Shown here: piece by piece, positions 1 to 64,000 of the stretch
How positions within the stretch are numbered: the first letter of the stretch is position 1
Layout of the letters: the number at the start of each line of letters is the position of its first letter
DNA from: Pseudovirgaria hyperparasitica
Taxonomy: Eukaryota
Length of the DNA: 64,000 nt
NCBI GenBank assembly: GCA_010093815.1
Contig: ML996581.1
Reading direction: 5' to 3' (one strand)
Made by a program: the position numbers and the translations under genes
The notes under the pieces: generated by a model
What the model was told of the DNA's origin: nothing
Seen by the model: only the letters and a program-made list of their open reading frames with translations
Database searches by the model: none

Positions 1-95
<95 letters not shown>
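1..95. repeat. (ATT)n microsatellite, truncated by the window edge
   Basis: Perfect ATT repeat, about 31 units, from base 1. Confidence 0.98.
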
Positions 96-96
<1 letters not shown>

Positions 97-385
97 GATA
101 TACTCTATAGCTATATACTTAAGAAGATATAAAGACTTAATAAGATATAGTTATAAAGAGAAGGGAGTTTTCTCTCTTAGGTTTCTTCTTATATAGTAGC
201 TTAGACTAGAGAAGATATATATCTATAGAGTACTACTCTATCTAGTTATATAATAATAATAATATTATTATACTTATAAAGACTATATTAGTATATAAGT
301 ACTTATTTACATTTCTATATATTCTCGTAGACTAGTAATCTATTAAGTACATTTAATAGACTAAACTATACCTTTTATACTACAG
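96..385. repeat. AT-rich, RIP-like degenerate repeat
   Basis: Very TpA-rich and CpA/TpG-poor; abrupt switch to normal composition near 385. Confidence 0.75.
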
Positions 386-462
386 GACATAGGAGGGGAT
401 AATTGCCCACCCAAATGACGAAAAGCGGTAATACCAGGCAGGGATTCGGGTCATCATAGGGC

Positions 463-3400
463 CTAGTCGTCTGGAACGACACATTCGTCGTCCAGAGACC
501 CGTTCGGAGAAGTTATAGCACCATGGCAGTCTCCATCTCGATTGGGTAGTGCTCCACTGGAAGTTTGTTGTGCGCTACTCTTGCGATGCCTGCTTACCAC
601 ACCTGGAAACATGCGTGGCTCAGTGCCGTCCAAACGAGACGGGACAGGCATACCGATGTCCGATGATAGCGTGGGTAAGACCACTGTCGATGAACGATCA
701 AGGCGGTTGTGCTGATAGGTAGCGCTCTGTGGAGACTTCGGCGAGTTTGTAGTATTGTGAACTTCAGCCAAAGGTATAGTATGATTCATGCGTGCAGCTT
801 GCACCTGGGCAAGGGGAGCATTGTATGAGCTTGGGGGTAGATTGACGAATTGTGATAGTGAACTATCAGCCGGGACATTTGCGGAAGGATTGTTATGCAT
901 CGAGATAGTGGGTGATTGTGGCGTCTGGCTGAGAGGAGGGGACTGAGGTAGCGCGGCTGCTGTGAGGGTGTCGCTCTTGTGTATGCTGTATCGATTGATC
1001 CTAGAACGAGTCAGCTGACATCTCAAGCGATTCTGTGAAGATTATGGCCATTTGTGGTAGCACATACATCGCAAACTCCTGCATCAAAGTTTCGTGCCGG
1101 TAGGCTTCGCGTATCTGAGGGACATTCACTTTCGCAACATCATTACCAAGTACCCCTGGAAGATGATAGTTGCTGCCCAACCAGCGTTGCTTGATGATGT
1201 GCTCAAAACCACTCTGTTCAACTGAGTGCTTTGCCAACTCGCACATATCAACAGCACTCAACTTATAGATCTGGGCTGCGACGGAGTATTCTTCGATCAA
1301 AGGCTCCTTCGTGAAAGCGAACTGAAGAGGGTCATCCGTAGATAGAGACACGTTGAGTCCCCTTTTGAAGTATGAGTGAAAAGGATTCCTTTCATACGCA
1401 AGGAATAGAGCATTGTTACTGAGGGGAGACATGGCGATCCCAATTTGATCCAGATAGAATATGTATTGCAAAAAAGGTACTTTTCTGAGCAGAAGGCCAT
1501 GGCTGATGCTATGACAGCATATGGTAGCTGCTGCCAAATGGTCTGTATCGCCAGCTTCTCCACAGTGCGGTCGTAACAGGAAAGTATTGAACCCTCTCTG
1601 CTTCCGCCAAACATTGAGCGATGCGATATTCGCGAAAAGGAAATAGATCCAATAACTGTATGGTGGATTCTGGCTGGTATTCCACTCTGATGGCGCTGGA
1701 AACTTCTTGTAAAGTCGACGCTCAGGTTTGCTTTCATCGTCAACACTGTCGAAGCCGATTACACGCTGCAGGAATATATGTAGTTTAGGGTGACTTTCTG
1801 GCTCCTTGGTGACTTCGAAGAGAGGCTTAAAGATGTTCACAATGACTTGTTGGAAGTCCTCCATCAATCTAGTCGATTTGTACACGTCGTAGAGCCGCGG
1901 GATTTGTATCAGCCAACGCACATTGGGGGAGAACAACTTGTTATCGACAACCCAAGCCGCAAGCTTGTCCCACTCGTCTGGCGCACGGCCGTAGATTGAA
2001 ATGCGCCATTCAACCATCTGATACTTACTTGCCTCCAAATCTGATATGACCTCCTTGGTGATCTCGGCGAGATAACGTCCTTTGATCAGATTATCCGTTT
2101 TTAGGAAGATGGTACGCAGACGTGATTCACCAATAGGGTTGTACTTAAGATTGAATTTATCAAAACGGTGGAAGCTGTCCGTATGTGCCTGCTGAGTTTA
2201 GCAATATAACGCGTCTTAGCGAGTGAACGGCAACATACATGCATGTCCAAAGTATCAATGCTAAGATCATACGCAGTCAAGTTTATACTTTCAAACACTT
2301 CTTTGAGAGTGAGGTGCTTCCCGTCTCTGTGTAGCACGATCTCATCTGGAGATTTCTTCATTTTTGATTTAATAAAGCGAAGCAGATGTTTCTGATTCAT
2401 GCAAGCGGAGTGATGGACATGGGTATCAACTTTTCGGACGTTATAAAAGTCTCTGTGTGGTACTTTCTTGCTGTCTGCAACCTCCTGATATTCGTTCACG
2501 AGCGAGTATAAGTGAAATTTGCCTTCCAGGTACGAAAGGCGACGATAAGCGTAGCTTTTGTTCGCGCCCTCAGAGGATATATGCAGAATTTGATCGAGAT
2601 CCATGTAGTATTCGCGCAAAGTTGGTATGTGTATGATTGGGCTATCGAGTTCTGCTGACTTCGAATTCTCGTATACTTGGTAGACGCTGCCTGCATCCAT
2701 ACGGAACATCATCTCTGATGGGCCTGGAAATGGCTTGCAGTCTTCTAATTCGAAATCTTCACCAATGTCAAAGCCTATTTTTCTTGAAGGCTTTGACTTC
2801 TGTGGCTCGTCTAGACTCACGCTGTTCGACATGCTATTCAACGCATTGGTTCCCGACCGTCCTTTGACACCATCCCACACGGGTTCTGGGTGGGGTGGAT
2901 AGATTTGCCAACCTGGGTCATCCTTTGGATTGTCGAATGAGCGCTGTAGAGACAATCTCATGTACTTATGACGGAGATCAAGGACTTGCTGAATGTTCGT
3001 GAACACTTGACTCAATTCGGCAGTAACAGTGGAGTCATCACTGGCGAAGCCCAAGGGACCATTGCCGATACCTACACCAGCACCTGCGCCGTGGATACCC
3101 TCAGTGCCCAGCATTAGCTTGTGCTCGTGAGGGAGTGCTGAATGATGAGCATGGTCGCGAGCGTGGGCTTCTACACGTATCGATGGTCCATTCTCGTGCC
3201 ATAGCGAACGTCCAGAAGGGCCGTCAAGAGTGGAATCGACACCACCTGCTTGAACATCGATACCGAATCGGTCACTCCTGGCAACGTCTAACGGCAATGC
3301 AGATCTATAATTCGAGACACTATGTGCTAAGCTTTGTGTGCTTGGCTGAGATCTGAGGCTGTCTGCATGACCGTGATCATCGCCACAATTAGCTGGGAAC

Positions 3401-3883
3401 GTCTTTGCGCGAATGACGGGACTCGTCCCGTCTTGCGACCAAGCACTACCACCTGTATATTGACTTTCCAGTCGATGACGCTGATAGAAGAGCTTTGCTT
3501 CGGCATGTCCCACCTGTTTCTCTGACATGTGATCATATAGGGCAGTTTTGAATCGTTTGTCGCGAGGTAGCAAAATTGTCTTGGAATGTTCGTCTACTAT
3601 GGATCCAGATTCATCGTCATCCGGTTTTGCAGCTCTTACGTCATCCTCAAGAGTACCATGATCAAAGTAGCGGTCGCTGTCGTATGCCTGAGACCCGCTG
3701 TGAGCAGTAGATTCATAGCGGTCAAGGTCATCGTCGAAGAGAGGGCCGTCGTCGATAGCGCTGTTTGCCCGTTGGAGATGCGGCGAGTCGTCGGCTGAGA
3801 GCACACCAGACACTGAATCTGTATCTTAGGGTTGCAATGCGAGAATGACCATTAAACTCACCTGGAATCTGGTCTAGAGGCAT
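463..3883 (-). CDS. AMD1: AMP deaminase (4 predicted exons: 3883-3862, 3818-2239, 2188-1068, 1000-463)
   Basis: Motifs [28 protein letters not shown]. Splicing 2189-2238 (GTATGT..CAG) restores [23 protein letters not shown]; 1001-1067 (GTATGT..TAG) joins the C-terminal ORF in frame; 3819-3861 (GTGAGT..CAG) joins ATG at 3883. The exact 5' exon is less certain. Confidence 0.95.
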
Positions 3884-4029
3884 TGAGTACGTTAGTAAAG
3901 TGCTCACGATATTAATAACCACGATGTTGCTGCTCACGAAGAACTTCGGGGTAAAGTAACGGTCTAGGCGGCGGGTAATCTTAGATGGCCCATTCTCTCT
4001 AGCCGTGTGCGGCTAGGTACAGCTCGCTA

Positions 4030-4455
4030 TATATACTTCGATCTCGCTATTATAATATATATAATAGTAATAATCTTAGTATAGTAATAGGTCTTCTCTA
4101 CCTTAGTAAATAAAACTATAATTATATATATTCTTTATAAAATTATAATATTTTATAAATTAACTCTTTTATAATTATTAGTTCTAATTAATAATAGTAA
4201 AAGATAGAGATATTAGATATTAGTAAAATAATAAGAAAGACTTTCTTTAATTACTACTATTATCTTAGATAGACCTTAAAAGGTTACTCTCTACTCTATA
4301 TAAGAGTTTTAAGTTAATTATTATTATTATTCTATAGAAGTTTTTATATTAAGTCTCTTAAATATTATAATATTATATACTATAAGCTATAATCGTAGTA
4401 ACTAATTAATAAGCTATATGCCCTAGATGTCTAAAGGACCCTATATACTATTAGA
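4030..4455. repeat. AT-rich, RIP-like repeat relic of unknown family
   Basis: TpA-rich, CpA-depleted block with sharp edges; no termini identified. Confidence 0.7.
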
Positions 4456-4688
4456 ACATACGGAGCAGAGACCGATGGGGCAAGTGGGGCAAGTAGCTGT
4501 TGCCTATTCCTTGCGACCAATTATCGTTAGCCACATGATGTATGCGTGAGATTTCCGTTAGTCATCGCAGCTTCATATACCTGATTGCGGACGCGTCTTA
4601 GAATTGTTATCATTCCTCCTTTGGCCAAGTTCTCCCAACTCGTATTATCAAATCTGCTAGTACTAACTCTCTCTCCTCCCTCCGAGTA

Positions 4689-4970
4689 ATGTGCACATAC
4701 GGTAGAACATTAGCTGTTTACGAAGCATGTCAAAGGCTACCTCAGCATAAGGAGGAGACTCGTCCGAGGCATCGTTGCGCGACCTCGCCAAAGCCAGGAG
4801 CTCCATGTCCGGAACCTGAACACGATCCCACCAAGGACATATTACATTCCCAGCGACGAGGGCCCTGTCACGCCTGTCGTGATTCTGGAAGTACTGTGGA
4901 AATTTGGCATGTTAAGTGGGCAAGTTTTGCTAACTTCTACTTCAAATCTCTAGGAACAAATGTCGAGTAG
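4689..4970 (+). CDS. Small Cys/His/Pro-rich hypothetical protein (possible 3' intron)
   Basis: 93-aa ATG ORF (MC..C..C..C..CxxC) in a non-RIP island; GCTAAC..CTAG branch/acceptor signal near 4930-4952. Confidence 0.4.
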   Translation: MCTYGRTLAVYEACQRLPQHKEETRPRHRCATSPKPGAPCPEPEHDPTKDILHSQRRGPCHACRDSGSTVEIWHVKWASFANFYFKSLGTNVE

Positions 4971-5016
4971 GTGGATGTACACGGCTCATGAAATTGGAAT
5001 CGGTACCTCAATAGAA

Positions 5017-5989
5017 CTATCCAACCCGTTTCTTTTGCGGCGAAATATCTTGCATCTCTTTCTCTAAGGTTTCGATAATACAGTCCATTGATTCAATCTC
5101 GCCACGCCAGCATTTCTGCATTAAAACACTTAGTGGTAAATTGTTAGTCTCGGGAAATCTCCCGCGTGCGTAGAGTTGTCCGACAATTTGACCAGCTCCT
5201 TCCATATACATGTACTCCGAATACGGCGGCTTACCCACAACTATCTCGTAGATTATACAGCCAAACGCAAATATGTCTGTAGCGCGACTGGTTTGGGGCT
5301 GAGCCGGTTTATAACTAAACCATTCATAGCAAGAACCGGCTGAGTCACCATTAAGGCTACAACCTTCAAAATCAATTAACTTGACGCCCTCACTGGTTAA
5401 TATCAAATTATTACATCCCACATCGCAATGGACAATTCCGCAATCGTGAACATGTCTATAACCGGCCGCGGCGCGAATCAGCCACTCAAGCTTCGTGCTC
5501 AGCGATATATTACTGCCGGATTGGCATAATTCTCTGAGGGTAGTACCTCGTTCAAGAATGATACCGTCTTGCCATGGCTGAATGAGCTTTGCAATGGTCG
5601 GATGTGGAGCGAGAAGACCATATGCTTGACATTCGATTTGCTCAGACTCACGCAAGTGAAACTCTTTGTAGACGCGGGCTTCATCAACGCTGTATACGAC
5701 ACTGGCCTTTCCAGCAGCTAGGTATCGTAGCATATTTAGGTTCAGGCTGATCTCCTTCAGTTCATTAGGATACTGTTCGCTGGAGGATTGTTCTTCGGAG
5801 GGGTGTTCGTGGGAGGGGTGTTCATTGGTTTCGTCGGGCTCGCAGTGATTTGAGACAGTCTTGAATCTCTCAGAATCCTGCCCAAGGTCCTTCCAGCTGC
5901 GCTTTCGTGTGAAGCAGCAAAGTAGAATGCAAATAATGGACGTGGCTCGGTCAAGTCGAGAAGCTGTGCAACTGATGTACCTTAGCATG
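5017..5989 (-). CDS. Atypical protein kinase-like protein (intronless; start uncertain)
   Basis: GKASVVY Gly-loop remnant, VYK, catalytic loop HCDVGCNN, KLIDFEG, DIFAFGCIIYEIVVGKPPY, LMQKCW. Confidence 0.85.
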
Positions 5990-6119
5990 ATTGACTGATT
6001 CCGCCGATGAAGGCAGTAAAACCACGAGATATTTGGAGGTCGATTCCGTGACAATCGGTAGCCGGGGCCGGCAAAGCTTTGATCCGGACCCGAAAGGTTC
6101 CGTGGGGCGTCAATGCTAC

Positions 6120-6446
6120 TATCTACCTACTCTATTCTTATAGGTTCTAGCTAATTATTATTAACTATATACTATTATAAAAATAATTTATAAAGATATA
6201 AAGATTAGAGTAGATTAGTATAAAGCTATACTCTTAGAAAACTAGATATATATCTAGTCTAAGAGATCTAAAGAGTTTAATAATAAGTTATAGAATCTCT
6301 TAAAGAAAAGAAAATTATTAAAGAAAAGATCTATATATAGATAATAGCTAGACTTATATAATATAATATAATTATATATATATACTACTAGTTTAAATTA
6401 GATAAATCTATATATATATATATAAGAATCTAATAGAAGTTAGTAA
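6120..6446 (+). mobile_element. Element C, left piece: 3' internal remnant of an old Ty3/gypsy element related to A, opposite orientation
   Basis: About 6210-6435 aligns by eye to the reverse complement of about 7110-7330 (AATAAGTTATA..AAGAAAAGAT..TATAGATA.TA.CTAGACTTAT). Confidence 0.65.
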
Positions 6447-6710
6447 TATAAGAATAGAGTAGATAGATAGTAGTATAGCTAAATAGAATAATAGAGTATA
6501 TTCTATTATAGAATAAGTTACTACTAAACTCTCTTAGTAGTAATTAAAGAGTATATATATATTATAATAGATATAACTAAGATATTACTATAATAGTAGA
6601 TTAAGATATATTATAATTTAACTTTAAGAAGTAGAGATAAATCTATATAGATTATAGCTTAATTATATAGTTTAAGTAAGATTATATAATACCTCTATTC
6701 TAGTTCTATC

Positions 6711-6938
6711 TATAAGAATAGAGTTATTAGATAGTAGTATAGTTAGATAGAATAATATAGTATATTCTATTATAGAATAAATTACTACTAAACCCTTTTA
6801 GTAGAAATCTAAGAGTATATATATAAAGAGATGCTAATCTATTTAGTATATAACTATTTACTATCTATTATACTACCTTCTAACTAAGTTAGCTAAGATA
6901 TATATAGATATAATTATATCTAAGACTAGATTCTAATA
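6711..6938 (-). repeat. 3' LTR of element A
   Basis: Near-identical direct repeat of 27104-27331; differences are mostly transitions. Confidence 0.92.
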
Positions 6939-9220
6939 ATTATCCCCTTTCTTTTAGGAAGCTACCCCTAGTAATCTAGATTATTATCTATCTCTATATC
7001 TATATTCTAAGTTCTATAAGACCTTAATTATTCTCTATACTTTATCTTAAATATATATAAATACTAGCTAATCTAAGATTTATATAAGTATTTTTCTAAT
7101 AAACTAGATTTTATCTATTCTAAATTCTTATATAGATAGAATTATCTAATTAGACCTAGTATATTATATAATATAATTAGATAAGTCTAGATACTATCTA
7201 TATTAAAATCTTTTCTTAGAAATATTCCTTTTCTTAAAAAACTTTATAACTTATTATAGAGTTTTTTAGATTATTAGATATATTATCTAATTCTTATAGA
7301 TATAGATTTATATAGATTTACTATAATTTACTATAATTTATATAGCTTACTAACTTTTATAATATACATAGCTAATAATAATAATAATCTATAAGAATCT
7401 ATATAAATTAGTAATAATTATAATATAGTTTTCTAAAACCTTAATACTTAGAAGTAATTAGTATAGAAATAGATACCTTTAAATAATCCTTATCTTATAT
7501 ATATTACTAATATATTAAAAGCTATTAATCTACTCTAATCTAGGCTAGGCTCTAATAATCTAGCTATATATTATTATAGTTATTACTTTCTATTATATAC
7601 TACTTATAGTAGTACTAATTCTATAACTTATAGTATTTATATAACTAAGAAGTATTATTATTTATAGGTATTTAAATAAGTTTAAAAAACTTTATATAGA
7701 TTTACCTATATTAGTATAGATTACTACTAGACCTCTAGTAACCTCTACTAATAAGAAGTATAGTACTACTAATTATAATACCTTAGAGAAGGCTTTCTAT
7801 AAGTTATATATCTATAGTAAGAAGTATATCTAGAAGTATAATTCTAATATAATCTATAAAGTTTTATTAGAATCTACTATAGCTATTATTACTATAATTA
7901 CTAGATAATATTATTTTTCTTAAATTATTATAGATTCTTACTAATATATATTAATCTCTATAATAATACTAAAATCTCTACTACTTTAGACTTCTTTCTA
8001 TATACTAGTAATATTAAAATTCCTAGAAAAGATTCTAATAAAAAGACTAAGATTTATTTCTTATATATATCTAAGAGCTATAAATTTAGAGAAGATAGCT
8101 CTAATCTAGAAGTTTCTATACTAAAGATATATAGTTCTATACTAATTATTAAATCTTTTTACTAATTTATATAATTCTTAGTATATCTATACTAGTCCAT
8201 CTCTCTCTATCCTAGTTTCTACTACTCTATAGATTTCTATAGAGGAATTTATAGCTATAAAACGCGCTATATAGAGTTTATAGCATTAGAATAAAAGACT
8301 AGAGACCTATATTATAAAGCTCTATACTATACTAAATAAAAATTAGTAGAAGAAATTAGATATAATTATTATAGTAATTAGTTCTTCTACTTCTACTCTA
8401 ACTTAATTAGTTTAGATCTATACTAATTAGTACTAATATATTTCTTTTATCTAGTATTTTTAGTTTTTAGTTTTAATTTTAAAGTAATCTTACTTTTTCT
8501 AGATAGATTAGTATAAGTTTATATAGATTTATATAGATCTTTATATTTTCTTTTAGTTTTCTTAATTTTATCTTTCTTTAATAATAACTTCTTTAATCTC
8601 TTTAGTAATCTATACTAATCTATACTAATTAGTACTAATTTTCTATATCTATTTCTCTTAGTAAATTATTTTTCTAAATCTCTTTTTTAGTTAAATTCTT
8701 TAAAGTTCTAAGTTTAAACTCTCTAAGGGAGTTCTAAGTTTAAACTTTCTAAGGAAGTTCCTTAATTCCTTAGAATATTTTAAAGATCTATATCTCTTTT
8801 ATCTTCTTTCTTTTAGATAGCCGTTCTTAGTACTAAACTATACTAAAAAATATTAAATTATTATACTTTAGTATAATTCTCTATAATTCCGCGGCTTCCT
8901 TTACTAATTACTACTTATATACTAGTATTACTACTTTACTAATATTTATTATAGATTTCTAAGTATCTTTATTAGAATTATATTCTTTCTAATAAATTTT
9001 ATATAGCTATATACTATCTTTAGTATATTATTAGCTAAGTATCTACTTAACTTTATAGATATCCGTACCTTCTTATATAAGTATTTTATATAGTATCTAT
9101 TTAGAATAATCTAGTAATAATAAGATATAAAATAGCTTAAGAAGCGTAATATAGAATATATTATATATCTTTAATATAGAAGGGAGTTTTAACTTATACG
9201 CCTAGTTATTAATTATATAA

Positions 9221-12200
9221 TAATAATAATAATAATATTATATAACTAGGTAGAGTAGTACTCTACAGGCCTATGCCTCCTCTAGTCTAAGCCACTATAT
9301 AAGAAGAAACCCCATAGGGAAAAACTTCCTTATGTCTATAACTACATCTCGTTAAACCTCTATTTCGTCTTAAGTATATAGCTATAGGGTACGCCTATTA
9401 GCCTATAGCCTATATTACCGTTATTTTGCCCTTAGGTAGCACGTGTAGGTACGGAGGTTATTAGTTAAGGGCTACCCTTAACTAATAATTAGGGTTCTCC
9501 CGGGGTTCTTCTAGTATATATCGGGTTATTACCGGCGTATACCGGGTCTCTTCTAGTATATATTTCCGGGTCTACTAGTACTAGAGGAGTAGTAGATATA
9601 TAAGTATCTATTAGGAGACGTTCTTAGGGTACTTATTAAGCTATTATACGATATCTAAAGTCTTCGTAACGTAGATAAGCTATTACCGTTATATATAGAG
9701 GTTAGGGTATATAGCTAGATAGTAGCATATTATACCTCTCCGGCCGTACGCCTTATACTATAGAGACACATTAGGAACACCTCTCTTATAGAGATAGTAT
9801 AGAAGTCCCATGGCGCCCGTTCGGGCTTAGATAAGTATAGATACTTAGGCTTTCGTTAGCCCTTTATATATCTATTTACTCAGTTCCTTCTATAGCCCTT
9901 AAATCTACTCTAGGTACCTATCCTACTAGGAGGTCTAGTAGGCACGGAGTGCCTCTTTCTACTTATCTTAAGTCCACGACCGTATATTTTTTATAAGTTC
10001 TTAAAGGCTCTACTAGTCTAGGAGAGCGTCTAGGTTATCTCGGACTTCTTATACTACTTAGCTAGAGTCGGCTTCTATTAAGCACCTATACCGTATTCGA
10101 TTCCGGCCTATATATAGGAGTACGCGGTAATATATGCTAATTTATACACGTAGCGCGGCGAAAGTATATTCTACGTTTTCTATACGTTCCTATACTTATT
10201 ATTTAGTAAAGTATACTACCCTCTATATCTAGTAGAAGTTATATATACTTATAACGTCTGTCTCGCGTCGTAGTAGTACCGTGTTAGTAGCTTTATATAC
10301 GCCTAATATAAGACGGAGTATACGGTTCTATATAGATTCGAGCTTTATTCGCCTAGTCTATATAAGGGCCGTATACTAGTACTCGTGTCCGTACGTGAAG
10401 GCGGGTCGTACTATAGATATATATAGCTAGCGTGCCTTATCCCGGGCGGTTCCCTACGTGGAGACTATAATCTATTATATGGCGGCTTCTATCTAGAGGG
10501 CCCTAGAGACGGCGTATGCCACTTATGGTCCCTATTTAAGCTTACTATCTAGTATAACTCCGAGCGCGCGCATGCTTTATACTAGTAGTTCATTAAATAC
10601 GTTGATTCGGGGGCGTTATTCGCCTTCCCTAGTTACCTATTTCCCTTAACGATTAATAAAGTATATAAGCTAGTATTTCTCTAGGGCGAACTTTGCTCTA
10701 TGGCGTTTTACCTACTAGAGGCACCTCTCGTGGTTCTATTCTAGTCGTCTATACGTTCGGTTGGTATTATTATTAATGGCTAGGAGGTATATATTATCGG
10801 CGTATCCGACTACCTCTATATACTTTATTCCTTAAAGAAGGTCTACTATAAAGAAGAGGAATAGGATTAGAGAGATAGTACTCCCTTATAGGATGCCGTA
10901 TACCGTCTCTTTATATTCGCTCTAGTACCTAGGGATATGTATCTAAGTTATTCTTCCTATAAGGAATAACTATATAAAGCGTGTAATCTATTCTAGTATT
11001 CGTCTTATCCGGAGGTTATAAATAAGTCTTATATAGTTTACCTTATTAAACGCTCCGGCCATATTAAGGGAGAGGAGCGATACTACCCGTCTCTATTTCT
11101 ATACGGCCTGGACGACTTTAATAATATATTAGATAGCTATTATTAGAGAGCTATCTACCTTTACCTTCTGGTTCGGAGGGAGGAGATTATATTTCTATAC
11201 CGCGGTACTTATCTTCTTTACTATTATAGCCTCTAGTATCTTATCTAGGTAGAAGAGAAGGGCGATTAGTCTCTATCCCTTTAGGGAGTTAGGGCTCTTT
11301 CCTAGTTTCGGAAGTATAATAGTATAGGCGACTCGGAAGCTCTAGGGGTGGTACCCCTACGTGACGTATACTTAGAATATATAAGTAATAAGCGGTAGGG
11401 TCGCTTTTATAGTGCTTTTTAGACATTAATTTAGAATTCCATCTGGTCTAGGTGCTTTATCATTTAGAAGTATCTTAATAATATTAAGTATATTCTCCTC
11501 CGTAACTTCTTCGGGGATATCTACTATATATAGATATTCGGCGCCGTAAATATCTAATAGGTCTACTAGTTCCGGGAGAGGGAACATGGCCTCCCGTAGG
11601 GCCTTAGTTTTCTTAAGGCTCGTGGAGTATATTCTCCCCTAATATATTAGGGGAGGTATAAGTAGCGGGGGTGTCGGAGTATCTACGCCCTTAGCCTATT
11701 TCGCTATGCGCCATAGCCCTATTACATATTATATCTATTAACTAGTAATTATACGCTACTATTTACGTCTTTCGTTATAGAGGACTTTATTACGTTATTA
11801 TATCGCTTCCTTCTATTCTTTCTACGACTCGGGTATTCTCGTATAGTATACGTGTATATATAGCCTTCGGGCGTCTTATCTACTTTCCTATACTTAAGGA
11901 ATCCCCTTTACTTCCGGGGGCCGGTATATTTGGTATAGTACGTGTTTATTTCTCGTATTCTAATATATTTATAGGAGTATCTATACGGCCTGGTCTATAG
12001 CTAGATCGTTAGATATATCGACTATAGAGGGATCTAGAATCGCCGATTCCAGGTCCTTTAGGTACTTTTCCTAGTCGGTGTCCTTCTATATCTATCGTCC
12101 CCGTTATTTATTCGGGGTATATACGTTTATTATAGTTTCTATATATTTATAGTCGGAATCCGTCTATACCTAGCCTAGGCGGTAGTATTAGATCTAGTAA

Positions 12201-14501
12201 CTAATATACTCCGTAGCGAAGGTAAGGTTAAGCGTAGACCCGTCTTTATCCTATTTATATTTTTTCTATATAACTTATCCCATAGGTGTAAGTAGGTATA
12301 GAAAGTCGTGGTAGCGGGTACGTAGTTCCCTTACTCTAAGTTCTTCCCTAACTACGGCTAGGCCTCCCTACTATTAGTAGTAGAGGTTAAAGTCTTCTAG
12401 GAGGATGTGTTACCCTAGTTCCGTGGTACCCTCGAGTATCTTATCTAGTATAAGTATATATTATTAGTTATATATATTATATATATATAGGGGGCCTATA
12501 TCTATTTATAGGTGTAGTATTATCCTAAGGTTATCGCGCTTAGTATACGACCATAATAAGAGTAGTATTAACCTATAAATGTAGAAGAGGACTTATCTTT
12601 CTAGTCCTAGAGAGTGTATAGTATGGTATCCGGGGTGTATGGTTGGTTTACTCGTCTAGTAGTGTTTATAGGGTTCCTAGATAGCGAGTATTATAGCCCT
12701 AGTCTCTTCGAGGAGCGTCGCCTAGTTCTCTCTTTTATATTATATATTTACCTATATAATTCGGAGTATATTCTAGTCCCTTATTAGATACTAGGGAGTA
12801 TATATACCTATATACTTATTCCTTAGAGGCGCGACTGTCCTCGCGCGGTAGCGGCTTTAACTATACCTTTTAGTTGTCCTATCGTCTTTAGGATAGTCTA
12901 CTATCCCGCCTAACTACCTTCTAGAGGGGAGGTTAGGGGTATTATAAAGGAAGGGCTCGTGGTAGGTGTTATATTCTATAACTATCTCGTGTCTCTCGCT
13001 TTTATCATGCGAATGTATTCTATGACCTATTTACGTTTTATATACGTTAACGACCACGACGGGTATTTCCTATTATAGTTTAAATACTATACTATATCCC
13101 TGTTTCTTAGTCCGTCTCCTCGCGGTTTATAAGGGCACTTCTAGATAGCGTGGTCCCCACGGTACTATCCGCACTTAGTCTTCTATAAGCACCTTTATAT
13201 AGTATATCTATACCCTTAATAGTTGAAGCACTATATTATTACCTATGCTCTATCCTATAGCTCGGCTATAAGGAGCTCTCCTTCTATTAGGAATCCCTTC
13301 TATATAATGCGTTATATAAGGGCGGGGTCTTAGAGCTCTATAATTATAGTAGAGTGTTTTTTTGCCGTCGTCTTAATCGCCTATAGGTTCTTCTACTACG
13401 CTTTTATAATCTTAATCCCTAGGTATTTTTACGTGTTGGATTATTCTATACACGTAATATCCTCCGCTCCGATAGCCTATCCCTACACGGGTACTACGTG
13501 TACTATAATTAGGTATATAGCTACCCTAATAGACGCGCCGGGAAAGATACTACCTATCACGTTCGGATCTCGCGAGATGTTTTACTACGTAGTATTTATT
13601 ATAGTAGTAAGTACTACCCCACCTAGCGTAACTTTAGTAGCCACGACGCTCGACTACATTCCTTTCTATTCGTTAATCTTATTTATAATTTCCTTTAGGG
13701 ATGCCTATTAGACCTACGCTAGCGTGTCCTTATCCTAGATTACGACACGTATACTATATGCTCTATCTATGGTTCTAGTAGTCCTTAGTACGGTGGCTCC
13801 GGGTATTATTATAATCTAAGCCCACGTGTTAGGGCGCTTACCTTAGAATAGCTCTTTCTAGATTCTCCGTAGGCTGGCTTCTATTTAGTTGAGTCTACTA
13901 CTAGGTTTCTCTCGTGGCGACTTCCTTTCTTTCTCCGTGATTTCTCTTAGGTTCCGGATAAGGTCCCGGAATACATGAAGGAGGGTCTTCTTTCCCTCCT
14001 CGGCGTCTCTCTCTATATATATTACCTAGTATTTAATTTTATCTAGGAGGGTCTCCCCTCTCAGGGTCCCCTCGGTCTAGGTTATCTATAGCGCTTTACA
14101 CCCTTAGTTAGTTCCTATATTTTAGATAGGTGTCTAGCTATCCATATTAATGTCGCTATATGGCCGTTTCTACCGTACTAGTGGGGGTATATCCGGTATA
14201 TGCCGGGGTATTACGATACCTAAGGCCGCTATAGTTATTAGTTAAGGGTAGCCCTTAACTAATAAAAGGGGGTCGGCGTGTCGGCGTTTATTAGATATAG
14301 TCTATACTCGTGTTATCGAAGAGTCTTCGAGTATATATATATAGTATCTCTATACGTCGGTATTATCGTGTATTATACACTATACGTACGCACATATGTC
14401 GGAGGTTATTATACTTAGTATACTCTATTATTTAATGTATATAAATCGCTGTTTTACCCCGAATTAACTAGTTTAGTCCGTTAGAGTGTAAGAAGTTTTT
14501 T
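9221..14501 (-). mobile_element. RIP-mutated, apparently full-length Tad1-like LINE nested in element A
   Basis: 16-bp TSD GTTATTAATTATATAA at 9205-9220 and 14502-14517; (ATT)n 3' tail from 9221. ORF1 CCHC knuckles (~13150-13235). ORF2 APE motifs LAIQEP (~12675-12690), LLGDFNLHH (~12380-12405), SDH (~12150); RT motifs KAP.PDGI (~11435-11460), D...AFD (~11045-11070), GI..GS.ISPILF (~10850-10900), YAD(D) (~10790-10810); no RNase H seen. Confidence 0.93.
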
Positions 14502-16281
14502 GTTATTAATTATATAAGTAATCTTATATAGATCTATTATTATATAGTTAAGCTTCTTCTTTAGTCTAATACTATAAATATTCTTACTATTTAGTAAAAC
14601 TTTATCTCTAATATTAAAGATTATAGGTTTTCTACTCTTATTATAGTATAATTTACTATAATCTATAGTATCTTATAGTAACTTTATAATACTTCTTTAT
14701 ATTTAGAATAGTTCTATAATAATCTCTATTACTTTAATATTAGATTATTCTACTTTAAACTATATTTCTAAGAACTACGCCTTATAGTTCTAACTAAAGT
14801 TTACTTTAAATAGACTTATATAGATTAATATATATTAGCTATTATTATATATAAATTGTATAATATAGACTAACCTTATCTAATTATTATACTTATAGTT
14901 ATAATATATATATAAATATACCTTAACTATCTAATTCTACTACTCTATCTATCTATCTATTTATAGATAGAATATAATACTAAGTTTCTACTTAATTCCT
15001 AGTATATAGTAGAAATCCTTCTAAAATTTAGATATTATCTATAGATCTCTATCTAAAACTATATTATTTAGTATACTATAGAGCTAAACTATATTATAGA
15101 GTAGTATATCTATAAGATCTAATACTTAGATTATCTTTCTTATAGAGATATAGTATAATATCTTTATAAATCTATCTAGAACTATAAGTAAACTATTATA
15201 AATATATCTAAAATACTTACTTAGGGGTAGATCTATAATAAAATCTATTAATAATTTCTTCTATATCTTCTTTAGTATAGATAATAGTCTTAATTTACTA
15301 TATAGTAAGTATCTATATACTTTTATATACTAGTAAATATTATATATTTCTATATAGTTCTTTATATATTTATAAAGATCTAGCTAGTTATATATTCTTT
15401 AAATTAAATTAACTATTCTTATAATACTAAAGTATTCTACTAATATATAATTATACTATTCCCTTAAAATATTAATCTATAAGCTATCTTCTAGTATATA
15501 GAGTTAGTCTTAGAAATATATTATATCTAATTATTATTTTTATCTTAATAACTATAGCGGATCTATAGCGCTTTCTTTTATACTTATAACTTTCTTTACT
15601 AATATATTAGAATTCTAGATAGATTTAATTAAGTCTTTAAGGGTTTTCTTAGTTTCTTAGATATTTATTTAGATTACTTAATACCTACTCTAATTTCTAT
15701 AGAGAATTACTAAAAGTATTCTAGCTTCTAGTATTCTATTAGATAACTAGTCTTATAGTATCTATAGTATAGTATAGTCTAAATTATACTAACTATCTAT
15801 ATTATTCTATAATAATTTCTTATAATCTTTACGCTATAATAGAGGATTAGCTTTATTCTCTCTTCTAGCTGTATATACGATTTTAAAGTTAAATATTAAT
15901 ATCTACTTAGCCTAGTATACTTATTAGTAATTAAGAACTTTAGTTAATATAAAGTAATATAGATTTATATAATCTAATAATAATTTAATCTAATATATAG
16001 AATCTTCTAAATAATATTACTATTACTTAAAACTCTTAATAATTATAAGTAGTTTCTAGTTATATATATTATAATATATCTCTATATCTACTATTTTATA
16101 GAAAAAGAAGATAACTAGATACTATTATATCTTATCTTTTATATCTTTATATAGTTAACTACTAATTCTAGTAATTATAAATTCTAATATATTAGTTTCA
16201 ACCTAAATATACTTCTTAGAATTAAAATACCTAAGAATTAGTATAGTTATAAAGTAATTCTTTAATAATTAGAATATATCT

Positions 16282-16861
16282 NNNNNNNNNNNNNNNNNNN
16301 NNNNNNNNNNNNNNNNNNNNNNNNNNNNNNNNNNNNNNNNNNNNNNNNNNNNNNNNNNNNNNNNNNNNNNNNNNNNNNNNNNNNNNNNNNNNNNNNNNNN
16401 NNNNNNNNNNNNNNNNNNNNNNNNNNNNNNNNNNNNNNNNNNNNNNNNNNNNNNNNNNNNNNNNNNNNNNNNNNNNNNNNNNNNNNNNNNNNNNNNNNNN
16501 NNNNNNNNNNNNNNNNNNNNNNNNNNNNNNNNNNNNNNNNNNNNNNNNNNNNNNNNNNNNNNNNNNNNNNNNNNNNNNNNNNNNNNNNNNNNNNNNNNNN
16601 NNNNNNNNNNNNNNNNNNNNNNNNNNNNNNNNNNNNNNNNNNNNNNNNNNNNNNNNNNNNNNNNNNNNNNNNNNNNNNNNNNNNNNNNNNNNNNNNNNNN
16701 NNNNNNNNNNNNNNNNNNNNNNNNNNNNNNNNNNNNNNNNNNNNNNNNNNNNNNNNNNNNNNNNNNNNNNNNNNNNNNNNNNNNNNNNNNNNNNNNNNNN
16801 NNNNNNNNNNNNNNNNNNNNNNNNNNNNNNNNNNNNNNNNNNNNNNNNNNNNNNNNNNNNN
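16282..16861. other. Assembly gap (580 N) inside the RT region of element A
   Basis: Run of N. Confidence 1.
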
Positions 16862-18254
16862 TATCTAATAGTTAATATATAGATATAAACTTCTATCTTT
16901 CTTCTTTATAAAGAGAATAGATATACTAGCTAATAATATACTATAATATATCTAGTCTCTTCTAAGGTATTCTTTAATATATTTATAAAGAACTTTAAGT
17001 TCTAGTCTTAAAAGTAGATAAAGTAGACTATAAGGGATGTCTACTCTCTCTTTAAGCTTAATCTTTAGCTTATATAGTCTATAATTAGAGAGAAGTAATA
17101 TATCTTCTACCGAAAATATATCTATATACTATAAATATATATTAGATAGTATATCTTTACTCTAATTATTACTATTATCCTTATCTTTATTAATAATTAA
17201 TAAGAATATAAGATAGATTAGTAATAATTAGATCTATATAGTAAGATTCTATATCTTCTTACTAACAGTTATAACTTACTAGTATAATTTACTATAATAT
17301 TAATAGAATATTAATATTTTCTTCTAAAAATTAAGAATAGAGTTTAGATATTTAAGCTAAGGTATCTCTAGAATTATATTCTATTAGCTAATATTAGCTA
17401 TAATAAATTTATTAGATATCTACTATTTTATTATCTTTAAGTTATAAACTTTATAATTTATTATAGCTTTATCTAAAGTTCTAACTTTATATCTATTAAC
17501 TATAATAGTTTAGCTAACCTTACTAAGATTATATAATAATCTATACTCCTTTATAAGAATTAATAAAATATAGTTATCTTCTATACTAGTATCTATAAGG
17601 GCCTATATAGTTTTATTACTATTTACTATAGATAATAATACTTTTAGTAATATTAGGTCTTTACTTACTAGAAGACGCTATAGCTTCTTCTAAGTATATA
17701 TAATTTAGCTAAGAATATAATTAGATCTTATATACTAGTCTATTCTTTTTTTAGATTCTTATAGTTAGATAAAATATATTCTATTTCTCTATACTTATAG
17801 TAATAAAGTATACTATAATCCTACTATTTTATAATAGATATTATATTTAAATCTATATCTTATTCTTTTCTATATTAAGAAGTACTATCTTAATTATTTT
17901 AGTATTCTCTTAATATATTTCTACTCTAATTTATACTCTTCTAGTACTAATTATAGTAAGATTACTCTTAATTAAATATATTTAATTAATCTTATTTCTA
18001 ATCTATATAGAGTTTATTAGTTTTATCTAGAGAGCTATATTTCTTAAGGATATAATAGTATTTATTAGCTTTCTTCTCTAATTTATATAGATAGTTAAAA
18101 TCTAATAATACTATTTCTAGTCTTTTATAGATTAACGGAAGTAGTACTTTATAAAACTAGAATATATAAATATTTTTCTATAGCGTAGAGATATTATTCT
18201 ATAGGTTTTATAGGTATTATAGTAGTTAAGTAGATATCTAGTTCGGTTATTATA

Positions 18255-18494
18255 TATAAGAATTATAGACATAGGATAGTAGTCTAATAGATTATAGAAG
18301 GATTTAGAAATATATTTAAAAGAGTAGTCTACTCTTATAATAAGGTTAATTTCTAAAGAGTAGGAATTAAGTATATATAGTCTACTTATATAGTAGTCTC
18401 GCTTAATCTAGCTAACTTAACCTAGGTCTACCTATTACGGACCGTACTAGACTATAGTAGTCTAGTTAAGTCTACCCTAGTATTAGCCCTAATA
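18255..18494 (-). repeat. 3' LTR of element B
   Basis: Direct repeat of 26026-26265 differing by a few transitions. Confidence 0.93.
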
Positions 18495-21400
18495 ATATTC
18501 TTCTTCTTTTTATACTTCGCTCTAAAGTACTTAGCTATATATAAATCTATAATTCTATAAGCGTTATATTTATATACGTATCTAATTAAATCTATATAAT
18601 ATTATTAATAGTCTTTATATTAGTAAACTTAAACTTTAGTTTACTTTTATTTATATACGCGCTTATCTCTTACTTTCTAGCTACTATCTTAGAGATAGCT
18701 CCGCGGGTTATATAACTATTATATTAATTAAGCTTATATTTAGTTCTCTTATTCTAAATTTTCTTCTTTAGTATATCTACCTTACTCTTAAGATAAGTTA
18801 TTAATTTATATACTATCTCCTTTAGTTTAGATCTATTTAGATCTAGAGTAGTCTATTCTTATTAGAGCTAGTCCTATATAATCTATTTATATTATTATAG
18901 TTACTAATTTAGCTTCTTTAATCGCCTTTAAGACTAAGCGAGTATTCTACTCTTAGATCTCTAGCTAATATATATATATAGATATCTAATACTAGTTCTA
19001 TTTCTAAGCCTACCTTCTTCTCTTATAAGACTTACTCTAAAGGAATTACCTCTACCCCGGCTATACTAGCTAAAAAATCTACTTATTATAGTAGTATAAA
19101 GGCGCGCTCTAAGTTAGAGAAGAAGATAGCTAAGACTACTACTACTATTACTACTAATATAGCTACTAGTTACTCTAATCTAGATAATTCTAGTACTAGT
19201 ATTACGGAAGAGATAGCTATAAAGCCTATCTATATCTACTTATACTATCTATCTACTCTATCTTCTTTAGAGAATAAAGAAGATCTTATTATAGATAATA
19301 ATTAAGAGTTTATACCTTTACCGCCCCGCTCTAAATACTATTTCTCTTTTTAGTCTAATATAGACTAACTTAGTTACTCTAGATTCTTTTAGAACCTTAA
19401 TATTTACTTTAAACCTAGCCCTAGTAATAATAAGGCCTAGATTACTAAAGATACTAAATATAGTCACGGTTTACGCTATAGGAAAATAGTAAACTATAGT
19501 TTAATATACTTTAAGTATATTAAGGCTTATATGACTAGCTCTAAATATCTCTTCCGCTCTAACTCTAGTATTAGCTACTACTCTACTAACTATAATAGAT
19601 CTATATATCTAATCTTTAAGCTCTCTACCCGCTACTACTACTATACTATTCTTAGTAAAGTTTATCTTTAGATAAGTCTATTAGGCTATTTTAGTCTAGA
19701 GTAATCTAAAGTTATCTATACTAATATATTTTTAGGTTTCTATTTATATATAAAATATATATAATAATCTTCGTGTCTATAAGACTCTTAGTAGTTCTAG
19801 TAGTTATCTAGCTTCTATATATAGAGAGTTTAGGGAGCGCTATAAGCTCTTTCTAGAGGTTATTAAAATATAAGTTTAGAAACTATTAATTACTATTAAC
19901 CTTAGCTTATAATTTTTAGTTACTATAAGATTTCTAGTATCTAGACTACCTATTCTAGGAAGTTAGTTTTAGCTACTAAGGCCGTAGAAGAGATTTATAG
20001 TATCTCTTTCTATCTAACTTATACTACTAACGGGTCTTATAAGAGATCTACTAGTTCTCCTTCTAAGTTACCTTATAAGAGAGTATATATTCTATTCTAG
20101 ATTATTCTAGATTATATTAGCTAACTTTAGATCTAGTCGCTCTACTCTAGCGTGTAGTTCTCCTTCTACTAGACTCTAGTTAATTAGATATCTACTCTAG
20201 AGGATAAGATATCTAACCTCTACCGCTATATTATCTATCTAGATTAGTTAATTTACTCTAAAGAGGAGGATAAGATAGAGGAGTAGCTCTATAGCTCTAT
20301 TTACTAGGGTTTCTATATAGTATATATTAGCTCTATCTACCTAGTTTCTATCTATTTTAGTCCTTTTTAGACCGTTTAGATACCTATTTACTAGTTCTCT
20401 AGTAATTTAATTCTTAACTTAATAATATTATATACGCTCCTATTTATTCTATAACTATTAAATTTTAGGTTCTAATTTCCTTTAAGTTACTTAAGTATAG
20501 GTATTATATATAAATTAGTTTATCTCTCTAAATTATATTAGAGCACCCAAACTAGTAGTCTAGTAGTTATTAGTTCGGGTACTCTAACCTTTTATATTAT
20601 ATATTACGAGTTTAATTCCGTAGTAGAGTACCTTTTTAGTTTCTTAGTCCTATATTCTTCTCATATATAATAGTCTATATTAGTCTATTCTAGACTTCTC
20701 TATATTATTCTATTATAATATATCGCGTCGCGTGCCTATAACGGTTATTTACGTTTTCTTCGCGTTTAGTAACCGTGTATTACTTGAATTATAGGGCTAC
20801 CTTATAGAGTTTTCCTAGTATATATTTAGGATTCGTAATTTAATACTTCGTTCTCTACGGTATCCTTCTTCTTTTTATAACGGCTCTAACGGCGCTAGGT
20901 TTACGGTAGTAATATATTATTCTATAACCTCTATTTATATATAGATATTACGGTACTTAAGATATATACTATAGGTTTCTAGGTATCCTTATCCTTAGTA
21001 TAGTTCTTCTAGTAGATTTAATACTTCTAGATACTATTCTTATTAAGTCTATATTCGATAATATAGTCTACTTTATATACGTCTAGTCTATCTTAGAGTA
21101 TAATAGAGTATAATTATATATTTATATAATTATATACGTTAGATCGAAACCTTTTAAGTAATAAGATATAGAATATATTATAGACTTTTATATCGTTTCC
21201 TAGATTAAGCTTATAGACTCTTATACTAATATAGTATTTAATTTAGAAGGGACTAGCTATTTTATAGTTAAGCTTTTTATTTACTTATAATATCTATATA
21301 TTATAGATATTAAGAAGGACTTCGTCTCTCTTCTTATATATTTAATCTTTAACTAATCTATTATAGTACTTTATATATAACTTATTTACTTACTAGATTA

Positions 21401-24400
21401 TTATACGATAGTTATATACGGTTTTAAAGATTTTAATCGCTAGTTTCTACGCGTGGACGTTAATATCTATTATTTAGTTAAACTAGACCGTATAAGGTTT
21501 AAAACCTATCCTTAGACTATATTCTAGATTTATCTAGAAGGGCGTAATATCTATTATACTATAACGACTATTATTATATACGAATTCTACTATACTTAGT
21601 AGAGAGGCCTAGTTATCTTATTCGAAATTATAGAATATACGAAGATAGACCTTAAGTGTTTAGTTCTATTACTCTATCTAACTATCTATTTATAGATAGA
21701 ATACTATTAATATATTCCTATTTATACCGGCTATTTTATAGAATAACGTCTAGAATTTAGACGTGAATATACTCCCTTAGTCTATAATAATCCTTTTTAG
21801 TATACTATAGACCTTAATAATCTTATTCTAGAATACTTATACTAGTTCTTTTAATATAATTATCTTCTATATAGAGATATACCTAGATATCTTTATAAGT
21901 CTATCTATAATAATAAGAATTAAATTATAACTTATTCTAAGTATCTTACTTAGAGGTAAGTTAACTATAAAATCTATAATAATATCTTTCTATATAAAGA
22001 GAGGGACTAGTAGAGACTATAAATTTCTATGTAGCTTATACCTAGATACCTTTATTCTTTAATAAATTAGATAAGTAGCTATCTATTCTTTAATATACTT
22101 AGGTATATCGTTCTAAAAGTAGTACTAATAAATCGAGCTTAGGGTATATATATACCCGAAATATTCTACTAGGTTAGTATTATAGTATCGGCTAACTATA
22201 GTAAATTATATATTATCTATTAGTATATAGTACTTTCTATTATAGTAGAGTAAGCCGTCTATAAAGGTCTACTTATAGTCTACTTTAGTCCGTAATAACC
22301 TATCTTACTATATTTTATATAACTTTAAAACTATTAGGTCTATCTTTTATAGATTTATAATTAACTAGGTAAGATCTACTTAATATATATACTAGGTACT
22401 ATCGCCCTTTCTAATAGTACTAATAAATAGCTCGCTAGAGACTTCGGTACTATATCTTTAGTTACTAGCTTTAGTCTTATAAATTTAATTACTAGTATTA
22501 GTATTAGTATCTTACTAATTATTAGATAACTTATTATCTAACCTTATCCTTAAGAGTTAGATCTATAGCTACTCTAGAATTCTATAGCTACTATAATTCT
22601 AGGCGCCTTCTTTATAGTTAGGTCTTCTTAATATTCTATTAGCTAGGTTTATACTTCTAGATTGATAGTAGATTATAAAGTAGAAATTTATAAGCTACTT
22701 AGCCTATTAAACCTATTAATGATTTAAAACTATTATACTTATAAACTCCTTTAAGTTATAGTAATTAGTTAGTAACTTAACGTTATATATAGTACCTTTA
22801 AGATAATATTACTACTACTTAAACGACTCTACTATTACTAGTAGCTCTTAGTTATAAATAGTATATCTAGTCTTAATATTAGCTATCTTACGTAAGAAGA
22901 ACGTAACTAGATACTATTAGACCTTTTTAGACTCTATTAGTCTAGGCTAGAAGAGTATATCTAAGATTATAAATTCTAATATATTAGTTTTAACGTAAAT
23001 AGATTTAGTTAGATTAAAGTATACTAGTAATAGAGTAGTTATAAATATCTCTTTAATTTTCTTAAAGGATATTCTTTTAATCTCTATTAATTTAATAGAT
23101 TACGACTTAATATTATACTATTTCTATCTACTATAGACTATAATAGATAAATTAGTAGTAGTAGTATATATATTAAGTAGTATAGCTAGATAGAAGAAGT
23201 ATTTAATAAATTTTTAATAGTAGTTAGCGAAGCTAATAAAGATATATATATCTTAGATAGATTTTAGTTTAGGCTATTCTATAATAGTAGTAACCCTATC
23301 TCTCTCTATAATTATATCTTAGTTAGTAATAATAAAGCTAAGAAAGTTAATATAGTTCTAATAGAACTTATATTTGGATAGCTTAATATATAGCTTATAC
23401 TTTTCTAGTCTATCTAAGACTATATATATATACTAGATATACTCCTTCTTATTATCTAAGAAGATAAGAATATTATCTAGGTATACGATATATATCATGT
23501 CGAGTAGATCTACTAGCGCGTTATTAATATATACTTAGAAGGTACCTAGTATATTAGTTAGTCTAAAAGAGACTATAGTATACTTAAAGTATCTATAATA
23601 GATTCTAAAAGCCGTTTTCTATTTCTTACCCTCCTTAATATAAAAGTAATAGTAGATATTATATAGATTAAGCTTAGTAAAGATCTTTATATGTTCTAGT
23701 CTATTAATAGACTTAGAGATAAGAGGTAGTAGATAATAATTCTTTTATATAATATTATTTAGACTATAGTAGTTAATATATAGATAGAGGCTTCTATTCT
23801 TCTTCTTTATAAAGAGAATTAGAGCTCTAGCTAGAGATATACTAGATCTAATCTATTCTCGCGTAAGGTTCTTTTTAATATATTCTTAAAGGACTTATAA
23901 TTTAGGTTCTAAAAGAGAGTAGATAGGTCTATATAGAGGTTACTAGCTATCTTTAAGATTAATAGTAAGGTTAGTAGATTAGTATTAAGGTAGTTTAGAG
24001 GAATTAATTACTAATATAATATATTAGTATATTTTATACTAATATAGTAGGTTTTCATCTACTTTAATACTAAGCTTACTATTTTAGATAAGTAAGAGTA
24101 TATAGATAGTAGAAATTACCTTCTTATAATCTTTATAGAATTATTTATTATTAATAAGCTATACTAGTTTCTATTAAGGTAGGTTTATACGCTAGCTAGC
24201 TATTTTCTTAAGGAAGTCTAGTTTTAGATTATATTTCTTAAGCTATAGTATACCTAGAATTATATTAAAGGGACTATCTACTATAATAAAGGTTAAATAG
24301 TAGGGTTTCTATTTCCCTCCGCTATCCTAGATACTATATTTAATAGTATAGATACTATATAACTTAATAGAACTATCGATACTATAGAATATAGTATCTA

Positions 24401-26025
24401 TTAGAGCTTAGATATTAATACTAAGTTCTTATACTTATTAAGTTAATATAATATTAGTAGCTAAACTACTATTAAGTATTATAGTCTAATATTATCTATA
24501 AGGGACCTTAATAGGTCTAGTCTATAGTTTAATATACTATTTAACTAGTTATCTCTCTATTATAGTCACGTCTATAAGTTATAAGGGTTTCTTATAGACT
24601 ATTAGTTTTTTATATTCTATACTAGGTAGTTAGACGCGATATATTCTAGCTATTAGTACTTATAATATATAACTAATTAGTTAGTTATATTAGTACTTAG
24701 TAGTTTTTCTAAGTAGTACTTAGGTACTATATATTCTATTCTACTATAGATATAGTAAGTAACTTTAGGTTATTTATGTAAGTTAGTTCTTATATCTTAA
24801 GATATTAATTAGTAGAGAGACCTACGATATAGTCCTCGTGGTTTTAAATTTAAGATATAGTAGTAGTCTTATAATATACCGCGAGATCTATTACTAAATT
24901 AGTTTTAGTTAGATAATTTTATATTAGATTAGATTATTAGGGATAGTTATATACTAGCACGGCGTTAATTATTTATTATATACTAGTATTACTCTATAAG
25001 GTTTATAAGAGCTTAGAGATCTATAGAAATTATTATTATAAGATTAAGATAGTTCTTTATATTTAGGGTAAGAGACTATTTAAAGTTATTATACTATTAA
25101 ATTATATAATCTTCTTAAGCTTCTCTCTAGAGAGGCTAAAGGTATTTAAGAAGTTATAATAGTAACTAATTATCTTATTATCGAGTCTTAAAGATATAGC
25201 CCTAGGCCTAGTCATATTATTTAGCTCTATTACTAAAATATTAGAGAAGAAATTTAGTAAACATATCCTAGTTATAGATATTCTTAGAATATTTAATTTA
25301 GTATACTATCTAATGTTCTAAAGGCGTTAGATTAAGGTAGTTCTAGATAAATCTAATTTTATTACTATCGTTTATAAATAGATAGAAGAATTAGCTATAT
25401 TAATAAGTCTATATATAGAAACTCTTTCTACTTTTACTATTAAAGTAAGATAGTTTCTTAGGTCGAGGTAATTAGGATAGTAGTAGACTAGAATAGACCG
25501 TTTTAGTTAGTATAGGTCTATATAAATATAGATTAGTTATTACTAGAACTAAAGCGTATAATATAGCTTTAAGTCTTATAGTATATCCTTAAGCTTTATT
25601 AAGTTTATATAGTTATTACTTAAGTTAAATCTATTATTATCTCTCTTTATATAGTCTAGTATATATATTATTATAAGGTATAGTTAATATTAGATAATTC
25701 TAATAGATTAACTTATTAACGTTAATAAGGTCTAGCCTTATATTAAGGTTAGATCTAGTATAGTTTAAACTAGACCGGGATAGAGTATAATAGACTCTAT
25801 TCTTATATTCTATAATATCTTCTATAGTTATATAGAATATTATATAAGTTATTAGTATAATAGTCTATAAGGTATAGTTATTAGTAGAGGTAGTTATAGA
25901 TAGACTATTCTCCTTATTTAGGTTAGAAGAAGGTCTACTATAAGAGGCGGTACTATAAGTATTATAATAAGCAGTTAGAGCTATTTCTATAAACTACCGT
26001 CGTGCTATATAAAGAGAAATTAAAA

Positions 26026-26265
26026 TATAAGGATTATAGATATAGAATAGTAGTCTAATAGATTATAGAAGGATTTAGAAATATATTTAAAAGAGTAGTC
26101 TACTCTTATAATAAGGTTAATTTCTAAAGAGTAGAAATTAAGTATATATAGTCTACTTATATAGTAGTCTCACTTAATCTAGCTAACTTAACCTAGGTCC
26201 ACCTATTACGGACCGTACTAGACCATAGTAGTCTAGTTAAGTCTACCCTAGTGTTAGCCCTAATA
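26026..26265 (-). repeat. 5' LTR of element B
   Basis: Direct repeat of 18255-18494. Confidence 0.93.
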
Positions 26266-27103
26266 TTATACTATACTTCTTAACTTAGATAGTATCTTTC
26301 TTTTATATTCTCTATCTATTCTAAGGATATTTAGTATAAATATAGCTAGATATTCCTAGGTTATTATAGATAGTAGCTATACTTCCTTCTATCTATTCTA
26401 TTAATTATAGAATTATAAGTCTAGATATTATTCTCTAAATAAAATATATTATACTTTAGTAAAAAAGAGTAGAGGGTTATTAAGGAAGTACTTTTTATAG
26501 TCTCTTTTCTAGTCTTTCTACTTCTTTTAGTTCTTCTCTATAAATATAGTTAGATTCTTAGATTTTAGTATATCTAGAGAAGAAGTAGAGTAAATTAGTA
26601 ATAAAGTAGCTAGAAGTATAGTAGATTATTATAACTCTAATAGTAGGTAAACTAATTCTATCTAAATTAGTATAGAAAGTTATCTATCTACTATTATTTA
26701 GCGTAGTTCTTTAAGAGACTCCTTAAGTTCTTATCTCTTTATAAGAAGTTTTATATATTCTATCTACTCTTTAAGAGTTTAAATCTCTTAGATTTAACTA
26801 ATAATATACTTCTATAGTTTAGTAATAGTTTATTATAATATCTTATATAGCTCTACTATAACTTATTATCTAGCTTTATATTATTAGAAGTTACTTAGTA
26901 TATCTACTATTTCTTTATCTAAAAGCTCTATAATTTAGTCTAATATCTCTACTTCTTAGTTAGAAATAGCTAGAATTAATATTAATTATAGAGAATTTCT
27001 ATTATTTAATATAGTATTACTTATCTCTATAGTAGATTATATTAACCTTCTTAGTTCTAGTTAGACTATCTTAACTATAGTACTATATAGATAGTAATTT
27101 AAA

Positions 27104-27331
27104 TATAAGAATAGAGTTATTAGATAGTAGTATAGTTAGATAGAATAATATAGTATATTCTCTTATAGAATAAATTACTACTAAACTCTTTTAATAGAAA
27201 TCTAAGAGTATATATATAAAGGGACGCTAATCTATTTAGTATATAACTATTTACTATCTATTATACTACCTTCTAACTAAGTTAGCTAAGGTATATATAG
27301 ATATAGTTATATCTAAGACTAGGTTCTAATA
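27104..27331 (-). repeat. 5' LTR of element A
   Basis: Direct repeat of 6711-6938. Confidence 0.92.
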
Positions 27332-27517
27332 CTATCTATCTTAGCTCTATTATATAATACTAGAGATAAAATAAAGCTAAAGTCTATAATATATATAAAG
27401 CTAAGATACTAATCTATCTAGTATATAACTATTTACTACTTATTATACTATCTCTAGCTAAGTTAGCTAAGATATATCTAGATATAGACTAGTCTTTAGC
27501 TAATTTCTAATAAGTAA

Positions 27518-27941
27518 AGAGTAATATATTAGATATACTCTAAGAAACTTAACTATCTAAATACTATATATAAATTACTTAGTATTAATATATACTATAA
27601 GATAAAGTCTATTTAAAAGTAGTCTAAAACTATAAAAGTATATAATAATTTAGATTACTAAAGATAGTTTCTTAAAGAGAGAAGATATAGTAATTATTAG
27701 AAATAACTACTAGTAGCTAATAGCTAAACTCGAGCTCTATATATTAGAGCTAAGATAGTATAAATAATAATAAATAGTTATATATAGTAAATATTAGTAT
27801 ATCTTTATATATATATATATTCTCTAATTACTACTACTACTATAATAGAGCTTAGTAGTAATTTAGTTCTATAATAGAATATACTCTATTATTCTATCTA
27901 GCTATACTAGTACTCTACTATCTAATAACTTTATTTTTATA
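27518..27941 (+). mobile_element. Element C, right piece: 3' internal end, PPT and 3' LTR (~27695-27941)
   Basis: About 27580-27694 resembles the reverse complement of 6940-7070; about 27850-27941 is an inverted, diverged copy of the A/D LTR end. Confidence 0.65.
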
Positions 27942-28229
27942 CTAGCTATCTATATATTATAGTAGTAGTATTTACTAGTAATATCTAAAACAACCCATGA
28001 AATGAAATCACTAGTTATATTATAAGCTAAGCGCTAGAGACGTATAGCTACGTAGGTACGCCTTCTATAGTAACCTCTATCCCCCTCTAAGCGCAGTAGC
28101 TTCGAGTTTCGACCATTTTGGTGGAGTGGTATGGTCCCTGGAGCGCTTACCTCTACAGTTAGTCTACTAATTCTAGCAACTGTTATCTCTTGCTTCTTAC
28201 TTACATCTATCATCTCTCTACAGGCCAGA

Positions 28230-30353
28230 ATGACTCTTGTCCCAGCAATCACCCTCGACGTTGCTGTGAGAGCCAACCCGGCGCGGATCTTACCAGCTCT
28301 GCTTGTCTGCACCTCTTACCAAAGAAGAGGCTTGGTGGAACTGATCACTAACCAGCAAGGTGATATCGAAACTTTTCCGGATGGGTCCGTCGTCCAACTA
28401 CGAACATCGGATAGATCAGTGGTTGTGGACCAAGCAGTCCTGGAGTATCTTTTCCAGTTGGACAAGGAAACCCTAGATCACAACCAACAATGGCTTACGT
28501 ATTGCAACGATTTAAATTCTCCCGACTACCAGGAGCTGAAACCTCTTCTCAGTCAACTGAATGGACATCTGCTGGTGCGAAGTTTCGTGACCGGCTACGA
28601 TGTTGGACCTGCAGATCTCGCGATTTGGGGCGCCCTCCGTGGAAACCATATCGCGCAAAATGCAGTCAAGAAGGCCTCGAACAACGTTTGGCGCTGGTAT
28701 CGCTATGTGGAGACTTCCATGCCTTGGGTTGCTGAGAAAGCATATGAGCTCGCAAGTCAGACAGGGAAGAAAAAATACACAGATAGCGCGGCTGGAGCAA
28801 GTTATGACCTTGGCCTTCCTCAGCTCGATATCCCAATTGTGACACGATTTCCTCCTGAGCCATCTGGATATCTGCACATCGGGCATGCAAAAGCAGCCCT
28901 TTTGAATGACTACTTTGCACACAAGAATGAGGGTGGAATTCTTATTTGCCGCTTCGATGACACGAATCCATCGAAAGAATCGATAGAATTTCAAGATTCG
29001 ATTACCGAAGACCTCAAAGTCATGGAAATCTATCCCGACAAGACAACATTTTCTAGCGATTACTTTCAGCAAATGTATGACTATGCTATCAAAATGATCA
29101 TGTCTGGCAGAGCTTTTGCCGATGACTCTGAGCTTGGAAAAGGAGACGAGGACCGGAAGAATCGTCGTCCCAGCAAATGTCGCGATCTTGGTATCGAAGA
29201 GACTCTAGCGCGGTTTAAGGATATGCAGTCCGGTTCCCATGAGGGCCAAAGATGGTGCTTGCGTGCCAGAATCGCCTACGATTCTCCCAATGGCGCCATG
29301 AGAGACCCGGTGATTTACCGATGCAATCAGTTACCTCACCACCGGACCGGCACAGCGTGGAAGATTTATCCGACATACGACTTCTGCGCTCCAATCTTGG
29401 ACTCCATCGAGGGGGTTACCTTAGCCCTGCGCACAAACGAGTATAGAGATCGTAACGCTCAGTACGAATGGATGCAAGAAGCCCTTGGCCTACGAAGAGT
29501 GCCCATCTGGGACTTTTCCCGCATGAATTTCGTGCGCACACTTCTCTCCAAGCGTAAGCTTGCTCACATTATCGTAAAAGGCAAAGTCTCGGGTTGGGAT
29601 GACCCTCGCATGCCAACAATCAGAGGGATACTCCGCCGTGGCATGATGGTAGCTCCACTACGTGCATTTGTTTTGATGCAAGGTCCAAGCCGCAATATCC
29701 TGAACCTTGAATGGGGCGCACTGTGGGCCATGAACAGGAAAGAAATCGATCAAGTCGCGCCACGGCATACAGCCATAGACGAAACACAGTCGATCGCTTG
29801 TGAGGTTCGTGGTGTCAATGGCCCAATCAAAAGTAAGAAGCCCAAACATGGCAAAGTCCCTGAGCTTGGTGAGAAAACAGTCCTCTACGGTGGAAACATC
29901 ATTATCGAGCAGACTGACGGTCATTCCTTTGAGATTAATGAGGAGATCACCTTGATGAACTGGGGCAACGCTCTCGTACGTGAAATCACCTGCAATCCAG
30001 GCGGCGGGATCGTCACAAATCTGGTTCTTGAGCTGTATCTTCAGGGTGACGTCAAGAAGACGAAAAAAAAGGTCACCTGGCTTGCGGCATCTCCCGAAAA
30101 TCTGGTCCCCATTGAGCTTGTGAGATTTGACTACCTAATCACTAAGGACAAACTTGAAAAAAGCGACAAACTCGAAGATTTCTTAACCGAACGGACTGAA
30201 TTCAGGCATCGGGCATTAGCGGACTGTAACGTGTCACAGCTTACATTTGGATCGATCATTCAATTCGAACGCAAGGGTTTTTACAGGCTTGATTGCTTGA
30301 ATAGGATGGACTCGAGGCTCACCTTCTTTGAGATTCCTTCAGGGAGATCGTGA
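28230..30353 (+). CDS. GUS1: Cytosolic-type glutamyl-tRNA synthetase with N-terminal GST-like domain; intronless, possibly a second paralog
   Basis: TRFPPEPSGYLHIGH, RFDDTNP, MRDPVIYR, YPTYDF, LLSKRKL, WDDPR, QFERKGFY; ATG at 28230 preferred over 28131. Confidence 0.93.
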   Translation: MTLVPAITLDVAVRANPARILPALLVCTSYQRRGLVELITNQQGDIETFPDGSVVQLRTSDRSVVVDQAVLEYLFQLDKETLDHNQQWLTYCNDLNSPDYQELKPLLSQLNGHLLVRSFVTGYDVGPADLAIWGALRGNHIAQNAVKKASNNVWRWYRYVETSMPWVAEKAYELASQTGKKKYTDSAAGASYDLGLPQLDIPIVTRFPPEPSGYLHIGHAKAALLNDYFAHKNEGGILICRFDDTNPSKESIEFQDSITEDLKVMEIYPDKTTFSSDYFQQMYDYAIKMIMSGRAFADDSELGKGDEDRKNRRPSKCRDLGIEETLARFKDMQSGSHEGQRWCLRARIAYDSPNGAMRDPVIYRCNQLPHHRTGTAWKIYPTYDFCAPILDSIEGVTLALRTNEYRDRNAQYEWMQEALGLRRVPIWDFSRMNFVRTLLSKRKLAHIIVKGKVSGWDDPRMPTIRGILRRGMMVAPLRAFVLMQGPSRNILNLEWGALWAMNRKEIDQVAPRHTAIDETQSIACEVRGVNGPIKSKKPKHGKVPELGEKTVLYGGNIIIEQTDGHSFEINEEITLMNWGNALVREITCNPGGGIVTNLVLELYLQGDVKKTKKKVTWLAASPENLVPIELVRFDYLITKDKLEKSDKLEDFLTERTEFRHRALADCNVSQLTFGSIIQFERKGFYRLDCLNRMDSRLTFFEIPSGRS

Positions 30354-30656
30354 CAATATGGAACTAAAATCATAATAAAACTTGAAGACAATCTTCCTCA
30401 GGCTTCCAAGCTCTAGTAGTTAGATAAAAGAAAAGGATATTTATTACATATAAAGTCATAAGATTACTAGTATATGATGCTTTATGGTCTAATCCATGTT
30501 CTATGCACATATAATAGATAGACCTCGGCCATGCGCTATCTAGCGCCATTGACATGATATAGCCGGGTCGCTGATTAGCTGCCTTTGGGGGAATTCCATC
30601 GCCTGTATGTTGTTCATTCTTCTATAGTTGTACTCACCGAGAACAGAATAAATATC

Positions 30657-31112
30657 ATGGCGACTAAATTTCCTCCCATTCTTACTCTTCAGGGGGCGCG
30701 CGAAGCCGTTATCGCTGCCACACATCGTGCCATAGAGATTGGGATCCCTATGAACATCGCCATCGTCGACGCCAATCTTCACCTACTACTCTTCGAACGC
30801 ATGGAGGGTGCAAAAATTACAAGCATCGATATCGCCATCAATAAAGCCTTTACTGCAGCAGGCCACCGTGTTCCGACATCAGTTTATAAGGAAGCAGTGT
30901 GGCCTGGGGGTGCTGCTTTTGGTATATGGAATAGTAATGGGGGGAGGTTTACAACAATCGCAGGAGGCTGTCCCATTGTGGATGTACATGGCAATGTTCT
31001 TGGTGCGATTGGATGCAGTACGGGTACGCCAGCAGAAGATGAAGATGTAGCTACCAGAGGGAAGGAAGCCATTGAGAGAGTTGTAAGGATTGGATCTAAG
31101 GCGAAGCTATAG
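30657..31112 (+). CDS. GlcG/HbpS-like (DUF336) putative heme-binding protein
   Basis: MNIAIVD..L..F.RM.GA...SIDIAINKAFTA..GG.PI..G.VLGAIGCS.GT...DEDVA pattern; 151 aa. Confidence 0.88.
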   Translation: MATKFPPILTLQGAREAVIAATHRAIEIGIPMNIAIVDANLHLLLFERMEGAKITSIDIAINKAFTAAGHRVPTSVYKEAVWPGGAAFGIWNSNGGRFTTIAGGCPIVDVHGNVLGAIGCSTGTPAEDEDVATRGKEAIERVVRIGSKAKL

Positions 31113-31576
31113 TTGCGCCCATGACCTATAAGAGACTTCGTCCATGAAGTACGTTAGTCTTCTTTGCTCATGCTACCATGGTGCTAGCCGGACCTTGAGG
31201 AATCGAGAGAGATAACACCTGTCAAGTGTCTAGCTCTAACATGTCGTCAGTACTAGGTGCCCACTACTATCCCGAGACATAGAGGAAAAGACTGAATGCT
31301 TCCAATTTTTTCGCAACACGCTAGTCACCAGCATAGAAACAAGGCTAATGTCCGTGTATCAAAACTCTGCTACTATTCGCATGATATTGCGCAATAGCTT
31401 CGACGCGCAAACGTTGAAGACAAAGACGTAAGAATAGCCCATAAAAGAAATGTCTGGCTGAAGGTTGACCGGGTTTGCATCAATGTAAACACTGGACTTT
31501 TGAGGGACTGATAAACATTATAGCCATTACTAAAGCTATTACTATATTCGGTCTACTGTAGACTCAATTATTCTTG

Positions 31577-34500
31577 TTACCAAAATTTCCACCCTTTACG
31601 CCGCGGTGCCATTTCATACTCCTCTGTCAGCATGCTCTCATTATCATTGTCTTGACCGTACTGAAAATCTATCTCGCGCTCAAATTTCCTATCACCCACG
31701 GGGTTATACGTCGCGCTAGTTTGCCCAATAGACTCATCTCCATCTCCCATGTGTGATCTCGGATTCGGGATACCCATTTTCTGCAGCTTCTTAGATATGG
31801 CTCCATTGCGAGCTACAGTGACGAAGGGCTCTTCCCCAACTTGTCTATCGGGTCCGCGGATACGACCTACCCCTTGATATGACGTTCCCTGGACTGCGCG
31901 TGGAGCCGAATTACCTGAGTTATCCGAGTTTGGAATAGCCGTACGTGAGAGTGGTGGTTTACGATCAGCCGCATAAACAGGGTCGGGAAGATACTTATAT
32001 AGCTGTGCTTTTGGGTCACGATGTCGAGCAGCTCCATCGTTTGTTGATGGCCCAATGGACGTGGAAGCTTGCTTTGTTGAAGGCGCAGGAAGCTGTACAG
32101 GTTGCGGAATAGATCTGGTAGAGAAGCTGATCGGTCTGTTTGGCAACCCCGATTCAGCGCTATCTATAGTTTCTGACCTCTCTTCGTACCTGGCCATGTC
32201 TGGCTTATGGCGAGTTACAGTGCTGAGACGCCGTACTATATTCGACATCAAGTTGCCGCCGATGCTCGCCTTCTGCTGTATAGAGTCTGGAGAGAGAGAG
32301 GGCGCAAATGAACGTGTTGAGCTCCTATCGTCCCGTGATGGTCTTGGCGGTGGACCACGATAGTCAAGTGCAGGCACAAGTAGCCGGTATGGGGCTGTGA
32401 TCCCAGCAGGGTCTTTCTGATTGACTTCCGCATTGATGATAATATCCAAGCCGTGCTGCAAGTCAATACGTCCCTGCCTCTGCTCGGGATCATCGCTTCG
32501 TAAGGCCGCTTTTTCAGAGAGACCAGTGGGCCGACGGTGGAATGGGTTCGGTCGAACATCCATGGAGGTTCTGTGTTGAGCGCCATGGAAATTTGCTCCA
32601 TCATCAGGTATGTCGCTTGTTGACTGGCGGCGTGCCGCATTGCTACCTGTAGACAAGCGACGCTGTATGCTACCAAGCAAGCTATTCCGACGTCCTGGTG
32701 CATATCCTTGTGTCATGAAAGCTGTGGGCGGTTTTGTACTGCGGACGGACAGCCGACGTTCTATACGCGCAGGAAGACGGTTAGAAAGCACCCGCTTTAT
32801 CGTTCCCGGAGGATATATATGTCTATCGTCAATGAGCGGTGTACGTGGAGGCGTTGGAGAAAGGGAAGGTGGTGTGGGTGGTGGTGTACGGCCTGGCTGG
32901 TACTCCCTAATTGAGCACCAATTTCTCCGCGGAAGCAAATGAGTGTTATTTCTAGGTTTGCCGTCGACATCATGTGTAAAAATTGGGATCATGTCTTCGT
33001 CGGTATATTTGTCCAAGTGATGAATTTTATTGCGTTTGTTCAGAACGTCCGCCATAACATCCGGCGGGGGTGTATTGACAATTGCAGATGAAATTACGTT
33101 CGGCATGTATCTGTGATCTCGATCCTTGGGGACGCCGAGTTTCTTGTTGCTATAGAATTGCCCGACACCAGCAAGGTGTACGTCGCCTCCGAGAATGGTG
33201 ATGCGAACAGACTTCTCGGCTGCGAATTCCTGAAGGTCCTGGATGAAGTAATTACGCTCTGCCTTGTGATGCTTCGCTGTCCAGTGGTCATCTAGGTCGT
33301 CAAGAATCTCAACGCCCCCATCAAATTTGTTGACGATGTTACCAAGCAAGCCCATGCGTCCTGCAGCTTTGATCGGGTACATGATTCTTGAGGTGAGAAT
33401 ATTTTCTAGGAAATTGTACCGAGGATATGCGATTGGCTGAAGTTCCAAATCAATATGCATATTCTGATTAAGATTATTTCATTCCACTTACCACCCCTAG
33501 AAGGATTAGGAGATGCTTTACCTTCCCCTTTACAATCTCGCCTCTGAGTCTACTGAACACGAGATTGTAAGATTCGTCGCTTAATACCGTGTTGTTCTAG
33601 ATTGAGGATTAGCAGGAACAAGATTGCAGGATTTGATCCCTACCGTCCGTTCTGTTCGACAATCAAGGCCGAGGAGAGCAATGTGACCCCCAAGAGACAT
33701 ATATACACTTCTGCTTAGCTCGTTGATGTATGGCCCCGGGGCGGCACCGAGTAACCAGGACGGCTCCGTTTGTTCCGTCTCGTCAGCAACGCTCTGGTGC
33801 TGGAATAACATATAGAACTTGTAGGCTACGGCTCCTAGGCCAGTAAAGACTGGGGTCCGCATAAAACCATGTGGATACGACCCGAAACCCTGAGAGCCAT
33901 TAGCGAAGGGTATATGTTCTCCCAAAAAATTCAACATACATCTATGATATCATGGTCGTCCCAAATGTTCACCATCGGAATTTGGGAAGCAGCCATGCCA
34001 AAGAGACCTTGAGAGAACCACATTGCGTAGCGGTTAAGGTAGAATTCTTCTAATTCATCTTGCATCTCAGCTGTGAATTGAGCGTTGTGTTTGTGTGCCG
34101 GATTTTTCAACTCCGTCCACTCCTGGAACAGATGTGTCTGTTTCATCGCGGCGTCGTTGTATATCTGGTCACCACCACCAACCATAACATGAAATGGGCG
34201 TATCTGATGATTATTGAGAACATCCCTCCACAGCGGGTCTGGGCCGCAGAACTCATGCGGATTGACTGAGAGGCTGAACCCATTACAGCTGTGGAACATG
34301 ATATTCATACTCTGACCTCTCGCTGGCACCCAGAATCCAATGGCGGGGCCACTGTTGATTCGATATGCTATTCTTGTCTGCTGGGGGCCTAGTTCAACCT
34401 CGAGATTAAATCTCCAGAAAGTGAAACCTCGTTCATTGTGCAGCCGAAACCCTCTGACCTCACAATACTTTCCGATACGTTCACCGTCTTTCTTTTGTGA

Positions 34501-35795
34501 GTCTCTATTATTTGTACTCGGGGAAGTCTTTTGTACACTGTGATAAGACGCCGATTGGCGTTCTTCGAAAAGGCCATCGTCGTCCTCAATCCTTGACAAG
34601 TCTCGCTGCTCTTCCAATGTATGTACAGGTCTCACGTACAGGGTCTTGCCTGACCGCGATGCTTTGACTTGCCCAGCCAAGGGATCCACATAACAGGGCT
34701 CCAGGTGCTGGCCGCTTGCAATATCTACGTGTTCCGGAGGAGGTGACGAAAGCTCCATTGGCTGCTTGAACATTCGCAGAATTGGGACAGTCTGGTAAGA
34801 CGATCGACTGTCGGTTGTTACAATCATGACGCTGCCACGCCAGATATCTCTACCCAAATTGTTACCAGCAGACTCCGACTTAATGCCCGTAAAGCGCAGT
34901 AGAGGACCGCTCTTGAGGTATAGCTGGGGGCTGAACATTGTAGGAGCGCGGTCTTGCTGATACTGCGTATCTCGAAAGGTATTTCCTGGGGCAGACTGAG
35001 AGGACGATTTCCGTCGCCCTTTTTGTGAGCCACCACGTTCCAACCAGGCCTGGTACTCTTCGTCGTCCAAGTCAAGATCTTTGCCTCGCAGACTTGCAAT
35101 GCCTCCGCGTTTCCACTCATCCAGAACCTTTGGCGCTTGGTAGCGTCGCTCCAGATCGTGGTGCCTGTGAAAGGGGTGAGCAATGTTATGTCGCGTCCGA
35201 TGTGTACTGTCCTCGCGTTCTTCGGGGTTCTCTACAGGAGAGCCTACTTGGCCGCGAGCCTGTGGTCCTGTAGCGGACTGAGGTGGTAACACATATCTAC
35301 GCCTAGATTGATCACGGCTTGGAACTTGCTTAGGCATAAAATCGTCTCGAAGAGGAAGCTCTCCGGGACTATTCTGTCTTGCAGGTATAATATCTGCCTC
35401 ATTAGACCTGGAACTTTCATGTGTCTGCTTGGCAATTCTGACCCGTTCAATTGGCATAGGTGACCGACCAGCGTCGCATTCTTGTGGCTCAGCAGGGTTG
35501 AATGGTTTCTGTTCTGCAGCGCGGAGGTGCTTCGGAGTTCGCGATTTTTGGTCCTCAACGTCTGAAAGTCCCAACCCCAGTGCAGTTGTTCCACGGTCAA
35601 AAGTATCAACGTTGAATGGTTCGCGCTGTACGTGAGGATCCAGCATGGACTTTACCTTTGCTTCGCGGTCTCTGTAGCTTGGTCCTCGTGGCATGTTCGG
35701 TTGCGCTGAGTTACGGTGTGGGAGGTGATATATAGTCTTGTCAGGATGTCCATAATATACAGGCCCCGATGGACGCCCAAATGAAGAGCGTTCTG

Positions 35796-35826
<31 letters not shown>

Positions 35827-36582
35827 TTGATGGCTATATTGCGTATTCCTCCGTGCTCCCTGGTGTGAGCTAGATTGTGATACTGTTGCTGGGATTGGGA
35901 CAGAGACATGTCGTCTTTCGTTTGGGGAGACCGCGTTGTCGGGAATGGAAGGATGCTGAGGTGGACGTTTGTTCGCGGTGGCATCCCTGACCGAGCGTTG
36001 TGTTGCACGGGCAATTGCAGCTTTGCGTTCCTGTGCGGCAAGTTCTGCATCCAGAACCCTGGCTCTCTTCTCCTCTTTGCTAATGTCATCAAGCTTGACT
36101 TCCAGCTTCTGTAGGGGAGACCGGTCGGGAACAGAGCTGCGTCGTTTGTCACTTGAGCTTTGTGGCACGGATGCCGGCGTATTTATGGTATCTGCAGGAC
36201 TGGGAACTATTGCAGCCTCACGCAAGCTATACGGCTCGCGATAGGCTAATGGTGGTCCAGGTCGCCGAGGAGCTGGAGCGTCTGGGACACTTGGCGGTAG
36301 GTTGAGAGGTGCCCCAGCTTCGGGGAGATTTAGGGGACTTTGTCTCCTGCGCTGTGGGCCAGCTCTTACAGCCTCACTATCGGACGGAGCCAAGGTATAG
36401 GACTGACGGGACGCATATGGTACATATTCTCCTGCTTCCTGTGACGTTTTTGTAAGATGACTCTGGCTCGTCGCTCTAGACGCATCTCCTTTCTTAAGTC
36501 GGAAGAGTTCAGCAGGAACAGGACCAGGAGGAGGTAGTGCTCCGCGAGAGACTTTTACACTATTGCTTCGGCGGTGCGACAT
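31577..36582 (-). CDS. PhoD-like metallophosphatase with long disordered termini (exons 36582-33940, 33889-33644, 33596-33492, 33436-31577)
   Basis: FHSCNG, GGGDQIYND, WDDHDIIDGFGSY (across intron 33890-33939), GLDCRTER, LGGDVHL; three GT-AG introns keep the frame; polyQ at about 35797-35830. Confidence 0.88.
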
Positions 36583-37625
36583 ATCTGATCTACTGATGTG
36601 TCTGTACGTCAGGTAATACGAATCGGGGGCAGGAGTAGGTATAGCTGTTATGAGGCCTCAGAGATATTCCTACATAGCTCGGAGGAGCAAGCTTGTCCAG
36701 GAACACTAGAAGACTTAATCCGCAAGTCTACAGACAGCTATTTGACAACTGACGATCAACTATATTCAAGCAAAACCAATGCTTCCACCACAGGCAATGC
36801 GTCAACGTACGATATGTATGGCAGGCCGGATCGATCGTCGCAGGGTCGGGAGCGATGGGCACGCGCAGGATGTAGGAGTACAGAAGATTGCGTGACAAGC
36901 TGGAGAGATGGGACGCAGAAGAGACTGGAGGAGATTCGAAAAAGGCTAGTTAGAATATAAGGCGAAAACTCCGATTCAGCCCGTCTGTAGCATGGATATA
37001 TATATATGGAAGTTTATTAGCTCTGAACTGTGTTCACCAGGTAATAATTCAAGCTAGAGAGGAGGCTGGGGCTGGGAAGGAGAAAGCAAAGCAGGTCAGG
37101 GCATAGGAAAGAGGCCTGAGGCTGCAATACATCCATCCGATCCATTCCAGTAGCCAACAAAAACTGACTGGGGCCATCCATGGGGCGGCGCGGAGAACCG
37201 GCCAGGGGGAAGTCCGGGCCAGATGATAGATCGCATACCGTTTCATCACTGAATACTACACCTATACATGGCTACAGTCAACATCAGCCCTCCCTCCTCC
37301 CTTTGCTAGAAAGCCACAGCGACCTCGAAGACAACCGGAAACACCACTACCCTTCTCATCTTCCGTATTGTCAACGAAGTTGTTGTACACACTACTCGAC
37401 TCTACCTCCCTTTGATCCGCTGTCCATTTTCTACCTCAGGCAGTCTGACGGGGGCGAAGTACTTGTCCATTGCGATAATCAAACCATATCTACCTCAGGA
37501 ATCCAGCATTCTTATTCGGCATCGCGTACTTCCAGCGAACTTCTCATCTTCTTCGGCTGACCACGTTCTACGCATGCGGAGGCCTTTAATTCCAACAGTT
37601 CGAGATCTTGACTTTCTCCACCGCC

Positions 37626-40118
37626 ATGCGCCCAGTCATTCTTTGCACTGTCCTTGCCAGCCTTGCAGCCGTACTTGCAGACTCCCTACCTCCACGGAAC
37701 TACAATACACATGACTATTATGCTGTGCACTTAGACCCGAGCATCGCTCCAGCTGAGTTCGCGAATCACGTCGGTCTCCTGTATGAAGGCGCACTCGGCT
37801 CAATAAAAGACCACCATCTCTTTAAGTGCGGGAAAAATGACGGCGACATTGTTGAAGATGCCATACAAGAATTAAAAAGGCGCAGGAGAAAGAGGGAGAT
37901 CGGTCTCGATAGGCACATCCTTGATGGTATCAGATTCAACCAGAAGCAGAAGCTAAAGCCTCGGATGGTGAAGCGAACTGCGCCCCGATTGGTACCCAGA
38001 GAAGGGTTGCCTGCTGAAGACACGTCTGCCGTTGCTCAGCGGAAGATTGCCGAGACGCTGAACATACAGGACCCAATTTTCAATGAACAGTGGCATCTAT
38101 TCAATACGCATACCCCAGGGAATGATCTCAACGTGACCGGAGTCTGGATGCAAGGAATCACTGGTAAAAACTCAACTGTATGCATTGTCGATGATGGACT
38201 GGATATGGACAGCGATGACCTCCGGGACAATTACTTTGCGGAAGGCTCATACGACTACAACGACCATGGTCCCGAGCCAAAGCCGCGGCTTTCAGATGAT
38301 AGGCACGGAACAAGATGTGCCGGCGAAGTTGCAGCTGGCAAGAATAATGCTTGCGGTGTTGGTGTTGCTTATGATTCAAGGGTATCGGGCGTGCGAATTC
38401 TCTCCGGCGAGATCTCCGACGCCGATGAAGCTCTGGCCGTCAACTATAAGATGCAATTGAACGACATCTACTCGTGTTCCTGGGGACCACCAGACGATGG
38501 GAAAACTATGCAGGGGCCTGGTATCCTAATCGAGAGAGCAATGGTTACAGCTGTCCAACAGGGCCGAGGTGGTAAAGGCTCGATCTATGTTTTCGCGGCC
38601 GGAAACGGTGCGGCAAACGATGATAATTGTAACTTCGACGGCTACACGAACAGCATATATAGTGTCACAGTTGGTGCTATTGACCAGAAGAACAACCACC
38701 CATACTACTCGGAGCAATGCTCTGCGCAGCTTGTCGTTACATATAGTAGCGGCAGCGGCGAAGCGATTCATACAACGGACGTTGGCGCCAACAAGTGCAC
38801 AGCACAACATGGGGGTACATCGGCAGCGGGGCCCCTTGGGGCAGGCATATACGCACTTCTTCTCGAAGCCCGGCCAGATTTGTCATGGAGAGATGTACAG
38901 TGGCTCACTGTCATGACCGCGGTTAAGTTTGAAGCAACTAGCGATTGGCAAGTGACTGCTTTAGGACGGGAGTTTAGTCATCAGTTCGGATACGGTAAGT
39001 TGGACGCTGGGGCACTAATTGACAAAGCCAAGGATTGGAAGACTGTCAAGCCACAAGCATGGTATTATTCTCCTTGGATGCACGTGAAGCACGAGATACC
39101 ACAAGGCGATCAGGGCCTTGCAAGTACATTCGTTGTCACAGAGGAAGCTCTAAAGAAAGCCAATCTCGATAAGGTCGAGCACATCACCCTCACCATGAAT
39201 GTTGAGCACACTCGACGAGGCGATCTCAGTGTCGAGCTACGAAGTCCAAGCGGTATCGTCAGCCATCTTGCAACAGCTCGCAAGAACGATGAGGCGTCAA
39301 GCGGTTACGTTGACTGGACGTTTATGTCAGTTGCTCACTGGGGCGAATCCGGCATTGGAGAATGGATTGTCATTGTGAAAGATACCGTACAAAATGAACA
39401 TTCGGGAAACTTCACGGATTGGCGACTTCGGCTTTGGGGTGAATGCGATAATGCAGACATACAAGAGCTGCGTCCTATCCCTGGGGAGCACGATGACGAT
39501 GATCACGATGAGGTTAACACTGTGACGCCGCACACGACTACTATTGTTGTGCCCACACCGACTGGTGATCCTGCACCTGGCAACCCTACTGACCACCCCG
39601 AACGTCCCGTGAACCAGCGACCAAGTACCACCGCTGGACCCTCCTCCACTGAGCCTACTGCAAAGCCCGAAGAGACGCCTAAACCGACACAGGACAACTT
39701 CCTGCCATCTCCATTCCCGACCTTTGGCGTATCTAAGCGTACCCAAATCTGGATCTATGGCGCTGTTGCTTTGATCCTCATGTTCTGCTGTAGCCTCGCA
39801 GCGTATTTCTTTATTGCTAGACGCCAAAGATTGCTTAACAGCGCCCGCGAAAATTACGAATTCGAGATTCTCGAAGACCAGGCAGACGGTGCGACCACTG
39901 GTCTGAGGTCTGGTAGGAGAAAGCAACGTGCAGGGGAATTGTATGATGCATTCGCCGGTGGTAGTGATGAGGATCTTTTCAGCGATGATGATGAGGATGA
40001 CAATTACCGCGATGAGAAGGGCTATGATGAAGACGCGGAGGAGTACACGGAGAAGAGCAGATTACAACATGGCGTTGATAGCGGGAGTGAAGGGTCTGGG
40101 TCGGGACCAGCCAGATAA
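37626..40118 (+). CDS. KEX2: Kexin (subtilisin-like proprotein convertase)
   Basis: Signal peptide, KR propeptide sites, VDDG, HGTRCAGE, FAAGNG, HGGTSAAGP, P-domain with RRGDL, Ser/Thr region, TM helix, acidic tail with YEF and YDAF. Confidence 0.97.
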   Translation: MRPVILCTVLASLAAVLADSLPPRNYNTHDYYAVHLDPSIAPAEFANHVGLLYEGALGSIKDHHLFKCGKNDGDIVEDAIQELKRRRRKREIGLDRHILDGIRFNQKQKLKPRMVKRTAPRLVPREGLPAEDTSAVAQRKIAETLNIQDPIFNEQWHLFNTHTPGNDLNVTGVWMQGITGKNSTVCIVDDGLDMDSDDLRDNYFAEGSYDYNDHGPEPKPRLSDDRHGTRCAGEVAAGKNNACGVGVAYDSRVSGVRILSGEISDADEALAVNYKMQLNDIYSCSWGPPDDGKTMQGPGILIERAMVTAVQQGRGGKGSIYVFAAGNGAANDDNCNFDGYTNSIYSVTVGAIDQKNNHPYYSEQCSAQLVVTYSSGSGEAIHTTDVGANKCTAQHGGTSAAGPLGAGIYALLLEARPDLSWRDVQWLTVMTAVKFEATSDWQVTALGREFSHQFGYGKLDAGALIDKAKDWKTVKPQAWYYSPWMHVKHEIPQGDQGLASTFVVTEEALKKANLDKVEHITLTMNVEHTRRGDLSVELRSPSGIVSHLATARKNDEASSGYVDWTFMSVAHWGESGIGEWIVIVKDTVQNEHSGNFTDWRLRLWGECDNADIQELRPIPGEHDDDDHDEVNTVTPHTTTIVVPTPTGDPAPGNPTDHPERPVNQRPSTTAGPSSTEPTAKPEETPKPTQDNFLPSPFPTFGVSKRTQIWIYGAVALILMFCCSLAAYFFIARRQRLLNSARENYEFEILEDQADGATTGLRSGRRKQRAGELYDAFAGGSDEDLFSDDDEDDNYRDEKGYDEDAEEYTEKSRLQHGVDSGSEGSGSGPAR

Positions 40119-40631
40119 TGACCATCCGATGGTATTTACTATTTTCTCATAGACAAGCCTTTATTTCATGTTGTCAGATCCTGCCAATATCGCACTTGAT
40201 CGTGTGTGACCGCATTGTCTACCACTGTCATCGCGAGGTCAGTCGCACATACTGAACAACTTACTTCGGCCTTACGATCATCTTCGTTCCTTTTGAACAC
40301 AGTGTTGATCCATAATTTGTTGTTCTCCACGGTTTCTCCACATCCCTAGCCGATCTTTCACATATACTTGCATTTGATGGATCCCGGCCACTTGTTTTCA
40401 GTCTTCTTGAAGTTCACTATATGTAGTTGCTTACACACAATATGAGAGGCAGCAGACAAACTATTACCTGGCGACGGTCAATTCGGCACACGCCCATACA
40501 CACACAGTCACGCGCGGGCGAACGAACGAAAGGGTGACTTTACCGCCTCTACTATTCTCACAGCGTAAATGAGACGAACTCTTCGAAATCTTTTTACGCC
40601 CCTGACAACGTCAAACGATGACTCTTTGTCA

Positions 40632-40735
40632 TATATACTAGACGTTGTGATGCCGTTCTATGTACTAGACATTGTGATCTCGTCCTATGTACTAGACGTT
40701 GTAATCTCATCCTATGTACTAGACGTTGTAATCTC
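40632..40735. repeat. 27-bp minisatellite, about 4 copies
   Basis: Unit TATGTACTAGACGTTGTAATCTCATCC with variants. Confidence 0.92.
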
Positions 40736-41082
40736 TTTTCAAAATGGCACAGGTCCACAACCAGAATGCCATTGTACATTGTGGTCGAGCCACAAGGAAT
40801 AGTATACGCCAATATATGAGGCCAGCTGCGCTTGACTGGTGAACAGCATCCTTCTACACTCTACTTTGCTACCCGGTCGTCTGCAGTATTTCTGCTTGAT
40901 ATCGTATGTCCTCTGCAGTGTTGCTATCCTTTCTATTCGTAAATTTCTGATTGCGGAGCAGGCTCCCTGATATCCACATTATCGTGAGCCGACGCTCGTA
41001 GTTTTATTTACAACAAGTCTAGCTCCCTCCTCCTACGTCCCTAGCTAAGCTCACACTGAAGTATGTAGCCACTCCCGTAATC

Positions 41083-41826
41083 ATGGGCAAAACTCTTGTT
41101 CCACTTTCTGAGCGCCGTGCCTCGCGCGTCGGCGGCAGCGTGAACAGCCAGAGCGCGAATAGCCCTAGCCATACCTCCATCGGTTCCAGCACCACCACAC
41201 AGCCCAGTCACATCCCATCGCACGCCGCCAATCGTATCCTTCGCGACCGTAACCCGTCCCTCACGCACAAAATTGACCAAATGCGCCTTACCTTAGCACC
41301 CATATATCCAATACACATTCCCGCTGGCCCGCCGCATGAGTCCTATCCTCGCAGTGTGTTACATTACTGGCTTTTAACCGAGGATGAAATAGATGCCTTT
41401 GCGCGCTACTACCATCAGGTAGAGCACACTGAGTACACGAGCTTGTATCCCGCGTGCATGGGCTGGGACAAGGGGTTCCTCTCACGTGGACAAGACATCG
41501 ATAGATCCAATAGTGTCAGTGGTGTCTCTAGCGGCACGGGAGAGAACATAGCGTTCAATGACGATGGATTGATGATCGGTCTCGGACTGGGTGCTGTGGA
41601 GGACCATTATGCCGAGGCGAGACGGCGCCGGGGCGAATTGAGTGCGGTGGAGAGGCTGGCGATCAAGAGACGAATGGTGGGCAAGTTTATTGGGTTGCGA
41701 GGTTGCGAAACACCGATGTGGGAGATGAGAGCTAAGGTCAGGTGGCTAGATGGTAGAGTTAGAAGGGAGATTGAGGATGAGAGGGAGAGGGAGTCAACTT
41801 TTAGGCGCGGACGCAAGTGGATTTGA
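41083..41826 (+). CDS. Hypothetical protein, probably a conserved fungal family
   Basis: 247-aa ORF; H.SYPRSVLHYWLLTEDEID.FARYYHQ and GKFIGLRGCETP blocks recall an uncharacterised fungal family (from memory, unsearched). Confidence 0.75.
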   Translation: MGKTLVPLSERRASRVGGSVNSQSANSPSHTSIGSSTTTQPSHIPSHAANRILRDRNPSLTHKIDQMRLTLAPIYPIHIPAGPPHESYPRSVLHYWLLTEDEIDAFARYYHQVEHTEYTSLYPACMGWDKGFLSRGQDIDRSNSVSGVSSGTGENIAFNDDGLMIGLGLGAVEDHYAEARRRRGELSAVERLAIKRRMVGKFIGLRGCETPMWEMRAKVRWLDGRVRREIEDERERESTFRRGRKWI

Positions 41827-41975
41827 CCTTTCCTATGATATTCGCCCCAGATGATAGAGAGCGAAGCGCTGTACGTTGGAACTGAGGTCCGCTACTACTG
41901 TTTGGTACGAGCCATAGCACCTTTATGAGTCGCATGTGAGACTTCATACAACCTTGGAAGTGAAATACCAGGCCT

Positions 41976-43304
41976 TCACTTGGCATTGAAGACGTGGTCG
42001 AGCTTCAAGTCTGCACCACCACCAATAACTCCAGCCTCTTTCCAGAATTTACTTAAATGCCGTGTCCCACTGTCACACAGTATCGTGACGATTCTATGTC
42101 CAGGTCCCAGCTGTTTTGCTAACTGCGTAGCAGCCACACAATTAACAGCACTGCTACTCCCCACGAAAATACCGTCTTTCTCGACCAGCCACCGCGCCAT
42201 ATCGATGGCTTGCTCATCTGTCACTCGGATCGCATCGTCCACCAATTCCCTTCCGGCTTCAAAGTTCTTCGTCACACGATTGATACCAACACCCTCCACA
42301 ATTGTATCAACTTGGTGCCGTCGCCTTGTCCCCTCGCGTTCCTTTGGGTCAAACATGACTCCATATTTTACTCGGTTGTAGAGTCCGCTGCCTTGAGGAT
42401 CAGCTATTACAACCTTCATATCTGGAAGCAGTGGTTTAAGAAACCTGGCCACCCCTGATATGGTACCACCAGTACCAGCACCGGCCACAAATGCGTCCAC
42501 TCGCCCGCCCGACTGCGCATAAATCTCAGGCCCGGTACCCTCAAAGTGCGCCGCCCAATTGGCCTCATTTTCAAATTGGTCTGCAAAAACACCGCGCCCA
42601 GGCTTCTCTTGGCTATTCGTATGCTCTTGCGCCCTTGTCCGCGCTCGATTTACGAATTGATTCTTGTCCACTATACTCGCAGGCCGCACACGCTCAACTA
42701 CAGCTCCTAGGCGAAGAAGCAGGTCACTCTTCTCAGTCGCCTGGTCGTCTGGCATACATATGTGCGCGGTATAGCCCCGCGCGCGGCAGATGGCTGCAAG
42801 AGAAATGCCAGTGCTGCCAACGGTGCCTTCGTAAATGACGTCGCCAGCATTCGGTGTGAGCAGGCCATTTTGCTCTGCAGCTGTAATAATATTGAGCGCA
42901 ACACGGTCCTTGGGAGAATTCCCAGCGCCGTTCATGAATTCGGCTTTCGCGAGGATCTCGCACCCGGTGGCATCGCTCAGGCTTTTGATGCGGATAAGAG
43001 GCGTGTTTCCAATACAACCTTCGATACCATCTTTGATTTCTTCTGCTGCTGCAATGTCACGCGGAGCCGGTAACGTCACATCTGCCGTGTTGTCCTTGAG
43101 TGTAACATGTTCATGATGAGGCACGAGGGCCCCGGAGCGCGCGTTTGAAGGAAGCCATGAGTTGAGGTAAGTTGGGAATCGACGGCGACGGTGGCAGATA
43201 CGGAAATGATGTTGCAGATCAGGGTATAAGTCTTTGAAGCCAAGAGTTAAAACAATTCCGAGAACGAAGGAGCTTATGATATACAAGCGGTTTCGTGTGT
43301 CCAT
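41976..43304 (-). CDS. cys12: Cysteine synthase 2-type PLP enzyme with N-terminal membrane anchor (S. pombe Cys12 / yeast Mcy1-like)
   Basis: IGNTPLIRI, NSPKDRVA (PLP Lys), EGTVGSTG, DQFEN, GAGTGGT, VGSSSAVN, LCDSGTRHLSK; hydrophobic N-terminus from ATG at 43304. Confidence 0.92.
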   Translation of the reverse strand: MDTRNRLYIISSFVLGIVLTLGFKDLYPDLQHHFRICHRRRRFPTYLNSWLPSNARSGALVPHHEHVTLKDNTADVTLPAPRDIAAAEEIKDGIEGCIGNTPLIRIKSLSDATGCEILAKAEFMNGAGNSPKDRVALNIITAAEQNGLLTPNAGDVIYEGTVGSTGISLAAICRARGYTAHICMPDDQATEKSDLLLRLGAVVERVRPASIVDKNQFVNRARTRAQEHTNSQEKPGRGVFADQFENEANWAAHFEGTGPEIYAQSGGRVDAFVAGAGTGGTISGVARFLKPLLPDMKVVIADPQGSGLYNRVKYGVMFDPKEREGTRRRHQVDTIVEGVGINRVTKNFEAGRELVDDAIRVTDEQAIDMARWLVEKDGIFVGSSSAVNCVAATQLAKQLGPGHRIVTILCDSGTRHLSKFWKEAGVIGGGADLKLDHVFNAK

Positions 43305-44101
43305 GTTACGACATGGACGAACATGGTGTGGACAGTGGAGGGCTAAGATTACCTCAGTAAGGATAATCAGACTCTCTGCCAAGACGCTAAGTATTCATGT
43401 ATCCAAAAGAGGTTCTAAGACGTTTTAGCTATTACTTATCTATCTAAGAATCTAATGAAATGTAGATGTTATAGCTTTTCAAGTAATACTATAGCTCTAG
43501 GTAGTTATATAGTGCTTTTACCTGATTCAGTACAATTAAGGTTATGAGTTATATTATAAGAACTCTACAAATCTCAACTTAGATGCAGTTATTAGCGGAG
43601 TAATCATAGTCTTGAAAGCTCTATACAATCAGAAAATTTAGCTTACGTAGTCTCTACTGTGGTATAAAGTAGTAGCGATCTCTACTGCGTCCTTTGGAAG
43701 CCCACATCTATCCGCAAACGAAAAAGAGGTCTCTGGGCAGGCTGCTATACTGTGTACTACAGAAATCCTCTGTATACTGATCCGGTCAACATGATGATAT
43801 TGCAGGTGCGTCTGCAAGTGCATCAGGCAGCACCCAGTTGTGCAGTCTACTATGTCGCTCGGGGAAAGTATGTCCTTCTGATCTAGAGGCTTATACCTTA
43901 TATGCAGTCGGCCATGTATACAGGGATGAGATGTGGAATCAACTCTGACAGACGACCCATTCTTGTTGACTTGTTGTTCATGAGTTTTCAGAGCCTTCCA
44001 GGTTGCTGTCTGGTTTTGCCTCCCACAACCGACCTTCGATTAAGGTCCCCTGCTACTCTGCATATTTGCCTACTTTTGTGACTTACTAACCTATCTGTTG
44101 T

Positions 44102-44799
44102 AACAACCTGCGAATGTGTAAAGAAGCTTGTCGGCGACAACGGGTTTGGAAGTGTCGCTCTCGCCACAACAACGGGGAACAACGTGCCCCGGAAGACTGG
44201 TGGATTTCGAGAACGGGACCTAAGGAGCCAAAGCGACTCTATAGAAGTACATGCTGGCTAATGGTGTGCATATGTACAGACAGGACGCAGGCGCCGAGTC
44301 AGCCTTGCAAATCGTAAAGTCCCGATTCGATAGTGACCGAAAGATTGTCACAGACTTGCAGAGAGATATGGCAGATCGCAGAATCACACTAAATAACACA
44401 GCAGCTGGGATGGAAGTGGTCTGTTTCCACATTCAATAGCCTCAAGAATGTGAGGGGAAGCTTAAGGACTTACAGGCGGACTTGATCAGAGCTCAGGCCG
44501 AGAGGGACCAAGAACAGATTGCATATATCGAAGTGCTGAAAGCAGACCATGGAAGCAGAAAAGCCCAGAAAGATGCCGAAATTGAGAAACTGCGTGTCAG
44601 TACGTCAGAACTAAGAAGACTCAAGGAAGCACAGTACATGAAGGAGATAGCTGAGCTGGAGATGGAGATCGAGAAAGCAAACGAGCAACGACAGATCGTG
44701 ACGACCGAGGCACAGGAATCGAAAGATGCCCAGCTACAAGGCGCGAAGAAGGCGCGGTACTACCATGTTCTAGTGCAAAGGAGCTGTACGGTATTGTGA
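44102..44799 (+). pseudogene. Degenerate P-loop GTPase-like / coiled-coil gene fragment
   Basis: Reading across three frameshifts gives NNLRM/KKLVGDNGFGSVALATT..NV/G..RERDL/*KYMLANG..M.RQD...SALQIV..LQRDMAD..L..TAAG, then a coiled coil; no Walker A found upstream. Confidence 0.55.
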
Positions 44800-45252
44800 A
44801 TAGGAATTGAGCCATCGCGCATCAGGTACATGACTTCCCACAAGCTAGGACAAAAGGATTACTGTCAAATGGACCCCTCGATTTTATCATGTAGTGGCTA
44901 AGATATGTCTCATTCTCATATAGGCCTTCTCCCACTCGGTCGTAGACCGTAGGATCCTTACAGTAGTATAACATGGAAATCAGGGCTACCGGTATACCTC
45001 AACGCTGGACTACCTGTATGCTATCATGCCTGCTTGCCCTTGACCCCTGATTGTAAGCCTTTAAATGCTGTATCCTATCGCTGTTTCGTAATGACGGGGC
45101 TTGATCATAAACAGTCAGCCATTAGCAGACGGCGTCCAGGGCATGATTAGAATAAATCATCGAGTCTGATTGTTCAACTGCTATGACGTTATGATTCTGA
45201 AGTATCCCATACTGACGAACTCATACAGACACGTAGGGTTTGAATATATACC

Positions 45253-47340
45253 TCAATGACTTTCCTTCTCTTTAACCTCATCACTCTGGGTGTCGCTGTT
45301 CAGATCGCTCTTCTCCCGGATTTCACGTGTGGCCTTGACCCCGCCTGTGTTGCTGCCAGTTCTCCTAAAATATGACGCAACATGCTCGCCATATTCCTCT
45401 CCCTCCTCGTTCAGTCCGTCCCCATCCTCTCTTCCCTTGTCCTTCTCACTCTCTTCCCACTCTCCACGCATATCTTCGACCTGTGCTGCAAAGTCCTTCT
45501 CCGCATCCCACAGTTTGCCGATGCCCCACATGCGCTCCCACCAAGATAAGTGCTTTGGGTGCACCGCGACACCATGGTATTCTTGAGCGCGACCCGCGAT
45601 GAGATAGCGCCAGCGGCGTTCTTGTTCCTTGAGATCCAGGCCGGTGGTATCCGGCATCCAAATGAGAGTGACGAGGGCACCAGCGAGACCGAACCAGGGC
45701 ACGACCTTAAATTTGGTCGGGTTGTCGATATAATTGTATAGTACGGCAGCGGTCAGGGCGCCGAGCTTACCTACAGCGGCAGAGAAACCGTGAGCTGTGG
45801 CACGCACTGGAGTAGGGAACACCTCTGCGGCGACGAGGAAGGTGACAGAGTTTGGACCGAACTGATTGAAGAAGGATGACAGAAAATACATAGCCTGGAA
45901 GGCGTGAATATTTTCCTTTTGTAGGAAGAAGTCGTAATTAAATGCCGGGACGACAAACAAGACGAAGTCGCAGAAAAACCCAACGACCATCATCCACTTG
46001 CGGCCATAGAGCTTGTTGTCAATAAGGAAGGAGGCGAGATAGTAACCAACAAGGGAAACGCCGATGTTGATAAGATTATACAGCCAGCCTACCATAACAG
46101 CGTTGTTTCCAGGAGTCAAAACTTTAATGAATTCGTTCTGGAAAAGCTTGTTCCCGTAGAAAAAGACGTCGTTAAAGTACCATGCCATGGCAGTAGCGAA
46201 CAGACGCCCGCCAAAGTGGGTCATACACATCTTGAGCGACCTTGTGTCGTAGCCGGTGACTTTCGACTTCTTCTTGGCGATCATAAGCTGCTTACTCGCC
46301 GATGGCATCTTGTAAGCACGGTAGTAGACAAGCCAGAGAGTTCCGACGGCAGGGATGGCAAAGCTGACACGATACGTCCATTGAGCGGCCACTTTGGAGT
46401 ATGGAGGGTTACCGCTGCCGTGGTGAAAGATCAAGAGTAGAAGGATGAGGATGACCTGGTTGAGGAATTGACCCCAACCCTGCATCAGAAAGGCACTGGT
46501 AACTTTGCGGCCACGGTGCAGACGATCGTCTCTGGTACTGACCTTGCCGGAACCGACAGCGTTTTCCTGAGCAAGATTAGCGGAAATCGAAAACTAATGC
46601 ACTGGGAACTCGCCATTCCAGAGGTAGCAGTCATGGGGTATTCACCACCCACACCGATACCATAGAAGAACAGTGACCAGACATAACAGATGACCCATCC
46701 GTTTTCCGTGACTCCCCATGCCGCAGTGAGCATGAGCAGACCAATAAACATGATGGTGGCATCTTGTAGAAGACCCCATCGTCGACCGATCCAATCGCCA
46801 ATGACACCGACCAGGATTTGGCCGACGATGATACCAACGATCTCTAAATAATCGACAGCTTGGGTCCATGTTTCGTCGCAAGTTTCGAAGTGCTTCCAAC
46901 AGGCAGGGAATGCGGCTTGGAGCAGAGGTCGGATAGTACCAATGGAGAAGAGAACGTAACTAGGAAAGTTAGACTAATAAACAAAGATTGTTTCAAATAT
47001 CATACCCTTCCAGTAGAAGACCTGCACCAGGAATCACCATATTTCGGACATAGGCTCCGACGGGGCTAAGAGGGTCCTTCTTGATCATCCTGCCAATCGA
47101 CTTGAGTTCCCTCGAAGCTTCCTCGCGGTCAACCTTGCCGACGAACTTGGCGCGCCTTCCAATTTTCATGTCAGCCCAGTAGACGCCATTCTCATCGTAG
47201 CTATCGTCGGCACGGATGAGTTTCCTGAAGACTTCCTCTTCAGCCTGGTTCATGGACATGTGACTGAAATTTTTAGTGCCGTCAGGATTTGGGCCTGGTG
47301 GAGCGGCGGGTGCATCATCATTGAAGATATGATCTGCCAT
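45253..47340 (-). CDS. MFS phosphate/organophosphate:H+ symporter family transporter (PHO84/GIT1-like); exons 47340-47006, 46959-46614, 46566-45253
   Basis: GLLLEGYVLFS, GDWIGRRWG, GIGVGGEYP, HRGR..AFLMQGWG, QFGPNSVTF..AEVFPT.VRAT.HG.SAA.GK.GA; introns 46960-47005 (GT-AG) and 46567-46613 (GC-AG). Confidence 0.92.
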
Positions 47341-50286
47341 TCTGGCTGGTAACAATACTTCAGAATATCTAATGGGTTAGATATGGATGGCAACAGTGCA
47401 AATTCGACTCGCGGCAGGGTTGCAGAGTGCCAATATATACCAAGCGCAACGGGAAGCTTGCGGCGTGCTTCGTGCCCCGAAGAGCGCCAACTATGGATCC
47501 TTCGCCGGCTAAGGAAGTAACGATTGCTTATATGGTTTCTGTTTCAGCGTCAGTTTAAGCTCCACGTTGTCAGAAGATCAGCCTCGAGTGGTATCTGGGA
47601 AGTACAGGCCACCGCGAATGACGTACATGGCAAATCCGTCGACTCCAAACTGTTGGGTGAAACAAAGCCAGATATATCGGCAATAGCAGAGTTGCCTGGC
47701 TGCGCGATCGGATAATTCGGCGAATAAGGATTTCCAAGTGGCTGAAGAAGCGCGTTGGAGGCCGTACACGGTTGACAAGAAAGGTCATACAACATGCGAG
47801 ACTGGCACAGACAGAGTTTATGAATATCCAATACCATGGAGACAGGCACAACGAGAAGAGTTTTTTTGCGCTGCGCTGCCCACAAGTCCGCTGTCAGGGT
47901 CTAAGAGCGGAGAGAGTGGAGGTGTAAAAGTGGAATGGACGGCACGTCGAAGAGGAAAATGTAGCGATCCACCCATCTCATCGTCTCTAACCTCGCATTG
48001 ACGTTAGTCCGGATGAAGTGGGTGCTTGTTTACCCACGGACGTGTGTGGGGTCCATGTTTACGGATGAATTCTGTCAATCGCGGCCTAGGGCCCAGTGAG
48101 AAAGGCCTTGATGATTGATACCACGGCCATGGCTCCCGAGGTCCTCCGTATCGACTTCGTCTCCAAATGTCGTCACTGCAGGCCAGACCTGGTCACTGAC
48201 AAGCAACACCAAGGGGTCTTGTCAGCGCCACAAGCGGCCGATAGCATGAGATACGATGCGATTGAGCGAAGATTGATGCGATTCAGAGAGGGTTTGGCGA
48301 TGCGGAGAATCCGATGGCGCCGCACGTGTTCGGCAAAAATAACAATGGTAATGATAATAATAGCAAACACTCGGTGATGGGTAGTAGCATAGGCCATTAT
48401 TATCATGAAATTCTCAGCTACTACGTCTGGAGTTTTTAGCCAATCATACAGCTGAATCTGACCCCGTGCACTCATCTTAGGGTCTCATTGCACGGCTATG
48501 AAGATCGAACGGCCCGCTATCCTGCGCGGGTGGCAGCATTAGGCCAATGAGAGCAGGCTATCTTAGATCCGGTAGCACACTAGCTACCTAGGTAGCCTCA
48601 GCTTGGGTCGTTAGACTCGCTTTTAGTTACTTATGTCATCAGCCTTCCGCTGAGGTAAAACTCATTAACCTAGACTACTGATTTCCGTATCCAGTCGTGC
48701 CTTAATGTCACATCGATCGTTCTCCGAAACTGGTGCCTTGGGGCAACATGTCGGCTACCCTAATCGGCCACTGACATATCCGTGTCACTTTCTTCAGCAG
48801 AATCAGCACTCGTCGTCCATGTTATTACCGTTGTACTTCGTACATTGATCCTATGAACACAGAGTACTAGACATTTACACCATTCACATCTTTACATTGT
48901 AACCAGCGTAGTTATTATTACTGCCACTAAATGAAGAAATTCGCTCCGCTGTCAAGACCCGCTTGCTATGACCACATCCATTGCCACGGAACACGATTAA
49001 ACCCGGCTTCACTGATACCCAGAAACATGCGGCAATTAATCTCCAAGTCTCAATTGGACTAAGTTAACGACCTAATTCTTAATGACTCAATGAGCTCATA
49101 TGCCGCATAGTGGAGCCATGAACTCCCAACGCACGCAACCTACTCATGCTTGCCAGCTATTATATATACATATTGTACATGCCAGTCGCTTTACGTGCAC
49201 AGGTTGGCCCATGCTCGCTAAACACCCACCATTGAAGTCCCTCCATCTCCCAAGAGCTCACCACGTGCTATCGGACAAGCAGCTCTACGATTACGAGTAG
49301 CTTCACCGAATGCCAGGTATAGTACAGCATTGACTTATCACGCAGAGACCTAGCGGACATACCCGATTATGGCTCAACCATGCTAATACTCACGAGGCAC
49401 AATATCACGTCCACCACTAGGGGCTTTCCGGCCAGACACGCAGCCTCGCCATGTCTTGTACGAGCTCTGTTACGTACGTGGACATAGACGCGTGACATAC
49501 GTTTTGCTTCCTGGTGACACGAGAGTTGACAGTGCTGCACTTGGACCCGGAATAGTGAGAGGCATATGTGTCGCATGTGTCGCTGTTGTCTGCTGCTATT
49601 ACGGGCTATCGTATCCGCACGAAGAGGTCGTCTTGAGGTAGTTGACATCGGGAAAGAGGAAAGATAGCAGAGAATTCGCGGTCCGTCAATGTCTAGTACC
49701 ATTGTCCAGCCTGTCCGCAACACAGCAGCTCGACTAGATGAGGTACGACTGTACAGTGGTATTCGTCAATACGCTCCCTTATCACAACAGTATCCGCCAT
49801 AACATTCCATACCATGTTAGACCATCATCTATTCTATCTACATAAAGACGTCCATGTCACATCTAGAGGGGGGCCCTATATATGCCTATAGTTCCCTGCT
49901 ATATAAATTCCAAGTAATCTATGGGAAGGCGCCCATAACCCAGCAGATCCCGAGTTCTGAGTGCAAATCCCCGAGAGTCGCAGGTCGGCACGGAAGGGAA
50001 GTGCCAAATAAACCAGACCAAACAGTATTCAAGTCCATGTTATGGAATAATTGTGAGACGCAGCTCTGCAGTATGGGAGACTGATAGAAGAAATAATCGT
50101 CTTCAAGATAGAAGGTAGCAAGCAAAATGTTAAGGGAGGCGAGATCTAGGCACGTTAGTACCAAACAGTGTGCGTGAATGTTGACGCGTGGTTATGGTGG
50201 TTAGGCGAAGAACAAGCTCATCGAACGCAATCCTAATGCCTCCACATAATTCAAGCTCGGTATCATACTTACGTTGTATACAGCTC

Positions 50287-53035
50287 TTACAGCGCACTCA
50301 AAACCGCCTGTACACCTACACTCCCGGCGTCCTCTCTCTTACTGATATAACCCCTCAATTCACCCCGCTCATCGCCTTTGACGCTCCTCAGCCTCTCTCT
50401 CAACGCATCTGGATTGATCACAAACAGATTCGCCACATCCACGAGCACATGCATCGCTTCCGCTCCCGGGGGTAGCTCGTCACCTAACGGCCAATCTCGT
50501 ACTGTATCTACATATTTCGTCACGTCCCTACTGAGTACCAGACCTCCTGTGAGACTGATTGTGAATCTTCGGAAATGTTCCAGAAGCAGCGAGCGCACGC
50601 CGATGACAAGCTCAGTGAGGAAGACAGACAGATTGCGACCGCTGAGGGCGGAGGTAGCAAGCAGGCTCGTCTTGCTGAGGAAGGTAGTGATTGCTTGGCA
50701 GGTAGTGGTTTCACTGCTAAGGGCAACCGCGACGGCGTCGTCGTCTTTGGGACGGAAGTCGTTCTTTTTTTGTTGGGCTAAGAGTTTGGTGATATAGTTG
50801 AGCGCGGAATCAATGGTCCGGTGAAGAATCGTGCTTATTTTCGACTCGAGTGTCGTGGTGGTGTTGAGCGTGTTTTTCTCGATATCGCGGCGGATCATGG
50901 TAGACGAGGAGGCGAGTGGGAGGAGAACGGTCTGAACGGAAGTGGATAGCAGGTGAAGGACGCCGATGGCCGAGCGAAGGGTGTTGAAATAGGAGTAGTC
51001 TGGGAGAGACTTGCTGGTTTCTTGGGCTAGTGCTTGTTCGGCGGCGCTGTATCATACTGTTAATTCTGAGATATGCTCGTTGAACTGCGCACTTACGCAT
51101 CGAGTGCTGTGTCAAGATAAATATCGCCCATATGGACCAATAGCAGATTCAGTAGTGCTTGCACATCTTTCGGTGTCTCGGGTCCGCCATGAGTGAGCTC
51201 CAGCCCTCTACCAACACCTTCCGCTAGCCACTTCAACATCCGTTTGGCGTTTGGTATGCTTAATGCCCCATCTTCCTCTGTGACATCAATTTCCTTCTTC
51301 TCGGTCTCTGCCTCTTTCACACCTGCTATACGTAAGAGCATGGCCTTTTGCGATGATGGTATCTCAGCAGAGTCCAGTCGTTCCATGTATGCGTCTCGGG
51401 CTGATGACAATAGTTCTTTGCCACGCTGACTAAAAGACGAGAACATTGTCGTCGGTGCCTTTCGTCTTTTGGAATGGTATACTGTAAACTTGAAGAGCAA
51501 AGACGAATATAATTCGTCCAGATTCTTCTTCTCCCGCTCTATGTAAGTCGTACCTACAAATGGAGGAACAAAGAGGTCTTCGAGCTGTTGGTCAAGAGTC
51601 GCAGCAATTTGAGACGTGGCTGGCTCGGGGTGCTCCGTCAAACCATGTGCCTTTAAGTCGTCTACTAGGCCCTGAGCGTATGACCTGGCTGACTGTAGCG
51701 ACCGCAGGAATGCTAACGATGATACCGAGTCGGCCTTTTCAAGAACCAATTCAAGTCTTTGTTGGATCTTTGTTAAGTCAGCTAGGAGTGGTATGTATAA
51801 TGCGAGGTACTAACCGATTGTTGAAACACTCTCTGTAAGAACCTGATCAAAACTTCATCGTAGAATGGAAAAGCGCGTTTGATGATAAAGGACTCTTCTT
51901 GGACCACAATTCTCACTTCGTCAATCAGTGTTTGCAAGCTCGGATCCACGCCAGGAGGCTCTGTGTCCGGATCCGCTAGGCTTGCCCACCTGAAAAGACA
52001 GTTAGTGGGGTCCTAAATGTAGTATCAGAGCTTGAGCTCACGCTTCATCATCCCCAGCAATCTCCTCAGTAATCAATTGACTTCTATCAATGAAGAACTG
52101 ATGCTGATTGACGAAGAGTGCCTTCACACTGGACCCGTCGCTAAAGTCTCTCAAGGCAATGGCACATTCCTTCATCCGCTCAAAATCTTGCCGTCGATAG
52201 AAGCCATCAAATTGCTTCAGAAGATCTGTCTCAAGTGATTCTAAGAATTTCTCGATGATTTCTCTCGTCCGATTCTTCGCTTGAGCTCCACTGCGTAGCA
52301 GAGAGCCATTCACACCTGTGCCATTGAATTGTGACGCAGGATCCCCGTCAAGGCGATGACTTATGCGTAACAGCTGTCTCGCCATGTTTGCAGCTTGTAC
52401 TGATCCTTCTCCCTTCCCCTTCTTGTCCTCTAACCTATTTAGATGTCCCTTTTCAGAGACATCAACCCAACAGTGTATCAGTTCTGCAGCGTCTTGCGCC
52501 CTTTGGCTCTGTCTGTTCAGCTCCTCAAGCTGTTCTCCTATCCTCAGGGCAGCATTACCCCCAGCATCGTCCACGTTTCCATTAAGCGAGCTGTCCAATG
52601 TATTGAAGTTCTCCACAGCCATGTCCAATTTCGATCCAAGCGTCTGTACAATACGACCATGCTCAGCTTCTGCTCTTCGAACAGACCCCGAAAGCTCGTT
52701 CTCTTTTTCTTCCAAGTCCTCTGAGAGACCTCCTAGTCGCGATAGTGCATGCTCGAATGTTCGAATCAGAGGCTTAGGGTCGAATGCCTGTTGTGCGACG
52801 CCCGGGCCGGAGCGTCTAGAGGCTGGTACAGCAGCATCAGACAGCGCTTCAATGAAGTCCTTTACTATGAAGTCTTTGTCCTATGTAGTGTGACTTAGTC
52901 TCTGCACCCTTGACGACGTCCAGAGAAACGTACCGAGAATGTCTCCAAGGTGAAGATAGGTCCTTTTTGACGAATTGAGCCCGTAAGAGTCGTTCCAGTG
53001 ATGATTGAGGCGGTATCGGCCGCTCCAGGAGCCAT
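50287..53035 (-). CDS. SEC10: Exocyst subunit Sec10 (exons 53035-52934, 52880-52042, 51989-51815, 51767-51097, 51046-50287)
   Basis: FDPKPLIRTFE, IEKFLESLETDLLKQFD, FVNQHQFFID, RVFQQSIQQRLE, QKKNDFRPKD; four GT-AG introns keep the frame. Confidence 0.95.
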
Positions 53036-53589
53036 TGTGGCCTGTTACCTTCCTGTCATTCCCGGGAGGTCAATTACCCACTGATTCAATGCGGAGAAGC
53101 GGGCGGAGAAGGTAGGGCTGTGAGCATTAATGTCGCAGTCTCTCAGAAGGTAGATCGAATGACTCCTGAGACCAGACAATAGTCTGTTGCTGGCTAGCTA
53201 CTCGATATATCCAGACACTGGGGCTCGTGCTGTATGGTTAGCGAACAGTAAATACAAGATTGGAGCTGCAGTATCCATCTCCACCCAAACATAGACCCTG
53301 GCGGCGCGTGGCATATGTGGCTGAATAGTGGCGGTGCGCACACCAAGCTTCAACTTCTAAGCAAACGTACGTCAACCCATACGATGATCAGGCTTCATGG
53401 CGAAGCTAAGTTACTTCATGCAGTTTCTATAAATACTGTAGACTCACTCAGAACACGCTCTATTTCAATGTCCTCTTTGACCTATATTCATCCTTCTATC
53501 TCATTTATTTGTTGATCTTGCGGGCTGGCCACTCGACCCACAAGTAATACCTTCCTACAGGATAACCATCTCCTCGTATACAGCATACC

Positions 53590-54661
53590 ATGGTGGCAGC
53601 AAAGGAAACCGCAGTCCTGCGCCGAAACGTCCATCCGGACGGCCGACCTCTCACTAAACATGACCGTGAGAATCTCCTCAAACCATACCTTCCTCCAGCC
53701 GCACCACAATCCATCTCTCACGCTCCGATTTCCTCGACGCGCCCAAAACGGTCCAAGCCAATGCGCTCATTCCTGAAGACGCAGCTCCACTTTCTCACAT
53801 TCACCCTCGTCCACTTCATATTCTCACTCTATATCCGCTTCCGCAAGGCCTACCACTCCGTCCTCGACCGCGTATGCGCTATCTTATACTACCACCATCG
53901 CACCCCCGAATACATCCATAAAGACGTAAAGCAACTATCTCGCCTCCCGGCACACCTGTCTGTAGTCCTTGAACTGGATGATGACGAACACTCAGGGGCT
54001 GGCCTGTCTAGCTTAGTGTCGGACCTCGCAGAGCTCGCAGCCTGGACTGCGTGCGCTGGCATTCCGTTGCTTAGCGTCTACGAGCCGAGCGGTGTCCTGA
54101 AGAACTACATTCCGCAAACGCATCGGAGTATCAGCGAGACATTGGCGTCGTATTACGGACCCTCGCACCCAGGCAAACCTACACTTTCCATACGTGCTCC
54201 GCACTTGCCTTCTTTCTCGCCTCCGACAACTCCCCCTGGCACCGCGGAATCCGGCGCCGAAGGATCCAGTCCGCCGCATTTGACGATTCTGCTACTCAGT
54301 GCGGAAGACGGCCGCAGTACACTTGTTGATCTGACAAAGACACTGGCTGAGATGGCTCAGCGGCAGAAGTTGAGCCCGGCGGATGTTAGTGCAGAGCTGA
54401 TCGATGCCGAAATTTCGGAGAGTGTAATGGGCGAGCCGGACTTGCTGGTATTGTTTGGACCACGAGTAATTTTGAAGGGTTATCCGCCGTGGCAGATGCG
54501 GTTGACGGAGATATTGTAAGTATAGTCATTCTTCTTGAGGCCCAGGGTATTTGCTAATGATAGTGCGTAGCCACGTTCCGGATAATGAGGGAGTTAATTA
54601 CCAAGTCTTTATCAGAGCGCTATTCCGTTATGCGAAGGCGCAGATGAGGTTTGGTAGGTAA
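53590..54661 (+). CDS. NUS1: Cis-prenyltransferase complex subunit Nus1 (intron 54516-54570)
   Basis: YHHRTPE.I..DV..L..LP.HLSV, GIP.LSVYE..G.LK, EPDLL..FGP...L.GYPPWQ.RLTEIFH, C-terminal RxG (MRFGR*). Confidence 0.95.
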
Positions 54662-54890
54662 GTCGGTGTCTGGTTCTCCGTATAGGGCTAGCGACGTACA
54701 GTCCTTCTAAACTATATATCCCGGATGGAGCAGGTCCGAAGTGTTTGAAGAGTAATATTGTAATAATTGAAAAGTGTGTGACATGTATGCACATATGTAG
54801 CCGCATAAATAACCAAGCACATCACGACCCAAGACGCCGTCTATAATCCACATGCAGCAATGTCAAACAATGTGCCGCCCATCTGCCCAT

Positions 54891-56250
54891 TCATGCACCA
54901 TTTTTCACGCCGTTATGACCGTTCACCGCAACCTCCAAGGCCTGCCTCACATCCGCCTCCAGATCCACAGCATCTTCAATCCCACAGCTTACTCGTACAA
55001 GATCATCCCATACACCTGCTGCCTCCCGAGCCTCACGGGGAATGCCTCCGTGCGTCATGCTGGCCGGCACTTCCACTAGACTCTCCACACCTCCCAGACT
55101 CTCTGCTAATGTAAAGATTTGCGTCGCCGCACAGAACCGCGCCGCGCCCTCGCTACCGCCACGAATCCGGAAGCTCAGCATGCCGCCGCCTAGACCATCG
55201 CGGTGTTGTTTAATTGCTATGGAACGCTGGGGGTGCGACGCCAGGCCGGGGTAGTTGACAGCCAATACGTGCGGGCTCTCACTGAGCAGTGTGGCAATGC
55301 GCAGCGCATTCTCGCTCGCAGCACGAGCACGGAGATGGAGGGTCTTCACGCCGCGATGAGCGAGCCAGCAGTCGAAGGCGGAGGGCACGGCGCCGATTGC
55401 GTTCTGCAGAAAGCTGAGTTGCTCGTACAGGACGGGGGAGTTGAGGGCGGCTACGCCCATAAGCACATCGGAGTGGCCGTTTATGTATTTTGTGACAGAG
55501 TGCACGACAATGTCGGCGCCAAGGTCGAGGGGCGTCTGTACATAGGGAGAGCAGAAGGTGTTGTCGACGACGACGTTGATGCCATGTTTGTGTGCTTCGG
55601 AGGAGACAGCGCGGATATCGACGAGGGACAGAGTTGGGTTGGAGGGCGACTCGATCCAGACGAGGGTTGTGGTGGGTCGAATGAGCTCTGTGAGAGAGGT
55701 ATGGAGATTGAGGGAGGGAGTGAAGGTTACAGTAACGCCATGCGCCGCGGCGACTTTTGTGAAGTAGCGGTGCGTGCCGCCGTAGACGTCTGAGACGGAG
55801 ATGACATGGGAGCCGGCTGCGAGTGATTGGAGAATATTAGCAGTGGTCGCACTGCCAGATGAAAAGGCGAGGGCATAGCGAGCGTGTTCGAGGGCAGCGA
55901 TGCTGGTTTCGAAATTGTCACTGTACAGAGTTGTGTTAGTCGTAATTATCAATCAAGTTTCCAGAATGGAGCAAGGACATACCGGTTGGGGTTAGAGCTT
56001 CGTGTGTATTCGTACGCGCCTACTGGCTGTCCGACGGTGGTCTGCGCAAAGGTCGTGGAAAGTGAGATCTGGTGGAGGGTCAGTGCCAATTTTCCTGGAG
56101 CGAATTATTCTTAGTGAAACTTACTGCCTCAATAACTGCACCTGTCACTGGGTCGTGGGGAGAGCCAGCATGGACAGCCAAAGTCCCGAATTGGTGTTTT
56201 GGCGTAGGTGCGCGTGGCGGTGTTTCGATGGGTGCGTCGGTCTGCGTCAT
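54891..56250 (-). CDS. CYS3: Cystathionine gamma-lyase (exons 56250-56125, 56068-55983, 55920-54891)
   Basis: FGTLAVHAG, YEYTRSSNPNR, IESPSNPTL, VDNTF, HSVTKYINGHSDV (PLP Lys), AESLGGVESL..P..MTH. Confidence 0.96.
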
Positions 56251-57253
56251 GGTGGTAAATGCAATCTATGTCGCAAAATAGTTCAGGAAAGAAGAAACAA
56301 TGCACAGAACTGGTAAAGAAGCTATGCTGGCGAGTGTGTACCTAGAGACGCATATATATATCACAATATGTAACAGAGGATTTGATTTATCACCAGCGCA
56401 GAGACAGGGCGGGGATACACATAATTTTTTGTCGATTTCTAAGACAAAAGTGTTAGGGTCGGCGTCCGACAAGGGTTAAGCTCCAATGACGCGATCGGAT
56501 TGGATGGCCGCTAAGCCGCGTGGAGCCGTACGGCCGCAGGTGACGATGATGATAAATGAATTATATGCCCTGCCCTGCGACCAAAGCAATAATTGTCCTT
56601 CTAGTTTGTTCTCCATTGCCCGTGTCATCAGGTACAGCCATCATTCTATGATAAGTGACGAAAAGAAGGAACTCGTCACCTACTATCAAACCGATAATGC
56701 TGTTCTGAGCAGTCCCCAATGCCTATGACAACATATACTACACGGCGGATTCGATGATAACGCGAACTTGGAATCGTGATCACAAAAAACGGTGTTATCA
56801 TTGTACGTCTTGCGATTTACAACGAGACTACACCACATATACTTGAAGCTGAGACGTGTTGTAACCGAGACGATTTCCCCTGACGATCATGCCCGTGAGA
56901 CAGCCTGGGAGATCGTAATTTCAGTCATGGTCATGTCGTCATACGTGTCATTCGTTTGCGACCCCGCCGATATCATCATCACTTTCATTCACGTGCAGGA
57001 AAATCGAAGTGCAGTAGGATAGTATGCAAACTCTATTGTATTGCTACAGGCACATCCAGGGTACCATGCCTAGCGAATAGGAATTACTGCGGAACGCATG
57101 GTTACATATGTGCCACATAAGAGATCAGACCCGCCGATTACTGTCGTGCTTTTGCGCAACGATGCTTGACCTAATGAGACGCCCCAGCATCGTTAATATG
57201 CACATTGAATGAGATGCTCCTATAATCTCGACCCTCAACCTATGGTCTGGCGT

Positions 57254-57802
57254 TTAAGCAAACATCATAGCAGCCACAACTGCAACGAGGCCAAATGCAC
57301 TGGCCTTCACGCTGGTAGCAGCTCCAGTGGGTGATGGCGTTGGGCTTGGGACAACGCTGGAGACGGCAGAGGGTACTACGATGCTCGGTACGGCAGATGG
57401 GACGACCGGTGGCTGGGTCTCAATCAACAGCGTCGTTGGAGCTTGAGGCTGGCCATCAGATATCTGGCTAATGACTGGAGCGCTGCTCGGTGCCTGGGGC
57501 TGACCATCGGAGATCTGGGAAACTGGTGGAGCTGGAGTAGGTGCTTGAGGTTGACCATCAGAGATCTGGGTAATAACTGGGGCAGACGGAGCGAGGGTAG
57601 GCGCTTGAGGTTGACCGTCAGAGATCTGAGTGACGACGGGAGGAGCGTAGGTTGGGGCTTGAGGCTGGCCGTCTGAGATTTGAGATACAACGTAACCTTG
57701 AGGTACGGTATCTTCGAGGAAGTAGTTGGAGTCCTGACCGCGCGGATTGAGAGCATGCGAGGAGGCGGCGATGGCGACGAGGAGAGCGATTGAGGTACGC
57801 AT
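57254..57802 (-). CDS. Secreted PIR-repeat cell-wall protein with probable GPI signal
   Basis: Signal peptide, five QISDGQPQA repeats, Ser/Thr/Pro tail, hydrophobic C-terminus after TGAA. Confidence 0.9.
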   Translation of the reverse strand: MRTSIALLVAIAASSHALNPRGQDSNYFLEDTVPQGYVVSQISDGQPQAPTYAPPVVTQISDGQPQAPTLAPSAPVITQISDGQPQAPTPAPPVSQISDGQPQAPSSAPVISQISDGQPQAPTTLLIETQPPVVPSAVPSIVVPSAVSSVVPSPTPSPTGAATSVKASAFGLVAVVAAMMFA

Positions 57803-59843
57803 GTTGACTGGTGTATTGGCGTGTATCTGGTGGATGGTAGTATTTCGGGGTCTATGGTAGGTAGTTGATGAGGTTGGAAAGGAGAATGCAACGAAAAGTG
57901 TGTGGTTAAATAACGACTGTGATACCAGCTCTCAAACGAATGTAGTGGCAGGATAGGTTAGAGGATGAAACAGAAACAGAAGGTAGGAAACATCAAGGCT
58001 GGGGAGACAGCAAAATATAGGATCTCCTGAAGAGTGTGAGTGGGTCAGCGTGCGTTTGTTGCACATGTATGGCCATATTGTCGGTAGCCATGACCACGAC
58101 CGGGAGCCAAAGCAACACAATGCAAAGCAGAAAAAACCTTCTGCCTTTCCCAATCAAGGACAACGCTGACACTGATTGTGGACGCAGCAGGTCAAAGTGT
58201 GTTTCAAAGTGAATGCGCATCGGGTAACGATCATAGCTTCAGTCTGGAATGGAGTACTGATTGGCTACAGAGACCCCTATCGATACCAAACTCCACCAGG
58301 TCCCCGACTAGCTGTCGGGCGCCGTCGGAGGAAGCCCTGGCCCCTGGCATTAGTCGCGCAGGCGGCGTCCATCAAAAAAATTCAAAACCCCCTAACCTCC
58401 ACCTTCCTTGCGGGGACGTCTCTCACATGGTAGACAACTGTGTAGGACTTATATTAGAATTATACAAGCTTTTGGGACGTCATAGTGGCAGTAGGTATGG
58501 TCCGTGTCACAGCGCTACGCCTCAAACCGATGTGACAGTGACTGCCTTGGTCTGTACTTTGTACCTTCTCGCTCGCAACCAACAGCCTATGAACGATTGA
58601 CGGAATGGCTTGGCCGTGCCAAAGATACCTATGCACCATGAGGTAAGGACGCAGTCGCACCACCGCTTCCCCACTCCGCCACGCCATCACTCCACCATCC
58701 ATCCAGACTCGAACTGGAACATTCGCTGGAAATCATCTCGTCTCGCTCTCTGCCTGTCTCTCTTATTGTCTTTCTCGTTCTCTAGCCTTCGCCACCTGTC
58801 ACCTAGCCTTCCTTGCTCGGATTACCTTTCTAATACAGTGACACCCGAAATCTGACAGGCCATCATGCAGTAATGCTGTATATTGCCAATAGTCTCCTCG
58901 TCCTCGCCAATCGATACTGACAATGCTGACATGGGAATCCCTTTACGCTTGTCTGATAACGCTATGTGGCCACCCATGTTAACATTATGCAGGTGCTATT
59001 CAAAGTTAAGACGTCATGATCGTTTTGATCCTCAAGCGAAATTTGAATTCTGATGGTTCTATGAACGTAACGGGCACCCGAGTCTATAAGGGATCTCGGG
59101 GTATTGTACGGTAGAGAGGAATATTCTCCTTCGTCACTGCTACGACAAACCGCCACTACTGTTTCTTCTTAAATCCATGGACGACATTATATTATCAACC
59201 AATTGCCACGTCAACATGTGACTGTTAATGCCCGGTCGATTGCGTCGGACATTTGGGACCTTTATAAGCGCCCTGGGGAAAGACTTATATGACCTAGCAC
59301 ATGTCATTATTTGTACATTAACGCAGAACGGATTCTCACCCCTATACTAATAACAGCGTAGTGATATAAGAATCTGTAAATCTACAACTTCATCCCTGCT
59401 TCAGTCAGTCGTAGCACCAATAGTAATAGAGCGAGATAACAGTAAAGGCCATGCCGAAGGTAGTCGTGGCAAGCAACGCGAAGGAAGAGAGTAGTGGGGA
59501 CCTCATGCTCCACAGTCCGGATTGACAAATTTGACGTATTGTTTGGTGGTGATTGTGACTTCTACCTTATTGTAGGTGGGCGTGAGTCGGCTTTCGTATT
59601 GTCAATCAATAGATGGTGGTGCCAATAACTTAGCAGAAGTATCTGTTAGGATCGATTAATCGAATAATTGCTCTAATCAGATTAAATCAACACAAATAAC
59701 GAAGCATTATTCATTGGTCGCTCATTGGGCTTCCTTCACTAAGCTTCCTGTGTATGCCTTGATTAGTACCTCGAACATCACATCACGAATCAGCATAACC
59801 ATGATTAAAGAAGGATATAGTTTCAAATATACGTGATTCGAAC

Positions 59844-59962
59844 ACATTCGGCCATACCAACCAGAAAGCAAGCGGTCCCGTTCGCTCCCGCCTATTTAAG
59901 CTGGTTAGGGGTGGATTAGTAGTTAGGTGGGTGACCACTAGCGAATACCCACTGCTGAATGT
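59844..59962 (+). rRNA. Dispersed 5S rRNA gene
   Basis: 119 nt; helix I ACATTCGGC/GCTGAATGT; CCCGTTCGCTC loop; TAGTAGTTAGGTGGGTGACCACTAGCGAA; followed by T-runs; TATA at 59816 (about -28). Confidence 0.95.
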
Positions 59963-61133
59963 TTTACATTTTTGGAACGTTCTAATGCCCACTAATCACT
60001 TCATCATACACCCGTCGTGTTGTTCTCTCCATGTATGACTGACTATTACATCGATTATAATGATCATGGGTTGAATATATGTTTTCTTACCGAATTTACC
60101 ATGTTTGCATTGTCCAACCATGCTTTAGTATTTTACTCTACTGATATATGCAAATGTCTCTCGGCTACATGTCCGGTCGTTAATCAATAGTTGAAAAATA
60201 GTTATAGGTAATGGTTATCTGCATGTAGCAATGCTATCTAGCTGAAAGTGTACTGTGCAAAGTTAGCCTGTAAGGCGCGGTTAAGGGGAGTGTTAAGTAC
60301 TATAAGACAGTCTTTGGAACAGGTCTCGGTATCTCCAATTGTAGTTCTGATATATGTTTTTGATATGTCTTGACTAGCTCTTGTGAAAGCTCGAGCGTCT
60401 ACCTATGTACTTCCACCCTGGACCCATAAGACAACACTGTTAACTGTTTCGTCCTCAGCCGTTATTTAATGCGGTGCAAATATCCTGCTGTCGATTGCTG
60501 TCTCGATACAATTCTATTATAATCACTGGTGTCAGCAATCATGTGAAAATCTAGGTGATCTTTACATAAGATGGCTGTATTGGGGAATAGCCCCTTACGT
60601 CTTCGGGACATGATAGGATGAGGAAATACGTGGAACGGCCACTGTGATGTTCTCGATGAACTGTGCCGTGCCCAGGCAACCCGACGGTTACGTGCAAGTT
60701 TCTAGACCGAAGGAGTTCTGTTTGCAGAGTATCGCCAAGGTTCTCCACTACTAAAGCTGTAGATGGCCCAGTGCTCCTGTCGAACCCGACAAAGTGCAAC
60801 ATGTACCGCACAGGAAGGAGGCATTTGATGTGCTGTACCATGACGCTTTTTTTGATCTCTGGCAGTTGCTACTCGACTCGGGAAAATGCGTTCCCTCAGA
60901 TGACCACCACTACCCCTGTGCTTGTTCATGCTTCCTTTCACGCCCGCCGCAGGGTCTATCAACAATGTAATGTTTTGTTCACCGCACAATTCACCAACCC
61001 ACAGTGTTTGACCTGGCATACGTATTCCTATAGAACGAACCACGTCATGAGCTTGTATGTCGCCTCCCCAGGCCTGATTACGAAATCCTTCCCAGGTCAT
61101 CGAAAGGAGTCGTGAGTCCAGAGCCCAGCCATC

Positions 61134-62171
61134 ATGTCTAGATTCTGGCCATATTCATTTGCTCCAAGGGCACAACCGCTCACTCAGCCATCACACGCCC
61201 AGGTCAATGCCTACTCCGAATATACGAACAGACATGTCCGGCAACACACGCAAGCCCCCTCATCACCACCAGATCTTACCAACTCCATCAAATCATTCCG
61301 CACAGCCATGCTAGATCGAGCCGCACGCCATCTCGGCTGCCAGATGTTCTCCCTGATCCGCGCGACTCTCCATGGCGCAAACACCCCTATTGGAACGCCC
61401 GATCTCTATACGCACCTAGGCACAAGCATTGGCAACCCGTCTATCCTCATCAACTCCGTCTCGCGCCGCTACGTCCTCCCGTTCGTCGAGCCGCACTGGT
61501 ACACCACCACATCGCTCTTTGCCTTCGGCGGCGTACTGCCACACCCGGCAACCCCCTCCAATAACGGCAAGATGGACAGCCACGGCGCCACGGAGCTGTA
61601 TATAAAGTTGGCCAGTCAGCAGCTGAGCGACCACCACACGGCTACAGACGTGCAGAAGTTTGGTGTGCCGCTCCCGATCCTGCCGGCTGACTTTCTTGCT
61701 TTGATCCGCGTGCATGCCGTGTTCGTTGCGGGATCGCCATTCGGCGCGAGTTTTGCGGAGCGCTGGGTGGTGTGGGACGGGCCTGGGTGCTTGCAGAATC
61801 ACCAGCATATTATGGCGCGACCGCTGCTTTTGGCGAAGGTGAACGTGACACCGCGGCCGCTGGGGCAGGTTTATGATGTCGTGGCGGGGCTCTGTATGGG
61901 TGGCAATCGGGCATCGTGGGGGAAGCCTCCAGGGAGTACGACTGAGCATGGAGTTTGGGCGCTGTGGTGTCGCCGGGCGGAGAGGTATGGTCTTCCGTTC
62001 CAGTGGAGGTATTTTCTCATCGTGAGCGGGCCAGGGGCGGTGGCTGTCTCGTGGGATAGTATTGAAGCACTGTTGAGGGCGTTGGTATTTTTGAATAGGC
62101 CTGAGCTGCTGAGGGAGGAGATTTATGCGCTACCGGCAGAGATTAGAGAGGAGTGCGAGATCGTCGAATAG
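61134..62171 (+). CDS. Hypothetical protein (C-terminal half loosely SUKH/Smi1-Knr4-like)
   Basis: 345-aa uninterrupted GC-rich ORF with good ATG context; FGVPLPILPADFLALIR, GVWALWC..WRY..WDSIEALL. Confidence 0.7.
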   Translation: MSRFWPYSFAPRAQPLTQPSHAQVNAYSEYTNRHVRQHTQAPSSPPDLTNSIKSFRTAMLDRAARHLGCQMFSLIRATLHGANTPIGTPDLYTHLGTSIGNPSILINSVSRRYVLPFVEPHWYTTTSLFAFGGVLPHPATPSNNGKMDSHGATELYIKLASQQLSDHHTATDVQKFGVPLPILPADFLALIRVHAVFVAGSPFGASFAERWVVWDGPGCLQNHQHIMARPLLLAKVNVTPRPLGQVYDVVAGLCMGGNRASWGKPPGSTTEHGVWALWCRRAERYGLPFQWRYFLIVSGPGAVAVSWDSIEALLRALVFLNRPELLREEIYALPAEIREECEIVE

Positions 62172-62275
62172 GCACTTGGAGGCTGGACTTCTCGGAGACG
62201 CAACCTTTGCTAGAAATAGTTGTTGAGTACCAACCGCTCTATGTATGTCTATATTCTATGCAAACTCGGTCCCGT

Positions 62276-63088
62276 CTATGGCTGGCTCAAAGCCCCTGTC
62301 GCTCGGGCGATGTCCAAGATGCCTTGGGCAGCTTCTGTGACATCAGCAGTCTTGAGCGGAATTCTGTGTGCTCCCTCCCATTCCATGAGCTTCCTGCTAC
62401 TCTCTTCGCAGTACTCCTTGTATAGCATCCGATGCAAGTACAGGCCAGGATCCTGCAGCCCATGTATATGGAAAGTTGGTAGCTTAATCCTCGCCTCTTT
62501 ATCGACCCCCTCATTTGCTTTTATAGCTCCATCAGTAACGGCGTCAACGGTGTGTAGTGATTTGCCTGTTTGTCTTGCCGGATCCAGCACAACCGGGGGC
62601 GCCCTTCCAGCCATAAGGACCCCGAACCTCCACCTCACACCCTCCACACCGCACGTCCCCACGCCTTTACCAGCCGATAACTGCGCCTCCCGCGTTTGCT
62701 GCTCCAAGAGCATACTCGCCGCCATCTTTGCGCCCTGGCTAAAGCCTACAAGTCCAACCCACTCTCCGGTTGCACCTTGCCGATTGTCGTCTTCGATGGC
62801 ACACCGTAGACTATATGTGATCTCTTCCAGGGCACTCTCTACATGAACCGGCGCGTGCTCCTCTTTCCACCGGAGCCAGCGACGGAACGGGCCGTGTTCG
62901 CCATAGACTGTGACGATGTCTGGGTGCGGGGGGCAGAGGAAGGGTGCGTCGACGAAGACGCATCGGAAGTGCTGCCGGAGGAGAGGAAGGAGTGTGCGGC
63001 ACTGCGTTTCGTAGATGAAGGCGTTTACGCCGCCGCCGTGCAGAAAGAGCAGGCGAGGAAGGGCGAGTGCCTCGGACGACACAACCAT
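62276..63088 (-). CDS. FSH1-family serine hydrolase (CitA/LovG-like esterase)
   Basis: LFLHGGGVNA, FVDAPF, GPFRRW, GFSQG nucleophile, HIHGLQDPG, WEGAHRIP (Ser-Asp-His triad). Confidence 0.92.
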   Translation of the reverse strand: MVVSSEALALPRLLFLHGGGVNAFIYETQCRTLLPLLRQHFRCVFVDAPFLCPPHPDIVTVYGEHGPFRRWLRWKEEHAPVHVESALEEITYSLRCAIEDDNRQGATGEWVGLVGFSQGAKMAASMLLEQQTREAQLSAGKGVGTCGVEGVRWRFGVLMAGRAPPVVLDPARQTGKSLHTVDAVTDGAIKANEGVDKEARIKLPTFHIHGLQDPGLYLHRMLYKEYCEESSRKLMEWEGAHRIPLKTADVTEAAQGILDIARATGALSQP

Positions 63089-64000
63089 TTTCCCTATGAG
63101 CGAGCGTTTCGGTGTTCGCGCTGGCGCGGAGGAATAGATTGTCGATGTCGCGGGCCGTGGTCAGCCTGGTTCCCTGGAATCTACGCTGAAGTGTCACGAT
63201 GGAGTCACAGGAGCAAGTACAAGTCTAAACAAGACTGAATGATGTTGTTAGTAGTTGGCCGGAGTATCTCGGCGGTTCATATCTTCCACCGGAGGGGGCT
63301 GCAGGCCGGACTTCGGTGATGCTGCCAGCCAGCATCAGGCACAAGCCGGAGCCGGTTTCGTCGGCGTCCGTTCCACTGTATATCGCTTTGATGTTTTACA
63401 TTGTGACTGGCACGATGAGACTAGGTTATCTGTCTCCTGTTCTGTTCGGATGTGAAGTCGTTGTCACGGTACTTCTTACTTTTGTCTTCCCCGCTCGTAT
63501 AACGCAAGTGCATGGCATTCTAGGACCTGCAGCCAGCCACATCACGGAGTGAAGTCCGTCGCAGTCATCCTCATGTCGCTCTGGCTTCTTTATACTGAAC
63601 ATACTCACTATAACTGCTCTACAGTCTCCGCTCTTGACCATGGAAACATCTGTCATAGTGGCCAGAATACTATTCATTTTCAGATAGCCGATACCGCTCC
63701 GTTCTGAATGGGTACCGGGATGGGCGGCCTGATGGATCCCCGCACGCGACTAATTCGCCCGAGTGCAGCTTGAGATGAGACAACATCTACATCTCTTGGC
63801 TATTGAACTCTTAGATCTTGCGATTTCATTCTCTTAGGGTATTAATCTGTCTTACCTCGCTAGGGCATGTCTACAGGTCTATCATCTCTGAAATGGTTCT
63901 ACCATGAGTTCGGACTCGGATCTATTCACGAAACAGGCCGTGATGCCTACCTCATCATCTTAGCCAGATCATGTCGAATGTTTGCATATGGGACAAATTC

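Follow-up and report, generated by a model that had tools for sequence, protein, structure and literature searches.

A full-length APE-type LINE of 5281 bp, degraded by RIP, occupies positions 9221..14501 on the minus strand of the window, that is, of the whole 64-kb stretch of DNA that was analysed, and was delimited by its target-site duplication (TSD), the RVT_1 match, the alignment to protein P0001 and contig breaks. The two 16-bp copies of the TSD (GTTATTAATTATATAA, 9205..9220 and 14502..14517) are the only occurrences of this 16-mer within the window, and it was matched in 0 of 100 shuffles. Besides, in a contig of run X1, 10 letters separate 9194 from 14502, which reads like an empty LINE site, while contigs of runs X3 and X4 lose their likeness to the window directly behind 14501, so that the boundaries of the LINE are independently supported. 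The element was inserted into an AT-rich, non-rDNA repeat and ends in a simple-repeat tail, (TTA)n/(ATT)n on the sense strand (9221..9245, minus strand; period 3 at 9217-9237). This tail is common to a second, 5'-truncated copy at 94..382 on the plus strand, which comprises the last ~170 nt of the 3' end plus the tail (72.7% identity over 293 nt) and ends before reaching the position of the hairpin described below. The identification as a LINE made in the original prediction was borne out by the RVT_1 match on the minus strand, the collinearity of ORF2 with a 1061-aa protein, the TSD, the repeat tail and the truncated copy. The RIP index is 0.25 in the LINE and 1.20 in the genic part of the window; with RIP stops all along both ORFs, this copy, the one complete copy that was read, is dead.

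The region encoding the endonuclease and the reverse transcriptase, ORF2, extends over 9482..12720 on the minus strand (both ends approximate), carries many RIP stops and was placed by alignment with P0001, an intact LINE protein of 1061 aa with reverse transcriptase and endonuclease families, to which it is 30% identical over 1076 aa in a single frame (E 6e-131). The reverse transcriptase domain (10661..11284, minus strand; PF00078 RVT_1, E 5.5e-10) was matched in one of the three minus-strand frames, at residues 1039-1246 of the frame starting at 14398; the motif YADN lies at 10793-10804, and EDFNLYY, aligned to GDFNLHH of P0001, at 12377-12397. Pfam returned neither an endonuclease nor an RNase H match in the RIP-degraded window copy, the endonuclease type being taken from the best relatives, P0001-P0003, which have PF14529 and/or PF03372. 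The RNase H family PF00075 is present in the relatives P0008 and P0011, with none precomputed for P0001-P0003. No transposase or recombinase was seen in the LINE, in which Pfam found the reverse transcriptase family only. ORF1 covers approximately 12900..14145 on the minus strand, has no Pfam match and retains degenerate CCHC-knuckle remains (C..C..H..C) at 13123-13230; the first surviving ATG of its frame lies at 14145-14143, a start that is uncertain because RIP can convert ATG to ATA. An ORF1 with CCHC knuckles and an RNase H domain after the reverse transcriptase are features of the Tad1 clade, and the nearest named relative of the present element is a hypothetical protein of Podosphaera aphanis. 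The C-terminal tail of ORF2 contains a 21-nt (7-codon) tandem repeat of 2.9 copies (9503..9562, minus strand; period 21), the copy number of which differs among paralogs, as seen from a contig loose end behind 9511.

The same 31-mer occurs in inverted orientation at two sites on the minus strand, both recognized by sequence and fold. The 3' hairpin (9458..9488, TTATTAGTTAAGGG-CTA-CCCTTAACTAATAA; RNA 5014-5044, loop UAG) lies 237 nt from the 3' end of the LINE, and the 5' hairpin (14235..14265, TTATTAGTTAAGGG-TAG-CCCTTAACTAATAA; RNA 237-267, loop CUA) belongs to the 5' UTR; it precedes the ORF1 ATG by ~90 nt and lies 236 nt inside the 5' end at which it had earlier been placed. As originally reported, the 31-mers are exact reverse complements (31/31), each with a perfect 14-bp stem and a 3-nt loop, and with three flanking bases included the repeat reaches 34 nt at 97% (pair I2). 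The exact 14-nt arm was found only at the four arm positions in the 64-kb window, and allowing two mismatches or fewer gave six matches against 1.29 expected, a number reached in 0 of 100 shuffles. A census of perfect hairpins in the window (stems of at least 12 bp, loops of 3-8 nt) returned three, namely the 31-mer pair and an AT-only one at 24020-24046. The 3' hairpin had been assigned to the 3' UTR, which is inaccurate: the ORF2 frame is open for 29 codons beyond the last P0001-homologous residue, and its first stop, TAG at 9484-9482 (minus strand), lies inside the hairpin, with TAA TAA at 9463-9458. RIP is able to create stops, not to remove them, and the position of this first ORF2 stop counts for a cis-acting role of the hairpin. 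Both 31-mers are devoid of CpA and TpG, so that their intactness after RIP is uninformative on selection.

A second dyad, the copies of which lie on the minus strand at 9532..9545 (CCGGCGTATACCGG on the plus strand) and 14193..14206 (CCGGTATATGCCGG on the plus strand), is present as originally described, with one transition between the copies when inverted (three when direct), but is only weakly significant. A transition-tolerant pattern, derived from these same data, matches only these two places in the window (0.02 expected), while as a local alignment of the two 250-nt inner flanks the dyad was matched by 31 of 300 shuffles and is not significant. The order of hairpin, spacer and second dyad is mirrored at both ends, and the spacers (43 vs 28 nt) have no similarity, with 551/2000 and 1179/2000 shuffles scoring as well. 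The inner and outer flanks showed no inverted similarity beyond that of shuffles (31/300, 98/300, 90/300 and 34/300 scoring as well), including the outer 236 nt of the two ends (98/300 and 90/300), and direct flank similarity was marginal and of low complexity (0/300, 32/300, 7/300 and 34/300). Repeat and flank comparisons of both ends revealed no terminal repeats of the LINE besides the 31-mer. Judging from these alignments, the likeness of the two sites is limited to the hairpin and possibly the second dyad, and similarity confined to the hairpin fits a conserved module rather than a decaying segmental duplication.

Folding of the single window copy under a nearest-neighbour model gave -15.8 kcal/mol for each local hairpin (z -5.0 and -5.6), a stability equalled in 0 of 200 shuffles, and each hairpin was kept in the minimum free energy (MFE) structures of the 400-nt and 420-nt ends. 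The duplex of the two 31-mers (31 bp) was calculated at -47.3 kcal/mol, compared with 2 x -15.8 when both fold locally, and cofolding of the two 450-nt ends gave -240.9 against -229.9 separately, with the second dyads paired too. In the MFE structure of the full 5281-nt RNA, 237-267 is paired with 5014-5044, although this predicted cyclisation is weak evidence because the model barely penalises the closure of a 4.7-kb loop. Since the 31-mers are exact reverse complements, two alternatives are available to the RNA, a pair of local hairpins or a single 31-bp duplex between the 5' and 3' sites; the switch between them suggested in the original prediction is supported in thermodynamic terms only (-15.8 each vs -47.3, the full-length MFE using the long-range pairing).

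Other copies were compared by the alignment extent of contigs from four runs (X1-X4). Both 31-mer positions are covered by alignments of such contigs, from further copies in the window's strain as well as from a strain with far less RIP. At the 5' site, 14264/14265 is the endpoint of contigs in X1, X3 and X4, and 14236 the starting point of contigs in X3 and X4; in X2, the alignment of one contig reaches 14264 and leaves 7 further letters unaligned. Breaks at the edges of the 5' 31-mer are as in a 31-mer graph when one word has two contexts, and we take k to be 31 for these contigs. One contig of the less RIPped strain (X4 record 26, 9425-9641; depth 41.8, similar to the 40 of the main contig) runs unbroken through the 3' site, from which it follows that the main 3' copy there apparently has no 30-mer in common with the 5' copy. 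The exact complementarity may therefore be absent in some lineages, and in the window copy it could partly reflect RIP convergence, with C>T and G>A changes erasing differences, or be confined to some lineages. Little-mutated copies of the LINE apparently still exist in that strain.

The original prediction had called for a search of related LINEs for the same arrangement, and it was absent from the distant relatives tested (31 loci for the inverted pair and 27 for hairpins). The upstream 2.6 kb and the downstream 1 kb were compared in 31 metagenomic LINE loci with usable flanks: 25 of them had a longest exact inverted match of 10-14 nt, four had none as long as 10 nt, and two had one of 22 nt that was not palindromic. 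A perfect hairpin of at least 10 bp was present in eight of 27 distant LINE loci and a matching pair in none of them. A degenerate 31-mer pattern had no matches in metagenome, viral and prokaryote collections, which contain little fungal DNA, and a keyword search of the literature on non-LTR elements, which was not exhaustive, found no such inverted hairpin pair.

Some components of the arrangement have counterparts in known systems. In stringent-type LINEs, which are without a poly(A) tail, the reverse transcriptase depends on locating a particular structure at the 3' end. Their ORF2 proteins bind the cognate 3' stem-loop (PMC4176376). Like zebrafish ZfL2 and eel UnaL2 as portrayed in such accounts (PMC4176376, PMC5135761), the window LINE has a short-repeat tail instead of poly(A) and, upstream of it, a stable stem-loop near the 3' end, at most a few hundred nt away, which is here a candidate recognition site for the reverse transcriptase. 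The stem-loop of ZfL2 and UnaL2 is described there as single and restricted to the 3' UTR, whereas here the 5' UTR has the same stem as well, its loop being complementary, and the 3' hairpin overlaps the ORF2 stop; besides, ZfL2 and UnaL2 belong to the L2 clade and the present element is putatively a fungal Tad/I-like one. Ty1 RNA is described as requiring a 5'-3' CYC5:CYC3 interaction (PMC3681743), a long-range pairing that supports reverse transcription; a 5'-3' pairing is predicted for the window LINE too. Ty1 differs in being an LTR element, tRNA-primed inside particles, with short cyclisation sequences that are not palindromic hairpins. R2, a non-LTR element, likewise has structured segments at both RNA ends, and in the description drawn on here its 5' and 3' motifs bind protein and coordinate first- and second-strand steps; its two segments are unrelated in sequence, whereas here the same 31-mer is inverted (PMC6895275). 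An R2-like system was rejected, the element having an APE-type endonuclease and an AT-rich, non-rDNA target as opposed to the restriction-like endonuclease and 28S rDNA target of R2. Inverted repeats near both ends are found in DIRS-like retroelements, TIR DNA transposons and foldback elements. A TIR- or DIRS-like element was rejected, considering the outer 236 nt without inverted similarity, the lack of any recombinase or transposase seen, the 16-bp TSD, the simple-repeat tail, the 5'-truncated copy and the coding capacity for APE and reverse transcriptase. Perfect non-terminal repeats of the TART kind were rejected as well: those of TART are long and direct, and here the repeat is 31-34 nt, inverted and palindromic, with marginal direct flank similarity. 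The likeness lies in TART being described as a non-LTR element whose 5' and 3' regions contain identical subterminal repeats (PMC5537684).

Our preferred reading, held tentatively and at somewhat less than even confidence, is that the 31-mers are family-specific cis-acting RNA elements, a 3' recognition stem-loop and its 5' partner. The 3' hairpin would be the recognition stem-loop of a stringent-type LINE and, lying on the ORF2 stop, would re-form beside the newly released protein, favouring cis action. The 5' copy might be bound by a second protein molecule via the same stem or might pair with the 3' copy, in which case the ends would be held together, translation closed off, and full-length copying and the joining of the 5' end helped. 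Against this, if one protein served both RNA hairpins the loops would be expected to be identical, yet they are complementary; long-range pairing alone would need no palindrome in the paired segments; and Rfam returned no match. A bistable switch, in which local hairpins would serve translation and protein loading and the 31-bp cyclisation duplex would serve reverse transcription, appears improbable; by it, the 3' end bound by the reverse transcriptase would be handed to the 5' end, favouring full-length, cis-preferential copies.

Among the rival explanations, a neutral relic is possible but rather doubtful: an inverted copy of the ORF2-end hairpin would have been created in the 5' UTR of an ancestor, for instance when the reverse transcriptase switched templates at a palindrome or in a twin-priming-like rearrangement, and passed on without function to all descendants. 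Palindromes favour strand switching, LINE 5' UTRs are often remodelled, the mirrored order of hairpin, spacer and dyad fits one inverted duplication of ~90 nt, and the lack of the arrangement in distant relatives points to a young, lineage-specific origin. A relic should decay evenly, however, and the spacers are dissimilar while the 31-mer is retained at 31/31, with break points of similarity that coincide exactly with the palindrome. It is unlikely that the palindromes instead function as double-stranded DNA bound by a dimeric protein of the host or the element, the 5' site acting in an internal promoter and the 3' site serving an antisense promoter, a terminator or chromatin. Dimer sites typically show perfect dyad symmetry about an asymmetric 3-bp centre, and their orientation is irrelevant; the 5' copy, moreover, occupies the part of a LINE that contains the promoter, the 5' UTR. 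In Dictyostelium TRE5-A a host factor binds the 3' C-module, which also counts for this explanation, and the second dyad contains CGG-N6-CCG, which we take to resemble fungal zinc-cluster factor sites. Nonetheless, a 14-bp half-site is very long for a transcription factor, the 3' site would not need to coincide with the ORF2 stop, and no protein candidate or motif match was obtained.

Similarity that ends exactly at the palindrome edges would also fit a very small palindromic repeat of independent origin, dispersed through the genome as a mini-MITE remnant, footprint or recombination hot spot, which landed twice in the LINE lineage, as would the second context of the 5' 31-mer in the less RIPped strain, which is apparently not the main 3' site. 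This origin is hardly probable, considering that the 64-kb window, ~22 kb of which consist of other RIPped repeats, has no further occurrence of the arm, that the positions are mirrored at 236 and 237 nt from the ends together with a mirrored second dyad, that 25-31 bp is far below known MITE sizes, and that the degenerate pattern was not matched in the collections searched, with their little fungal DNA. Although an inverted 31-mer is an ambiguous node to an assembler with k = 31, an assembly artefact or chance is highly implausible: independent contigs from four runs cover both sites, the inner segment has its orientation fixed by ORF2, which runs to the 3' tail side, by the TSD and by the truncated copy, and chance is excluded by the arm-shuffle test and the hairpin census.

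Even if the 31-mer pair were a neutral relic, it would still be a diagnostic marker of this LINE lineage, and k = 31 assemblies will break at it. If true, the bistable switch would make this the first non-LTR retrotransposon for which a cyclisation element is described. A LINE with a 31-nt module at both ends, one copy of it on the ORF2 stop, would make two questions testable with simple compensatory mutants, namely how the proteins of LINEs without poly(A) find their own RNA (cis-preference) and how the 5' end reaches the integration site for full-length copies.

Within the interval 9215-14410, the GC content is 0.39, the TpA/ApT ratio is 1.69 and the (CpA+TpG)/(ApC+GpT) ratio is 0.25, against 1.20 in the genic part of the window, and every reading frame is riddled with stops, so that heavy RIP-type mutation is evident. 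The window is fungal-like, with a GC-balanced genic part at 28-64 kb (GC about 0.5) and AT-rich blocks at 6-28 kb. The boundary between the RIP-saturated, AT-rich repeats (6000-28000) and the genic region (28000-64000) is sharp and isochore-like, the (CpA+TpG)/(ApC+GpT) index of the repeat blocks being 0.03-0.07, and an assembly gap of 580 N (16282-16861) falls in the most AT-rich block, where the surrounding GC content is 0.07-0.19.

The identification of the element carrying the hairpins as a LINE in the original prediction was borne out by a reverse transcriptase (RT) match, collinear ORF2 homology, endonuclease families, a target-site duplication (TSD) and a tail. With stops read as X, one of the three minus-strand frames matched Pfam RVT_1 (E 5.5e-10), and this frame is collinear over 1076 residues, with no frame shift, with P0001, the closest protein relative of ORF2 (intact, 1061 aa; 30% identity, E 6e-131). 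The three best relatives, P0001-P0003, carry RT and exo/endonuclease-phosphatase families. Also on the minus strand are the endonuclease motif EDFNLYY (12377-12397), which aligns with GDFNLHH, the RT motif YADN (10793-10804) and, in a second, upstream frame, degenerate remains of a CCHC knuckle (13123-13230) and the first surviving ATG of ORF1 (14145-14143). The TSD is the 16-mer GTTATTAATTATATAA, whose only two occurrences in the window are at 9205-9220 and 14502-14517. Among the contigs of four coded sequencing runs (X1-X4), one from X1 links 9194 to 14502 through 10 letters resembling 9195-9204 and reads as an empty site, in agreement with the TSD, while the X3 and X4 contigs diverge from the window directly behind 14501, which is an independent agreement. 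The TSD and the contig boundaries thus define an element of 5281 bp (9221-14501), which ends in a (TTA)n-type tail. A 5'-truncated copy of the last ~170 nt of the LINE plus tail lies on the plus strand at about 94-382 (72.7% identity); it stops short of the hairpin position and is therefore uninformative on the hairpin. Directly upstream of this copy is a long (ATT)n microsatellite (1-93), and either one copy may have inserted at the tail of another or such repeats may be preferred targets.

The two 31-mers are, as had been claimed, exact reverse complements over 31 nt in the window sequence, the 3' hairpin reading TTATTAGTTAAGGG-CTA-CCCTTAACTAATAA (9458-9488) and the 5' hairpin TTATTAGTTAAGGG-TAG-CCCTTAACTAATAA (14235-14265), and a repeat finder extended the inverted repeat to 34 nt at 97% (pair I2). 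Because each 31-mer is palindromic, the relative orientation of the two is set only by the 3-nt loop, three flanking bases and a second, shorter dyad. The exact 14-nt arm occurs in the window only at the four arm positions; allowing up to two mismatches, six matches were found where 1.29 were expected, a number reached by none of 100 shuffles. Perfect hairpins with a stem of at least 12 bp and a loop of 3-8 nt number three in the 64-kb window, namely both 31-mers and one at 24020-24046, located in a RIPped block and made up of A and T but for one G/C pair. Both hairpins of the LINE have stops in every one of the six frames, a property shared by 141 of the 5251 31-mers of the RIPped element and hence not counted as evidence. 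The second dyad is present on the inner side of each hairpin where it had been described (9532-9545 and 14193-14206), its two copies differing by one transition in inverted and three in direct orientation. A transition-tolerant pattern derived from these data matches just these two sites in the window, and as a local alignment of the 250-nt inner flanks the dyad is unremarkable (31 of 300 shuffles score equally).

Beyond these motifs, no inverted similarity was found in the outer 236 nt (98/300 and 90/300 shuffles scored equally), in the spacers of 43 and 28 nt between hairpin and second dyad (551/2000 and 1179/2000) or in the inner flanks beyond the dyad (31/300, 63/500 and 34/300). The high-coordinate flanks are weakly similar in direct orientation (0/300 and 7/300 shuffles scored equally), through low-complexity, TATA-rich sequence, and this was not relied on. 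An extended terminal inverted repeat was rejected, since flanks and spacers did no better than shuffles. Likewise, a truncated inverted LINE copy adjoining the 5' end was rejected as the source of the 5' hairpin, because the similarity extends no further than 34 nt and because this hairpin falls between the two copies of the TSD. The hairpin pair is thus modular, its similarity stopping where the palindrome stops.

In the sense RNA, the hairpins occupy positions 237-267 and 5014-5044, leaving 236 nt to the 5' end and 237 nt to the 3' end, respectively; these near-equal distances may be coincidental, as tail length varies among copies. The 5' hairpin belongs to the 5' UTR and precedes the ORF1 ATG by about 90 nt; this start is uncertain, since ATG can become ATA through RIP. 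The assignment of the other hairpin to the 3' UTR has to be amended: the site is near the 3' end of the element, but it is not simply 3' UTR, since the first stop in the ORF2 frame falls inside it. Homology of ORF2 to P0001 reaches about nt 9569, where P0001 continues for 15 residues and the frame in the window stays open for 29 codons, up to a TAG (9484-9482) within the hairpin, with TAA TAA at the hairpin end. Since RIP creates but cannot remove stops, and X4 record 26 is gapless against the window over 9425-9641, the ancestral ORF2 ended in or just after the hairpin. Ahead of the 3' hairpin, a 21-nt (7-codon) tandem repeat (9503-9562) forms the C-terminal tail of ORF2; it encloses the 3' second dyad and varies in copy number among paralogs, as seen from a loose contig end behind 9511.

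X1 and X2 derive from one sample, which holds the window copy, and X3 and X4 from another sample with the same species label. At 80% likeness, X1 and X2 gave 22341 and 8177 contig pieces, which points to a LINE family that is highly repeated and diversified in the strain of the window. Where the window has A, X3 and X4 show G at 484-488 places, and where it has T, they show C at 222-224; the opposite changes are few (C>T at 10-12 and G>A at 4-6 places), so that X3 and X4 hold a far less RIPped version of the LINE. Read from the window copy, RIP over 9221-14501 is strand-asymmetric, with A replacing G of the less RIPped version at 484-488 positions and T replacing C at 222-224. The main X3/X4 contig (4052/4383 nt, depth 93/40) covers 9623-9753 and 10033-13931/14264; in it, the 279-bp stretch encoding the ORF2 C-terminus (9754-10032) is replaced by 7 letters, and a minor contig of the same strain (depth 28/14) retains 9717-9970, so that a deletion derivative seems more abundant there than the full form. 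The less RIPped copies also have a 12-nt insertion behind 11587 relative to the window copy. Among the differing letters listed for the contigs of the four runs, none falls within either 31-mer.

Contigs of X1, X3 and X4 break at the 5' hairpin, k = 31 being taken as the word length of the assemblies. In the less RIPped strain, X3 record 22 stops at 14265 and X4 record 27 at 14264; among other RIPped paralogs, X1 record 8 ends at 14264, and X2 record 16 aligns to 14264, followed by 7 unaligned letters; X3 record 23 and X4 record 30 begin at 14236. In a graph of 31-letter words, such breaks are the signature of a 31-mer present in at least two contexts, with flanks differing on both sides, and the unclipped alignment to the contig ends suggests that the outer stem letters match those of the window. 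We rejected a single-site hairpin flip-flop as the cause: by the logic of the de Bruijn graph, the bubble it creates would interrupt contigs at the loop, whereas the breaks seen lie at the outer edges of the 31-mer. X4 record 26 (depth 41.8) runs unbroken over 9425-9641, straight through the 3' site, and in the main variant of that strain the 3' copy therefore apparently shares no 30-mer with the 5' copy. Either the main lineage of that strain has one or more differences, or the match between the two sites of the window copy was made exact in part by RIP convergence, or the 5' word has its second context at another place.

A hairpin pattern tolerant to de-RIP had no match in the metagenome, viral and prokaryote contig collections. 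A protein-guided scan retained 80 of 481 related metagenomic LINE loci, with ORF2 27-33% identical to the window copy; the retained loci exclude the contigs encoding the two best protein matches, and the query alignment was headed by P0002, not by the closer P0001, an order through which the nearest locus may have been missed. The hairpin arm was absent from these 80 loci, which gave seven single-arm matches with one mismatch, none of them a dyad. ORF2 was matched nearly in full at 34 loci, three of which were set aside because their flanks were too short; in the other 31, the 2.6 kb ahead of ORF2 were compared with the 1 kb behind it for exact inverted matches. At their longest, these matches measured 10-14 nt in 25 loci (shuffles reach 11-15 nt) and less than 10 nt in four, where the sequence downstream of ORF2 was in each case under 320 nt; two loci (L049 and L055) had a match of 22 nt that was non-palindromic. 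Any perfect hairpin of at least 10 bp was seen in 8 of 27 loci, and a matching pair in none. The same arrangement was thus not found in the distant metagenomic relatives, 31 for inverted matches and 27 for hairpins. Additionally, no Rfam family matched 9100-14620 at E 1 or better, and a protein search with the C-terminal 138 residues of ORF2, aimed at short partial proteins of intact copies, left none of 74 candidates at E 0.001 or better.

The predicted folding energy of each 31-mer is -15.8 kcal/mol (z -5.0 and -5.6; 0/200 shuffles as stable), and both hairpins are kept when the 5' end (400 nt) and the 3' end (420 nt) are folded to their minimum free energy (MFE) structures. The duplex between the two 31-mers is predicted at -47.3 kcal/mol, and when the 5281-nt RNA is folded in full, its MFE structure (-1414.1 kcal/mol) pairs 237-267 with 5014-5044 base for base. 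Cofolding of both 450-nt ends gave -240.9 kcal/mol, against -107.5 plus -122.4 apart, with the second dyads paired (296-300/302-309 with 4966-4970/4957-4964) and an 11-bp pairing at the extreme 5' end (RNA 2-12 with 5172-5182). This 5' end, AAAAACUUCUU (window 14490-14500), is complementary over 11 nt to 9320-9330, which lies some 100 nt short of the 3' end. The energy model scarcely penalises the closing of a 4.7-kb loop and the folded sequence is a mutated copy; what the predictions show is a possible cyclisation, not an actual one.

The hairpin pair is real, lies inside one element and occupies functionally meaningful places, the 5' UTR and the ORF2 stop. We rank first, tentatively, a cis-acting RNA role, in which the 3' hairpin would serve a stringent-type LINE as its recognition stem-loop, and the 5' copy would either bind a second protein molecule or take part in 5'-3' pairing. 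Published accounts describe ORF2 proteins of stringent-type LINEs that bind the cognate 3' stem-loop (PMC4176376), protein-binding RNA motifs at both ends of R2 (PMC6895275) and the requirement of Ty1 for a CYC5:CYC3 interaction (PMC3681743). Against a cis-acting role stand the contig of the other strain, unbroken through the 3' site, the complementary loops, which misfit one protein with two identical RNA sites, and the fact that pairing alone needs no palindromy. Survival under RIP is uninformative on selection, since the 31-mers are now without RIP targets. A neutral inverted duplication or template switch in an ancestor of the lineage, to be weighed against similarity confined to the modular pair, comes second and appears doubtful. 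DNA-level dimer-binding sites, palindromic as the 31-mers are, seem unlikely, and an independent mini-palindrome, with its exact arm seen in the window at no site outside the LINE, is less likely still. Artefact or chance we regard as highly improbable.

Non-exhaustive keyword searches of the literature, with subscription journals mostly outside their reach, returned no non-LTR element with paired inverted subterminal hairpins. The perfect non-terminal repeats of TART are in direct orientation. These repeats (PMC5537684), the 5' and 3' motifs of R2 and the 3' stem-loops of stringent-type LINEs are the nearest precedents. The finding of the pair comes from a single degraded copy plus indirect contig evidence. 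Judging by the sequences of the distant relatives compared (27-33% identity), the hairpin arrangement appears to be lineage-specific and not general to these fungal LINEs.
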